Source of the DNA: Escherichia coli | GTDB taxonomy: Bacteria; Pseudomonadota; Gammaproteobacteria; Enterobacterales; Enterobacteriaceae | NCBI RefSeq assembly: GCF_003334785.1 | Contig: NZ_QOWV01000004.1 | DNA length: 64,000 bases | Direction: 5' to 3' (one strand) | In this document: in pieces, positions 1 to 64,000 of the stretch | How positions within the stretch are numbered: the first letter of the stretch is position 1 | Layout: each line of letters opens with the position of its first letter | The notes under the pieces: model-generated | What the model saw: the letters and a program-made list of their open reading frames with translations, nothing else | Told to the model about the DNA's origin: nothing | Databases searched by the model: none | Position numbers and translations under genes: made by a program

Positions 1-621
1 TGGAACGCGGGCGGCGTGGAACTGTACCTGACCGGTGATGCCAACGACTATGTCGGTAAAGGCATGGCGGGCGGCTTAATCGCCATTCGTCCTCCGGTTG
101 GTTCCGCCTTCCGCAGCCATGAAGCAAGCATTATCGGCAACACCTGCCTGTATGGCGCGACCGGTGGTCGTCTGTATGCCGCAGGCCGCGCGGGTGAACG
201 TTTCGGCGTGCGTAACTCCGGTGCTATCACCGTGGTAGAAGGCATTGGCGACAACGGTTGTGAATATATGACGGGTGGTATCGTCTGCATTCTGGGTAAA
301 ACCGGCGTTAACTTCGGTGCGGGCATGACCGGCGGTTTCGCTTACGTTCTCGATGAAAGCGGCGATTTCCGCAAACGCGTTAACCCGGAACTGGTCGAGG
401 TCTTAAGCGTTGACGCTCTGGCGATCCATGAAGAGCATCTGCGTGGTCTTATCACCGAGCATGTGCAGCATACCGGCTCTCAGCGCGGTGAAGAGATTCT
501 GGCGAACTGGTCAACCTTCGCCACTAAATTTGCGCTGGTTAAACCGAAGTCCAGTGATGTAAAAGCACTGCTGGGTCACCGTAGTCGTAGCGCAGCTGAG
601 TTGCGCGTGCAGGCGCAGTAA
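1..621 (+). CDS. gltB: Glutamate synthase large subunit, C-terminal fragment (5' end outside window)
   Basis: Open frame from position 1 to stop at 621; GXGXG-rich C-terminal domain; followed 12 nt later by gltD. Confidence 0.9.
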
Positions 622-2052
<1,431 letters not shown>

Positions 2053-2067
2053 GCGAGGTAACAATGA

Positions 2068-2092
2068 ATTCGCCAGACTGTGTCTGGCGAAT
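2068..2092. repeat. Solo palindrome ATTCGCCAGAC-tgtg-TCTGGCGAAT, same family as the yhcG repeats
   Basis: Near-perfect inverted repeat read directly 15 nt after gltD stop; not followed by a T-run. Confidence 0.6.
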
Positions 2093-2611
2093 CAAATTAC
2101 TGACGAAGTGCGCGTTGTTTTCTGGCAAATGCGGCATGAGCGTTTGACCTTTCCTATAATAGGGATAATTTTCAATAAATTGTGCTTTGTTCACCAAGTC
2201 TGATGAGTGAAGCACATCAAGCAATTTCTCATTTACAATCCGTCTCAATTACTTGTTAACACCTCTGACAATACCGATTCTGCAAGCTATTCAGTCTTTT
2301 CATTCCATGTAAATTGTCTCGATATTAATATACAAAATATGAATATAAAAAACCAATATATTATCCTTAATTATCTATATATTTTCCTATTTTTCAGCGC
2401 AAACATTCATGTAATGAATAATTATCACCACAAACCACCTCACCAGCACCTTATTATTCACATGATCGTAACTATAAAATTCATTAAATAAATACATCCC
2501 AGCAAGTTGGCTATTTCTGAACGAGTTATTTATTTACATTCACAAACAGATATATATACTGCTTCAGCTTTTTATTTTAAAAAATAAATTTGTTATTAAG
2601 GATATGTTCAT

Positions 2612-3376
2612 ATGTTTTTCAAAAAGAACCTCACAACAGCTGCTATTTGTGCAGCACTTTCTGTTGCAGCATTCAGTGCCATGGCAACAGATTCAACTGA
2701 TACAGAATTAACTATCATCGGCGAGTATACCCCTGGTGCATGTACCCCAGTTGTTACGGGCGGCGGCATTGTTGACTATGGGAAACATCATAACAGTGCG
2801 CTGAATCCGACCGGTAAAAGTAATAAACTGGTTCAACTGGGCCGCAAAAACAGCACATTAAATATAACCTGCACAGCACCAACGCTAATTGCTGTAACCT
2901 CCAAGGATAACCGTCAGTCGACCATTGTAGCGTTAAACGACACATCCTATATTGAAAAAGCTTATGATACTCTCGTAGATATGAAGGGAACGAAAAACGC
3001 CTTTGGTTTAGGTTCTGCGCCTAATGGACAAAAAATTGGCGCTGCATCCATTGGTATTGACAGGTCTAATGGTGGGATTCACGCGGCGGACGATACAGGT
3101 GAAATTCCTGTCGACCTGATTCAAACTGACCACTGGTCAGCAGCGACCCCCACATGGAAAGCCTCATCTAATGGCGCATTCTGCTCGCTGACAAGTTGCT
3201 CAGCAATCGAGCGCGGTTATTCTGTTGCAAAAACAGGGGAACTGACACCTGTTGCCATTACAGCGGTCACCTTCCCGTTACTGATTGATGCTGCGGTAAA
3301 TGACAATACTATTCTTGGTTCTGATGAAACGATCAAACTGGATGGTAACGTCACTATCAGCGTTCAGTATTTATAA
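2612..3376 (+). CDS. gltF: Fimbrial-like secreted protein (DUF1120 type), first gene of yhc chaperone-usher cluster
   Basis: ATG with AAGGA SD; N-terminal signal peptide; C-terminal ...VTISVQYL resembling YhcF C-terminus; 500-bp AT-rich upstream region. Confidence 0.85.
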   Translation: MFFKKNLTTAAICAALSVAAFSAMATDSTDTELTIIGEYTPGACTPVVTGGGIVDYGKHHNSALNPTGKSNKLVQLGRKNSTLNITCTAPTLIAVTSKDNRQSTIVALNDTSYIEKAYDTLVDMKGTKNAFGLGSAPNGQKIGAASIGIDRSNGGIHAADDTGEIPVDLIQTDHWSAATPTWKASSNGAFCSLTSCSAIERGYSVAKTGELTPVAITAVTFPLLIDAAVNDNTILGSDETIKLDGNVTISVQYL

Positions 3377-3547
3377 GAACTTGTAATACAGTTTTTATTT
3401 TTACGCATTAACCAGTTAGCTATAACTCGGACAGATTATGCCCTATGACATGGTCTGTCTTAATCAATCTCATCGCAAACAGTGCATAACATATATTAAC
3501 AATATGTTTCTGCGTTATTTATCATTATTACAGGAGTTTTAATTTAA

Positions 3548-4222
3548 ATGCTCAGACACATTACATTCACTGTATTTATAACAACATCAATGAATACCTT
3601 AGCCACAGGGATGGTTCCTGAAACATCAGTATTGCTGGTTGATGAAAAGCGTGGTGAAGCTAGTATTAATATTAAGAATACAGATGATCATCCTTCATTG
3701 CTTTACACCACCATTGTTGATTTGCCTGAAAGCAATAAATCAATTCGTTTAATCCCGACTCAGCCCGTTATTCGTGTTGAAGCCGGTCAAGTACAACAGG
3801 TTCGATTTTTACTTCAGGCGACTGTTCCTCTGCAATCAGAAGAGCTGAAACGCGTAACGTTCGAAGGTATTCCACCAAAAGATGACAAGAGCAGCAGAGT
3901 TACTGTTTCAATTCGTCAGGATCTACCTGTACTGATCCACCCGGCTTCCCTGCCGGAAGAGCGAGAGACCTGGAAATTCCTGGAATGGCGTAAAAATGGC
4001 GACCAAATTGAGATTAGCAACCCCAGTAATTATGTCGTTCGTATGACCTTACAATTTAAAACGCTCCCTTCAGGAAAAACGGGGGCTATAAATAAGACCT
4101 ATTTTCTACCACACACCAGTACAACTACTGCATTAACAAACGCTACGGATACAAAAGTCGAGTTTTACCCAGCCAGCCGATATGGTTATCGCGGTAATAA
4201 ATATGTCACTGACTTAAAATAA
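3548..4222 (+). CDS. yhcA: Periplasmic fimbrial chaperone (PapD-like), 224 aa
   Basis: ORF with signal peptide; position between fimbrial subunit and usher. Confidence 0.85.
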   Translation: MLRHITFTVFITTSMNTLATGMVPETSVLLVDEKRGEASINIKNTDDHPSLLYTTIVDLPESNKSIRLIPTQPVIRVEAGQVQQVRFLLQATVPLQSEELKRVTFEGIPPKDDKSSRVTVSIRQDLPVLIHPASLPEERETWKFLEWRKNGDQIEISNPSNYVVRMTLQFKTLPSGKTGAINKTYFLPHTSTTTALTNATDTKVEFYPASRYGYRGNKYVTDLK

Positions 4223-4242
4223 CTTTGCCTGGAGCGACAAGG

Positions 4243-6624
4243 ATGTTAAAAAAAACGTTACTGGCCTACACCATTGGTTTTGCCTTTTCTCCCCCAGCCA
4301 ATGCAGATGGTATAGAGATTGCCGCTGTTGATTTTGATCGGGAAACATTAAAATCACTAGGTGTAGATCCTAATATATCGCATTATTTTTCCCGTTCAGC
4401 CCGTTTTTTGCCAGGTGAATATTCACTGATAGTATCAGTAAATGGCGAAAAAAAAGGCAACATTGCTACGCGCTTTGATGAAAATGGCGACATTTGTCTT
4501 GATCAGGCATTTCTGCAACAAGCCGGTTTAAAAATTCCTTCTGAAGAAAAAAATGGCTGTTACGACTATATATTGTCCTACCCGGGTACCACAATCACAC
4601 CATTACCTAACCAGGAAGCGTTAGATATTATCGTTTCACCACAGGCGATCATTCCCATAGGGTTGGATCTCACAAACGCAGCAACTGGTGGAACAGCTGC
4701 GCTGCTAAACTACTCTCTGATGAGCAGCCGTGCAGAATTTTCTAATGGGAGTTCGGACTACTCCCAGGCTGCACTTGAAGGCGGGATTAATATTAATGAC
4801 TGGATGTTACGCAGCCATCAGTTCCTTACACAAACAAATGGCACATTCAGTAACCAGAACTCGTCAACCTACCTTCAACGTACCTTTACAGATCTTAAAA
4901 CACTCATGCGAGCAGGTGAAGTTAACCTCAATAATAGCGTGTTGGAAGGAGCCAGTATTTACGGTATCGAAATCGCACCGGACAACGCATTGCAAACCAG
5001 CGGCAATGGTGTGCAAGTTACTGGTATAGCCAACACCTCTCAGGCTCGTGTCGAGATTCGTCAACAAGGAGTTTTAATTCATTCCATTCTGGTTCCTGCG
5101 GGCGCATTCACTATCCCTGATGTACCTGTTCGCAATGGTAATAGTGATCTTAATGTCACCGTTGTCGAAACAGACGGTAGTTCGCACAACTATATTGTTC
5201 CCTCCACCCTGTTTAATCAGCATGTAGAAAGCTTCCAGGGTTATCGCTTCGCGATAGGGCGGGTAGACGATGACTATGACGAATCACCTTGGGTAATTAG
5301 TGCATCGAGCGGATGGAATCTGACACGCTGGAGTGCAATGAACGGCGGCGTTATCGTAGCAGAAAATTATCAGGCGGCATCAATCCGGTCGAGTCTGGTT
5401 CCCCTGCCCGATTTAACAGTGAGCAGCCAAATTAGTACATCGCAGGATACGAAAGACTCACTGCAAGGACAGAAATATCGTCTTGACGCGAACTACAATC
5501 TCCCATTTTCACTTGGGCTAACAACCAGCCTCACTCGATCTGATCGCCATTATCGCGAACTGTCTGAAGCGATTGATGATGATTATACCGATCCGACTAA
5601 AAGCACTTATGCGCTTGGTTTAAACTGGTCTAACTCCATTCTGGGTGGTTTCAACATCAGTGGCTATAAAACATATAGTTACGACGGTGACAATGACTCA
5701 AGCAACCTTAATATTAACTGGAACAAAGCGTTCAAACACGCCACGGTTTCCGTCAACTGGCAGCATCAACTTAGTGCTTCAGAAAATAATGAAGACGATG
5801 GTGATCTGTTCTACGTCAACATCAGTATTCCATTTGGCAGATCAAACACCGCCACACTGTATACTCGCCATGACGATCATAAAACCCACTATGGTACTGG
5901 TGTCATGGGAGTCGTCTCAGATGAGATGTCCTACTATGTGAATGCTGAACGAGATCACGACGAACGTGAAACGAGCTTGAACGGCAGTATCAGTTCCAAT
6001 CTCCATTACACCCAAGTCAGCCTTGCCGCAGGAGCAAGCGGCAGTGATAGCCGTACTTACAACGGTACGATGTCAGGTGGTATTGCCGTACATGATCAGG
6101 GAGTGACCTTTTCACCGTGGACTATCAATGACACTTTCGCCATCGCAAAAATGGATAACAATATTGCAGGTGTCAGAATTACATCTCAGGCAGGCCCAGT
6201 ATGGACAGATTTTCGGGGTAATGCCGTCATTCCATCAATCCAGCCGTGGCGAACATCAGGAGTTGAGATCGATACCGCCAGCTTGCCAAAAAATGTCGAT
6301 ATCGGTAACGGCACAAAAATGATCAAACAAGGCCGTGGTGCAGTAGGGAAAGTCGGATTCAGTGCGATAACACAACGCCGTGCATTACTCAATATCACAC
6401 TTTCCGACGGCAAAAAACTGCCCAGAGGCGTTGCGATTGAAGATAGTGAAGGCAACTATCTGACAACATCAGTGGATGACGGTGTTGTATTCCTCAATAA
6501 CATCAAACCGGACATGGTGCTAGATATAAAAGATGAGCAGCAATCATGCCGTATTCACCTTACATTCCCAGAAGATGCACCAAAAGATGTGTTCTATGAG
6601 ACAGCAACAGGAGAGTGCCAATGA
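4243..6624 (+). CDS. yhcD: Outer-membrane fimbrial usher, about 793 aa
   Basis: Large ORF; start trimmed from TTG at 4225 to ATG at 4243 preceded by GGAG; usher-like size and composition. Confidence 0.85.
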   Translation: MLKKTLLAYTIGFAFSPPANADGIEIAAVDFDRETLKSLGVDPNISHYFSRSARFLPGEYSLIVSVNGEKKGNIATRFDENGDICLDQAFLQQAGLKIPSEEKNGCYDYILSYPGTTITPLPNQEALDIIVSPQAIIPIGLDLTNAATGGTAALLNYSLMSSRAEFSNGSSDYSQAALEGGININDWMLRSHQFLTQTNGTFSNQNSSTYLQRTFTDLKTLMRAGEVNLNNSVLEGASIYGIEIAPDNALQTSGNGVQVTGIANTSQARVEIRQQGVLIHSILVPAGAFTIPDVPVRNGNSDLNVTVVETDGSSHNYIVPSTLFNQHVESFQGYRFAIGRVDDDYDESPWVISASSGWNLTRWSAMNGGVIVAENYQAASIRSSLVPLPDLTVSSQISTSQDTKDSLQGQKYRLDANYNLPFSLGLTTSLTRSDRHYRELSEAIDDDYTDPTKSTYALGLNWSNSILGGFNISGYKTYSYDGDNDSSNLNINWNKAFKHATVSVNWQHQLSASENNEDDGDLFYVNISIPFGRSNTATLYTRHDDHKTHYGTGVMGVVSDEMSYYVNAERDHDERETSLNGSISSNLHYTQVSLAAGASGSDSRTYNGTMSGGIAVHDQGVTFSPWTINDTFAIAKMDNNIAGVRITSQAGPVWTDFRGNAVIPSIQPWRTSGVEIDTASLPKNVDIGNGTKMIKQGRGAVGKVGFSAITQRRALLNITLSDGKKLPRGVAIEDSEGNYLTTSVDDGVVFLNNIKPDMVLDIKDEQQSCRIHLTFPEDAPKDVFYETATGECQ

Positions 6625-7166
6625 AACGGATAATAACAGGATGCCTGCTGCTGAACTTCGCCATGGCCGCTCAGGCAGAGTGTAATATCTCCAGTAGCAT
6701 ACAAAATATCGACTATGGCAAACGAAGTGCTGCCATGCGCCAAGTTGACCGGGGTAAAACAACACAATTAGCAGACAGAACAATCACGCTGGTAATGCAA
6801 TGCGATCAGGACGCTCATATTCGTGTTCAGTTGAATACCGCTAATATTTCCAACAACGGATTTGGATTTGGCCCGAATGGTTCATTAAATCTGATCGCCA
6901 GCGATGCATTTTCAGGTAGTAACAATCTCGACCTGGCGTTAGCCAGTGGCAAAAATGACAATCCGGGCAGCACAGGAACAGCATCAATTAGTACTTCCCC
7001 CAATAATTGGCTGGTGTTTATGCAAAATGGTCAAGAAGTGGTAATTGATAGCGGTAAAAGCGTTAGCCTCACACTGACAATGGCTCCAGCTTTTAAGGAT
7101 GAAGGGGAACTAACCGACATGACAGATATTACAGGCAATCTGACGGTCCTGGTGGAGGCAAAATGA
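6621..7166 (+). CDS. yhcE: Fimbrial-like protein (DUF1120 type), uninterrupted here
   Basis: ATG at 6621 overlapping yhcD stop (ATGA); signal peptide MKRIITGCLLLNFAMAAQA; AGGAG SD. Confidence 0.75.
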   Translation: MKRIITGCLLLNFAMAAQAECNISSSIQNIDYGKRSAAMRQVDRGKTTQLADRTITLVMQCDQDAHIRVQLNTANISNNGFGFGPNGSLNLIASDAFSGSNNLDLALASGKNDNPGSTGTASISTSPNNWLVFMQNGQEVVIDSGKSVSLTLTMAPAFKDEGELTDMTDITGNLTVLVEAK

Positions 7167-7879
7167 ACAATGTAAAATTACTGATTGCCGGAAGTGCCTT
7201 TTTTGCCATGTCAGCGCAAGCCGCTGATAGAGTATCAATTGACGTTAAGGTGACTCTGGAAGCTGCAGCTTGTACTCCAATACTAAGCAACGGCGGAGTT
7301 GTTAACTTCGGTAGTCATTCAGTCAATAGACTTTCAACGCAGCACTACACACAGATTGGAACACGTAATATTAATATGACTATAACTTGCGAATCCGCTA
7401 CCGGCATTGCGATTACCGCTCGTGATACACGAATGGATAGTATGACCACCGGAAAAGATAGTGGGGGTCAGAGTGGTGTAAAATATACCTTAAATGGCGG
7501 AGGTTATATTAGCCAGACAACGCGCTTATTCGGCTTAGGGAAAACAAAAGATAATAAAAATATCGGTAGTTATGCCGTGTTAATTGATAGCAACAACATT
7601 AGTGCCAGCAATGGTAGCCAGACGTTAGCTGTATCAATAGCAGGTGCAGATGCCGTCATAACAGGGCAAAAAAGAGCATGGCAAACGCTCACCGCTTATC
7701 CGCTTGCAGTCGATCAAAGCTATTATTACACCTTTGTAAAACCAGGTGAAACAACCCCAACTCCTGTAACGAACGCCATTATACCGCTTCAGGTGAGCGC
7801 ATCTATCGCGAATGATTTAGGCGGTTCAGAAAAAATCGAACTTGATGGGAAAGCTGTGATAAGCGTAGTCTACTTGTGA
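7163..7879 (+). CDS. yhcF: Fimbrial-like protein (DUF1120 type), 238 aa
   Basis: ATGA overlap with yhcE; signal peptide; C-terminal ...VISVVYL shared with GltF. Confidence 0.8.
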   Translation: MNNVKLLIAGSAFFAMSAQAADRVSIDVKVTLEAAACTPILSNGGVVNFGSHSVNRLSTQHYTQIGTRNINMTITCESATGIAITARDTRMDSMTTGKDSGGQSGVKYTLNGGGYISQTTRLFGLGKTKDNKNIGSYAVLIDSNNISASNGSQTLAVSIAGADAVITGQKRAWQTLTAYPLAVDQSYYYTFVKPGETTPTPVTNAIIPLQVSASIANDLGGSEKIELDGKAVISVVYL

Positions 7880-8063
7880 TAACAATGCCGGACAGGAGTA
7901 CTATCAGGCATTCGTTTTATACGATCGGTTAATGTTTCAGGAAAGCTCTTCGCATATCTTGGGGAAAGTAAATGTAATACGCTGTTCTTAATTGTTCAGT
8001 GCTCACCCCCCAGAGTATAGCTCATTCCATTATTCAACTTAGCTCCATATAAAGGGACAGATA

Positions 8064-9191
8064 ATGGAATCGCTCTCAGAAGGAACCACAGCAGGCTACC
8101 AGCAAATCCACGACGGTATTATTCATCTGGTCGATAGCGCCCGGACGGAAACGGTACGTAGCGTTAACGCGTTAATGACCGCGACGTACCAGGAAATTGG
8201 CCGACGAATTGTCGAATTTGAACAAGGTGGCGAGGCCAGGGCTGCGTATGGTGCGCAGCTAATCAAGCGACTATCAAAGGATTTATGTCTAAGGTATAAG
8301 CGTGGGTTCTCTGCAAAAAACTTACGCCAAATGAGGCTTTTTTACCTCTTTTTTCAACATGTTGAAATTCGCCAGACAATGTCTGGCGAATTAACACCAT
8401 TGGGAATTCCGCAGACACCGTCTGCAGAATTCCCATCGGCAAAGATTTGGCAGACGCTGTCTGCCAAATCTTTCCCCTTGCCCAGGTCCACCTACGTCCG
8501 TTTACTTTCCGTTAAAAACGCTGACGCCCGCAGCTTTTATGAAAAAGAGACGCTCCGCTGTGGCTGGTCTGTTCGCCAGCTAGAGCGGCAAATTGCGACC
8601 CAGTTTTATGAGCGGACACTACTGTCACATGACAAATCAGCCATGCTGCAACAACACGCTCCTGCCGAGACGCATATTCTTCCGCAACAGGCGATACGCG
8701 ATCCCTTTGTGCTCGAATTTCTGGAATTGAAAGATGAATATTCAGAATCCGATTTTGAGGAGGCGCTGATCAACCACCTGATGGATTTCATGCTGGAACT
8801 TGGGGATGATTTTGCCTTTGTTGGTCGGCAGCGAAGGTTACGCATTGATGACAACTGGTTTCGTGTCGATCTGCTGTTTTTCCACCGCCGTTTACGCTGC
8901 CTGCTAATCGTCGATCTAAAAGTGGGCAAATTCAGCTATAGCGATGCCGGACAGATGAATATGTATCTCAACTACGCCAAAGAGCACTGGACGCTACCGG
9001 ATGAAAATCCGCCCATCGGTCTGGTTCTCTGTGCAGAGAAAGGAGCCGGAGAAGCGCATTATGCTCTGGCAGGTTTGCCTAACACCGTTCTGGCAAGCGA
9101 ATATAAGATGCAACTACCTGATGAGAAACGACTCGCAGATGAACTCGTTCGAACACAGGCGGTGCTAGAGGAAGGCTATAGACGCCGTTAA
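8064..9191 (+). CDS. yhcG: DUF1016 / PD-(D/E)XK nuclease-superfamily protein, 375 aa
   Basis: ORF 375 aa; C-terminal region has candidate D ... (I/V)DLK PD-(D/E)XK motif (RVDLLFF ... LIVDLKVGK); contains in-frame 39-bp repeats. Confidence 0.85.
   Translation: MESLSEGTTAGYQQIHDGIIHLVDSARTETVRSVNALMTATYQEIGRRIVEFEQGGEARAAYGAQLIKRLSKDLCLRYKRGFSAKNLRQMRLFYLFFQHVEIRQTMSGELTPLGIPQTPSAEFPSAKIWQTLSAKSFPLPRSTYVRLLSVKNADARSFYEKETLRCGWSVRQLERQIATQFYERTLLSHDKSAMLQQHAPAETHILPQQAIRDPFVLEFLELKDEYSESDFEEALINHLMDFMLELGDDFAFVGRQRRLRIDDNWFRVDLLFFHRRLRCLLIVDLKVGKFSYSDAGQMNMYLNYAKEHWTLPDENPPIGLVLCAEKGAGEAHYALAGLPNTVLASEYKMQLPDEKRLADELVRTQAVLEEGYRRR
8360..8480. repeat. 3x tandem 39-bp repeat, each unit carrying a 13-15 bp-arm palindrome (core CAGAC-N-GTCTG), in frame inside yhcG
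   Basis: CAGAC cores at 8373, 8412, 8451 (39-bp period); palindromes 8366-8392, 8402-8434, 8441-8473; encodes three 13-residue peptide repeats (x-I-x-Q-T-x-S...). Confidence 0.75.
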
Positions 9192-9204
9192 TTTCAGCGG
9201 TTTC

Positions 9205-9232
9205 GAATTCTGCAGACAGTGTCTGCAGAATC
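9205..9232. repeat. Solo palindrome GAATTCTGCAGAC-ag-tGTCTGCAGAAT, same family
   Basis: Inverted repeat read directly, 14 nt after yhcG stop. Confidence 0.6.
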
Positions 9233-9250
9233 TTTAAAACGAACTAAGTT

Positions 9251-10583
<1,333 letters not shown>

Positions 10584-10587
<4 letters not shown>

Positions 10588-11273
10588 AGCACCGCCTTTT
10601 TCATCGCTGTGTTGTACCACTGACAAATGTGCTCAAGACGCGTGATTGCAGAACCGACCGTCACCGCCCACGCGCCGTGGCGCATCGCATCCGCCGCCTG
10701 AGCAGGCGTGTTGTAACGCCCTTCGGCAATCACCCGACATCCGGCGTCGCTCAACGTTTTCACCAGCGCCAGATCCGGCTCTTCTGGCGTTTCAGGCGTG
10801 GTATAGCCAGAAAGCGTAGTGCCAATAATTTCGGCTCCCAGCTTTTGGCATGCCAGGCCGTCTTCCGGCGTTGAGCAGTCGGTCATCGCCAGTAAACCGT
10901 GATGGTGAATACGTGCCAGCAGCGTTTCAACAGGCACCGGACGCGGGCGGTCGGTGCCGTCAATGGCGATAATGTCCGCGCCCGCCTGCGCCAGCGCATC
11001 AACATCTTCAATATAGGCCGTGATGCGTACCGGAGAATCCTCCAGATCGCGTTTCACAATTCCAATAATCGGCACGCTCACCACCGCACGCGTGGCTTGC
11101 AGATTTGCCACACCTTCAATGCGAATGGCAACCGCGCCCGCCTGTTCTGCCGCTAATGCCATGGCGGCGACGATTTCGGGTTTATCGAGCGGGCTGTCCG
11201 GAACCGGCTGGCAGGAGACAATCAGGCCACCGTTAGCAGCGATTTTTTGATCCAGTTGTGCAAGTAACGACAT
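10584..11273 (-). CDS. nanE: N-acetylmannosamine-6-phosphate 2-epimerase, 229 aa
   Basis: Start trimmed to MSLLAQLD with AAGGGAAG SD; operon context. Confidence 0.9.
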
Positions 11274-11320
11274 ACATCTTCCCTTAGCGAAAGGCCCGGT
11301 ACATAGACCGGGCAACAGGA

Positions 11321-25410: not shown

Positions 25411-25774
25411 TCTCTGCCCCGTCGTTTCTGACGGCGGGGAAAATGTTGCTTATCCCTCTCAACCCCCTGCTTTCCCCTGCGATTAATTTAACGAATAGTG
25501 CGTTTTACTGCGACATGTCATTCACACAATGAATACATAAGGTAAAAAAAGCACATTATGCAAAATTCATTATCTAATTGAAAAAACTAGAATTAACGAT
25601 AAATAACCGTATTTTTAATTCTTTTTTGTTATTAAAATTCACATTTTTAACACTTAGTATCAACTGAAACAGTTAGCGCGGTATTAATTAGCTCAATAAT
25701 TAGTGTATACTTGATTTTGTGATATGGGTCACGAAACAAAGGCCCAGCTAAAAGATTATGTCGAGGTAAAAATC

Positions 25775-26038
25775 ATGAAAATCAAAACCACTGTTGCTGC
25801 ATTAAGCGTACTTTCTGTTCTCTCTTTCGGTGCATTCGCTGCCGACTCCATTGATGCTGCACAAGCACAAAATCGTGAAGCAATCGGGACCGTATCCGTA
25901 AGTGGTGTGGCGTCTTCGCCAATGGATATGCGTGAAATGCTGAACAAAAAAGCGGAAGAGAAAGGCGCAACGGCCTACCAGATTACTGAAGCTCGTAGCG
26001 GTGACACCTGGCACGCTACGGCTGAACTGTACAAATAA
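25775..26038 (+). CDS. yhcN: Small secreted stress protein YhcN (DUF1471/BhsA family), 87 aa
   Basis: Start trimmed to MKIKTTVAAL with GAGGT SD; signal peptide; C-terminal ...ATAELYK. Confidence 0.85.
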   Translation: MKIKTTVAALSVLSVLSFGAFAADSIDAAQAQNREAIGTVSVSGVASSPMDMREMLNKKAEEKGATAYQITEARSGDTWHATAELYK

Positions 26039-26065
26039 ACCCTCATCGTCTTGTCCGACGATATT

Positions 26066-26091
26066 GCCCCCGGTTCGGGGGCTTTTTTTTG
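26066..26091 (+). terminator. Intrinsic terminator after yhcN (GCCCCCGGTTCGGGGGC + T8)
   Basis: Perfect GC hairpin followed by 8 T read directly. Confidence 0.8.
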
Positions 26092-26093
26092 CG

Positions 26094-26366
26094 CTAATGA
26101 CGAACATTAAAACGCAAATGCCCTTCCAGCTCTTCCTCTGCCTCATCAAACAGCAATATTAACGCGCCAAAACGGCGACGCGTTTTCTCTCCCAGATGAA
26201 CAAATTCAATCTCAAGTGGTAGCGGCAGGACATCGTTCATTAACACATCCCATAGTGAGTCGAGATCGCGTACCTTATCTTTCGCCAGACCAAAGGTTTG
26301 GCTAAAGTCACGATAAAAATCCTCCTGACTCTCAATCTCATCAAAATCAAAGGTATAAATATTCAT
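26094..26366 (-). CDS. yhcO: Barstar-like (ribonuclease inhibitor family) protein, 90 aa
   Basis: 90-aa acidic ORF; family assignment from memory of YhcO; no adjacent nuclease gene. Confidence 0.8.
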
Positions 26367-26457
26367 CTGTTGCCACCGTCACGTTTCGCGGCGAGTTCTG
26401 CCGTGCATCGCTAAGTATAGCCATGAAAAAACCGACGCTTTTGGCGTCGGTTTTGAC

Positions 26458-28425
26458 TTAACTATCGGTCAACGCATGTTGATACTTATGGAGCATCCCC
26501 GCCAGCCGATTTACCGGTTCCGTCACCTGCGGTGGCGCTTGCCAGATGCGTAGCTTTTCCTGGTAGATTTCCAGTTCTTCCAGCAACTGGCCAAAGTACC
26601 GACGACGTTTATCATCGCTACGGGCAGATATCACATGGTCTGCTGTGCGGCGCATTTGTCGGTGAAACGCCGATAAATCCTCGTTAACCGGGATCGGTGC
26701 ATCACGCAGGCGCTGGTGCGCGATAATCATCGTCAGCGCCAGGCGAAATTTCGGCAAATCCCCTGGGAACTTATTCATCAGCAAAAACAGCTGCTGATAA
26801 AGTGCCGGGAGGTGGTTCTCTTTACGACGTGCCACATTGGTAGTCATCGCGGAAACAGCGGCAGAAACAAACTGATTAAGCAGTACACGTCCGGTCCTGT
26901 CGCGCGATTTATCCCGCACCAGCAAAATAACGGTGAACGCGAGCACACAGCCGACGATTTGCCCTAATGCGCTGTCGAGAAACTGACTGAAATGGAAAGT
27001 CATCGGGTTATCCAGCACGATAATATTTATGGTGCTGGCCAGTGCCCCCATCGAGCCCAGTCGCCGTTTCTGTACTTCTATACCGAGGAAGAATCCCAGC
27101 ACTGCCAGGCTAATGCACAGCAGCAACATGCTCTGTTGGGTATTAGGGATAATCACCAAAAAGTAGAGCAGCCCTAACGGCAGCGCGGCCAGCGTCCCGT
27201 AGATAAAGTCGATCGCCACCATGCGTGGATTCGGCAAACGCATTGCCAGTGACGTCACTACCGCAATCATCACCATTGCACCACTGCCGGAAGTCCAGCC
27301 CGTCCACAGCCAGAAAAGCGTGCCCAGAATGCAGGAAAGTGTGGTTCGCCAGAAGTTAACCATTGCATGATGACGTTCGGCTGACTCTACTTTTACTTCC
27401 GGTTCGCCTTGCAGGATCTCTTCTTCGGTGGCGTTGATTTTTGTGTTACTGATAACGCCGCGCTTGAGAAGCTGATAACGCGTTGCCGCCGCGACCCAGC
27501 TATAAATGGTGACAGGCGTTTCCCGTTCCCCGGTCCAGGCGATAACTCTCCGCAGGCGTTTGAGCTGCTTGTGGACGTCCTGCGCGGTTTCTACCGGCGT
27601 GTCAAAAAATTCGCGGAAAGTATCAGTGATCAATTCCGGGCGCGTATTCTGAATAAGATAAGTTTCGCAGGATTGGGTAATCAGCGTCAGCGATAGCGTA
27701 TTGATCGCTTTTAAACGTCGATTGGCCCGCGCCCAGCGGGAAGATTCCATATTCAGGTTGCTGCGCATGCCTTGTAGCGCCGTGGTGCGTCGCACCAGGT
27801 CGCCCCAGGCTTTATCGACAACTTCACCATCGCCATGCTTGATACAGAGTTGCATTAATTGATATTGCGCGACCAGCAAACTTTCCAGCTCTCGATCCAC
27901 TTCTTGTTTGATCGATCGCGGAGAAAAGAGCAAATCCGCCATAATCGCACACACAATACCGATAACGATCTCGCTACAACGTTCGACGGCAAACTGCGGC
28001 GTAAGCAATGGTTCCGGCTGAATGGTGATCACAATGATCAGCGCGGTATAACCGGCCAGCCCCCACGCATACGAGTTTTCTATTCGTACCAGCGAGGATA
28101 TCCAGGTACAAAAACCGGCCCAGATACAGCACACCAGAATCATCAATAATGGTGCGCGGATCATCGCAATGATGATCACCAGTCCGGCAATACAGCCAAT
28201 AAATGTGCCGATGATGCGCAAAAAGCCACGATAGCGAATAGCGCCAGAATACGGTTCACCTCCCGCAGCAAAGGCCGGACCGGCGGCAACAATCGCCGCT
28301 GTCAGTACCGCCCAGCGTGGCGTTTCCAGCTGGAAGTGAAAGCCAACAAACAGCGCCAGTACAATGGCGGTCGCCAGTTTTACCGCAAAGCGAATATGTT
28401 GGTTAGCAATGGAGAAAATACCCAT
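26458..28425 (-). CDS. aaeB: Aromatic carboxylic acid efflux pump subunit AaeB, 655 aa
   Basis: Large polytopic membrane ORF downstream of aaeA. Confidence 0.9.
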
Positions 28426-28430
28426 CGTGA

Positions 28431-29363
28431 TTAACCAAACTCACGCAGGCGATGGGCCATTTTACGGAAGAACGAATCCTGGCTTTCGTCGCGATCTTGT
28501 TTGCCAGTGACCACCACTGTAGCAGTGGTGCCCGCAGGCCAGATGTTCTCTTGCTGGTTGTCGAGACGAATACGAACCGGAACACGTTGCGCAAGACGCA
28601 CCCATTCAAGGTTAGAGTCTATAGTCGCCATCCCTTTGTCGTCACGCGTGCTGCTGGCGTTGGTGACCCCTGCGGCAACACTATCAACAGTCCCTTTCAG
28701 CACTTTGTTACTGCCAAGCGGCGTGATCTCTGCACGATACCCCGGACGCACCCCTTCCAGCTTAGTTTCTTCCATATAGGCCAGTACATAGAAGGAGTTC
28801 TGTTTCACCAGCGCAACCGCCGTTGATCCTCGAGTAATAAACTCACCGGTATAGACGTTGAGGTTGGTCACCCAGCCATCTGCTGGCGCGCGGATCACCG
28901 TGCGTTCAAGATCCAGTTTTGCCAGATCGCGGGTCGCCTGCGCTTTCGCTAACTGATGCAGAACCGTTTGTAGTACGTTGTTGGCCTGGTCGATCTCTTC
29001 GCGAGACATCGCCTGCACACCGAGACGGTTACGACGTCCGGCCTCCTGGCGTTTCTCCTGTGCCAGTACCTGATAATAAGCAACATCGGCTTGCGCTTCC
29101 TCAAGCGCCTTTTGATAGCGCGGCTGGTCGATGGTGAACAGTATCTGTCCTTTTTTCACCAGCTGGTTATCATGAACATTCACCTGGGTAATGAGTCCAG
29201 AAACGTCCGGCGCGATCGCAACGACGTCAGCGCTAAAGCGCGCGTCACGCGTCCAGGGGGATTCGGTGTAATAGACCCAGGCATTAAAAATTGCGATGAA
29301 GGCCAGAATGACTAATACGACCGTGATGGCCGTACGGGAGAATTTTCTTATTAGTGTTTTCAC
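28431..29363 (-). CDS. aaeA: Efflux pump membrane-fusion subunit AaeA, 310 aa
   Basis: N-terminal TM anchor plus HlyD-like periplasmic region. Confidence 0.9.
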
Positions 29364-29370
29364 TTCAACC

Positions 29371-29574
29371 TCAAACGAACAGTCGCGATATCAAATAAAA
29401 CAAGCAGCAATAGAGCGCGGTGTTGAACAACGCCGGATGCCAGACAAAGTCGTAGATACCTGTTGGCACAAGTACCCGGCGCACCAGCCAGAAAATCGCC
29501 AGTGATAAAAGCAATTCAAAAAATATCGGTGGGAAGGACAGCCCAAACACCACGATAACGGGAAACAGACTCAT
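29371..29574 (-). CDS. aaeX: Small membrane protein AaeX, 67 aa
   Basis: Start trimmed to [16 protein letters not shown]; two hydrophobic helices; operon-leading position. Confidence 0.8.
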
Positions 29575-29756
29575 GTTGACCTTGGTTGTAAAGAGAGAGC
29601 AGGCGTTATTATTTTCAGCATCTGTCGCCGCAGAGAAGGGCATGGAAAGCCGGGCGAGAGCAACATTGCTGTAGATTGATATTTAATATATTAGCGTAAC
29701 TGTTATGCTGTTATCTATATTATGTGATCTAAATCACTTTTAAGTCAGAGTGAATA

Positions 29757-30686
29757 ATGGAACGACTAAAACGCATGTCGGTGTTTGCCAAAGTAGTTGA
29801 ATTTGGCTCTTTTACCGCCGCCGCCAGACAGCTACAGATGAGCGTTTCGTCCATCAGTCAGACGGTATCAAAACTGGAAGATGAGTTGCAGGTAAAGCTG
29901 TTAAACCGTAGCACACGCAGCATTGGCCTGACCGAAGCCGGTAGAATTTACTACCAGGGCTGCCGTCGTATGCTTCATGAAGTGCAGGATGTTCATGAGC
30001 AACTGTATGCCTTCAATAACACCCCCATCGGGACGCTACGCATTGGCTGTTCTTCAACTATGGCACAAAATGTTCTCGCCGGGCTGACAGCCAAAATGCT
30101 GAAAGAATACCCAGGTTTGAGCGTCAATCTGGTTACCGGAATTCCAGCCCCCGACCTGATTGCCGACGGTCTGGATGTGGTGATCCGCGTCGGCGCGTTG
30201 CAGGATTCCAGCCTGTTTTCCCGCCGTCTGGGCGCGATGCCAATGGTGGTGTGCGCCGCGAAAAGCTATCTCACACAATACGGCATACCGGAAAAACCCG
30301 CCGATTTGAGTAGTCATTCATGGCTTGAATACAGCGTGCGGCCCGACAATGAATTTGAACTGATCGCACCGGAAGGGATCTCGACTCGCCTGATCCCACA
30401 AGGAAGATTTGTGACTAATGATCCGATGACGCTGGTGCGCTGGCTGACGGCGGGTGCCGGGATCGCCTACGTGCCGCTGATGTGGGTGATCAACGAGATC
30501 AATCGTGGGGAGCTGGAGATCCTGCTGCCGCGTTACCAGTCAGATCCACGCCCGGTTTATGCGTTATATACCGAAAAAGATAAGCTGCCGCTGAAGGTAC
30601 AGGTCGTGATCAACTCGCTGACGGATTATTTTGTTGAGGTCGGTAAATTGTTTCAGGAGATGCACGGGCGCGGGAAAGAGAAGTAA
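29757..30686 (+). CDS. aaeR: LysR-type transcriptional activator of aaeXAB, 309 aa
   Basis: N-terminal HTH (FTAAARQLQMSVSSISQTVSKLE) typical of LysR; divergent from aaeX. Confidence 0.9.
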   Translation: MERLKRMSVFAKVVEFGSFTAAARQLQMSVSSISQTVSKLEDELQVKLLNRSTRSIGLTEAGRIYYQGCRRMLHEVQDVHEQLYAFNNTPIGTLRIGCSSTMAQNVLAGLTAKMLKEYPGLSVNLVTGIPAPDLIADGLDVVIRVGALQDSSLFSRRLGAMPMVVCAAKSYLTQYGIPEKPADLSSHSWLEYSVRPDNEFELIAPEGISTRLIPQGRFVTNDPMTLVRWLTAGAGIAYVPLMWVINEINRGELEILLPRYQSDPRPVYALYTEKDKLPLKVQVVINSLTDYFVEVGKLFQEMHGRGKEK

Positions 30687-30724
30687 TTCATATTGTACTG
30701 TTACGTTGTACAAACCTGTGCCAA

Positions 30725-30780
30725 CGGGTTCCCCTCACCCTAACCCTCACCCCAAAGGGGCGAGGGGACCGTTCGTGCAC
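30725..30780. repeat. Box C-like GC-rich intergenic repeat
   Basis: GTTCCCCTCACCCTAACCCTCACCCCAAAGGGGCGAGGGGACCG read directly; resembles my recollection of the Box C family. Confidence 0.4.
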
Positions 30781-30819
30781 GTAGAAAGATTAATTATCCT
30801 TCTGAAAATAGTGAAATTA

Positions 30820-32280
<1,461 letters not shown>

Positions 32281-32309
32281 TTAGTTACTGCAGTAGAGGA
32301 TTTTTTACG

Positions 32310-32535
32310 GCTGCCGGATGCGGCGTGAACGCCCTATCCAGCCTACGGTTATGTTCCGGTTTGTAGGCCTGATAAGACGCACAGCGTCGCATCAGGCAAC
32401 GGCTGTCGGATGCGGCGTAAACGCCTTATCCGACCTACGGTTATGTTCCGTTTGTAGGCCTGATAAGACGCACAGCGTCGCATCAGGCAACGGCTGCCGG
32501 ATGCGGCGTGAACGCCCTATCCGACCTACGGTTAT
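32310..32535. repeat. BIME: cluster of about five REP palindromic units
   Basis: Alternating GCCGGATGCGGCGTGAACGCCTTATCCGGCCTAC-type and TGTAGGCCTGATAAGACGC...GCATCAGGCA-type units read directly. Confidence 0.85.
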
Positions 32536-32603
32536 GTTCTGGCTCGTTGGCCTTTGGCAACGATTATCCTATGAGATTGGGGCAATTACGCGCCCTCGTC
32601 AAA

Positions 32604-35600
32604 TCATTGCGCTTTTTCTTTACGCGGTTGGCGCAACACTTCGTTGATTTGCGGATCGTCCAGCGGACCCGAAATGTGATAGCGCAAAATGGAGACTTTG
32701 CTCCACAGCGGCCCCAGCACTTTACTGGCGGCAAACACTGCCGCGCCAACAATGGGGTTAACCGCAAAAGCCGCAGCCACGCCCACCGTCGCAGAAATCT
32801 CTGGTGCGACAACCGCTTCCATATTCAGGTCGCGACGTACCAGATTTACCGACCCTTTCATGGCGATATCCGCCTCCAGGCCATCCACCAGCGTGTCGTC
32901 GGTGTGCATAACGCCGTCTTTAATCCACGCGGTGCTGCGAATGGAGTCAAAATAGAACCCTTCGCCAAAAGTGTCTCTGAAATCAAAACGCAGCTTACGC
33001 ATCAGGGCATCTACGCTCAATAAGCGCAGCAATTGCCCGGCATGTCCGGTATTGATTTCGGTAATTTCGCCTTTACCCAGTTGAGTATGAATGATGCCAT
33101 TCAACGTCGCTTCATCTGGCTGCCAGGGTGCTTTGCGCCAGTGTAAATCGTAATCCACATTAAATGACGACTGGCGTATGGGCGTCGTGACACCAAAAAA
33201 TTCTGCGGCGGCATCAATTTTCTGCCCGCGCAGTTTTCCTTTCAGCGAGGTACGTTCATTCCCCGGATTATTAACCCATTCACCATCGGCAGTAAGCCGC
33301 GAGAAACCAGTATCAATCAGTCCATTGGTCAGCGTTAACGTATCGCCAGAAATGGTGATATCACTGTCAATGCGACCGAATTTTTGCCCCCAGAACCAGC
33401 ACTCTGTGCATCGTATTTGGGCGTCCGGCCAGCCACGGAAGTTAATGCGCTCCGTTGTCGGGAAAGGTGATGACGGCGTTGAATCACCACGAGTTTTCGC
33501 CACGCTCGGGTTGTAATAAAGATATTTGATATTCGCCAGCCACGGCGCGTTATTACGCATCGCTAGCGTGGCGTTGATTTCACGCCCTTGCGCTTCAACC
33601 AGGGTGCCATTTGCCGTCGGTTGCGAAACAATACTCAGGTTATTCCATTGCTGATTTCCCAGTGACAACATAGGCGTACGTAACGTTATGTGTTGTGGGA
33701 AACTCGCTGCACCACCGACACTCTCCGCAGCGCCTTTCTGGAACAGGGCCAGCCACTCGGCACCATTCATCGGCGGCATATTGAGTTCAACGCCACTTTG
33801 TTCCGGCAACGGCGGGAGCGTTTTACTGTCTGCCGCCCAAATAGCACGATCGAGCGTCAGCTTTTGACCGAGCAACCAGCGGCTATTGAAATGATTATCC
33901 GCACCAGCCTGTCCGGTTAATTCAAAGCTGTTGAGATTGCCATCAACCTTAACGTTTACCGCTAGTGGTTCACCCGCAGGTTTGGCTAACGGTGAAGGTA
34001 AGTGACTGCTCACATTCTTTAGATCGCCGTTCAGCTCTATGTTATAGGTCGCACCAGCATGATAAGGCAGATCAATGCCCACTTTACCATCCCACGCCAC
34101 GCTGCCACTCAATGCTTCGTTCACCGCTTCAGGCAGAACGCCGGTTTTCGCCGGTTGCCAGTTACCGTTGAGGTTTACCGCTACCTGGTAGGCTTTTGCC
34201 CCTTCTTTGGTGGAAAAATCCACGTTCAACGGCTGATTAAACCAGCTTGCTGTCAGTGGTTCACTTTGCAGATCGCTATTGATAAAGCTGAATTTACCGC
34301 TCAAATTTTTCAGGGTGCTGTCGAGTGGTTTGATAAACAGACTGTTATTACGCAGCGTCACTTCACCTTTCGCGGTTACCAGTTCGCCGTTCAGCGGGAT
34401 ATCAAGATGTAAGCGAGCATTCACATCGCCGTCGAGCTGGAGTTCTTGCAGGGTCGCACCCAGAGAATCTTTCAGCGGTGTCTCATCAAAGTAAGGGCCA
34501 ACGGCTTTACCCGGACCTTTAATGTCAGCGTCAATCAGCAGTTTTTCTTTTGAGTAGTCAGGGATCACTGCGGTAAGATTACTCGCGCGCACGCCGCCCA
34601 GATTAACGCCATCGGTTTTCATCCATAAACCGTCGTTAATAAAGTCCAGTTCAATATCAAGGTTAGTTAATGCAGGCCAGTCCGGCTGGAAGGCAAACTT
34701 CGCGTTGCGCAGCGGCACCAGCACTTCAAACTGACCTTCGTTGTGTTTATAGGGGAAGAGTTGCGGATTGCCACCATAAACCAGCGTCGCGTTATCCGCT
34801 TCACCGCCCTGAATCGCGCCACTTAAGTAATCAACCAGGTCTTTACCCATCAAGTTTTCCGGGAAATAGCGCCAGGCTTGTGAACCATCATCGGTACTGA
34901 TGCCAGCCAGAATACCCAGCCAGGGTTCATCGTTAGCAGGTTGCAGGTAACGAAAACCGCCGCGCGCATGGACGGCTTTGGCTTTAACGTCAATATTACG
35001 CCCATCCAGCTGGAAACCTTTGTTATTGTTCAGCCAGCTTATAGTTGCCTGGCCGTCGGCGATTTCTAGTGGCGCACGGAATACCGTTTCGTAAGGCATC
35101 TTTGCCTGCTTCATCGACGCGGTAAGCAAACCATTTTCAACGCTGCCGGAAAGCGTCCCGGAGAAGTGTTCCGCACCCGGTAATAATTTCCATTGCTTCC
35201 AGGCCAGATCGCTCCACGATGCCTGAAAACGGGTCTTGTCTGCCGCCTGAAGCGGGATATCCAGCGCCAGAGTGTTAATCTTGCCGCTCGGTTGTGTGGA
35301 GCGCCAAACATCACCCAGTGCAGGTGAAAGTTTCGCGGCCAGCGGGCGTATGCCCTCCAGGCCTGCCAGCTCCAGATTACTGGCGCGAATCCGGAGTTCG
35401 TCACTGCGTTTATTGTCTTTGCCGCCAACGTCCTGTTCCGGTATCCAGGCCAGCGTCAATGCTCCGCTCGGCCAGGGTTTGCCGTCCATCGTGATCCGTG
35501 TATCGGGAATAGAGAACTGCCAGCCCGGATTTTCACGCGTAATATGCGCGGTCAGATTATCCACCGACAGCGTATGCGTTTGCTTCTCGCCCAACCAGCT

Positions 35601-36404
35601 GGCACCGCCCTGTTTCAGCCAGACGTCACCGCCGGTTACATCGCCTTTGTCGATCGTCATCCAGCCTTCAAGGGAGAACTGTGCCGTTTCCAGCGCAATA
35701 TTGTCCTGCATCCATTTACCGAGCCACGGCTTCAGGTCGATGTCATCCGCCTGGAGCCAGACGCGACCATTGCTTAACAACCCCTCATCATCGCGCAAAT
35801 CCATGCGCACCTGCATCACGCCGTGCTGTCCGGTAAGGCTGGAGAGGCTTACCAGGCCTTCCGCACGGTGTCGACGTGGATCGTTCAGCCAGGTGAGTTG
35901 TGGGATCGCCAGCTCGGCGCGCTGACCGGATGGCGTCAGGAAACTGACTTCACTGTCGCGAAGATCGAAATGGTCAAATTGACGAAGAAACAGATCGCTG
36001 ATGTGACTGGCTTCCAGACTGTCATCACTACCACCGCTGGTGATAGGAGTGTTGGTGCGAAAGCGCAGCTGCCAGAAAGTGAGGTCGCGAAACTGCCAGC
36101 GCATATGTAACAGGCTCTGCCAGACATCCAGCGCCAGAGTAACGCGTTTAACCGAAAATTCGCCGCCATCTTTTAGTTCTGCACGGATGTCGTGTGCTTC
36201 AAGCGTCGGGCCAAAATTCTGCCAGCTGGCTGAGAGCTGACTGGCTTCTACCGGCATGCCAGTCGCGGATTCTATTTTGTTGAGGATTTCCGGACGCCAG
36301 GCGTCAAGATGCGGTAAAGCAATACGCAGGCCGCTAACCAGCAGGGCAGCGATCACAACGAGCGCGGCTCCAGTAAGCAGTAAAATCCCCGGCAATCGCC
36401 TCAC
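32604..36404 (-). CDS. yhdP: AsmA-like inner-membrane-anchored envelope protein YhdP, 1266 aa
   Basis: Very large ORF with single N-terminal TM segment. Confidence 0.9.
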   Translation of the reverse strand: MRRLPGILLLTGAALVVIAALLVSGLRIALPHLDAWRPEILNKIESATGMPVEASQLSASWQNFGPTLEAHDIRAELKDGGEFSVKRVTLALDVWQSLLHMRWQFRDLTFWQLRFRTNTPITSGGSDDSLEASHISDLFLRQFDHFDLRDSEVSFLTPSGQRAELAIPQLTWLNDPRRHRAEGLVSLSSLTGQHGVMQVRMDLRDDEGLLSNGRVWLQADDIDLKPWLGKWMQDNIALETAQFSLEGWMTIDKGDVTGGDVWLKQGGASWLGEKQTHTLSVDNLTAHITRENPGWQFSIPDTRITMDGKPWPSGALTLAWIPEQDVGGKDNKRSDELRIRASNLELAGLEGIRPLAAKLSPALGDVWRSTQPSGKINTLALDIPLQAADKTRFQASWSDLAWKQWKLLPGAEHFSGTLSGSVENGLLTASMKQAKMPYETVFRAPLEIADGQATISWLNNNKGFQLDGRNIDVKAKAVHARGGFRYLQPANDEPWLGILAGISTDDGSQAWRYFPENLMGKDLVDYLSGAIQGGEADNATLVYGGNPQLFPYKHNEGQFEVLVPLRNAKFAFQPDWPALTNLDIELDFINDGLWMKTDGVNLGGVRASNLTAVIPDYSKEKLLIDADIKGPGKAVGPYFDETPLKDSLGATLQELQLDGDVNARLHLDIPLNGELVTAKGEVTLRNNSLFIKPLDSTLKNLSGKFSFINSDLQSEPLTASWFNQPLNVDFSTKEGAKAYQVAVNLNGNWQPAKTGVLPEAVNEALSGSVAWDGKVGIDLPYHAGATYNIELNGDLKNVSSHLPSPLAKPAGEPLAVNVKVDGNLNSFELTGQAGADNHFNSRWLLGQKLTLDRAIWAADSKTLPPLPEQSGVELNMPPMNGAEWLALFQKGAAESVGGAASFPQHITLRTPMLSLGNQQWNNLSIVSQPTANGTLVEAQGREINATLAMRNNAPWLANIKYLYYNPSVAKTRGDSTPSSPFPTTERINFRGWPDAQIRCTECWFWGQKFGRIDSDITISGDTLTLTNGLIDTGFSRLTADGEWVNNPGNERTSLKGKLRGQKIDAAAEFFGVTTPIRQSSFNVDYDLHWRKAPWQPDEATLNGIIHTQLGKGEITEINTGHAGQLLRLLSVDALMRKLRFDFRDTFGEGFYFDSIRSTAWIKDGVMHTDDTLVDGLEADIAMKGSVNLVRRDLNMEAVVAPEISATVGVAAAFAVNPIVGAAVFAASKVLGPLWSKVSILRYHISGPLDDPQINEVLRQPRKEKAQ

Positions 36405-36471
36405 CCGTCACTCCTTGTCTGCTAAAAATGTGACTCAAAAACCCTTTGCCGGATGGCGGCCCAGCATCTGT

Positions 36472-37941
36472 TTACATCATTACGACGTCAAACTGCTCCT
36501 GGTTATAGAGCGGTTCAATTTGTACTTTAACCTGTTTGCCAACGAAAATTTCCACTTCCGCCAGCGAGTGTGACTCTTCGCCTTTCAAGGCTTCAGCTAC
36601 TGCCGGAGAAGCATAGACCAGGAAACGGTCGGAGTCGTAAGCATGGTGGACACGAACAATCTCGCGCATGATTTCATAGCATACCGTTTCCACGGTTTTC
36701 ACCGTTCCGCGACCGTGGCAGGTTGGGCATTCGTTACACAGTACGTGCTCAATGCTTTCGCGGGTGCGTTTACGCGTCATCTCCACCAGCCCCAGCGCCG
36801 AAAAACCATTAACGCTGGTTTTCACCCGGTCTTTGCTCAACGCCTGCTCCAGCGAGTGCAGCACTCGGCGGCGGTGATCTTCATTATTCATATCGATGAA
36901 ATCAATAATGATAATCCCGCCCAGATTACGCAACCGTAACTGGCGAGCGATAGCCTGCGTCGCTTCAATATTGGTATTGAAAATGGTGTCGTCCAGATTG
37001 CGATGACCGACAAACGCTCCGGTATTGATGTCCACGGTGGTCATCGCTTCGGTCTGGTCGATAATGAGATAACCACCGGATTTCAGTTCTACTTTGCGTT
37101 CCAGCGCTCGCTGGATTTCGTTTTCGACATCAAAGAGATCGAAAATCGGCTGGCGTCCTGTGTAATGCTCCAGCTTGCTTGTCATCTCGGGAATGTACTC
37201 CGAGGTGAACTCAAGTAACGCTTCGTAAGTCAGGCGTGAGTCAACGCGAATGCGGTCCAGTTCGGCATCGGCGAAATCACGCAGAACACGCTGCGCCAGC
37301 GCCAGTTCGCCGTACAGCTGATAACGGGTCTGCGGGCGTTTTTTACGCTCCATAACTTTGGTCCAGACGCGTTTCAGATAAGCGGCATCGGAGGCCAGTT
37401 CAGCCTCGCCAACCCCTTCCGCTGCGGTACGGATGATAAACCCGCCCTGCTCGTCGCAATACTCTGCGACCACTTTTTTCAGGCGTTCACGTTCTGATTC
37501 GCTTTCAATACGTTGGGAAACCCCAACGTGAGAAGCCCCTGGCATAAACACCAGATAGCGAGAAGGGAGCGTGATATCGGTGGTCAGGCGCGCACCTTTA
37601 GTGCCAAGCGGATCTTTCACCACCTGCACCATCAGATCTTGCCCCTGACGAACCAGTTCCGAGATGTCGCGCACCGTGAATTGCTTTTGTTCTTCACCCG
37701 CCACACATTCGGTGTGCGGCATGATGTCGGATGCATGAAGAAACGCGGCTTTATCCAGCCCAATATCTACAAAAGCCGCCTGCATACCCGGAAGTACACG
37801 ACTTACACGACCCTTGTAGATATTGCCTACTATTCCGCGTCGCGCCTCACGTTCAATATGAATTTCCTGCAGAATACCGCCATCAATATACGCCACTCGC
37901 GTTTCCGAAGGCGTTACGTTTACTAACAATTCAGCCGTCAT
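36472..37941 (-). CDS. rng: Ribonuclease G, 489 aa
   Basis: Start trimmed to [22 protein letters not shown]; S1 domain and RNase E/G catalytic region. Confidence 0.9.
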
Positions 37942-38524
37942 GTTTATCCCTTTTCTCACGCAGTGCGTTAAAATTACTTAATAATTCATACGTTTCAACC
38001 AGCGGTAAGCCGACTACGGCGTGATAGCTGCCATTTATCTTCCTGACAAAACAGCCACCCAGCCCCTGAATACCGTATGCACCTGCTTTATCTAACGGTT
38101 CATCGCTGGCGACATAGCCCGCGATGTCTTCGTCTGTTAACGTTCTGAAAGTCACATCGGTGACCACCAGGCAATCGAGAATGTGCTGGCTGTCGGCCAA
38201 CGCCACTGCTGTCATCACCTGATGGGTCTGACCCGATAATTTGCGCAACATCTGCGCCGCATGCTCTGCGTCGCGCGGTTTCTCCAGCACTTCTCCGTTC
38301 AGGATAACGATAGTATCCGCACCCAGCACCGGGAGATCCTTCGCCGTTTGCGCGACACCTGCCCGTGCTTTCTCGCGCGCCAGACGCACAACATACTGCT
38401 GCGCGCTCTCCTGCGGCTGACGCTGCTCCTCAATGCCCGTAACAATACGTTCAAAGGTCACGCCAAGTTGCGCAAGTAACTCCTGACGACGCGGAGAACC
38501 GGAAGCTAAATACAGAGAAGTCAT
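37931..38524 (-). CDS. yhdE: Maf-family nucleoside triphosphate pyrophosphatase, 197 aa
   Basis: Start trimmed to [17 protein letters not shown]; 11-nt overlap with rng start. Confidence 0.9.
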
Positions 38525-38532
38525 AGAAACCT

Positions 38533-40124
<1,592 letters not shown>

Positions 40125-40189
40125 AAGTTATGCGTATTCTCGTATCAGACCAGGCAGGGTAAACAGACACTTCCCCTGCCTGCATCCGA

Positions 40190-41359
<1,170 letters not shown>

Positions 41360-41537
41360 TTACAAATCTCTGCCTGAGTCCAGAAAGGCTTAATGCATCA
41401 GCAGCATTCCTCGCCTGTTTGCAACCGCGTAAGGTCATTCATCTGCATATGTGCTGCAACAATCTGGCGAGCAGACAAGCACACTCCCATGAGACGCAGC
41501 GCGCGTTATTCTACGTGAAAACGGATTAAACGGCAGG

Positions 41538-43478
41538 TTAAACCGAGTATCTTTGTGAATATTTTTTCACGTTAGTATCAAGTGGCTGTGAGGACGCGAA
41601 AAAATCCCCTTGCCCGCCTGTAACACCGCGCTGAATCAGGGTCTGCCACTCGCTTCGCGAACGCACGCCGGTGGCGTAAACCTGGGTGCTGGTCCCGGAG
41701 CAGGCTTCCACCAGGCTTTGAACCAGCAGCTGGTTCTCCGTTCGCTTCTCAATGTTTCTGACCAGCCCCGGATGGAGCTTGAGTAACTCAACATTAAGTT
41801 CTTTGATCCAACTGGTACTTACCAGCGTCAAACCAGCCTGGTTGACGGCTACCCGTACCCCTAAAGCATTCACTAAACGAATAACAGGTTGTAAACGACT
41901 GATATGTTGACCTACATCGGCCTCTGCAAGTTCAATAATTATGCGTTTTCGTTGTGATTTTTCACATTGCATTAACGTATCGCGCAGCCAACGCTGAAAA
42001 CGCGGGCGAATCAGCGACTCAACGGTAACCTGAATCGCCAGATTTTCCTCTGGCCAGTAACGCAATAGTGGAATAAGACGGCTGATTTGCAGACGGTCAT
42101 ACTCTTCCGATAAGCCAAACTGCAAGACCATCGGCATATACTCCGCCGAGCTAACCTCTTCATTACCATCGAAGATGCGGCACATGAGTTCGCGATGATG
42201 AACCTGACCTTCGCGAGTAACCGCCGGTTTTTGATAAAGGCGCGGGCCGCCGCGACTGAGCATTTGCTCGATAAGCGTACGCCAGCGAACATTACCGCGT
42301 CCTTTTTCAGGCAACGAGTCATCGTAAATAGCCCAGCTATTGCCGCCCTGCAATCCCGCATTACGCGTGGCAGACTCTGCATGTTCCATTACCTGCTCGG
42401 TATCCTGACCACTACGCCAGGCGCAGATACCAATGTGGATCATATCGTCGCGATCGAGCATTTTATTGTTCGGCAAGGTATCAACGGCTTTGATTAACTG
42501 ACCGGCGATGCTCTCTGCCTCTTTTAACGTCCGGTGCGGTAACAGCGCAGCAAAATCACTGCGGTGGTAACGCGCCAGCAGTGCGCCAGGGTAGCGCATC
42601 ATAAATGTCGACAGCAGATTCGTCAGAGTGAAGAACTGTTCTTCAACCTGGCTGTGCCCCCAGGTATCGCTCAACATATTGAAATCCGGCAGACGAATCA
42701 TCATCACGATCCCGTGGGTACCTACTTTCTCCTGATCTTCCAGTAACGTTGCTAACTGATTATCGAAAAAGAGTCGGTTATTGAGGCCGGTTTTCACGTC
42801 CTGGGCGGCATAAGAGCGGATCAGCGTATCAAGACGGCTGTGTTGTTCGCGTGCGTTCTGAATTTCACGAAGCAGCGTATCCAGCGCACTGCTGGTTCTG
42901 GGCGGCCATTCATAGATGGTTCCCAACACATTAGAGCCACGCTCACCGTTTAAGATACGAGTAGCCCGGGTTTCCAGCAATTCTTGCCCGGCAAGTTGCC
43001 GTTGTAACCAGCGTACCGCCAGGAAGAGCATAACAATGATAAAGCCAATCGCCCCCGTGAGCGGCGCGGTGGTCATCAACGAATGGAAATAGTTGCCCAT
43101 CGGATCCTGATAAACCAGACGCAACGACATCCCCGGATGCTTTATCAACGGAACGCTCAGTTCGCGAAACAGATCGCTGGAGCCAACTGGACGATAACTA
43201 CCATTTCTGGCCAGGGTATAAACCTGTTTATCACCATGGAGCAGGTCTACACGAACGATATCTGCCGACATCATTAATTCGGTAATTTGTGGCCTTAATA
43301 CGCTGAAGTCATTCGACACAAGGTGGGTATCAATCGCCGTCGCCACCGCCTGAACGCGATGACTAAACTTATACTGAATGGCGTTGTAGAAACTTAGCGA
43401 ACAGCCCAGCAAAGTCACAAAAATTGTTAACCCGGTGAGCAGCGTAACAAAGGCCGAAAATTTCGTCGTTAATCTCAT
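41538..43478 (-). CDS. csrD: Degenerate GGDEF-EAL membrane protein CsrD (targets CsrB/CsrC for RNase E decay), 646 aa
   Basis: N-terminal TM segments followed by GGDEF-like and EAL-like regions. Confidence 0.9.
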   Translation of the reverse strand: MRLTTKFSAFVTLLTGLTIFVTLLGCSLSFYNAIQYKFSHRVQAVATAIDTHLVSNDFSVLRPQITELMMSADIVRVDLLHGDKQVYTLARNGSYRPVGSSDLFRELSVPLIKHPGMSLRLVYQDPMGNYFHSLMTTAPLTGAIGFIIVMLFLAVRWLQRQLAGQELLETRATRILNGERGSNVLGTIYEWPPRTSSALDTLLREIQNAREQHSRLDTLIRSYAAQDVKTGLNNRLFFDNQLATLLEDQEKVGTHGIVMMIRLPDFNMLSDTWGHSQVEEQFFTLTNLLSTFMMRYPGALLARYHRSDFAALLPHRTLKEAESIAGQLIKAVDTLPNNKMLDRDDMIHIGICAWRSGQDTEQVMEHAESATRNAGLQGGNSWAIYDDSLPEKGRGNVRWRTLIEQMLSRGGPRLYQKPAVTREGQVHHRELMCRIFDGNEEVSSAEYMPMVLQFGLSEEYDRLQISRLIPLLRYWPEENLAIQVTVESLIRPRFQRWLRDTLMQCEKSQRKRIIIELAEADVGQHISRLQPVIRLVNALGVRVAVNQAGLTLVSTSWIKELNVELLKLHPGLVRNIEKRTENQLLVQSLVEACSGTSTQVYATGVRSRSEWQTLIQRGVTGGQGDFFASSQPLDTNVKKYSQRYSV

Positions 43479-43629
43479 CCTTGTGTTAACTCCGATAGTG
43501 AGGAAGCGGGCATACTAGCAAATCAGATTTATCTCGCAATTTATTGCGCTTCATCGGCTTTGCTTTTCCATTAGCGAGTATAGTCTTCAGAAATTATTTT
43601 CCAATCCATCATGCACATGAGGACCACTT

Positions 43630-44604
43630 ATGCAGGCGTTACTTTTAGAACAGCAGGACGGCAAAACTCTCGCATCAGTACAGACTCTGGACGAAAGTCG
43701 CCTGCCGGAGGGCGATGTCACGGTCGATGTTCACTGGTCGAGCCTGAACTATAAAGATGCGCTGGCGATTACCGGTAAGGGAAAAATCATCCGTAATTTT
43801 CCGATGATTCCTGGGATCGATTTTGCCGGAACTGTACGCACCAGCGAAGATCCGCGTTTTCATGCCGGTCAGGAGGTGTTACTCACTGGCTGGGGCGTTG
43901 GTGAAAACCACTGGGGTGGGCTGGCGGAGCAGGCGCGAGTGAAAGGTGACTGGCTGGTTGCCATGCCGCAAGGGCTGGACGCGCGTAAAGCAATGATTAT
44001 CGGTACTGCCGGTTTTACCGCCATGCTGTGTGTGATGGCGCTGGAAGATGCCGGTGTTCGCCCGCAGGACGGGGAGATTGTCGTGACGGGTGCCAGTGGT
44101 GGCGTCGGCAGTACCGCCGTGGCGCTGCTGCATAAGTTGGGTTATCAGGTCGTTGCCGTTTCCGGTCGCGAAAGTACCCATGAATATCTGAAAAGTTTAG
44201 GTGCTAGCCGTGTTCTCCCTCGTGATGAGTTTGCCGAATCCCGTCCTCTGGAAAAACAAGTCTGGGCTGGGGCAATTGACACCGTTGGCGACAAAGTGCT
44301 GGCAAAAGTGCTGGCGCAAATGAATTACGGCGGCTGCGTGGCGGCCTGTGGTCTGGCGGGTGGTTTTACTCTGCCAACCACGGTCATGCCATTTATTCTG
44401 CGTAATGTCCGTTTGCAAGGGGTGGATTCAGTAATGACGCCACCAGAACGCCGCGCACAAGCCTGGCAGCGACTGGTCGCCGATTTACCGGAATCATTCT
44501 ATACCCAGGCGGCAAAAGAGATATCTCTGTCAGAGGCACCGAACTTTGCCGAGGCCATCATTAATAACCAGATCCAGGGTCGCACGCTGGTGAAGGTTAA
44601 CTAA
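43630..44604 (+). CDS. acuI: NADPH-dependent acrylyl-CoA reductase / MDR-family oxidoreductase, 324 aa
   Basis: MQALLLEQQDGKTLASVQTLDESRLPEGDVTVDVHWSSLNYKD...; GASGGVG cofactor motif. Confidence 0.9.
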   Translation: MQALLLEQQDGKTLASVQTLDESRLPEGDVTVDVHWSSLNYKDALAITGKGKIIRNFPMIPGIDFAGTVRTSEDPRFHAGQEVLLTGWGVGENHWGGLAEQARVKGDWLVAMPQGLDARKAMIIGTAGFTAMLCVMALEDAGVRPQDGEIVVTGASGGVGSTAVALLHKLGYQVVAVSGRESTHEYLKSLGASRVLPRDEFAESRPLEKQVWAGAIDTVGDKVLAKVLAQMNYGGCVAACGLAGGFTLPTTVMPFILRNVRLQGVDSVMTPPERRAQAWQRLVADLPESFYTQAAKEISLSEAPNFAEAIINNQIQGRTLVKVN

Positions 44605-45581
44605 CCATTTAGCAGGGAATAATAAGAGAGGGAACTCATTTTGAAATCATTATTCAATCGGTTAACGGGAAAAGCGGTTAGCCGGACAGCTTTCGTCGAA
44701 CACCTTGGTCAGGAAGTTATACAACATCATCCAAACTGGAAAGTCATGATTTCGACTGACCACAAATTGATGCGCATTGATACTCCACTAAACAGCTATT
44801 ATTGATACGCCTCCGTCGCCTGTTAGGTTTATGGTGCTTTGCCTGGGCGACGCTACGCTTAGCCCCTTACTTATTTCTGGTACCATGGGGTGAATAATCT
44901 GATTTTGTTTGACTACAAATTAATCACTCGAACCTATTTAATGCTGAGCATTGTCAATCGGTTAATTTTGCGTGCTTTAGCATTCACATCTATCCAGACG
45001 ATGCAGTGAAAATTGGGTAATCCCCAGCAACCGCTGCGTAATGTCGTCTATCTTGTCGCGATCCTGGCATCCCTACATTATTTGTGGTCTGTGAAGATTA
45101 TCTCATTGCAGCCCCTCATCTTCGCAGGGCTGGCTTTTCAGCTTTTCACCTTACGTTATAAGAAGTTCCGTCGATGATGGCGCTAATTTCGTGAATTGTG
45201 CGGCTTGTTGCAAATTACACGGTGTTGAAGGTTATTTACATGTTAGCTGTTGATTATCTTCCCTGATAAGACCAGTATTTAGCTGCCAATTGCTACGAAA
45301 TCGTTATAATGTGCGACCTCGTCCTCCCTGACGCAGTTTTTGCGCTGCGGAAAAGGTGACATTGGCGCAACGAAGGTATATTTTGTTTTTTGCCGGAGGA
45401 TAGCAGCAGATCGCTGCACAATGTCCGTCAAGTCTAACATTGACACTCTGGGGCAAAATAGACCGGCGTCCCGGCCTGCTGGAATTTATCGCTATGCATA
45501 CAGCTGTCGGGGCATACGCTTTACAGACGGCGGTGAAACGCCTGTCACAATCACACTAAACAAAGAGTACGGAACCCACTC

Positions 45582-46052
45582 ATGGATATTCGTAAGATTA
45601 AAAAACTGATCGAGCTGGTTGAAGAATCAGGCATCTCCGAACTGGAAATTTCTGAAGGCGAAGAGTCAGTACGCATTAGCCGTGCAGCTCCTGCCGCAAG
45701 TTTCCCTGTGATGCAACAAGCTTACGCTGCACCAATGATGCAGCAGCCAGCTCAATCTAACGCAGCCGCTCCGGCGACCGTTCCTTCCATGGAAGCGCCA
45801 GCAGCAGCGGAAATCAGTGGTCACATCGTACGTTCCCCGATGGTTGGTACTTTCTACCGCACCCCAAGCCCGGACGCAAAAGCGTTCATCGAAGTGGGTC
45901 AGAAAGTCAACGTGGGCGATACCCTGTGCATCGTTGAAGCCATGAAAATGATGAACCAGATCGAAGCGGACAAATCCGGTACCGTGAAAGCAATTCTGGT
46001 CGAAAGTGGACAACCGGTAGAATTTGACGAGCCGCTGGTCGTCATCGAGTAA
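45582..46052 (+). CDS. accB: Biotin carboxyl carrier protein of acetyl-CoA carboxylase, 156 aa
   Basis: Pro/Ala-rich linker and biotinylation motif EAMKMMN. Confidence 0.95.
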
Positions 46053-46062
46053 CGAGGCGAAC

Positions 46063-47412
46063 ATGCTGGATAAAATTGTTATTGCCAACCGCGGCGAGAT
46101 TGCATTGCGTATTCTTCGTGCCTGTAAAGAACTGGGCATCAAGACTGTCGCTGTGCACTCCAGCGCGGATCGCGATCTAAAACACGTATTACTGGCAGAT
46201 GAAACGGTCTGTATTGGCCCTGCTCCGTCAGTAAAAAGTTATCTGAACATCCCGGCAATCATCAGCGCCGCTGAAATCACCGGCGCAGTAGCAATCCATC
46301 CGGGTTACGGCTTCCTCTCCGAGAACGCCAACTTTGCCGAGCAGGTTGAACGCTCCGGCTTTATCTTCATTGGCCCGAAAGCAGAAACCATTCGCCTGAT
46401 GGGCGACAAAGTATCCGCAATCGCGGCGATGAAAAAAGCGGGCGTCCCTTGCGTACCGGGTTCTGACGGCCCGCTGGGCGACGATATGGATAAAAACCGT
46501 GCCATTGCTAAACGCATTGGTTATCCGGTGATTATCAAAGCCTCCGGCGGCGGCGGCGGTCGCGGTATGCGCGTAGTGCGCGGCGACGCTGAACTGGCAC
46601 AATCCATCTCCATGACCCGTGCGGAAGCGAAAGCTGCTTTCAGCAACGATATGGTTTACATGGAGAAATACCTGGAAAATCCTCGCCACGTCGAGATTCA
46701 GGTACTGGCTGACGGTCAGGGCAACGCTATCTATCTGGCGGAACGTGACTGCTCCATGCAACGCCGCCACCAGAAAGTGGTCGAAGAAGCGCCAGCACCG
46801 GGCATTACCCCGGAACTGCGTCGCTACATCGGCGAACGTTGCGCTAAAGCGTGTGTTGATATCGGCTATCGCGGTGCAGGTACTTTCGAGTTCCTGTTCG
46901 AAAACGGCGAGTTCTATTTCATCGAAATGAACACCCGTATTCAGGTAGAACACCCGGTTACAGAAATGATCACCGGCGTTGACCTGATCAAAGAACAGCT
47001 GCGTATCGCTGCCGGTCAACCGCTGTCGATCAAGCAAGAAGAAGTTCACGTTCGCGGCCATGCGGTGGAATGTCGTATCAACGCCGAAGATCCGAACACC
47101 TTCCTGCCAAGTCCGGGCAAAATCACCCGTTTCCACGCACCTGGCGGTTTTGGCGTACGTTGGGAGTCTCATATCTACGCGGGCTACACCGTACCGCCGT
47201 ACTATGACTCAATGATCGGTAAGCTGATTTGCTACGGTGAAAACCGTGACGTGGCGATTGCCCGCATGAAGAATGCGCTGCAGGAGCTGATCATCGACGG
47301 TATCAAAACCAACGTTGATCTGCAGATCCGCATCATGAATGACGAGAACTTCCAGCATGGTGGCACTAACATCCACTATCTGGAGAAAAAACTCGGTCTT
47401 CAGGAAAAATAA
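46063..47412 (+). CDS. accC: Biotin carboxylase, 449 aa
   Basis: Start trimmed to [16 protein letters not shown] with GAGG SD; ATP-grasp fold. Confidence 0.95.
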
Positions 47413-47428
47413 GACTGCTAAAGCGTCA

Positions 47429-47457
47429 AAAGGCCGGATTTTCCGGCCTTTTTTATT
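47429..47457 (+). terminator. Intrinsic terminator after accBC (AAAGGCCGGA-ttt-TCCGGCCTTTTTT)
   Basis: GC hairpin + T-run read directly 17 nt after accC stop. Confidence 0.75.
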
Positions 47458-47520
47458 ACTGGGGATCGACAACCCCCATAAGGTACAATCCCCGCTTTCT
47501 TCACCCATCAGGGACAAAAA

Positions 47521-47763
47521 ATGGACACTCGTTTTGTTCAGGCCCATAAAGAGGCGCGCTGGGCGCTGGGGCTGACCCTTTTGTATCTGGCAGTTTGGTT
47601 AGTAGCCGCTTACTTATCTGGCGTTGCCCCCGGTTTTACCGGCTTTCCGCGCTGGTTTGAGATGGCCTGCATCCTGACGCCGCTGCTGTTTATTGGACTG
47701 TGCTGGGCGATGGTGAAATTTATCTATCGCGATATCCCACTGGAGGATGACGATGCAGCTTGA
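47521..47763 (+). CDS. yhdT: Small inner-membrane protein YhdT (DUF997), 80 aa
   Basis: Two hydrophobic helices; 3' end overlaps panF start. Confidence 0.8.
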   Translation: MDTRFVQAHKEARWALGLTLLYLAVWLVAAYLSGVAPGFTGFPRWFEMACILTPLLFIGLCWAMVKFIYRDIPLEDDDAA

Positions 47764-49204
47764 AGTAATTCTACCGCTGGTCGCCTATCTGGTGGTGGTG
47801 TTCGGTATCTCGGTTTATGCGATGCGTAAACGGAGCACCGGCACCTTCCTTAATGAGTATTTCCTCGGCAGCCGCTCTATGGGCGGTATTGTGCTGGCGA
47901 TGACGCTCACCGCGACCTATATCAGTGCCAGTTCGTTTATCGGCGGGCCAGGAGCTGCTTATAAATACGGGCTGGGCTGGGTATTGCTGGCGATGATTCA
48001 GCTTCCTGCAGTCTGGCTTTCACTCGGTATTCTCGGCAAGAAGTTTGCGATTCTTGCGCGCCGCTACAATGCAGTGACGCTGAACGATATGCTGTTTGCC
48101 CGCTACCAGAGTCGTCTTCTGGTGTGGCTGGCGAGTTTGAGTTTGCTGGTTGCGTTCGTTGGTGCGATGACCGTGCAGTTTATCGGCGGTGCGCGCCTGC
48201 TGGAAACCGCGGCGGGTATTCCTTATGAAACCGGGCTGCTGATTTTTGGTATCAGCATTGCGTTATATACCGCCTTTGGTGGCTTTCGCGCCAGCGTGCT
48301 GAACGACACCATGCAAGGGCTTGTGATGCTGATTGGCACCGTTGTGCTGCTTATTGGCGTAGTACATGCCGCTGGCGGCTTAAGTAACGCAGTACAGACC
48401 TTGCAAACCATCGATCCGCAACTGGTTACGCCACAAGGCGCTGACGATATTCTGTCGCCTGCCTTTATGACGTCGTTCTGGGTACTGGTGTGTTTTGGCG
48501 TGATTGGCCTGCCGCATACTGCGGTGCGCTGTATCTCTTATAAAGACAGCAAAGCCGTACATCGGGGGATCATCATCGGTACGATTGTGGTCGCAATTCT
48601 GATGTTCGGTATGCACCTGGCCGGAGCGTTAGGTCGGGCGGTGATCCCCGATCTCACCGTACCGGACCTGGTGATCCCAACGTTAATGGTAAAAGTGCTG
48701 CCACCGTTTGCTGCCGGGATCTTCCTGGCTGCACCGATGGCTGCGATCATGTCGACAATTAACGCCCAACTGCTGCAAAGTTCCGCTACGATCATTAAAG
48801 ATCTCTATCTGAATATCCGTCCGGATCAAATGCAAAACGAGACGCGTCTGAAGCGGATGTCGGCGGTAATTACGTTAGTTCTCGGCGCGTTGCTGCTGCT
48901 TGCCGCCTGGAAGCCGCCAGAAATGATCATCTGGCTGAATTTGTTGGCCTTCGGTGGGCTGGAAGCCGTTTTCCTGTGGCCGCTGGTGCTGGGTCTTTAC
49001 TGGGAACGCGCCAACGCCAAAGGCGCGCTAAGTGCGATGATCGTTGGCGGCGTGCTGTATGCCGTACTCGCGACGCTGAATATTCAGTACCTGGGCTTCC
49101 ACCCTATCGTGCCCTCGTTACTACTAAGTTTGCTGGCTTTCCTGGTCGGAAACCGTTTCGGTACATCCGTCCCGCAAGCTACCGTTTTGACTACTGATAA
49201 ATAA
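47753..49204 (+). CDS. panF: Sodium/pantothenate symporter, 483 aa
   Basis: Start chosen at ATG 47753 ([10 protein letters not shown]); SSS-family polytopic transporter. Confidence 0.9.
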
Positions 49205-49215
49205 AGAGTTTTGCC

Positions 49216-50097
49216 ATGCCTTGGATCCAACTGAAACTGAACACCACCGGCGCGAACGCGGAAGATCTTAGCGATGCGCTGATGGAAGCGGGTGCCGTTT
49301 CTATCACTTTTCAGGATACCCACGATACGCCAGTATTTGAACCGCTGCCGGGCGAAACGCGCCTGTGGGGCGACACCGATGTGATTGGTCTGTTCGACGC
49401 TGAAACCGATATGAACGACGTGGTGGCGATTCTGGAAAACCATCCGCTGCTCGGCGCAGGCTTCGCGCATAAAATCGAACAACTAGAAGATAAAGACTGG
49501 GAGCGCGAATGGATGGATAATTTCCACCCGATGCGCTTTGGTGAACGACTGTGGATCTGCCCTAGCTGGCGTGATGTGCCGGACGAAAACGCCGTCAACG
49601 TGATGTTAGATCCAGGGCTGGCGTTTGGTACGGGTACCCATCCAACCACCTCTCTGTGCCTGCAATGGCTCGACAGCCTCGATTTAACCGGTAAAACAGT
49701 CATCGACTTTGGCTGTGGTTCCGGCATTCTGGCGATCGCGGCGCTGAAACTGGGTGCAGCAAAAGCCATTGGTATTGATATCGATCCGCAGGCGATTCAG
49801 GCCAGCCGCGATAACGCCGAACGTAATGGCGTTTCTGACCGTCTGGAACTCTACTTACCGAAAGATCAGCCAGAAGAAATGAAAGCCGACGTGGTGGTCG
49901 CTAACATCCTTGCAGGCCCATTACGTGAACTGGCACCGTTAATCAGCGTCCTGCCGGTTTCAGGCGGTTTGCTGGGCCTTTCCGGTATTCTGGCAAGCCA
50001 GGCAGAGAGCGTTTGTGAAGCTTATGCCGATAGCTTCGCACTGGACCCGGTCGTGGAAAAAGAAGAGTGGTGCCGTATTACCGGTCGTAAGAATTAA
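49216..50097 (+). CDS. prmA: Ribosomal protein L11 methyltransferase, 293 aa
   Basis: [10 protein letters not shown]...; SAM-binding [10 protein letters not shown] motif. Confidence 0.9.
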
Positions 50098-50354
50098 CCT
50101 TCGCATCGCCGTAGGGTGACGCGGGGCGAAGTGCGAGCAAGCTCACAAAAGGCACGTAAATTTGCCGATTATTTACGCAAATTTGCGTGCCAAAATTTTC
50201 ATTCATAAAGAAAAATTGAGAACTTACTCAAATTTCTTTGAGTGTAAATTTTAGTCACTATTTTCTAATATGATGATTTTTATGAGTAATTATCGCACCA
50301 CGCTCATTTTAAATGCAATTCTTTGATCCATCTCAGAGGATTGGTCAAAGTTTG

Positions 50355-50392
50355 GCCTTTCATCTCGTGCAAAAAATGCGTAATATACGCCG
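50355..50392 (+). promoter_or_regulatory. dusB-fis promoter (-35 TTCATC, 16-nt spacer, -10 TAATAT, GC-rich discriminator)
   Basis: Hexamers and GCCGCC discriminator read directly about 40 bp upstream of dusB ATG; A/T tracts upstream consistent with Fis/IHF sites. Confidence 0.55.
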
Positions 50393-50425
50393 CCTTGCAG
50401 TCACAGTATGGTCATTTCTTAACTC

Positions 50426-51391
50426 ATGCGCATCGGACAATATCAGCTCAGAAATCGCCTGATCGCAGCGCCCATGGCTGGCATTACAGACAGACCTTTT
50501 CGGACGTTGTGCTACGAGATGGGAGCCGGATTGACAGTATCCGAGATGATGTCTTCTAACCCACAGGTTTGGGAAAGCGACAAATCTCGTTTACGGATGG
50601 TGCACATTGATGAACCCGGTATTCGCACCGTGCAAATTGCTGGTAGCGATCCGAAAGAAATGGCAGATGCAGCACGTATTAACGTGGAAAGCGGTGCCCA
50701 GATTATTGATATCAATATGGGTTGCCCGGCTAAAAAAGTGAATCGCAAGCTCGCAGGTTCAGCCCTCTTGCAGTACCCGGATGTCGTTAAATCGATCCTT
50801 ACCGAGGTCGTCAATGCAGTGGACGTTCCTGTTACCCTGAAGATTCGCACCGGCTGGGCACCGGAACACCGTAACTGCGAAGAGATTGCCCAACTGGCTG
50901 AAGACTGTGGCATTCAGGCTCTGACCATTCATGGCCGTACACGCGCCTGTTTGTTCAATGGAGAAGCTGAGTACGACAGTATTCGGGCAGTTAAGCAGAA
51001 AGTTTCCATTCCGGTTATCGCGAATGGCGACATTACTGACCCGCTTAAAGCCAGAGCTGTGCTCGACTATACAGGGGCGGATGCCCTGATGATAGGCCGC
51101 GCAGCTCAGGGAAGACCCTGGATCTTTCGGGAAATCCAGCATTATCTGGACACTGGGGAGTTGCTGCCCCCGCTGCCTTTGGCAGAGGTTAAGCGCTTGC
51201 TTTGCGCGCACGTTCGGGAACTGCATGACTTTTATGGTCCGGCAAAAGGGTACCGAATTGCACGTAAACACGTTTCCTGGTATCTCCAGGAACACGCTCC
51301 AAATGACCAGTTTCGGCGCACATTCAACGCCATTGAGGATGCCAGCGAACAGCTGGAGGCGTTGGAGGCATACTTCGAAAATTTTGCGTAA
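50426..51391 (+). CDS. dusB: tRNA-dihydrouridine synthase B, 321 aa
   Basis: [26 protein letters not shown]...; TIM-barrel flavoenzyme motifs. Confidence 0.9.
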
Positions 51392-51416
51392 ACAGAAATA
51401 AAGAGCTGACAGAACT

Positions 51417-51713
51417 ATGTTCGAACAACGCGTAAATTCTGACGTACTGACCGTTTCTACCGTTAACTCTCAGGATCAGGTAACCCAAAAACCCCTGCGT
51501 GACTCGGTTAAACAGGCACTGAAGAACTATTTTGCTCAACTGAATGGTCAGGATGTGAATGACCTCTATGAGCTGGTACTGGCTGAAGTAGAACAGCCCC
51601 TGTTGGACATGGTGATGCAATACACCCGTGGTAACCAGACCCGTGCTGCGCTGATGATGGGCATCAACCGTGGTACGCTGCGTAAAAAATTGAAAAAATA
51701 CGGCATGAACTAA
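51417..51713 (+). CDS. fis: Nucleoid-associated DNA-binding protein Fis, 98 aa
   Basis: [45 protein letters not shown]... Confidence 0.97.
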
Positions 51714-51741
51714 TTCAGGTTAGCTAAATGCTTGATTAAAA

Positions 51742-51776
51742 AGGCGCTACTCGGCATGGGGAAGCGCCTTTTTTAT
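51742..51776 (+). terminator. Intrinsic terminator after fis
   Basis: GGCGCT...AGCGCC hairpin followed by TTTTTT. Confidence 0.7.
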
Positions 51777-51798
51777 AGGTGTCACAAAGGGAGTGACC

Positions 51799-52683
51799 AT
51801 GAGAACAGGATGTGAACCGACCCGGTTTGGTAATGAAGCTAAGACCATTATTCACGGTGATGCGCTTGCCGAACTTAAAAAGATCCCCGCCGAAAGTGTC
51901 GATCTGATCTTTGCCGACCCACCATATAACATCGGTAAAAATTTTGATGGTCTGATCGAAGCCTGGAAAGAAGATCTGTTTATCGACTGGCTGTTTGAAG
52001 TGATTGCAGAGTGCCACCGCGTTCTGAAAAAGCAGGGCAGCATGTACATCATGAACAGTACGGAAAACATGCCCTTTATCGATCTCCAGTGCCGCAAGCT
52101 TTTTACCATCAAAAGTCGCATCGTCTGGTCATATGACAGTTCTGGAGTGCAGGCGAAAAAACACTACGGCTCCATGTACGAACCCATCCTGATGATGGTG
52201 AAAGACGCAAAGAACTACACATTCAACGGTGATGCTATTCTGGTAGAAGCCAAAACCGGATCGCAGCGCGCGTTGATCGATTATCGCAAAAATCCTCCAC
52301 AGCCTTACAATCATCAAAAAGTACCGGGTAACGTTTGGGATTTTCCGCGCGTGCGTTATTTGATGGATGAATATGAAAACCACCCGACGCAAAAACCGGA
52401 AGCCTTACTGAAACGCATTATTCTCGCCTCTTCCAACCCAGGCGATATCGTTCTCGACCCGTTTGCTGGTAGCTTTACTACCGGTGCCGTAGCCATCGCC
52501 AGCGGACGAAAATTCATTGGTATTGAGATCAACAGCGAGTACATCAAAATGGGGCTTCGACGGCTGGATGTCGCGTCGCATTACTCTGCGGAAGAACTGG
52601 CGAAAGTGAAAAAAAGAAAGACCGGCAACCTGTCAAAACGAAGCCGGTTAAGCGAAGTTGACCCCGATCTCATTACAAAGTAA
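51799..52683 (+). CDS. yhdJ: Orphan N6-adenine DNA methyltransferase, 294 aa
   Basis: Start trimmed from GTG to ATG 51799; motif IV DPPY and SAM-binding FxGxG in translation. Confidence 0.85.
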   Translation: MRTGCEPTRFGNEAKTIIHGDALAELKKIPAESVDLIFADPPYNIGKNFDGLIEAWKEDLFIDWLFEVIAECHRVLKKQGSMYIMNSTENMPFIDLQCRKLFTIKSRIVWSYDSSGVQAKKHYGSMYEPILMMVKDAKNYTFNGDAILVEAKTGSQRALIDYRKNPPQPYNHQKVPGNVWDFPRVRYLMDEYENHPTQKPEALLKRIILASSNPGDIVLDPFAGSFTTGAVAIASGRKFIGIEINSEYIKMGLRRLDVASHYSAEELAKVKKRKTGNLSKRSRLSEVDPDLITK

Positions 52684-52766
52684 AGGATGTGTAAGCCTGG
52701 TTTTCAGATTATTCATTTCGTGTATATTTCCTGCCAGACTTGGTTAAACATGCACAGGCTCAGGTA

Positions 52767-52946
52767 ATGATTCGCAAGTATTGGTGGCTCGTCGTTTTCG
52801 CTGTCTTCGTTTTTCTGTTTGATACTTTACTGATGCAGTGGATTGAACTGCTGGCAACAGAAACAGACAAATGCCGCAATATGAACTCAGTTAATCCACT
52901 AAAACTGGTTAACTGTGACGAACTGAATTTTCAGGACAGAATGTGA
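52767..52946 (+). CDS. yhdU: Small membrane protein YhdU (DUF2556), 59 aa
   Basis: Start trimmed to MIRKYWWLVVFAVFVFLF; single TM helix. Confidence 0.6.
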   Translation: MIRKYWWLVVFAVFVFLFDTLLMQWIELLATETDKCRNMNSVNPLKLVNCDELNFQDRM

Positions 52947-52948
52947 AT

Positions 52949-53611
52949 TTACATGACACTTAATTCATTCGTTTGATGAATTAATTTCGTTATGTTTTCA
53001 TCTGGCATGAACATTCTTAATACGTTATCGACCAGAGCGGGGGCTTGTTTATAAAGATCATAACCCGCCATATTCATTAACCAGTTTTGAACAATTCCGC
53101 TGAAGGCACCATCAATAATAATCATCACAACATCTAAATCGAGGTTATTTGCTACACAACCTTGTTGCTGACACGCCTGCAATACTTCGCGGAGAGTCTG
53201 CGGATTAAAGCCCATCTTTTCGCGTATCACTCCCTCGGCCAGCATCTCATCATTAAATTCACATTTGTGATATAAGATTTTCAGCAACGCCTGCTGGCGG
53301 GGAATTTTGGCAATATATTGCAAGCCGACAATCAATTTTTCACGCAATTGTTGAAACGGGTCATGCTCTAATCCAGCCGTCAAGTGTTCCTGGATTAACT
53401 CCCGCAATGAAGGCTGTTGCAACCACATCTCATTAAACAGTTGAGTCTTGTTTTCGAAGTGCCAGTAGATAGCGCCACGCGTAACGTTAGCGGCGTCGGC
53501 AATGTCGTTGAGCGTCGTCTTGCTTACGCCATGCTGCGCAAACTGGGCGATGGCAGTTTCAATCAGTTCTTGCCGGGTCTTCAGAGCTTCGGCTTTGGTT
53601 CTTTTTGCCAT
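52949..53611 (-). CDS. envR: TetR-family repressor of acrEF (EnvR/AcrS), 220 aa
   Basis: N-terminal TetR HTH (LNDIADAANVTRGAIYWHF); divergent from acrEF. Confidence 0.9.
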   Translation of the reverse strand: MAKRTKAEALKTRQELIETAIAQFAQHGVSKTTLNDIADAANVTRGAIYWHFENKTQLFNEMWLQQPSLRELIQEHLTAGLEHDPFQQLREKLIVGLQYIAKIPRQQALLKILYHKCEFNDEMLAEGVIREKMGFNPQTLREVLQACQQQGCVANNLDLDVVMIIIDGAFSGIVQNWLMNMAGYDLYKQAPALVDNVLRMFMPDENITKLIHQTNELSVM

Positions 53612-54009
53612 GATTAATTATTCAGGAAATAAATATATTCGACACAGAGTGAGAAAATAGCGAAGGTTAATCTATCACCTAATGTGTATTTATACGAGAG
53701 GCTAATATTGAGTTGCTATAAATCGTTAAATAAATAATATATATTATTTACCTAAGATACATTCACTACATCAATATATATTTCAATTTACGAGGTTTTA
53801 ATTCTGCCTCTTTCAACCCGCGTCAAAATAAAACAGTAGAATATTAATCTTTTTTTGTGTTTATGTGCCTTGAGATGCCTGTATTCATAACTATTCCTTA
53901 CATCGACGAATGATAATTTGTAGGATAGCGAACTGTATTTTTCTTTCTGCGAGTTAACGCGTTGCCTTTTTGGGTAAATAACGCGCTTTTGGTTTTTTGA
54001 GGAATAGTA

Positions 54010-55167
54010 ATGACGAAACATGCCAGGTTTTTCCTCCTGCCCTCCTTTATTCTGATCTCCGCGGCTTTAATCGCCGGTTGTAACGATAAGGGAGAAGAGA
54101 AAGCTCACGTCGGTGAACCGCAGGTTACCGTTCATATTGTAAAAACGGCCCCGTTAGAAGTTAAGACTGAATTACCAGGCCGCACCAATGCTTATCGTAT
54201 AGCCGAAGTTCGCCCACAGGTTAGCGGGATCGTACTGAATCGCAATTTCACTGAAGGCAGCGATGTGCAAGCAGGCCAGTCCCTGTACCAGATCGATCCC
54301 GCGACCTATCAGGCAAATTATGACAGCGCGAAAGGCGAACTGGCGAAAAGTGAAGCCGCCGCCGCCATCGCGCATTTGACGGTAAAACGTTACGTTCCGC
54401 TCGTGGGTACGAAATACATCAGCCAGCAGGAGTACGACCAGGCCATTGCTGATGCTCGTCAGGCCGATGCCGCCGTGATTGCCGCAAAAGCCACAGTCGA
54501 AAGCGCTCGCATCAATCTTGCTTATACCAAAGTCACTGCGCCAATTAGCGGACGTATCGGCAAATCGACTGTGACCGAAGGCGCTCTTGTCACTAATGGG
54601 CAAACGACTGAACTGGCGACTGTCCAGCAGCTCGATCCTATCTACGTTGATGTGACCCAATCCAGCAACGATTTTATGAGGCTGAAGCAATCCGTAGAGC
54701 AAGGAAATTTGCATAAGGAAAACGCCACCAGCAACGTAGAGTTGGTCATGGAAAACGGTCAAACCTATCCCCTGAAAGGTACGCTGCAATTCTCCGATGT
54801 GACCGTTGATGAAAGCACCGGCTCCATAACCCTACGTGCTGTCTTCCCTAACCCGCAACATACGCTTTTGCCGGGTATGTTTGTGCGTGCACGGATTGAT
54901 GAAGGCGTCCAACCTGACGCCATTCTTATCCCGCAACAAGGCGTTAGCCGCACACCGCGTGGTGATGCAACCGTGCTGATTGTTAACGATAAAAGTCAGG
55001 TTGAAGCGCGCCCTGTCGTTGCCAGTCAGGCGATTGGCGATAAATGGTTGATTAGTGAAGGACTGAAATCTGGCGATCAAGTCATTGTCAGCGGCCTGCA
55101 AAAAGCGCGTCCGGGAGAGCAGGTTAAAGCCACTACCGATACCCCCGCAGATACTGCATCGAAGTAA
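54010..55167 (+). CDS. acrE: RND efflux membrane-fusion lipoprotein AcrE, 385 aa
   Basis: Lipobox LIAGC; periplasmic adaptor architecture. Confidence 0.9.
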   Translation: MTKHARFFLLPSFILISAALIAGCNDKGEEKAHVGEPQVTVHIVKTAPLEVKTELPGRTNAYRIAEVRPQVSGIVLNRNFTEGSDVQAGQSLYQIDPATYQANYDSAKGELAKSEAAAAIAHLTVKRYVPLVGTKYISQQEYDQAIADARQADAAVIAAKATVESARINLAYTKVTAPISGRIGKSTVTEGALVTNGQTTELATVQQLDPIYVDVTQSSNDFMRLKQSVEQGNLHKENATSNVELVMENGQTYPLKGTLQFSDVTVDESTGSITLRAVFPNPQHTLLPGMFVRARIDEGVQPDAILIPQQGVSRTPRGDATVLIVNDKSQVEARPVVASQAIGDKWLISEGLKSGDQVIVSGLQKARPGEQVKATTDTPADTASK

Positions 55168-55178
55168 GGTAATCTGAC

Positions 55179-58100
55179 ATGGCAAACTTTTTTATTCGAC
55201 GACCGATATTTGCATGGGTGCTGGCCATTATTCTGATGATGGCGGGCGCACTGGCGATCCTACAATTGCCCGTCGCTCAGTATCCAACAATTGCACCGCC
55301 TGCGGTTTCTGTTTCAGCAAACTATCCGGGCGCTGATGCGCAGACCGTGCAGGATACGGTGACGCAGGTTATCGAACAGAATATGAACGGTATCGATAAC
55401 CTGATGTATATGTCCTCCACCAGCGATTCCGCCGGTAGCGTGACAATTACCCTTACCTTCCAGTCCGGGACCGATCCTGATATCGCGCAAGTGCAGGTGC
55501 AGAACAAACTCCAGCTCGCCACGCCGTTGCTGCCGCAGGAGGTTCAGCAGCAGGGGATCAGTGTTGAAAAGTCCAGTAGCAGCTATTTGATGGTGGCGGG
55601 CTTTGTCTCTGATAACCCAGGCACCACACAGGACGATATCTCGGACTATGTGGCCTCTAACGTTAAAGATACGCTTAGCCGTCTGAATGGCGTCGGTGAC
55701 GTACAGCTTTTCGGCGCACAGTATGCGATGCGTATCTGGCTGGATGCCGATCTGCTAAACAAATATAAACTGACACCGGTTGATGTGATTAACCAGTTGA
55801 AGGTACAGAACGATCAGATCGCTGCCGGACAGTTGGGCGGAACGCCAGCGTTACCAGGGCAACAATTGAACGCCTCGATTATTGCTCAGACGCGGTTTAA
55901 AAATCCGGAAGAATTCGGCAAAGTGACCCTGCGCGTAAACAGTGACGGCTCGGTGGTACGCCTGAAAGATGTCGCACGGGTTGAACTTGGCGGTGAAAAC
56001 TATAACGTTATCGCTCGTATCAACGGAAAACCGGCGGCGGGCCTGGGGATTAAGCTGGCAACCGGCGCGAATGCTCTCGATACCGCGAAAGCCATTAAGG
56101 CAAAACTGGCGGAATTACAGCCATTCTTCCCGCAGGGAATGAAGGTTCTCTACCCTTATGACACCACGCCATTCGTCCAGCTTTCTATTCACGAAGTGGT
56201 AAAAACGCTGTTCGAAGCCATTATGCTGGTGTTCCTGGTGATGTATCTGTTCTTGCAGAATATGCGAGCAACGCTGATCCCCACCATTGCGGTACCCGTG
56301 GTGTTGTTAGGGACGTTTGCCATCCTCGCCGCTTTTGGTTACTCCATCAACACACTAACGATGTTCGGGATGGTGCTTGCCATCGGGCTGCTCGTCGATG
56401 ATGCGATAGTGGTGGTGGAGAACGTCGAGCGCGTGATGATGGAGGATAAGCTCCCGCCAAAAGAAGCGACGGAAAAATCGATGTCGCAAATTCAGGGCGC
56501 ACTGGTGGGTATCGCGATGGTGCTGTCAGCGGTATTTATTCCGATGGCATTCTTCGGCGGTTCTACTGGGGCAATTTATCGCCAGTTCTCTATCACCATC
56601 GTTTCGGCAATGGCGCTTTCTGTTCTGGTGGCATTGATTCTTACCCCTGCGTTATGTGCAACGCTGCTTAAACCCGTCTCTGCTGAGCATCACGAAAATA
56701 AGGGCGGTTTCTTCGGTTGGTTTAATACCACCTTCGATCATAGCGTTAACCACTACACCAACAGCGTCGGCAAAATCCTCGGATCCACAGGACGATATTT
56801 ACTGATCTATGCGCTGATTGTTGCAGGAATGGTGGTGTTGTTTTTACGTCTTCCGTCTTCCTTCTTACCTGAAGAGGATCAGGGTGTCTTTCTGACCATG
56901 ATTCAGTTACCCGCTGGCGCGACGCAAGAGCGGACGCAAAAAGTGTTGGATCAAGTTACGGATTACTATCTGAAGAACGAGAAAGCGAACGTTGAAAGTG
57001 TCTTTACGGTTAACGGCTTTAGCTTCAGCGGCCAGGCACAAAACGCCGGTATGGCCTTCGTCAGTCTGAAACCGTGGGAAGAGCGTAATGGTGACGAAAA
57101 CAGTGCGGAAGCGGTAATCCATCGTGCCAAAATGGAATTGGGCAAGATCCGCGACGGTTTTGTCATTCCATTCAATATGCCAGCCATTGTTGAACTGGGC
57201 ACGGCAACGGGTTTCGACTTTGAGTTAATTGATCAGGCTGGGCTGGGTCACGATGCCCTAACCCAGGCCCGTAACCAGTTGCTTGGTATGGCGGCGCAAC
57301 ATCCTGCCAGCTTAGTCAGCGTGCGCCCTAATGGCCTGGAAGACACCGCGCAGTTTAAACTGGAAGTTGACCAGGAAAAGGCGCAGGCATTAGGTGTTTC
57401 ACTTTCTGACATCAATCAGACCATTTCAACGGCGCTGGGTGGGACTTACGTTAACGACTTCATCGACCGTGGTCGCGTGAAAAAGTTGTATGTTCAGGCG
57501 GATGCCAAATTCCGTATGCTGCCAGAAGATGTCGATAAACTTTATGTCCGCAGCGCCAACGGCGAAATGGTGCCATTCTCGGCCTTTACCACTTCACATT
57601 GGGTGTATGGCTCTCCGCGACTGGAACGCTACAACGGTCTGCCGTCAATGGAGATTCAGGGGGAAGCCGCGCCAGGAACCAGTTCCGGCGATGCCATGGC
57701 GTTGATGGAAAACCTTGCGTCAAAATTACCTGCGGGCATTGGTTATGACTGGACGGGTATGTCGTATCAGGAACGCTTATCGGGAAACCAGGCTCCCGCT
57801 CTGGTAGCAATTTCCTTTGTGGTTGTTTTCCTGTGCCTTGCTGCACTCTATGAAAGCTGGTCAATTCCTGTCTCGGTTATGTTGGTAGTGCCGTTAGGGA
57901 TTGTCGGCGTGCTGCTGGCGGCGACACTCTTTAATCAAAAAAATGACGTCTACTTTATGGTGGGCTTGCTAACGACAATTGGCTTGTCGGCCAAAAACGC
58001 TATTTTGATCGTTGAGTTCGCTAAAGATCTCATGGAGAAAGAGGGTAAAGGTGTTGTTGAAGCGACACTGATGGCAGTACGTATGCGTCTGCGTCCTATC

Positions 58101-58283
58101 CTGATGACCTCTCTCGCCTTTATTCTCGGCGTATTACCGCTAGCTATCAGTAACGGTGCCGGCAGTGGCGCGCAGAACGCTGTGGGTATCGGGGTAATGG
58201 GAGGAATGGTCTCTGCAACGTTGCTGGCAATCTTCTTCGTACCGGTGTTCTTTGTGGTGATCCGCCGTTGCTTTAAAGGATAA
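55179..58283 (+). CDS. acrF: RND multidrug efflux transporter AcrF, 1034 aa
   Basis: [36 protein letters not shown]...; 12-TM RND architecture. Confidence 0.95.
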
Positions 58284-58535
58284 ATCAGAAACATAAAGGC
58301 GCTTTCGGGTGCCTTTATTATTTCCAGTGAAACCCATAAAAATTAATAAGATATTCTTCTGCTCACTCTTTAAAAGCTTTCTATAGTTCCCGCTCCCTTC
58401 ACTATTTTTACAATTCACATAATTTGTCATTATTCATTCCGCAAGATTTATAACCTCCGGTGATAAAATGGCATTCAGCTCGTTAATAAGAGAGTTAACT
58501 TATTAAGCGTTAGCGTTTATTACTGAGGTAACACC

Positions 58536-58757
58536 ATGAAAAGATTAATTCCTGTGGCATTGCTCACCGCATTGCTGGCGGGCTGTGCTCACGATTCGCC
58601 CTGCGTTCCGGTTTATGACGATCAGGGTCGTCTGGTTCACACCAATACCTGTATGAAAGGCACGACTCAGGATAACTGGGAAACGGCTGGGGCTATTGCC
58701 GGCGGGGCAGCTGCTGTTGCTGGCCTGACGATGGGGATCATCGCTCTATCGAAATAA
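58536..58757 (+). CDS. yhdV: Small lipoprotein YhdV, 73 aa
   Basis: Lipobox LLAGC; Gly/Ala-rich C-terminal hydrophobic segment. Confidence 0.8.
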   Translation: MKRLIPVALLTALLAGCAHDSPCVPVYDDQGRLVHTNTCMKGTTQDNWETAGAIAGGAAAVAGLTMGIIALSK

Positions 58758-58764
58758 CTGAACA

Positions 58765-58790
58765 GGGCGCGGAGTTCCGCGCTCTTTTTA
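58765..58790 (+). terminator. Intrinsic terminator after yhdV
   Basis: GCGCGGAGTTCCGCGC hairpin followed by TCTTTTT. Confidence 0.6.
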
Positions 58791-59187
58791 ACGATACAGT
58801 ATCTCTCCATAAGATAAAATATTGCTATATTCTGCTGGGTAATTCCCTGCTGATTTAGCATGTTACATCGCGTTATTTCGCTGCTTTCGAAATAACGCAT
58901 CAATTTAATTTTCACACTTCCCACCAGAAATATACTCACGCTAACAATCATTATTCTGCTTAGTAAAACACGCGTAAATATTTTGCGCCAAAATGTGGCG
59001 CATGTTTCATTTTCGCACCATTGCGGGGCGCTGTTTTTATTATTTCCTGTCTACACTCAGCTTATTGCGACGCGAAATCGTGCGCAAAAGCTGGCACTAC
59101 TTTTGCTTATAAGAGGATGGCCACAGACAGGTAAAAGACGTTTCCCAAACGTCCTATAACGATAATTTTCGCCTCACAGGAAGCATT

Positions 59188-60213
59188 ATGAAAAAGATGA
59201 TGATAGCCACACTGGCTGCCGCCAGCGTGCTGCTTGCCGTTGCAAATCAGGCGCATGCTGGCGCGACGCTTGATGCCGTTCAGAAAAAAGGTTTTGTGCA
59301 ATGCGGGATCAGTGATGGATTACCTGGGTTCTCTTATGCCGATGCTGACGGTAAGTTTTCAGGTATTGATGTTGATATTTGTCGTGGTGTTGCCGCTGCT
59401 GTATTTGGTGACGACACGAAAGTGAAATATACCCCGCTCACTGCAAAAGAACGCTTCACCGCTTTACAGTCAGGGGAGGTGGATTTGCTCTCCCGTAATA
59501 CGACCTGGACTTCATCTCGCGATGCCGGGATGGGAATGGCATTTACCGGCGTCACTTATTACGACGGCATTGGCTTCCTGACGCACGATAAAGCGGGGCT
59601 AAAAAGCGCGAAAGAACTGGATGGCGCTACCGTCTGTATTCAGGCGGGTACTGATACCGAACTCAACGTCGCCGACTACTTCAAGGCAAACAATATGAAG
59701 TACACACCGGTGACTTTCGATCGCTCTGACGAATCAGCGAAGGCACTGGAATCTGGTCGCTGCGATACGCTGGCCTCGGATCAATCACAACTGTATGCCC
59801 TGCGCATCAAATTAAGCAACCCAGCTGAATGGATTGTCTTACCGGAAGTTATCTCAAAAGAACCGCTTGGTCCGGTAGTTCGTCGTGGCGATGATGAATG
59901 GTTCTCGATTGTACGCTGGACGCTTTTCGCCATGCTGAATGCTGAAGAGATGGGCATCAATTCCCAGAACGTCGATGAAAAAGCGGCTAATCCAGCAACG
60001 CCTGATATGGCACATCTGCTGGGTAAAGAAGGCGATTACGGCAAGGATCTGAAGCTGGATAATAAATGGGCCTATAACATCATCAAACAGGTGGGTAACT
60101 ACTCGGAAATTTTTGAGCGTAACGTAGGTTCAGAAAGCCCGCTGAAAATTAAACGTGGGCAAAATAATCTCTGGAATAACGGCGGTATTCAGTACGCACC
60201 GCCCGTGCGTTAA
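59188..60213 (+). CDS. yhdW: Periplasmic substrate-binding protein of polar amino acid ABC transporter, 341 aa, reading frame intact
   Basis: Signal peptide MKKMMIATLAAASVLLAVANQAHA; SBP family 3-like; uninterrupted ORF. Confidence 0.85.
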   Translation: MKKMMIATLAAASVLLAVANQAHAGATLDAVQKKGFVQCGISDGLPGFSYADADGKFSGIDVDICRGVAAAVFGDDTKVKYTPLTAKERFTALQSGEVDLLSRNTTWTSSRDAGMGMAFTGVTYYDGIGFLTHDKAGLKSAKELDGATVCIQAGTDTELNVADYFKANNMKYTPVTFDRSDESAKALESGRCDTLASDQSQLYALRIKLSNPAEWIVLPEVISKEPLGPVVRRGDDEWFSIVRWTLFAMLNAEEMGINSQNVDEKAANPATPDMAHLLGKEGDYGKDLKLDNKWAYNIIKQVGNYSEIFERNVGSESPLKIKRGQNNLWNNGGIQYAPPVR

Positions 60214-60280
60214 GTCGGTGTGAGGTAACGAGCGTCGCTACGGCGGCGCTCTCTTCAGCGTTATGCTTTCCGAGGTTTCT

Positions 60281-61462
60281 ATGTCTCATCGCCGCTCAAC
60301 CGTTAAAGGCTCACTCTCTTTTGCCAACCCTACGGTTCGCGCCTGGTTATTCCAGATCCTTGCCGTTGTTGCTGTTGTCGGCATTGTTGGTTGGTTATTT
60401 CACAACACTGTAACGAATCTCAATAATCGTGGCATTACTTCAGGTTTTGCCTTTCTGGATCGCGGCGCTGGCTTCGGTATTGTCCAGCATTTGATCGATT
60501 ACCAGCAGGGCGACACCTACGGACGCGTTTTTATTGTCGGCTTACTCAATACGCTACTGGTTTCTGCATTGTGTATTGTGTTCGCTTCTGTTTTGGGCTT
60601 CTTTATCGGTCTGGCGAGACTTTCGGATAACTGGCTGCTACGAAAGCTTTCCACAATTTATATTGAGATCTTCCGTAATATTCCCCCGCTGCTGCAAATC
60701 TTCTTCTGGTACTTTGCCGTGTTGCGCAATTTGCCCGGACCACGCCAGGCTGTGAGCGCGTTTGATCTGGCCTTTTTGAGCAATCGTGGGCTTTATATTC
60801 CGTCACCGCAGCTGGGAGACGGATTTATTGCGTTTATCCTGGCTGTTGTTATGGCTATAGTCCTTTCTGTTGGGCTATTCCGCTTTAATAAAACATACCA
60901 GATAAAGACCGGACAACTGCGCCGCACCTGGCCGATCGCCGCAGTGTTGATCATTGGTTTGCCTTTACTGGCGCAATGGCTTTTTGGCGCAGCACTACAC
61001 TGGGATGTCCCAGCCCTACGAGGCTTTAACTTCCGCGGCGGGATGGTTTTAATTCCTGAACTGGCAGCCTTAACGCTGGCACTTTCGGTTTATACATCTG
61101 CATTTATCGCCGAGATTATCCGCGCTGGGATCCAGGCAGTGCCTTATGGTCAACATGAAGCGGCTCGGTCACTGGGATTACCCAACCCGGTTACGCTACG
61201 CCAGGTCATTATTCCCCAGGCATTGCGGGTGATTATTCCACCGTTAACCAGCCAGTATCTCAACATCGTCAAAAACTCCTCTCTTGCCGCCGCTATTGGC
61301 TATCCCGATATGGTTTCGCTGTTTGCCGGCACCGTGCTGAATCAGACGGGGCAAGCCATCGAGACGATAGCCATGACCATGTCGGTCTATCTGATTATCA
61401 GCCTGACTATCTCGCTGCTGATGAATATCTATAACCGCCGCATCGCGATCGTTGAACGCTAA
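60281..61462 (+). CDS. yhdX: ABC transporter permease, 393 aa
   Basis: Start trimmed to MSHRRSTVKG with GAGG SD; polytopic permease. Confidence 0.85.
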   Translation: MSHRRSTVKGSLSFANPTVRAWLFQILAVVAVVGIVGWLFHNTVTNLNNRGITSGFAFLDRGAGFGIVQHLIDYQQGDTYGRVFIVGLLNTLLVSALCIVFASVLGFFIGLARLSDNWLLRKLSTIYIEIFRNIPPLLQIFFWYFAVLRNLPGPRQAVSAFDLAFLSNRGLYIPSPQLGDGFIAFILAVVMAIVLSVGLFRFNKTYQIKTGQLRRTWPIAAVLIIGLPLLAQWLFGAALHWDVPALRGFNFRGGMVLIPELAALTLALSVYTSAFIAEIIRAGIQAVPYGQHEAARSLGLPNPVTLRQVIIPQALRVIIPPLTSQYLNIVKNSSLAAAIGYPDMVSLFAGTVLNQTGQAIETIAMTMSVYLIISLTISLLMNIYNRRIAIVER

Positions 61463-61471
61463 GGAGTCATG

Positions 61472-62575
61472 ATGACAAAAGTATTGCTGTCTCATCCCCC
61501 GCGCCCGGCGAGCCATAACTCAAGCCGCGCGATGGTGTGGGTGCGAAAAAATCTGTTCTCCAGCTGGAGCAATAGCCTGCTGACTATTGGCTGCATATGG
61601 TTGATGTGGGAACTGATCCCACCGTTGCTGAACTGGGCATTTTTGCAGGCTAACTGGGTTGGCTCAACGCGTGCCGACTGCACAAAAGCCGGTGCCTGTT
61701 GGGTCTTCATCCACGAACGATTTGGTCAGTTTATGTATGGGCTTTACCCACACGACCAACGCTGGCGAATTAACCTCGCATTACTGATTGGGCTTGTGTC
61801 GATCGCACCAATGTTCTGGAAAATACTCCCGCATCGCGGTCGCTATATTGCGGCCTGGGCGGTGATTTACCCACTGATTGTCTGGTGGCTGATGTATGGC
61901 GGTTTTTTTGCTCTTGAGCGGGTTGAAACCCGGCAATGGGGCGGGCTGACGCTAACTTTAATTATTGCATCAGTTGGGATTGCGGGGGCGCTACCGTGGG
62001 GGATCTTACTGGCGTTAGGTCGCCGCTCCCATATGCCGATTGTGCGTATCTTATCGGTCATTTTTATCGAATTCTGGCGCGGCGTGCCGCTGATTACCGT
62101 TCTGTTTATGTCTTCGGTCATGCTGCCGTTGTTTATGGCAGAAGGCACCAGTATCGACAAATTGATCCGCGCGCTGGTTGGCGTGATCCTGTTTCAGTCA
62201 GCATATGTTGCGGAAGTCGTGCGAGGTGGATTACAGGCGCTGCCTAAAGGGCAATATGAAGCGGCAGAGTCGCTGGCGTTGGGTTACTGGAAAACTCAGG
62301 GGCTGGTTATTCTGCCACAGGCGTTGAAGCTGGTAATTCCTGGGCTGGTAAATACCATCATCGCACTCTTCAAAGATACCAGCCTGGTGATCATTATCGG
62401 GTTGTTCGATCTTTTCAGTAGCGTTCAGCAGGCAACCGTTGATCCCGCCTGGTTGGGTATGTCGACGGAAGGGTATGTTTTCGCCGCGCTGATCTACTGG
62501 ATCTTCTGTTTCAGCATGTCGCGCTATAGCCAGTATCTGGAAAAACGTTTTAACACCGGGCGTACACCGCATTGA
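61472..62575 (+). CDS. yhdY: ABC transporter permease, 367 aa
   Basis: Start at second ATG, 5 nt after AAGGAG; polytopic permease. Confidence 0.85.
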
Positions 62576-62582
62576 GGACACT

Positions 62583-63341
62583 ATGAGCCAAATTTTACTG
62601 CAACCTGCTAACGCGATGATTACGCTGGAAAACGTCAATAAATGGTATGGACAATTCCATGTTTTGAAAAATATAAATTTAACCGTGCAACCGGGAGAAC
62701 GGATCGTTCTGTGTGGCCCTTCAGGTTCCGGTAAATCGACAACCATTCGTTGTATTAATCATCTGGAAGAACATCAACAGGGACGGATCGTGGTAGATGG
62801 CATCGAACTTAATGAAGATATCCGCAATATTGAGCGCGTCAGGCAGGAAGTGGGAATGGTCTTTCAGCATTTCAATCTCTTCCCTCATCTGACCGTTTTA
62901 CAGAACTGTACCCTGGCACCGATTTGGGTACGCAAGATGCCTAAGAAAGAGGCTGAAGATCTGGCGGTGCATTACCTAGAGCGGGTGAGAATTGCCGAAC
63001 ATGCGCATAAGTTTCCCGGACAGATTTCAGGTGGTCAGCAGCAACGCGTTGCCATTGCGCGTTCGCTGTGTATGAAGCCGAAAATTATGTTGTTTGATGA
63101 GCCAACGTCGGCGCTCGATCCTGAGATGGTGAAAGAGGTGCTGGATACGATGATTGGGCTGGCGCAGTCGGGTATGACAATGTTGTGTGTAACACATGAG
63201 ATGGGGTTTGCACGAACCGTCGCTGACCGGGTAATTTTTATGGATCGTGGGGAAATAGTGGAGCAAGCTGCACCTGATGAATTTTTTGCGCATCCTAAAT
63301 CAGAGCGTACGAGGGCATTTTTATCGCAGGTAATCCATTAA
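62583..63341 (+). CDS. yhdZ: ABC transporter ATP-binding protein, 252 aa
   Basis: Walker [10 protein letters not shown], signature LSGGQQQR, Walker [11 protein letters not shown]. Confidence 0.9.
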
Positions 63342-63360
63342 TTGAATGTTAGTTCGAAAA

Positions 63361-63394
63361 GCAAAAAGGCCATCCTTTCGGATGGCCTTTCGCT
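63361..63394. terminator. rrn T2-like hairpin (AAAGGCCATCC-tttcg-GGATGGCCTTT), convergent terminator for rrnD and yhdZ
   Basis: Perfect 11-bp-arm hairpin with T-rich flank on both strands. Confidence 0.6.
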
Positions 63395-63523
63395 TGATTT
63401 GATGTCTGGCAGTTTATGGCGGGCGTCCTGCCCGCCACCCTCCGGGCCGTTGCTTCGCAACGTTCAAATCCGCTCCCGGCGGATTTGTCCTACTCAGGAG
63501 AGCGTTCACCGACAAACAACAGA

Positions 63524-63569
63524 TAAAACGAAAGGCCCAGTCTTTCGACTGAGCCTTTCGTTTTATTTG
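63524..63569 (-). terminator. rrn T1-like terminator immediately downstream of rrfF
   Basis: Minus-strand AAACGAAAGGCTCAGTCGAAAGACTGGGCCTTTCGTTTTAT, matching the well-known rrnB T1 sequence from memory. Confidence 0.7.
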
Positions 63570-63689
63570 ATGCCTGGCAGTTCCCTACTCTCGCATGGGG
63601 AGACCCCACACTACCATCGGCGCTACGGCGTTTCACTTCTGAGTTCGGCATGGGGTCAGGTGGGACCACCGCGCTACTGCCGCCAGACA
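63570..63689 (-). rRNA. rrfF: 5S ribosomal RNA (distal copy of rrnD), 120 nt
   Basis: Minus-strand match to E. coli 5S; carries U at position 3 (UGUCUGG) and GGCAGUAGCGC variant relative to rrfD. Confidence 0.9.
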
Positions 63690-63726
63690 AATTCTTTTCT
63701 AATCTGCCGAACTTTAACCTAAAAAG

Positions 63727-63802
63727 TGGTGCTGATACCCAGAGTCGAACTGGGGACCTCACCCTTACCAAGGGTGCGCTCTACCAACTGAGCCATATCA
63801 GC
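63727..63802 (-). tRNA. thrV: tRNA-Thr (anticodon GGU), 76 nt with encoded CCA
   Basis: Minus-strand GCTGATATGGCTCAGTTGGTAGAGCGCACCCTTGGTAAGGGTGAGGTCCCCAGTTCGACTCTGGGTATCAGCACCA. Confidence 0.9.
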
Positions 63803-63814
63803 ACGCTAAATTTG

Positions 63815-63934
63815 ATGCCTGGCAGTTCCCTACTCTCGCATGGGGAGACCCCACACTACCATCGGCGCTACGGCGTTTCACTTCTGAGTTCGGCATGGGG
63901 TCAGGTGGGACCACCGCGCTACGGCCGCCAGGCA
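63815..63934 (-). rRNA. rrfD: 5S ribosomal RNA (proximal copy of rrnD), 120 nt
   Basis: Minus-strand exact-looking match to canonical E. coli 5S (UGCCUGGCGGCCGUAGCGCGGUGG...). Confidence 0.9.
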
Positions 63935-64000
63935 AATTCTGTTTTATCAGACCGCTTCTGCGTTCTGATTTAATCTGTATCAGGCTGAAAATCTTCTCTC
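63935..64000 (-). other. 23S-5S spacer of rrnD (window ends before the 23S gene)
   Basis: Minus-strand GAGAGAAGATTTTCAGCCTGATACAGATTAAATCAGAACGCAGAAGCGGTCTGATAAAACAGAATT is the conserved spacer preceding 5S. Confidence 0.6.

Follow-up and report, generated by a model that had tools for sequence, protein, structure and literature searches.

The tail of the Escherichia coli rrnD operon as a probable T1–rrF–T2 arrangement

What lies between the last 5S rRNA gene of an rRNA operon and a convergent protein-coding gene, and why does a piece of 5S rRNA recur there? We address this question in a 64,000-nucleotide stretch of Escherichia coli DNA (hereafter, the window) that contains the end of rrnD and whose coordinates convert to those of MG1655 (NC_000913.3) by adding 3359853. 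On the plus strand, yhdZ, encoding an ABC transporter ATP-binding subunit (62583..63341; assigned from the open reading frame list and the annotation of MG1655 and other E. coli), ends in a TAA stop codon (63339-63341) and converges with rrnD. On the minus strand lies rrfF, the distal 5S rRNA gene of rrnD (63570..63689; Rfam 5S score 89.1 bits, coordinates from the MG1655 annotation), with thrV and rrfD upstream. Proceeding 3' of rrfF on the minus strand, one encounters CAA, a terminator (T1), a 108-nt G+C-rich stretch, a repeat of the 5S tail, a second terminator (T2), and, 23 nt later, the complement of the yhdZ stop codon. We consider it very probable that this region is the end of the rrnD operon, consisting of T1, then the rrF tRNA-linked repeat (TLR), then T2. 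The literature already covers the terminators of rrnD, their homology to rrnB T1T2, the second copy of the 5S tail, and the rrF small RNA (sRNA). RefSeq annotates no feature between yhdZ and rrfF, and Rfam holds no RrA/B/F family; thus, the region is open to repeated rediscovery by scans.

Other candidates for this interval were considered and set aside. No Rfam family reaches its gathering score over positions 63342-63569. Below threshold, the matches to mir-192, MicC, RNAI, and others reflect a resemblance to hairpins or terminators; among the sub-threshold matches, RtT alone has independent homology. ARAGORN reports thrV alone, with no decayed tRNA gene in the spacer. The open reading frames at 63342..63722 (plus strand), 63338..63460 (minus strand), and 63490..63771 (minus strand) overlap rRNA, tRNA, and terminator sequence and were treated as spurious.

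The two terminators delimit the region. T1 is an intrinsic terminator with a 20-bp stem and a GAAA loop, positioned at 63523..63566 on the minus strand by terminator scan, folding, and its 100% identity to rrnB T1. Its stem starts at 63566 and rrfF ends at 63570, which places T1 directly 3' of the last 5S gene of the operon. A T1-like hairpin had been predicted at 63524-63569; the hairpin is present, and we correct its stem to 63566..63523. On the minus strand, T1 folds with a minimum free energy (MFE) of -32.7 kcal/mol (z = -9.4), the 3' arm of the stem ends in UUUUAU, the tail is CUGUUGUUUG, and a consensus terminator scan flags it. On the plus strand, the MFE is -33.0 kcal/mol (z = -9.8) and the hairpin is followed by UUUUAUUUG. 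Homologs of T1, including other enterobacterial copies, carry compensatory pairs in the stem, and one such pair (63559/63530) is among six differences between the window and MG1655. Cambray 2013 used and measured rrnD T1 and, comparing it with that of rrnB, pointed out a compensatory mutation at the foot of the T1 stem. T2 occupies 63356..63395 on the minus strand, as judged by scan, fold, and homology to the T2 elements of rrnB, rrnA, and rrnG. The original prediction of a T2-like hairpin at 63361-63394 holds: the core consists of perfect 11-bp arms (63365-63375 and 63380-63390) around a GAAA loop, a minus-strand U-tract, UUUUUGCUUUU, follows at 63364..63354, and an extended outer stem is predicted at 63395..63359. 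The MFE of T2 is -24.9 kcal/mol on the minus strand (z = -5.9) and -22.6 kcal/mol on the plus strand (z = -4.9). All of these hairpins are far more stable than their dinucleotide shuffles (z from -4.9 to -9.8). For rrnB, termination is about 87% at T1 and about 100% at T2 (Orosz 1991, as cited in PMC8144298). By analogy, rrnD T1 may be leaky and may gate entry into rrF.

The piece of 5S rRNA that recurs ahead of T2, AACTGCCAGACATCAAAT, occupies 63397..63414 on the minus strand and is defined by self-comparison, shuffles, and homology to rrfF ends elsewhere. It combines 13 nt of the 5S end (AACTGCCAGACAT, 63414..63402, 12 of 13 identical) with a CAAAT flank. An 11-nt match had been proposed, with GATGTCTGGCAG at 63401-63414. 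The fragment is real, the match covers 13 nt of 5S and 5 nt of flank rather than 11 nt, and GATGTCTGGCAG spans 63401-63412 of the plus strand. Searching the 64-kb window for the 18-mer AACTGCCAGGCATCAAAT with up to two mismatches allowed yields three matches versus 0.01 expected from shuffles. The three sites, each with at most one mismatch, lie after rrfD, after rrfF (63565-63582 including the flank, the left-hand copy being the 3' part of rrfF), and before T2. The copy before T2 is identical at 17 of 18 positions to the rrfF copy in the window and at 18 of 18 in MG1655, whose rrfF also has the A; its 5S part matches the rrfF-type 3' end of the A117 allele. At 90% identity, the repeat can be followed over 30 nt, and its copies are spaced 168 nt apart.

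Is this fragment the remnant of a second 5S gene? The original prediction read it as the footprint of a vestigial 5S duplication. The 5S-tail repeat survives scrutiny; the decayed second 5S gene does not. Specifically, local alignment of the intervening body to rrfF reveals no significant similarity to 5S, with 1462 of 2000 shuffles scoring as high. Further putative 5S relics in the body ("GAGTAGG" and "UGUUUGUCGG") were also excluded, as their alignment to rrfF is no better than that of shuffles. The fragment is instead the 3' repeat of a TLR. It is also the boundary of a 168-nt indel, because, in strains and genera that lack the module, this sequence, A allele included, is the true rrfF end and directly adjoins T2. 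The sole surviving 5S likeness in the body is a predicted, helix-I-like pairing with the repeat. The repeat is likely a functional boundary, at once an RNase E site, the 3' strand of a closing helix, and a recombination junction.

The G+C-rich stem region predicted 3' of T1 is present at 63522..63415 on the minus strand, contains several hairpins, and is assigned as the rrF TLR body by its folds, its homology to a TLR at tyrT, and its published sRNA. The 129-nt segment 63522..63394 has an MFE of -56.3 kcal/mol (z = -4.1), and none of 200 shuffles folds as well. In the predicted structure, a closing helix forms between 63521..63508 (UGUUUGUCGGU) and the repeat strand, 63413..63400. This helix resembles 5S helix I, and UGUUUGUCGGU is comparable to the 5S 5' end, UGCCUGGCGGC. 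Inner hairpins are predicted at approximately 63503-63492, 63487-63465, 63462-63448, 63447-63437, and 63436-63418. Five GGA motifs start at 63490, 63476, 63471, 63443, and 63428, three of them in predicted loops. Among 5S-linked homologs, the body is nearly invariant, so the covariation term (+0.43) carries little signal.

The T1–T2 interval corresponds to a described sRNA gene, rrF, one of the RrA/B/F group (Stenum et al. 2021, PMC8144298). According to that account, RrA/B/F belong to the TLR family, first described at tyrT and present in 22 copies at 10 loci in K-12, and the family is marked by a final 18-19 bp identical to the 3' end of whichever tRNA or rRNA gene precedes the unit. Evidence for RrA/B/F came from northern blots, S1 mapping, and circular RACE, and it was RrB, not RrF, whose ends were mapped. 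RrB, 173 nt long, runs from a known RNase E site 3 nt past 5S to a point 3 nt past the repeat; cleavage by RNase E at the second repeat is the authors' suggestion. The same source reports that the RNA is made by read-through of T1, that a shorter, approximately 115-nt form has a brief lifetime, that the RNA binds Hfq and CsrA in vitro, and that CsrA binding in vitro depends on the GGA motifs. Deletion and overexpression caused modest phenotypes only, both in the same direction (PMC8144298), and a cellular role for RrA/B/F is weakly supported. Transferring the RrB ends, which were mapped by S1, to the window by homology gives a putative RrF transcript at 63394..63566 on the minus strand, 173 nt long and equal to the published size. 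The G+C-rich stretch and the 5S fragment together are the known TLR sRNA gene rrF. In the literature, mainly for the near-identical rrnB paralog, most polymerases stop at T1, about 13% read through and generate a structured RNA of about 170 nt, and T2 halts the remaining rrn transcription. By homology, RrF would begin 3 nt past 5S, where RNase E cuts, and end 3 nt past the repeat copy, with the repeated 5S tail presumably providing a second RNase E site of the same kind at the far end of rrF.

Homology to other TLRs supports this assignment. Like other TLRs, the body follows a stable-RNA gene, sharing its transcription unit and orientation. When the body is aligned locally to one of the tyrT TLR units, GAACGTTGCGAAGCAACGGCCCGGAGGGTGGCGGGCAG of the body pairs with GAGCGTTGCCGCAGGCAACGACCCGAAGGGCGAAGCGCGCAG of the tyrT TLR; the alignment scores 29 versus 15.7 +/- 2.3, and none of 2000 shuffles scores as high. 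Against the Rfam RtT model (RF00391), RrF scores 17 bits, over model positions 42-89 only, below the gathering score of 45; the four tyrT units score 133-137 bits. On sequence grounds, RrF is a relative, not a member, of the Rfam RtT family. The same type of closing helix is found in the tyrT and Superficieibacter TLRs and in the Rfam RtT consensus. We also scanned metagenomic contigs with the core pattern GTTGC-N3-5-GCAACGRCCCGRAGGG, which recovered at least about 80 loci and at least 99 pattern matches, 93 of which could be classified by their downstream sequence. Among the matches listed, these 93 units share the core, followed by a third hairpin that keeps its position and varies in sequence, with covariation visible across TLR subfamilies. 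The next stretch in the listed units is tRNA-Tyr-like in 36, tRNA-Lys-like in 18, tRNA-Arg-like in 11, 5S in 10, and tRNA-Pro-like in 6. Thus, 81 of the 93 listed units match a tRNA or 5S 3' end by sequence pattern alone, and 12 fall outside these classes. Most of the listed units with enough upstream sequence carry an exact copy of the end stretch 100-180 nt upstream.

How does the rrnD tail compare with those of the other rrn operons? We compared all seven K-12 rrn tails. The original prediction that the arrangement mirrors the rrnB T1–T2 region with sequence differences is borne out by the alignment: rrnA, rrnB, and rrnD have a common 5S, T1, body, repeat, and T2, with T1 and body 100% identical and T2 homologous between the window and rrnB. 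Indeed, from the 5S end up to the repeat, the window is 100% identical to K-12 rrnB. The first difference is a G-to-A change in the repeat, at the position of 5S nucleotide 117; differences in the T2 lead, loop, and tail follow. In rrnG, a T2-type hairpin directly follows 5S, and exactly the 168 nt between the repeat copies are missing. In rrnC and rrnH, 5S is followed by CAAATTAAGCAG and then tRNA-Asp, and rrnE has an unrelated terminator. Relative to MG1655, all six differences in the window fall within 63496-63573, making the module identical to that of rrnB. The tract also replaces the A at 5S position 117 with G, so that U3 and G117 form a wobble pair. It looks like a gene-conversion tract.

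The spacing of the repeats recurs as a presence/absence boundary across the species. Of 5,426 complete E. coli genomes, 3,239 cover at least 80% of a 551-nt query that runs from yhdZ through T2 and the module into rrfF. Each of the 11 genomes sampled from the remainder shows a two-piece, 383-nt match, that is, 551 minus 168. The 168-nt module is therefore missing at rrnD in about 40% of the 5,426 genomes. A full body copy exists somewhere in 3,942 of the 5,426 (megablast and blastn agree), so the body is absent altogether from about 27%; carriers have one to nine copies, with a median of two. In E110019 and A10, the rrnD tail reads rrfF (...CCAGACAT)-CAAATCAAGCG-T2, and what appears in the window as a fragment is the true 5S end; A10 also lacks thrV and the second 5S gene. 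In Citrobacter werkmanii and Superficieibacter electus, rrfF (U3...A117) is directly followed by the same T2 beside yhdZ, and Superficieibacter carries a TLR, without a T1 hairpin, between its first 5S gene and thrV. In three species of Enterobacter, a T1-like or other hairpin is accompanied by a separate terminator on the yhdZ side. Among the matches listed, a yhdZ-anchored scan returned mostly Pseudomonas and alphaproteobacterial paralog loci and five usable enterobacterial yhdZ–rrnD junctions, all at contig ends; consequently, inference of the ancestral state rests on few taxa. This presence/absence polymorphism is possibly the sole new element here, and the portions of PMC8144298 drawn on for this work contain no mention of it.

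Recombination between the repeat copies, or gene conversion from one rrn operon to another, could add or remove the 168-nt unit (T1, TLR body, and one repeat). We speculate, with somewhat less than even confidence, that T1 plus rrF is an accessory, recombination-mobile cassette and not a fixed part of the E. coli rrn operons. The two 5S-tail copies would then double as RNase E sites and as places where crossovers produce gain, loss, and gene conversion, and the ancestral rrnD tail would be rrfF (U3-A117) followed by T2, as in Citrobacter and Superficieibacter. If so, E. coli strains would differ in RrA/B/F dosage, from zero to three or more copies, and in the strength, full or about 13%, with which rrnD transcription arrives at the yhdZ-proximal hairpin. 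Such strain differences could affect CsrA tuning and yhdZ expression.

Two other explanations of the interval assign little or no function to it. One holds that T1 and T2 are plain fail-safe tandem terminators and that the sequence between them, 5S fragment included, is inert debris of an old partial 5S duplication. The dual-terminator layout is indeed real, the mutant phenotypes are modest, and a module missing at rrnD in about 40% and entirely in about 27% of complete E. coli is dispensable. However, the body has no significant similarity to 5S (1462 of 2000 shuffles align as well). It also folds much better than shuffles (z = -4.1), it shares a core and an architecture with TLRs behind tRNA-Tyr, Lys, Arg, and Pro genes in many organisms, and published work describes discrete Hfq- and CsrA-binding RNAs whose ends are defined. 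TLR homology already largely refutes the debris explanation, and we regard it as highly improbable. The second explanation accepts the TLR and makes it mainly a selfish or neutral repeat, spread by recombination behind stable-RNA genes since its 3' repeat matches their ends, with RrF RNA a by-product that has no selected function. Presence/absence boundaries that fall exactly at direct repeats, a copy number of zero to nine per genome, and the occurrence of one core behind several tRNA species and 5S are all in keeping with such a repeat, as are the weak phenotypes, and the 63496-63573 tract is consistent with gene conversion. Nonetheless, the core is conserved, hairpin positions are kept with different sequences across genera, CsrA binding in vitro needs the GGA motifs, and the module is always in the transcribed orientation, within the operon. 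We consider this explanation rather unlikely, though a good deal more plausible than debris.

A choice of readings also arises on the opposite strand, where T2 faces yhdZ. The consensus scan finds T2 terminator-like on both strands, the plus-strand tail, UUUCGCUUGAUUU, being weaker, with an interrupted U-run. The plus-strand face (63365..63391, then UUUCGCUUGAUUU) is supported by scan, fold, and a Term-seq 3' end. The core stem starts 24 nt past the yhdZ stop codon; the hairpin start proposed earlier, 63361, is 20 nt past it. Because a hairpin with a U-rich tail exists on both strands this close to the stop codon, T2 is also a candidate for the 3' end of yhdZ mRNA. Specifically, the MG1655 Term-seq data of Adams et al. 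2021 (supplementary file 1) place a plus-strand 3' end at 3423244, equivalent to window position 63391 (...GGCCAUCCUUUCGGAUGGCCUUUC), class it as "primary" for yhdZ, and report it in one of three condition tables, with a low score. The plus-strand face of T2 would thus form the yhdZ mRNA 3' end, and the plus-strand face of T1 could back it up by stopping yhdZ transcription before it runs antisense into rrfF. On the minus strand, the ends reported here by Adams et al. 2021 are those of mature rrfF (3423423, equivalent to 63570) and thrV only, with none at T1 or T2 in the table, possibly because T1 maps to several rrn operons. A suspected T2-containing precursor appears on a northern blot in PMC8144298. 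Of the originally predicted shared bidirectional terminator, then, the yhdZ half is supported by 3'-end mapping and the rrn half has no counterpart in the Term-seq table; bidirectional use is half documented, for one strand only.

The Term-seq end could instead be a product of exonuclease trimming: the plus face of T2 would act as a 3' stabilizing hairpin, and yhdZ transcripts would end further downstream and be trimmed back to it. Downstream ends of this kind could be generated at the plus face of T1, by Rho, or by collision with rrn polymerases. The tail UUUCGCUUGAUUU is a poor U-tract, the mapped end follows the G+C-rich portion of the stem by only 4 nt and has a low score in a single condition table, and yhdZ in Enterobacter species has its own separate terminator with a long U-run, all of which suit trimming. 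Yet the hairpin passes the plus-strand terminator scan and is stable at -22.6 kcal/mol, and Adams et al. 2021 classed the end as a primary yhdZ 3' end. To us, trimming is the less attractive reading, with perhaps a minority chance of being right, and termination of yhdZ at T2 remains the one we prefer.

What follows for rrF? The presence/absence data suggest that the sRNA is dispensable in about one quarter of sequenced E. coli strains, which bears on the amount of function it can be credited with. The discovery value of this locus is small; its uses lie in annotation, vector design, and population variation. With respect to vectors, the rrnB T1T2 terminator cassette is used in many expression vectors, and such vectors thus express an Hfq- and CsrA-binding RNA.

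Finally, we place the rrnD tail among known systems. Its order is that of rrnB T1–T2/rrB and of rrA at rrnA (Brosius 1981; Orosz 1991; PMC8144298). It differs from rrnB in the T2 loop (GAAA versus UGAC), in the 5' lead, in the downstream sequence, and in its neighbor: rrnD T2 adjoins the convergent yhdZ, whereas the next gene at rrnB, murB, is co-directional. The rrnG T2 and its lead (CAAAT..GCGAAAGGCCATCC...GGATGGCCTTTTTGC) are homologous to rrnD T2, and the rrnD alleles found in E110019, A10, Citrobacter, and Superficieibacter are arranged like rrnG. Unlike the rrnD tail in the window, rrnG has no 168-nt T1 plus TLR module, and it has a REP downstream of T2, a feature common to rrnG and rrnA. 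Bidirectional terminators between convergent E. coli genes, of which a sequence-based study cited in a REP preprint counted 306, provide another parallel. Like them, T2 is one perfect hairpin with A-rich and T-rich sides that is flagged on both strands. The title of one preprint ties RNA polymerase collisions to bidirectional termination. In this case, the partner of yhdZ is an rRNA operon whose transcription is mostly stopped already at T1.

On the RNA side, rrF resembles CsrB/RsmX-type RNAs in carrying GGA motifs in hairpin loops (three of five, as predicted). It has far fewer sites and a lower CsrA affinity than CsrB (PMC8144298), and, unlike CsrB/RsmX, it has no promoter of its own and is made by terminator read-through. 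The rsmX model scores RrF at 18 bits (E = 0.07), far short of the family gathering threshold of 56. The closer parallel is with the tyrT–tyrV TLRs (RtT, rttR, RF00391). These differ from rrF in an unrelated 5' half, the absence of a T1-like hairpin, and their arrangement in tandem arrays. In other features, the two are alike: each lies just 3' of a stable-RNA gene as a unit of approximately 170-180 nt, each carries the core CGTTGC-loop-GCAACG-RCCCGRAGGG followed by a third hairpin, and in each the last 18-19 nt or so are copied from the end of the upstream gene and pair internally to close the fold.

The 168-nt T1+rrF module, made up of the T1 terminator, the tRNA-linked repeat (TLR) body and one copy of the 5S-end repeat, is present in or absent from the rrnD tail depending on the strain. 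Specifically, rrnD alleles that lack the module exist in E. coli E110019 (comparison locus L011, 593-783) and in E. coli A10 (L012, 593-870), and in A10, thrV and the second 5S gene are missing from rrnD as well. Among 5,426 complete E. coli genomes, rrnD is without the module in approximately 40%, and approximately 27% have no rrF-type body at any locus. The MG1655 rrnG tail (L004, 626-799) consists of the 5S gene, a T2-type hairpin directly 3' of it, and then a REP element; REP beyond the T2-type hairpin is common to the rrnG and rrnA tails. Immediately past this, the opposite strand carries yfiS, an annotated ORF of small size. Elsewhere in the window, two side-by-side matches to the Rfam family naRNA4 (REP325-type) occupy 32366-32526 on the minus strand, scoring 77 and 71 bits, above the gathering score.

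Across the compared region, 63147-64000, the window differs from MG1655 at six positions, every one of which falls inside a 78-nt tract, 63496-63573. There, the T1, early rrF, and 5S 3' end of the window are identical to those of rrnB. Because its six differences yield rrnB identity, the tract looks like the product of gene conversion. Among the differences, 63559/63530 form a compensatory pair within the stem of T1. The tract also encompasses position 117 of rrfF (63573, minus strand), the partner of position 3 (63687, minus strand). The rrfF gene begins UGUCUGG, with U3, versus UGCCUGG for rrfD. U3 pairs with A117 in rrfF of MG1655, Citrobacter, and Superficieibacter; in the window, rrfF carries G117, giving a U-G wobble, and the A allele is retained in the repeat preceding T2.

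The rrfF and rrfD genes form a 245-nt direct repeat (63565-63946; 137 nt aligned, 97% identity) with thrV between the copies. A single junction type, the 5S end plus CAAAT, precedes thrV, T1, and T2 alike.

The T1-rrF-T2 region also has 39-80 matches on E. coli plasmid records, which are presumably rrnB T1T2 cassettes from cloning vectors. A 4.5-kb plasmid of Nissle 1917 carries one 50-nt match.

In Superficieibacter electus (L015), downstream of yhdZ, a 5S-linked TLR resides between the first 5S gene and thrV. In this unit the conserved core is present, as is the 5S-end repeat; a T1-like terminator hairpin is absent, and the first and third hairpins keep their positions with sequences that differ. 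Among the matches listed from metagenome contigs (L094-L173), 3'-end tags resembling tRNA-Tyr, Lys, Arg, Pro, or 5S come after the TLR core GTTGC-N3-5-GCAACGRCCCGRAGGG; in a few core-bearing units (e.g., L099, L123, L157, and L159), neither a stable-RNA tag nor an upstream repeat is recognizable. Finally, part of the rrF body (63415-63492, minus strand) weakly resembles Rfam rsmX, of the CsrB/Rsm clan, owing to its GGA-in-loop hairpins. This sub-threshold resemblance (18 bits, E = 0.07) agrees with published CsrA binding in vitro.

Follow-up and report, generated by a model that had tools for sequence, protein, structure and literature searches.

Why do the two 5S rRNA genes that flank a tRNA-Thr gene at the end of a single rRNA operon differ from each other, and why does one of them have a U-G wobble in helix I? 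The question was raised by an earlier note on a window of Escherichia coli DNA, the window being the whole stretch of 64,000 nucleotides that was analysed, to which all positions below refer. The note had described two non-identical 5S genes at the end of rrnD, regarded one of them as canonical, and placed the differences of the other at least at position 3, where a U would face G117, and at position 12.

The last 700 nucleotides of the window are, with near certainty, the promoter-distal end of an rrnD operon of E. coli, and the identities of its genes are equally secure. Read along the minus strand, the 23S-5S spacer is followed by the proximal 5S rRNA gene rrfD (63815-63934), the tRNA-Thr(GGU) gene thrV with its encoded CCA (63727-63802), the distal 5S rRNA gene rrfF (63570-63689), and the terminators T1 and T2, after which comes the convergent yhdZ, whose 3′ end is on the plus strand with a TAA stop codon at 63339-63341. 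The identities and the order given in the earlier note for rrfD, the tRNA-Thr gene, and rrfF agree with Rfam, ARAGORN, and the MG1655 annotation; the tRNA gene is detected by ARAGORN, scores 70.7 bits with RF00005, and is named thrV in MG1655. The range from 63570 to 63934 turned out to be the exact outer ends of the two 5S genes; their strand (minus) had been left unstated. The RF00001 matches span 63817-63932 with 92.8 bits and 63572-63687 with 89.1 bits (both on the minus strand; the gathering score is 38). Both cover model positions 1-120 and thus are full-length members of the 5S rRNA family. The two genes are a homologous pair, chance similarity being excluded, and both are intact. The window stops 66 nucleotides inside the 23S-5S spacer and contains no 23S sequence, as the note had recognized. 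These 66 nucleotides (63935-64000, minus strand) are the 3′ two-thirds of the spacer and are identical to MG1655, in which the gap between rrlD and rrfD is 92 nucleotides and rrlD starts 27 nucleotides past the point matching the window end.

Is this arrangement common? The gene order matches that of MG1655 (rrfF/thrV/rrfD/rrlD) and the annotation of the strain STK78-E, with yhdZ alongside. The region 63300-64000 is covered to at least 80% in 4086 of 5426 complete E. coli genomes, and, among the matches listed, the genomes covering it are annotated with two rrf genes, a tRNA-Thr gene, and yhdZ. The primary description of the rrnD distal end is reportedly that of Duester and Holmes in 1980. A tRNA-Thr gene between two 5S genes is a known feature of rrnD, and 5S heterogeneity is known in E. 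coli, as the note had said (PMC4696680, PMC11883441 for both). The micro-heterogeneity of rRNA copies is partly homogenised by recombination (PMC4696680, PMC11883441, PMC6002687). The 5S-tRNA-Thr-5S arrangement, annotated in every E. coli genome, and the micro-heterogeneity as such are therefore already known. Both 5S copies have RNase E-type flanks, with GAAUU before the 5′ end (UG...) and CAAAU after the 3′ end (...CAU). The precursor p5S is an RNase E product with a 5′ AUU extension and a 3′ CAA extension (PMC9848016). Both copies are presumably expressed, processed from one transcript, and built into 50S subunits.

Downstream of rrfF, the terminator scan detected the T1 hairpin at 63523-63566 (minus strand; a 20-bp stem, a GAAA loop, and a U tract), which is in the rrnB-type form, and the T2 hairpin at 63364-63391 (minus strand; a 12-bp stem). 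T2 was detected on both strands, and its palindrome doubles as a plus-strand terminator downstream of yhdZ. T2 is preceded by a remnant of a 5S 3′ end, AACUGCCAGACAUCAAAU (63397-63414, minus strand), which belongs to the direct-repeat family D2 and was recognized by alignment with rrnB and rrnA. This remnant retains the A equivalent to 5S position 117. The rrnD terminator exists in two forms. The window, K-12, and O157 have the long form, with T1, the 18-nt 5S-end remnant, and T2, while in the short form of MS10858, S7, O111:H11, and AVS0750, the 168-bp T1 segment is lacking and T2 directly follows the distal 5S gene. Since the T1 segment is bounded by 30-nt direct repeats (63385-63414 and 63553-63582), the two forms are likely to have arisen by repeat-mediated deletion or duplication.

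When the two 5S copies of the window are aligned with their flanks, they differ at exactly two of 120 nucleotides, and the cautious "at least" of the earlier note can be dropped. Position 3 is C in rrfD and T in rrfF (63687), and position 12 is C in rrfD (63923) and A in rrfF (63678). The rrf genes of MG1655 served as the reference set, standing in for those of the window's own genome. The rrfC, rrfD, rrfG, and rrfH genes of MG1655 have the canonical C12, and the rrfD gene of the window (C3/C12/G117) is identical to all four, which agrees with its description as canonical. The rrfB and rrfE genes have A12, rrfA has A12 together with C92T, and rrfF has U3, A12, and A117. Thus, the alignment suggested in the note confirmed the heterogeneity but changed its reading at two points. 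U3 is indeed specific to the distal copy, whereas A12 is not, being shared by rrfA, rrfB, rrfE, and rrfF, or half of the MG1655 rrf genes; and A117, which like U3 is confined to rrfF, is the usual state of the distal copy, while the window has G at 117 (63573). C3 and G117 form a pair of helix I, according to the Rfam consensus structure and the ViennaRNA pair table, so that U3 and G117 form a wobble. The wobble is therefore present in the window as claimed, but it is atypical of rrfF, whose usual form has a compensated U3-A117 pair. A literature search on rrfF found nothing on its sequence variation. As a separate observation, A12 is also present in the proximal 5S gene (at the equivalent of 63923) of Origami2-DE3 and of LR882052; position 12 flips between alleles inside rrnD among close relatives of the window. 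Compared with the canonical sequence, the distal 5S gene of the O157:H7 strain 3-5-1 has an additional change, T87A, in the loop region of helix IV.

How common are these alleles in E. coli? An exact 66-nt query carrying both U3 and A12 is present in 5148 of 5464 matching records. Therefore, both are species-wide alleles, and assembly error is excluded for both. The note had named assembly errors in a collapsed repeat as the finding that would refute it; this possibility is thus closed for U3 and A12 and remains live only for G117 and the five sites linked to it (see below). The two differences between rrfD and rrfF belong to a standing allelic heterogeneity of the eight rrf genes that extends across the species. 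For the state of position 117, I used 187-nt queries anchored in the thrV-rrfF spacer against the 5426 complete E. coli genomes and counted records at 99% identity or more. The MG1655 form (U3, A12, A117, and the rrnD-type T1) was found in 3525 records at this threshold, with exact identity in 25 of 60 rows sampled at even intervals, while the window form reached it in no more than 26 of 5499 matching records. All of the five diverse strains that were read (MS10858, S7, O111:H11 88.0502, AVS0750, and O157:H7 3-5-1) have U3, A12, and A117. A 64-nt query of the 3′ half gave at least 2926 exact matches for A117, a number to be read with the paralogous G117 copies lying just one mismatch lower and with interference from terminator polymorphism. 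A 327-nt query, whose identities are blurred by the joining of the neighbouring 5S copy, was used as a list of carriers only. The U3-G117 wobble is rare in E. coli, at roughly 0.5% of the records or less.

Is the U3-A117 pair also found in other Enterobacterales? At least 120 loci, with one genome per species, were collected by a pattern consisting of the tRNA-Thr 3′ end, a gap of 20-50 nucleotides, and TGYCTGGCGGC, which admits only C or T at 5S position 3. The counts are of sequences and not of independent events, with many species coming from few genera and many loci lying on draft contigs. Among the matches listed, 117 loci could be parsed for the distal copy, and positions 3 and 117 were U/A in 54, C/G in 61, U/G in 2, and C/A in none. 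Thus, 54 of the 56 U3 cases have A117, and the remaining two among these matches, with the U3-G117 state of the window, are from Citrobacter sp. FP75 and Enterobacter mori. The distal U3-A117 pair occurs in Escherichia, Salmonella, Citrobacter, Enterobacter, Pluralibacter, and Leclercia, and also in Dickeya, Hafnia, and Leminorella. Where a proximal 5S gene lies on the same contig, it is C/G in all 49 cases, and the combination of a proximal C-G and a distal U-A is found in 21 of these 49 loci with both copies, again among the matches listed. Positions 12-14 are the same in the proximal and distal genes at 34 of the 49 listed loci. In 46 distinct sequences, the 3-117 pair is CG in 26, UA in 17, and UG in 3, with no unpaired case; of the 18 cells in which both sides have changed, 17 belong to this pair. 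These cross-species data are clean covariation support for the 3-117 pair of helix I. The distal U3-A117 pair is thus old and widespread, and the window probably represents a rare, half-reverted intermediate.

Helix I (1-10/110-119) is kept in the ViennaRNA folds of all alleles. Relative to the rrfB-type allele, the predicted cost is 2.1 kcal/mol for U3-A117, 2.7 for U3-G117, and 7.2 for the C3-A117 mismatch. The fall in the Rfam score from rrfD to rrfF, from 92.8 to 89.1 bits, is small. There is no reason to think that the hybrid 5S rRNA (U3, A12, and G117) is non-functional, and it is presumably expressed and assembled.

Where did G117 come from? It was revealed that G117 is one of six substitutions relative to MG1655 rrnD that lie within 78 bp, at 63496, 63503, 63530, 63545, 63559, and 63573. 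All six sites agree with MG1655 rrnB, and five also agree with rrnA. On both sides, the closest informative markers, 63687 (5S position 3) and 63405 (in the region of the 5S-end remnant), are of the rrnD type. The rrnB-like patch therefore extends over at least 63496-63573 (78 bp) and at most 63406-63686 (281 bp) and spans 5S position 117 as well as the whole T1 hairpin. Within T1, the sites 63559 and 63530 face each other in the stem as a compensated pair, G-C in both the window and rrnB and A-U in MG1655 rrnD, and 63545 lies in the GNRA loop. Since this pair is kept and the third site lies in the loop, T1 was swapped as an intact, self-consistent unit. The predicted folding energies are -32.6 kcal/mol for the window form and -30.8 kcal/mol for the MG1655 rrnD form.

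Such a cluster is foreign to the surroundings of the patch. Outside it, the window differs from MG1655 over about 50 kb by five scattered SNPs, one single-base indel in yhdW, and the length of a REP array, and there is no difference in 63574-64000 or in the 4.2 kb that precede 63496. With six SNPs in 78 bp against a background of about one SNP per 10 kb, the cluster is not due to chance. The closest complete RefSeq E. coli record over 39001-64000 is LR882052, from a pig in Norway, with four differences; no record is identical. It has the identical patch haplotype and also the four non-K-12 variants of the window at 41505, 44834, 57473, and 59255. STK78-E, from Switzerland, shares the final 701 bp of the window without a mismatch, while it has 152 differing sites further upstream and diverges strongly 6 to 20 kb away. 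Thus, the patch is present in independent natural isolates from different countries and in at least two backgrounds. Two of the other differences deserve mention in their own right. The yhdW gene is an intact ORF of 341 amino acids in the window (59188-60213, plus strand), while MG1655 lacks the A at 59255 and has yhdW annotated as a pseudogene; the window is therefore from a close relative of K-12 and not from K-12 itself. The REP array (32307-32539), with Rfam naRNA4 matches (RF02564, REP325) at 32366-32435 and 32457-32526 on the minus strand, is about 92 nt, or one unit, longer than that of MG1655.

The patch may be explained by short-tract gene conversion from an rrnB-type operon, a reading whose probability I put at about 0.65. 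It has a dense cluster of substitutions, identity to a paralogous donor, and recipient-type markers on both sides, and rrn operons are known to convert one another over short tracts (PMC6002687, PMC4696680). Both the mechanism and its direction are deduced from this pattern, the donor having been judged on the rrnB operon of MG1655. A non-reciprocal recombination would have replaced between 78 and 281 bp of rrnD, including position 117 and T1. The tract would have stopped short of 5S position 3, so that U3 stayed, G117 arrived, and the U3-G117 wobble was left behind. With the tract boundary lying between positions 3 and 117, the two partners of this pair would have been separated. Conversion would be possible on the downstream side owing to the terminator homology of rrnD with rrnA and rrnB, which exceeds 200 bp there; upstream of 5S position 3, the homology to other rrf genes stops after about eight nucleotides. 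The window state is likely to be the derived one and the MG1655-type state the ancestral one, because the MG1655 states are found in O157:H7 and in most genomes, and A117 is found in other genera. One finding speaks against a single tract: the patch of BL21(RP) is an alternating mosaic, which one tract does not explain.

The same mosaic would fit another explanation, in which the patch is an artefact of assembly or polishing. Short reads from the 5S-T1 regions of rrnA and rrnB would have been mis-mapped, overwriting a true U3-A117 pair and a true rrnD-type T1. Window-like patches occur in assemblies of laboratory strains with nearby accession numbers, namely TOP10 and Origami2-DE3 of K-12, and BL21(DE3) (CP081489), Rosetta2-DE3, and BL21(RP) of the B lineage. 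Their occurrence across unrelated K-12 and B lineages is the outcome expected of repeat mis-mapping in polishing. For T7Express_LysY, also of the B lineage, the total count of mismatches to the window type is three, the same as for the MG1655 type. Two assemblies of J53 even disagree with each other: J53-KPC_Vir-P15 is of the MG1655 type, while J53-p1-pV-hybrid-1 equals the majority vote of MG1655 rrnA, rrnB, and rrnD at all six sites. The window itself behaves differently. At 63545, it has the rrnB state, which is the minority state among MG1655 rrnA, rrnB, and rrnD; its tract is unbroken and is bounded on both sides by clear rrnD-type markers; and the identical haplotype recurs in the natural isolates. 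Simple majority-vote polishing, which predicts the MG1655 state at 63545 and fits J53-p1-pV-hybrid-1, was rejected for the window. On balance, an artefact is unlikely as the source of the window's patch, although it has to be taken seriously. As for the laboratory strains themselves, rrnB- or rrnA-like patches in the rrnD 5S-T1 stretch are found in CP080620, CP081489, CP083274, CP084529, CP084683, and CP068706, the strains being TOP10, BL21(DE3), Rosetta2-DE3, Origami2-DE3, BL21(RP), and one J53; they are absent from MG1655 and another J53. These patches may be systematic polishing errors in rrn repeats.

It is also conceivable that the patch was imported from another strain by homologous recombination, i.e., by horizontal transfer and not from a paralogous operon of the same genome. 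The mixed relationship of STK78-E to the window, with exact identity at the end and strong divergence farther away, indicates that the region is shuffled between strains. However, an import would only move the question, as the rrnB-like haplotype must arise by paralogous exchange somewhere. The flanks of the window's patch match MG1655 on both sides, and the tract boundaries coincide with the ends of paralogous homology, which favours conversion within one genome and makes an import very improbable here. The reverse polarity, with the patch ancestral and the MG1655-type rrnD terminator and A117 derived, is hardly credible: the window haplotype equals that of rrnB and might, in principle, be what a duplicated terminator looked like before any conversion, but the MG1655-type states at all six sites are common to O157:H7, A117 is the state of all the diverse strains read and, among the matches listed, of 54 species belonging to other genera, the window type is confined to the few records counted above, and to get from the window state to the MG1655 state, six point changes would have to fall within 78 bp despite the low background.

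Why, then, does the U3-A117 pair persist in the distal copy? The most economical explanation is that positions 3 and 117 sit at the edges of the homology block, beyond the reach of conversion. Alternatively, the pair might be kept by selection for a distinct 5S rRNA or precursor at the operon end, for example in the processing of the tRNA-Thr-5S-terminator segment. I consider this quite unlikely; if it were true, conversion would have left the window, as a by-product, with a mildly deleterious allele, U3-G117, and the rarity of this allele, about 0.5%, would be accounted for.

Under the conversion reading, the locus would be a small example of a conversion tract splitting a compensated RNA base pair. 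For read mapping and variant calling, it matters that E. coli has several 5S alleles (C12 or A12, and U3-A117 in rrfF only), that the rrfF of this strain is a rare hybrid, and that public assemblies of one laboratory strain conflict at the patch sites. The 5S-T1 stretch shared by rrnA, rrnB, and rrnD is, by virtue of this sharing, prone both to real conversion and to polishing errors. What is added here to the known heterogeneity is that the wobble is atypical and is traced to an rrnB-like patch, that the 5S-T1 stretch is unreliable in some public assemblies, and that positions 3 and 117 covary.

Among known systems, the rrnD end of MG1655 (rrfD, b3274; thrV, b3273; rrfF, b3272) resembles that of the window in gene order, in the strand relation to yhdZ, and in spacer lengths. 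Its rrfD and thrV are identical to those of the window, and its rrfF has the common U3 and A12; it differs by the six substitutions of 63496-63573, with A117 in place of G117. The 5S gene and T1/T2 of rrnB (rrfB, b3971) resemble the window in A12, in all six patch sites, and in the architecture of T1, the 5S-end remnant, and T2. In contrast, rrfB has C3 and directly follows the 23S gene, and the remnant and T2 region of rrnB diverges at 63405 and downstream. Among the matches listed, Salmonella, Citrobacter, Enterobacter, and other Enterobacterales have the same tRNA-Thr-5S layout, often with U3 in the distal copy and with C3-G117 in the proximal one. Their distal U3 is mostly accompanied by A117, whereas that of the window is accompanied by G117.
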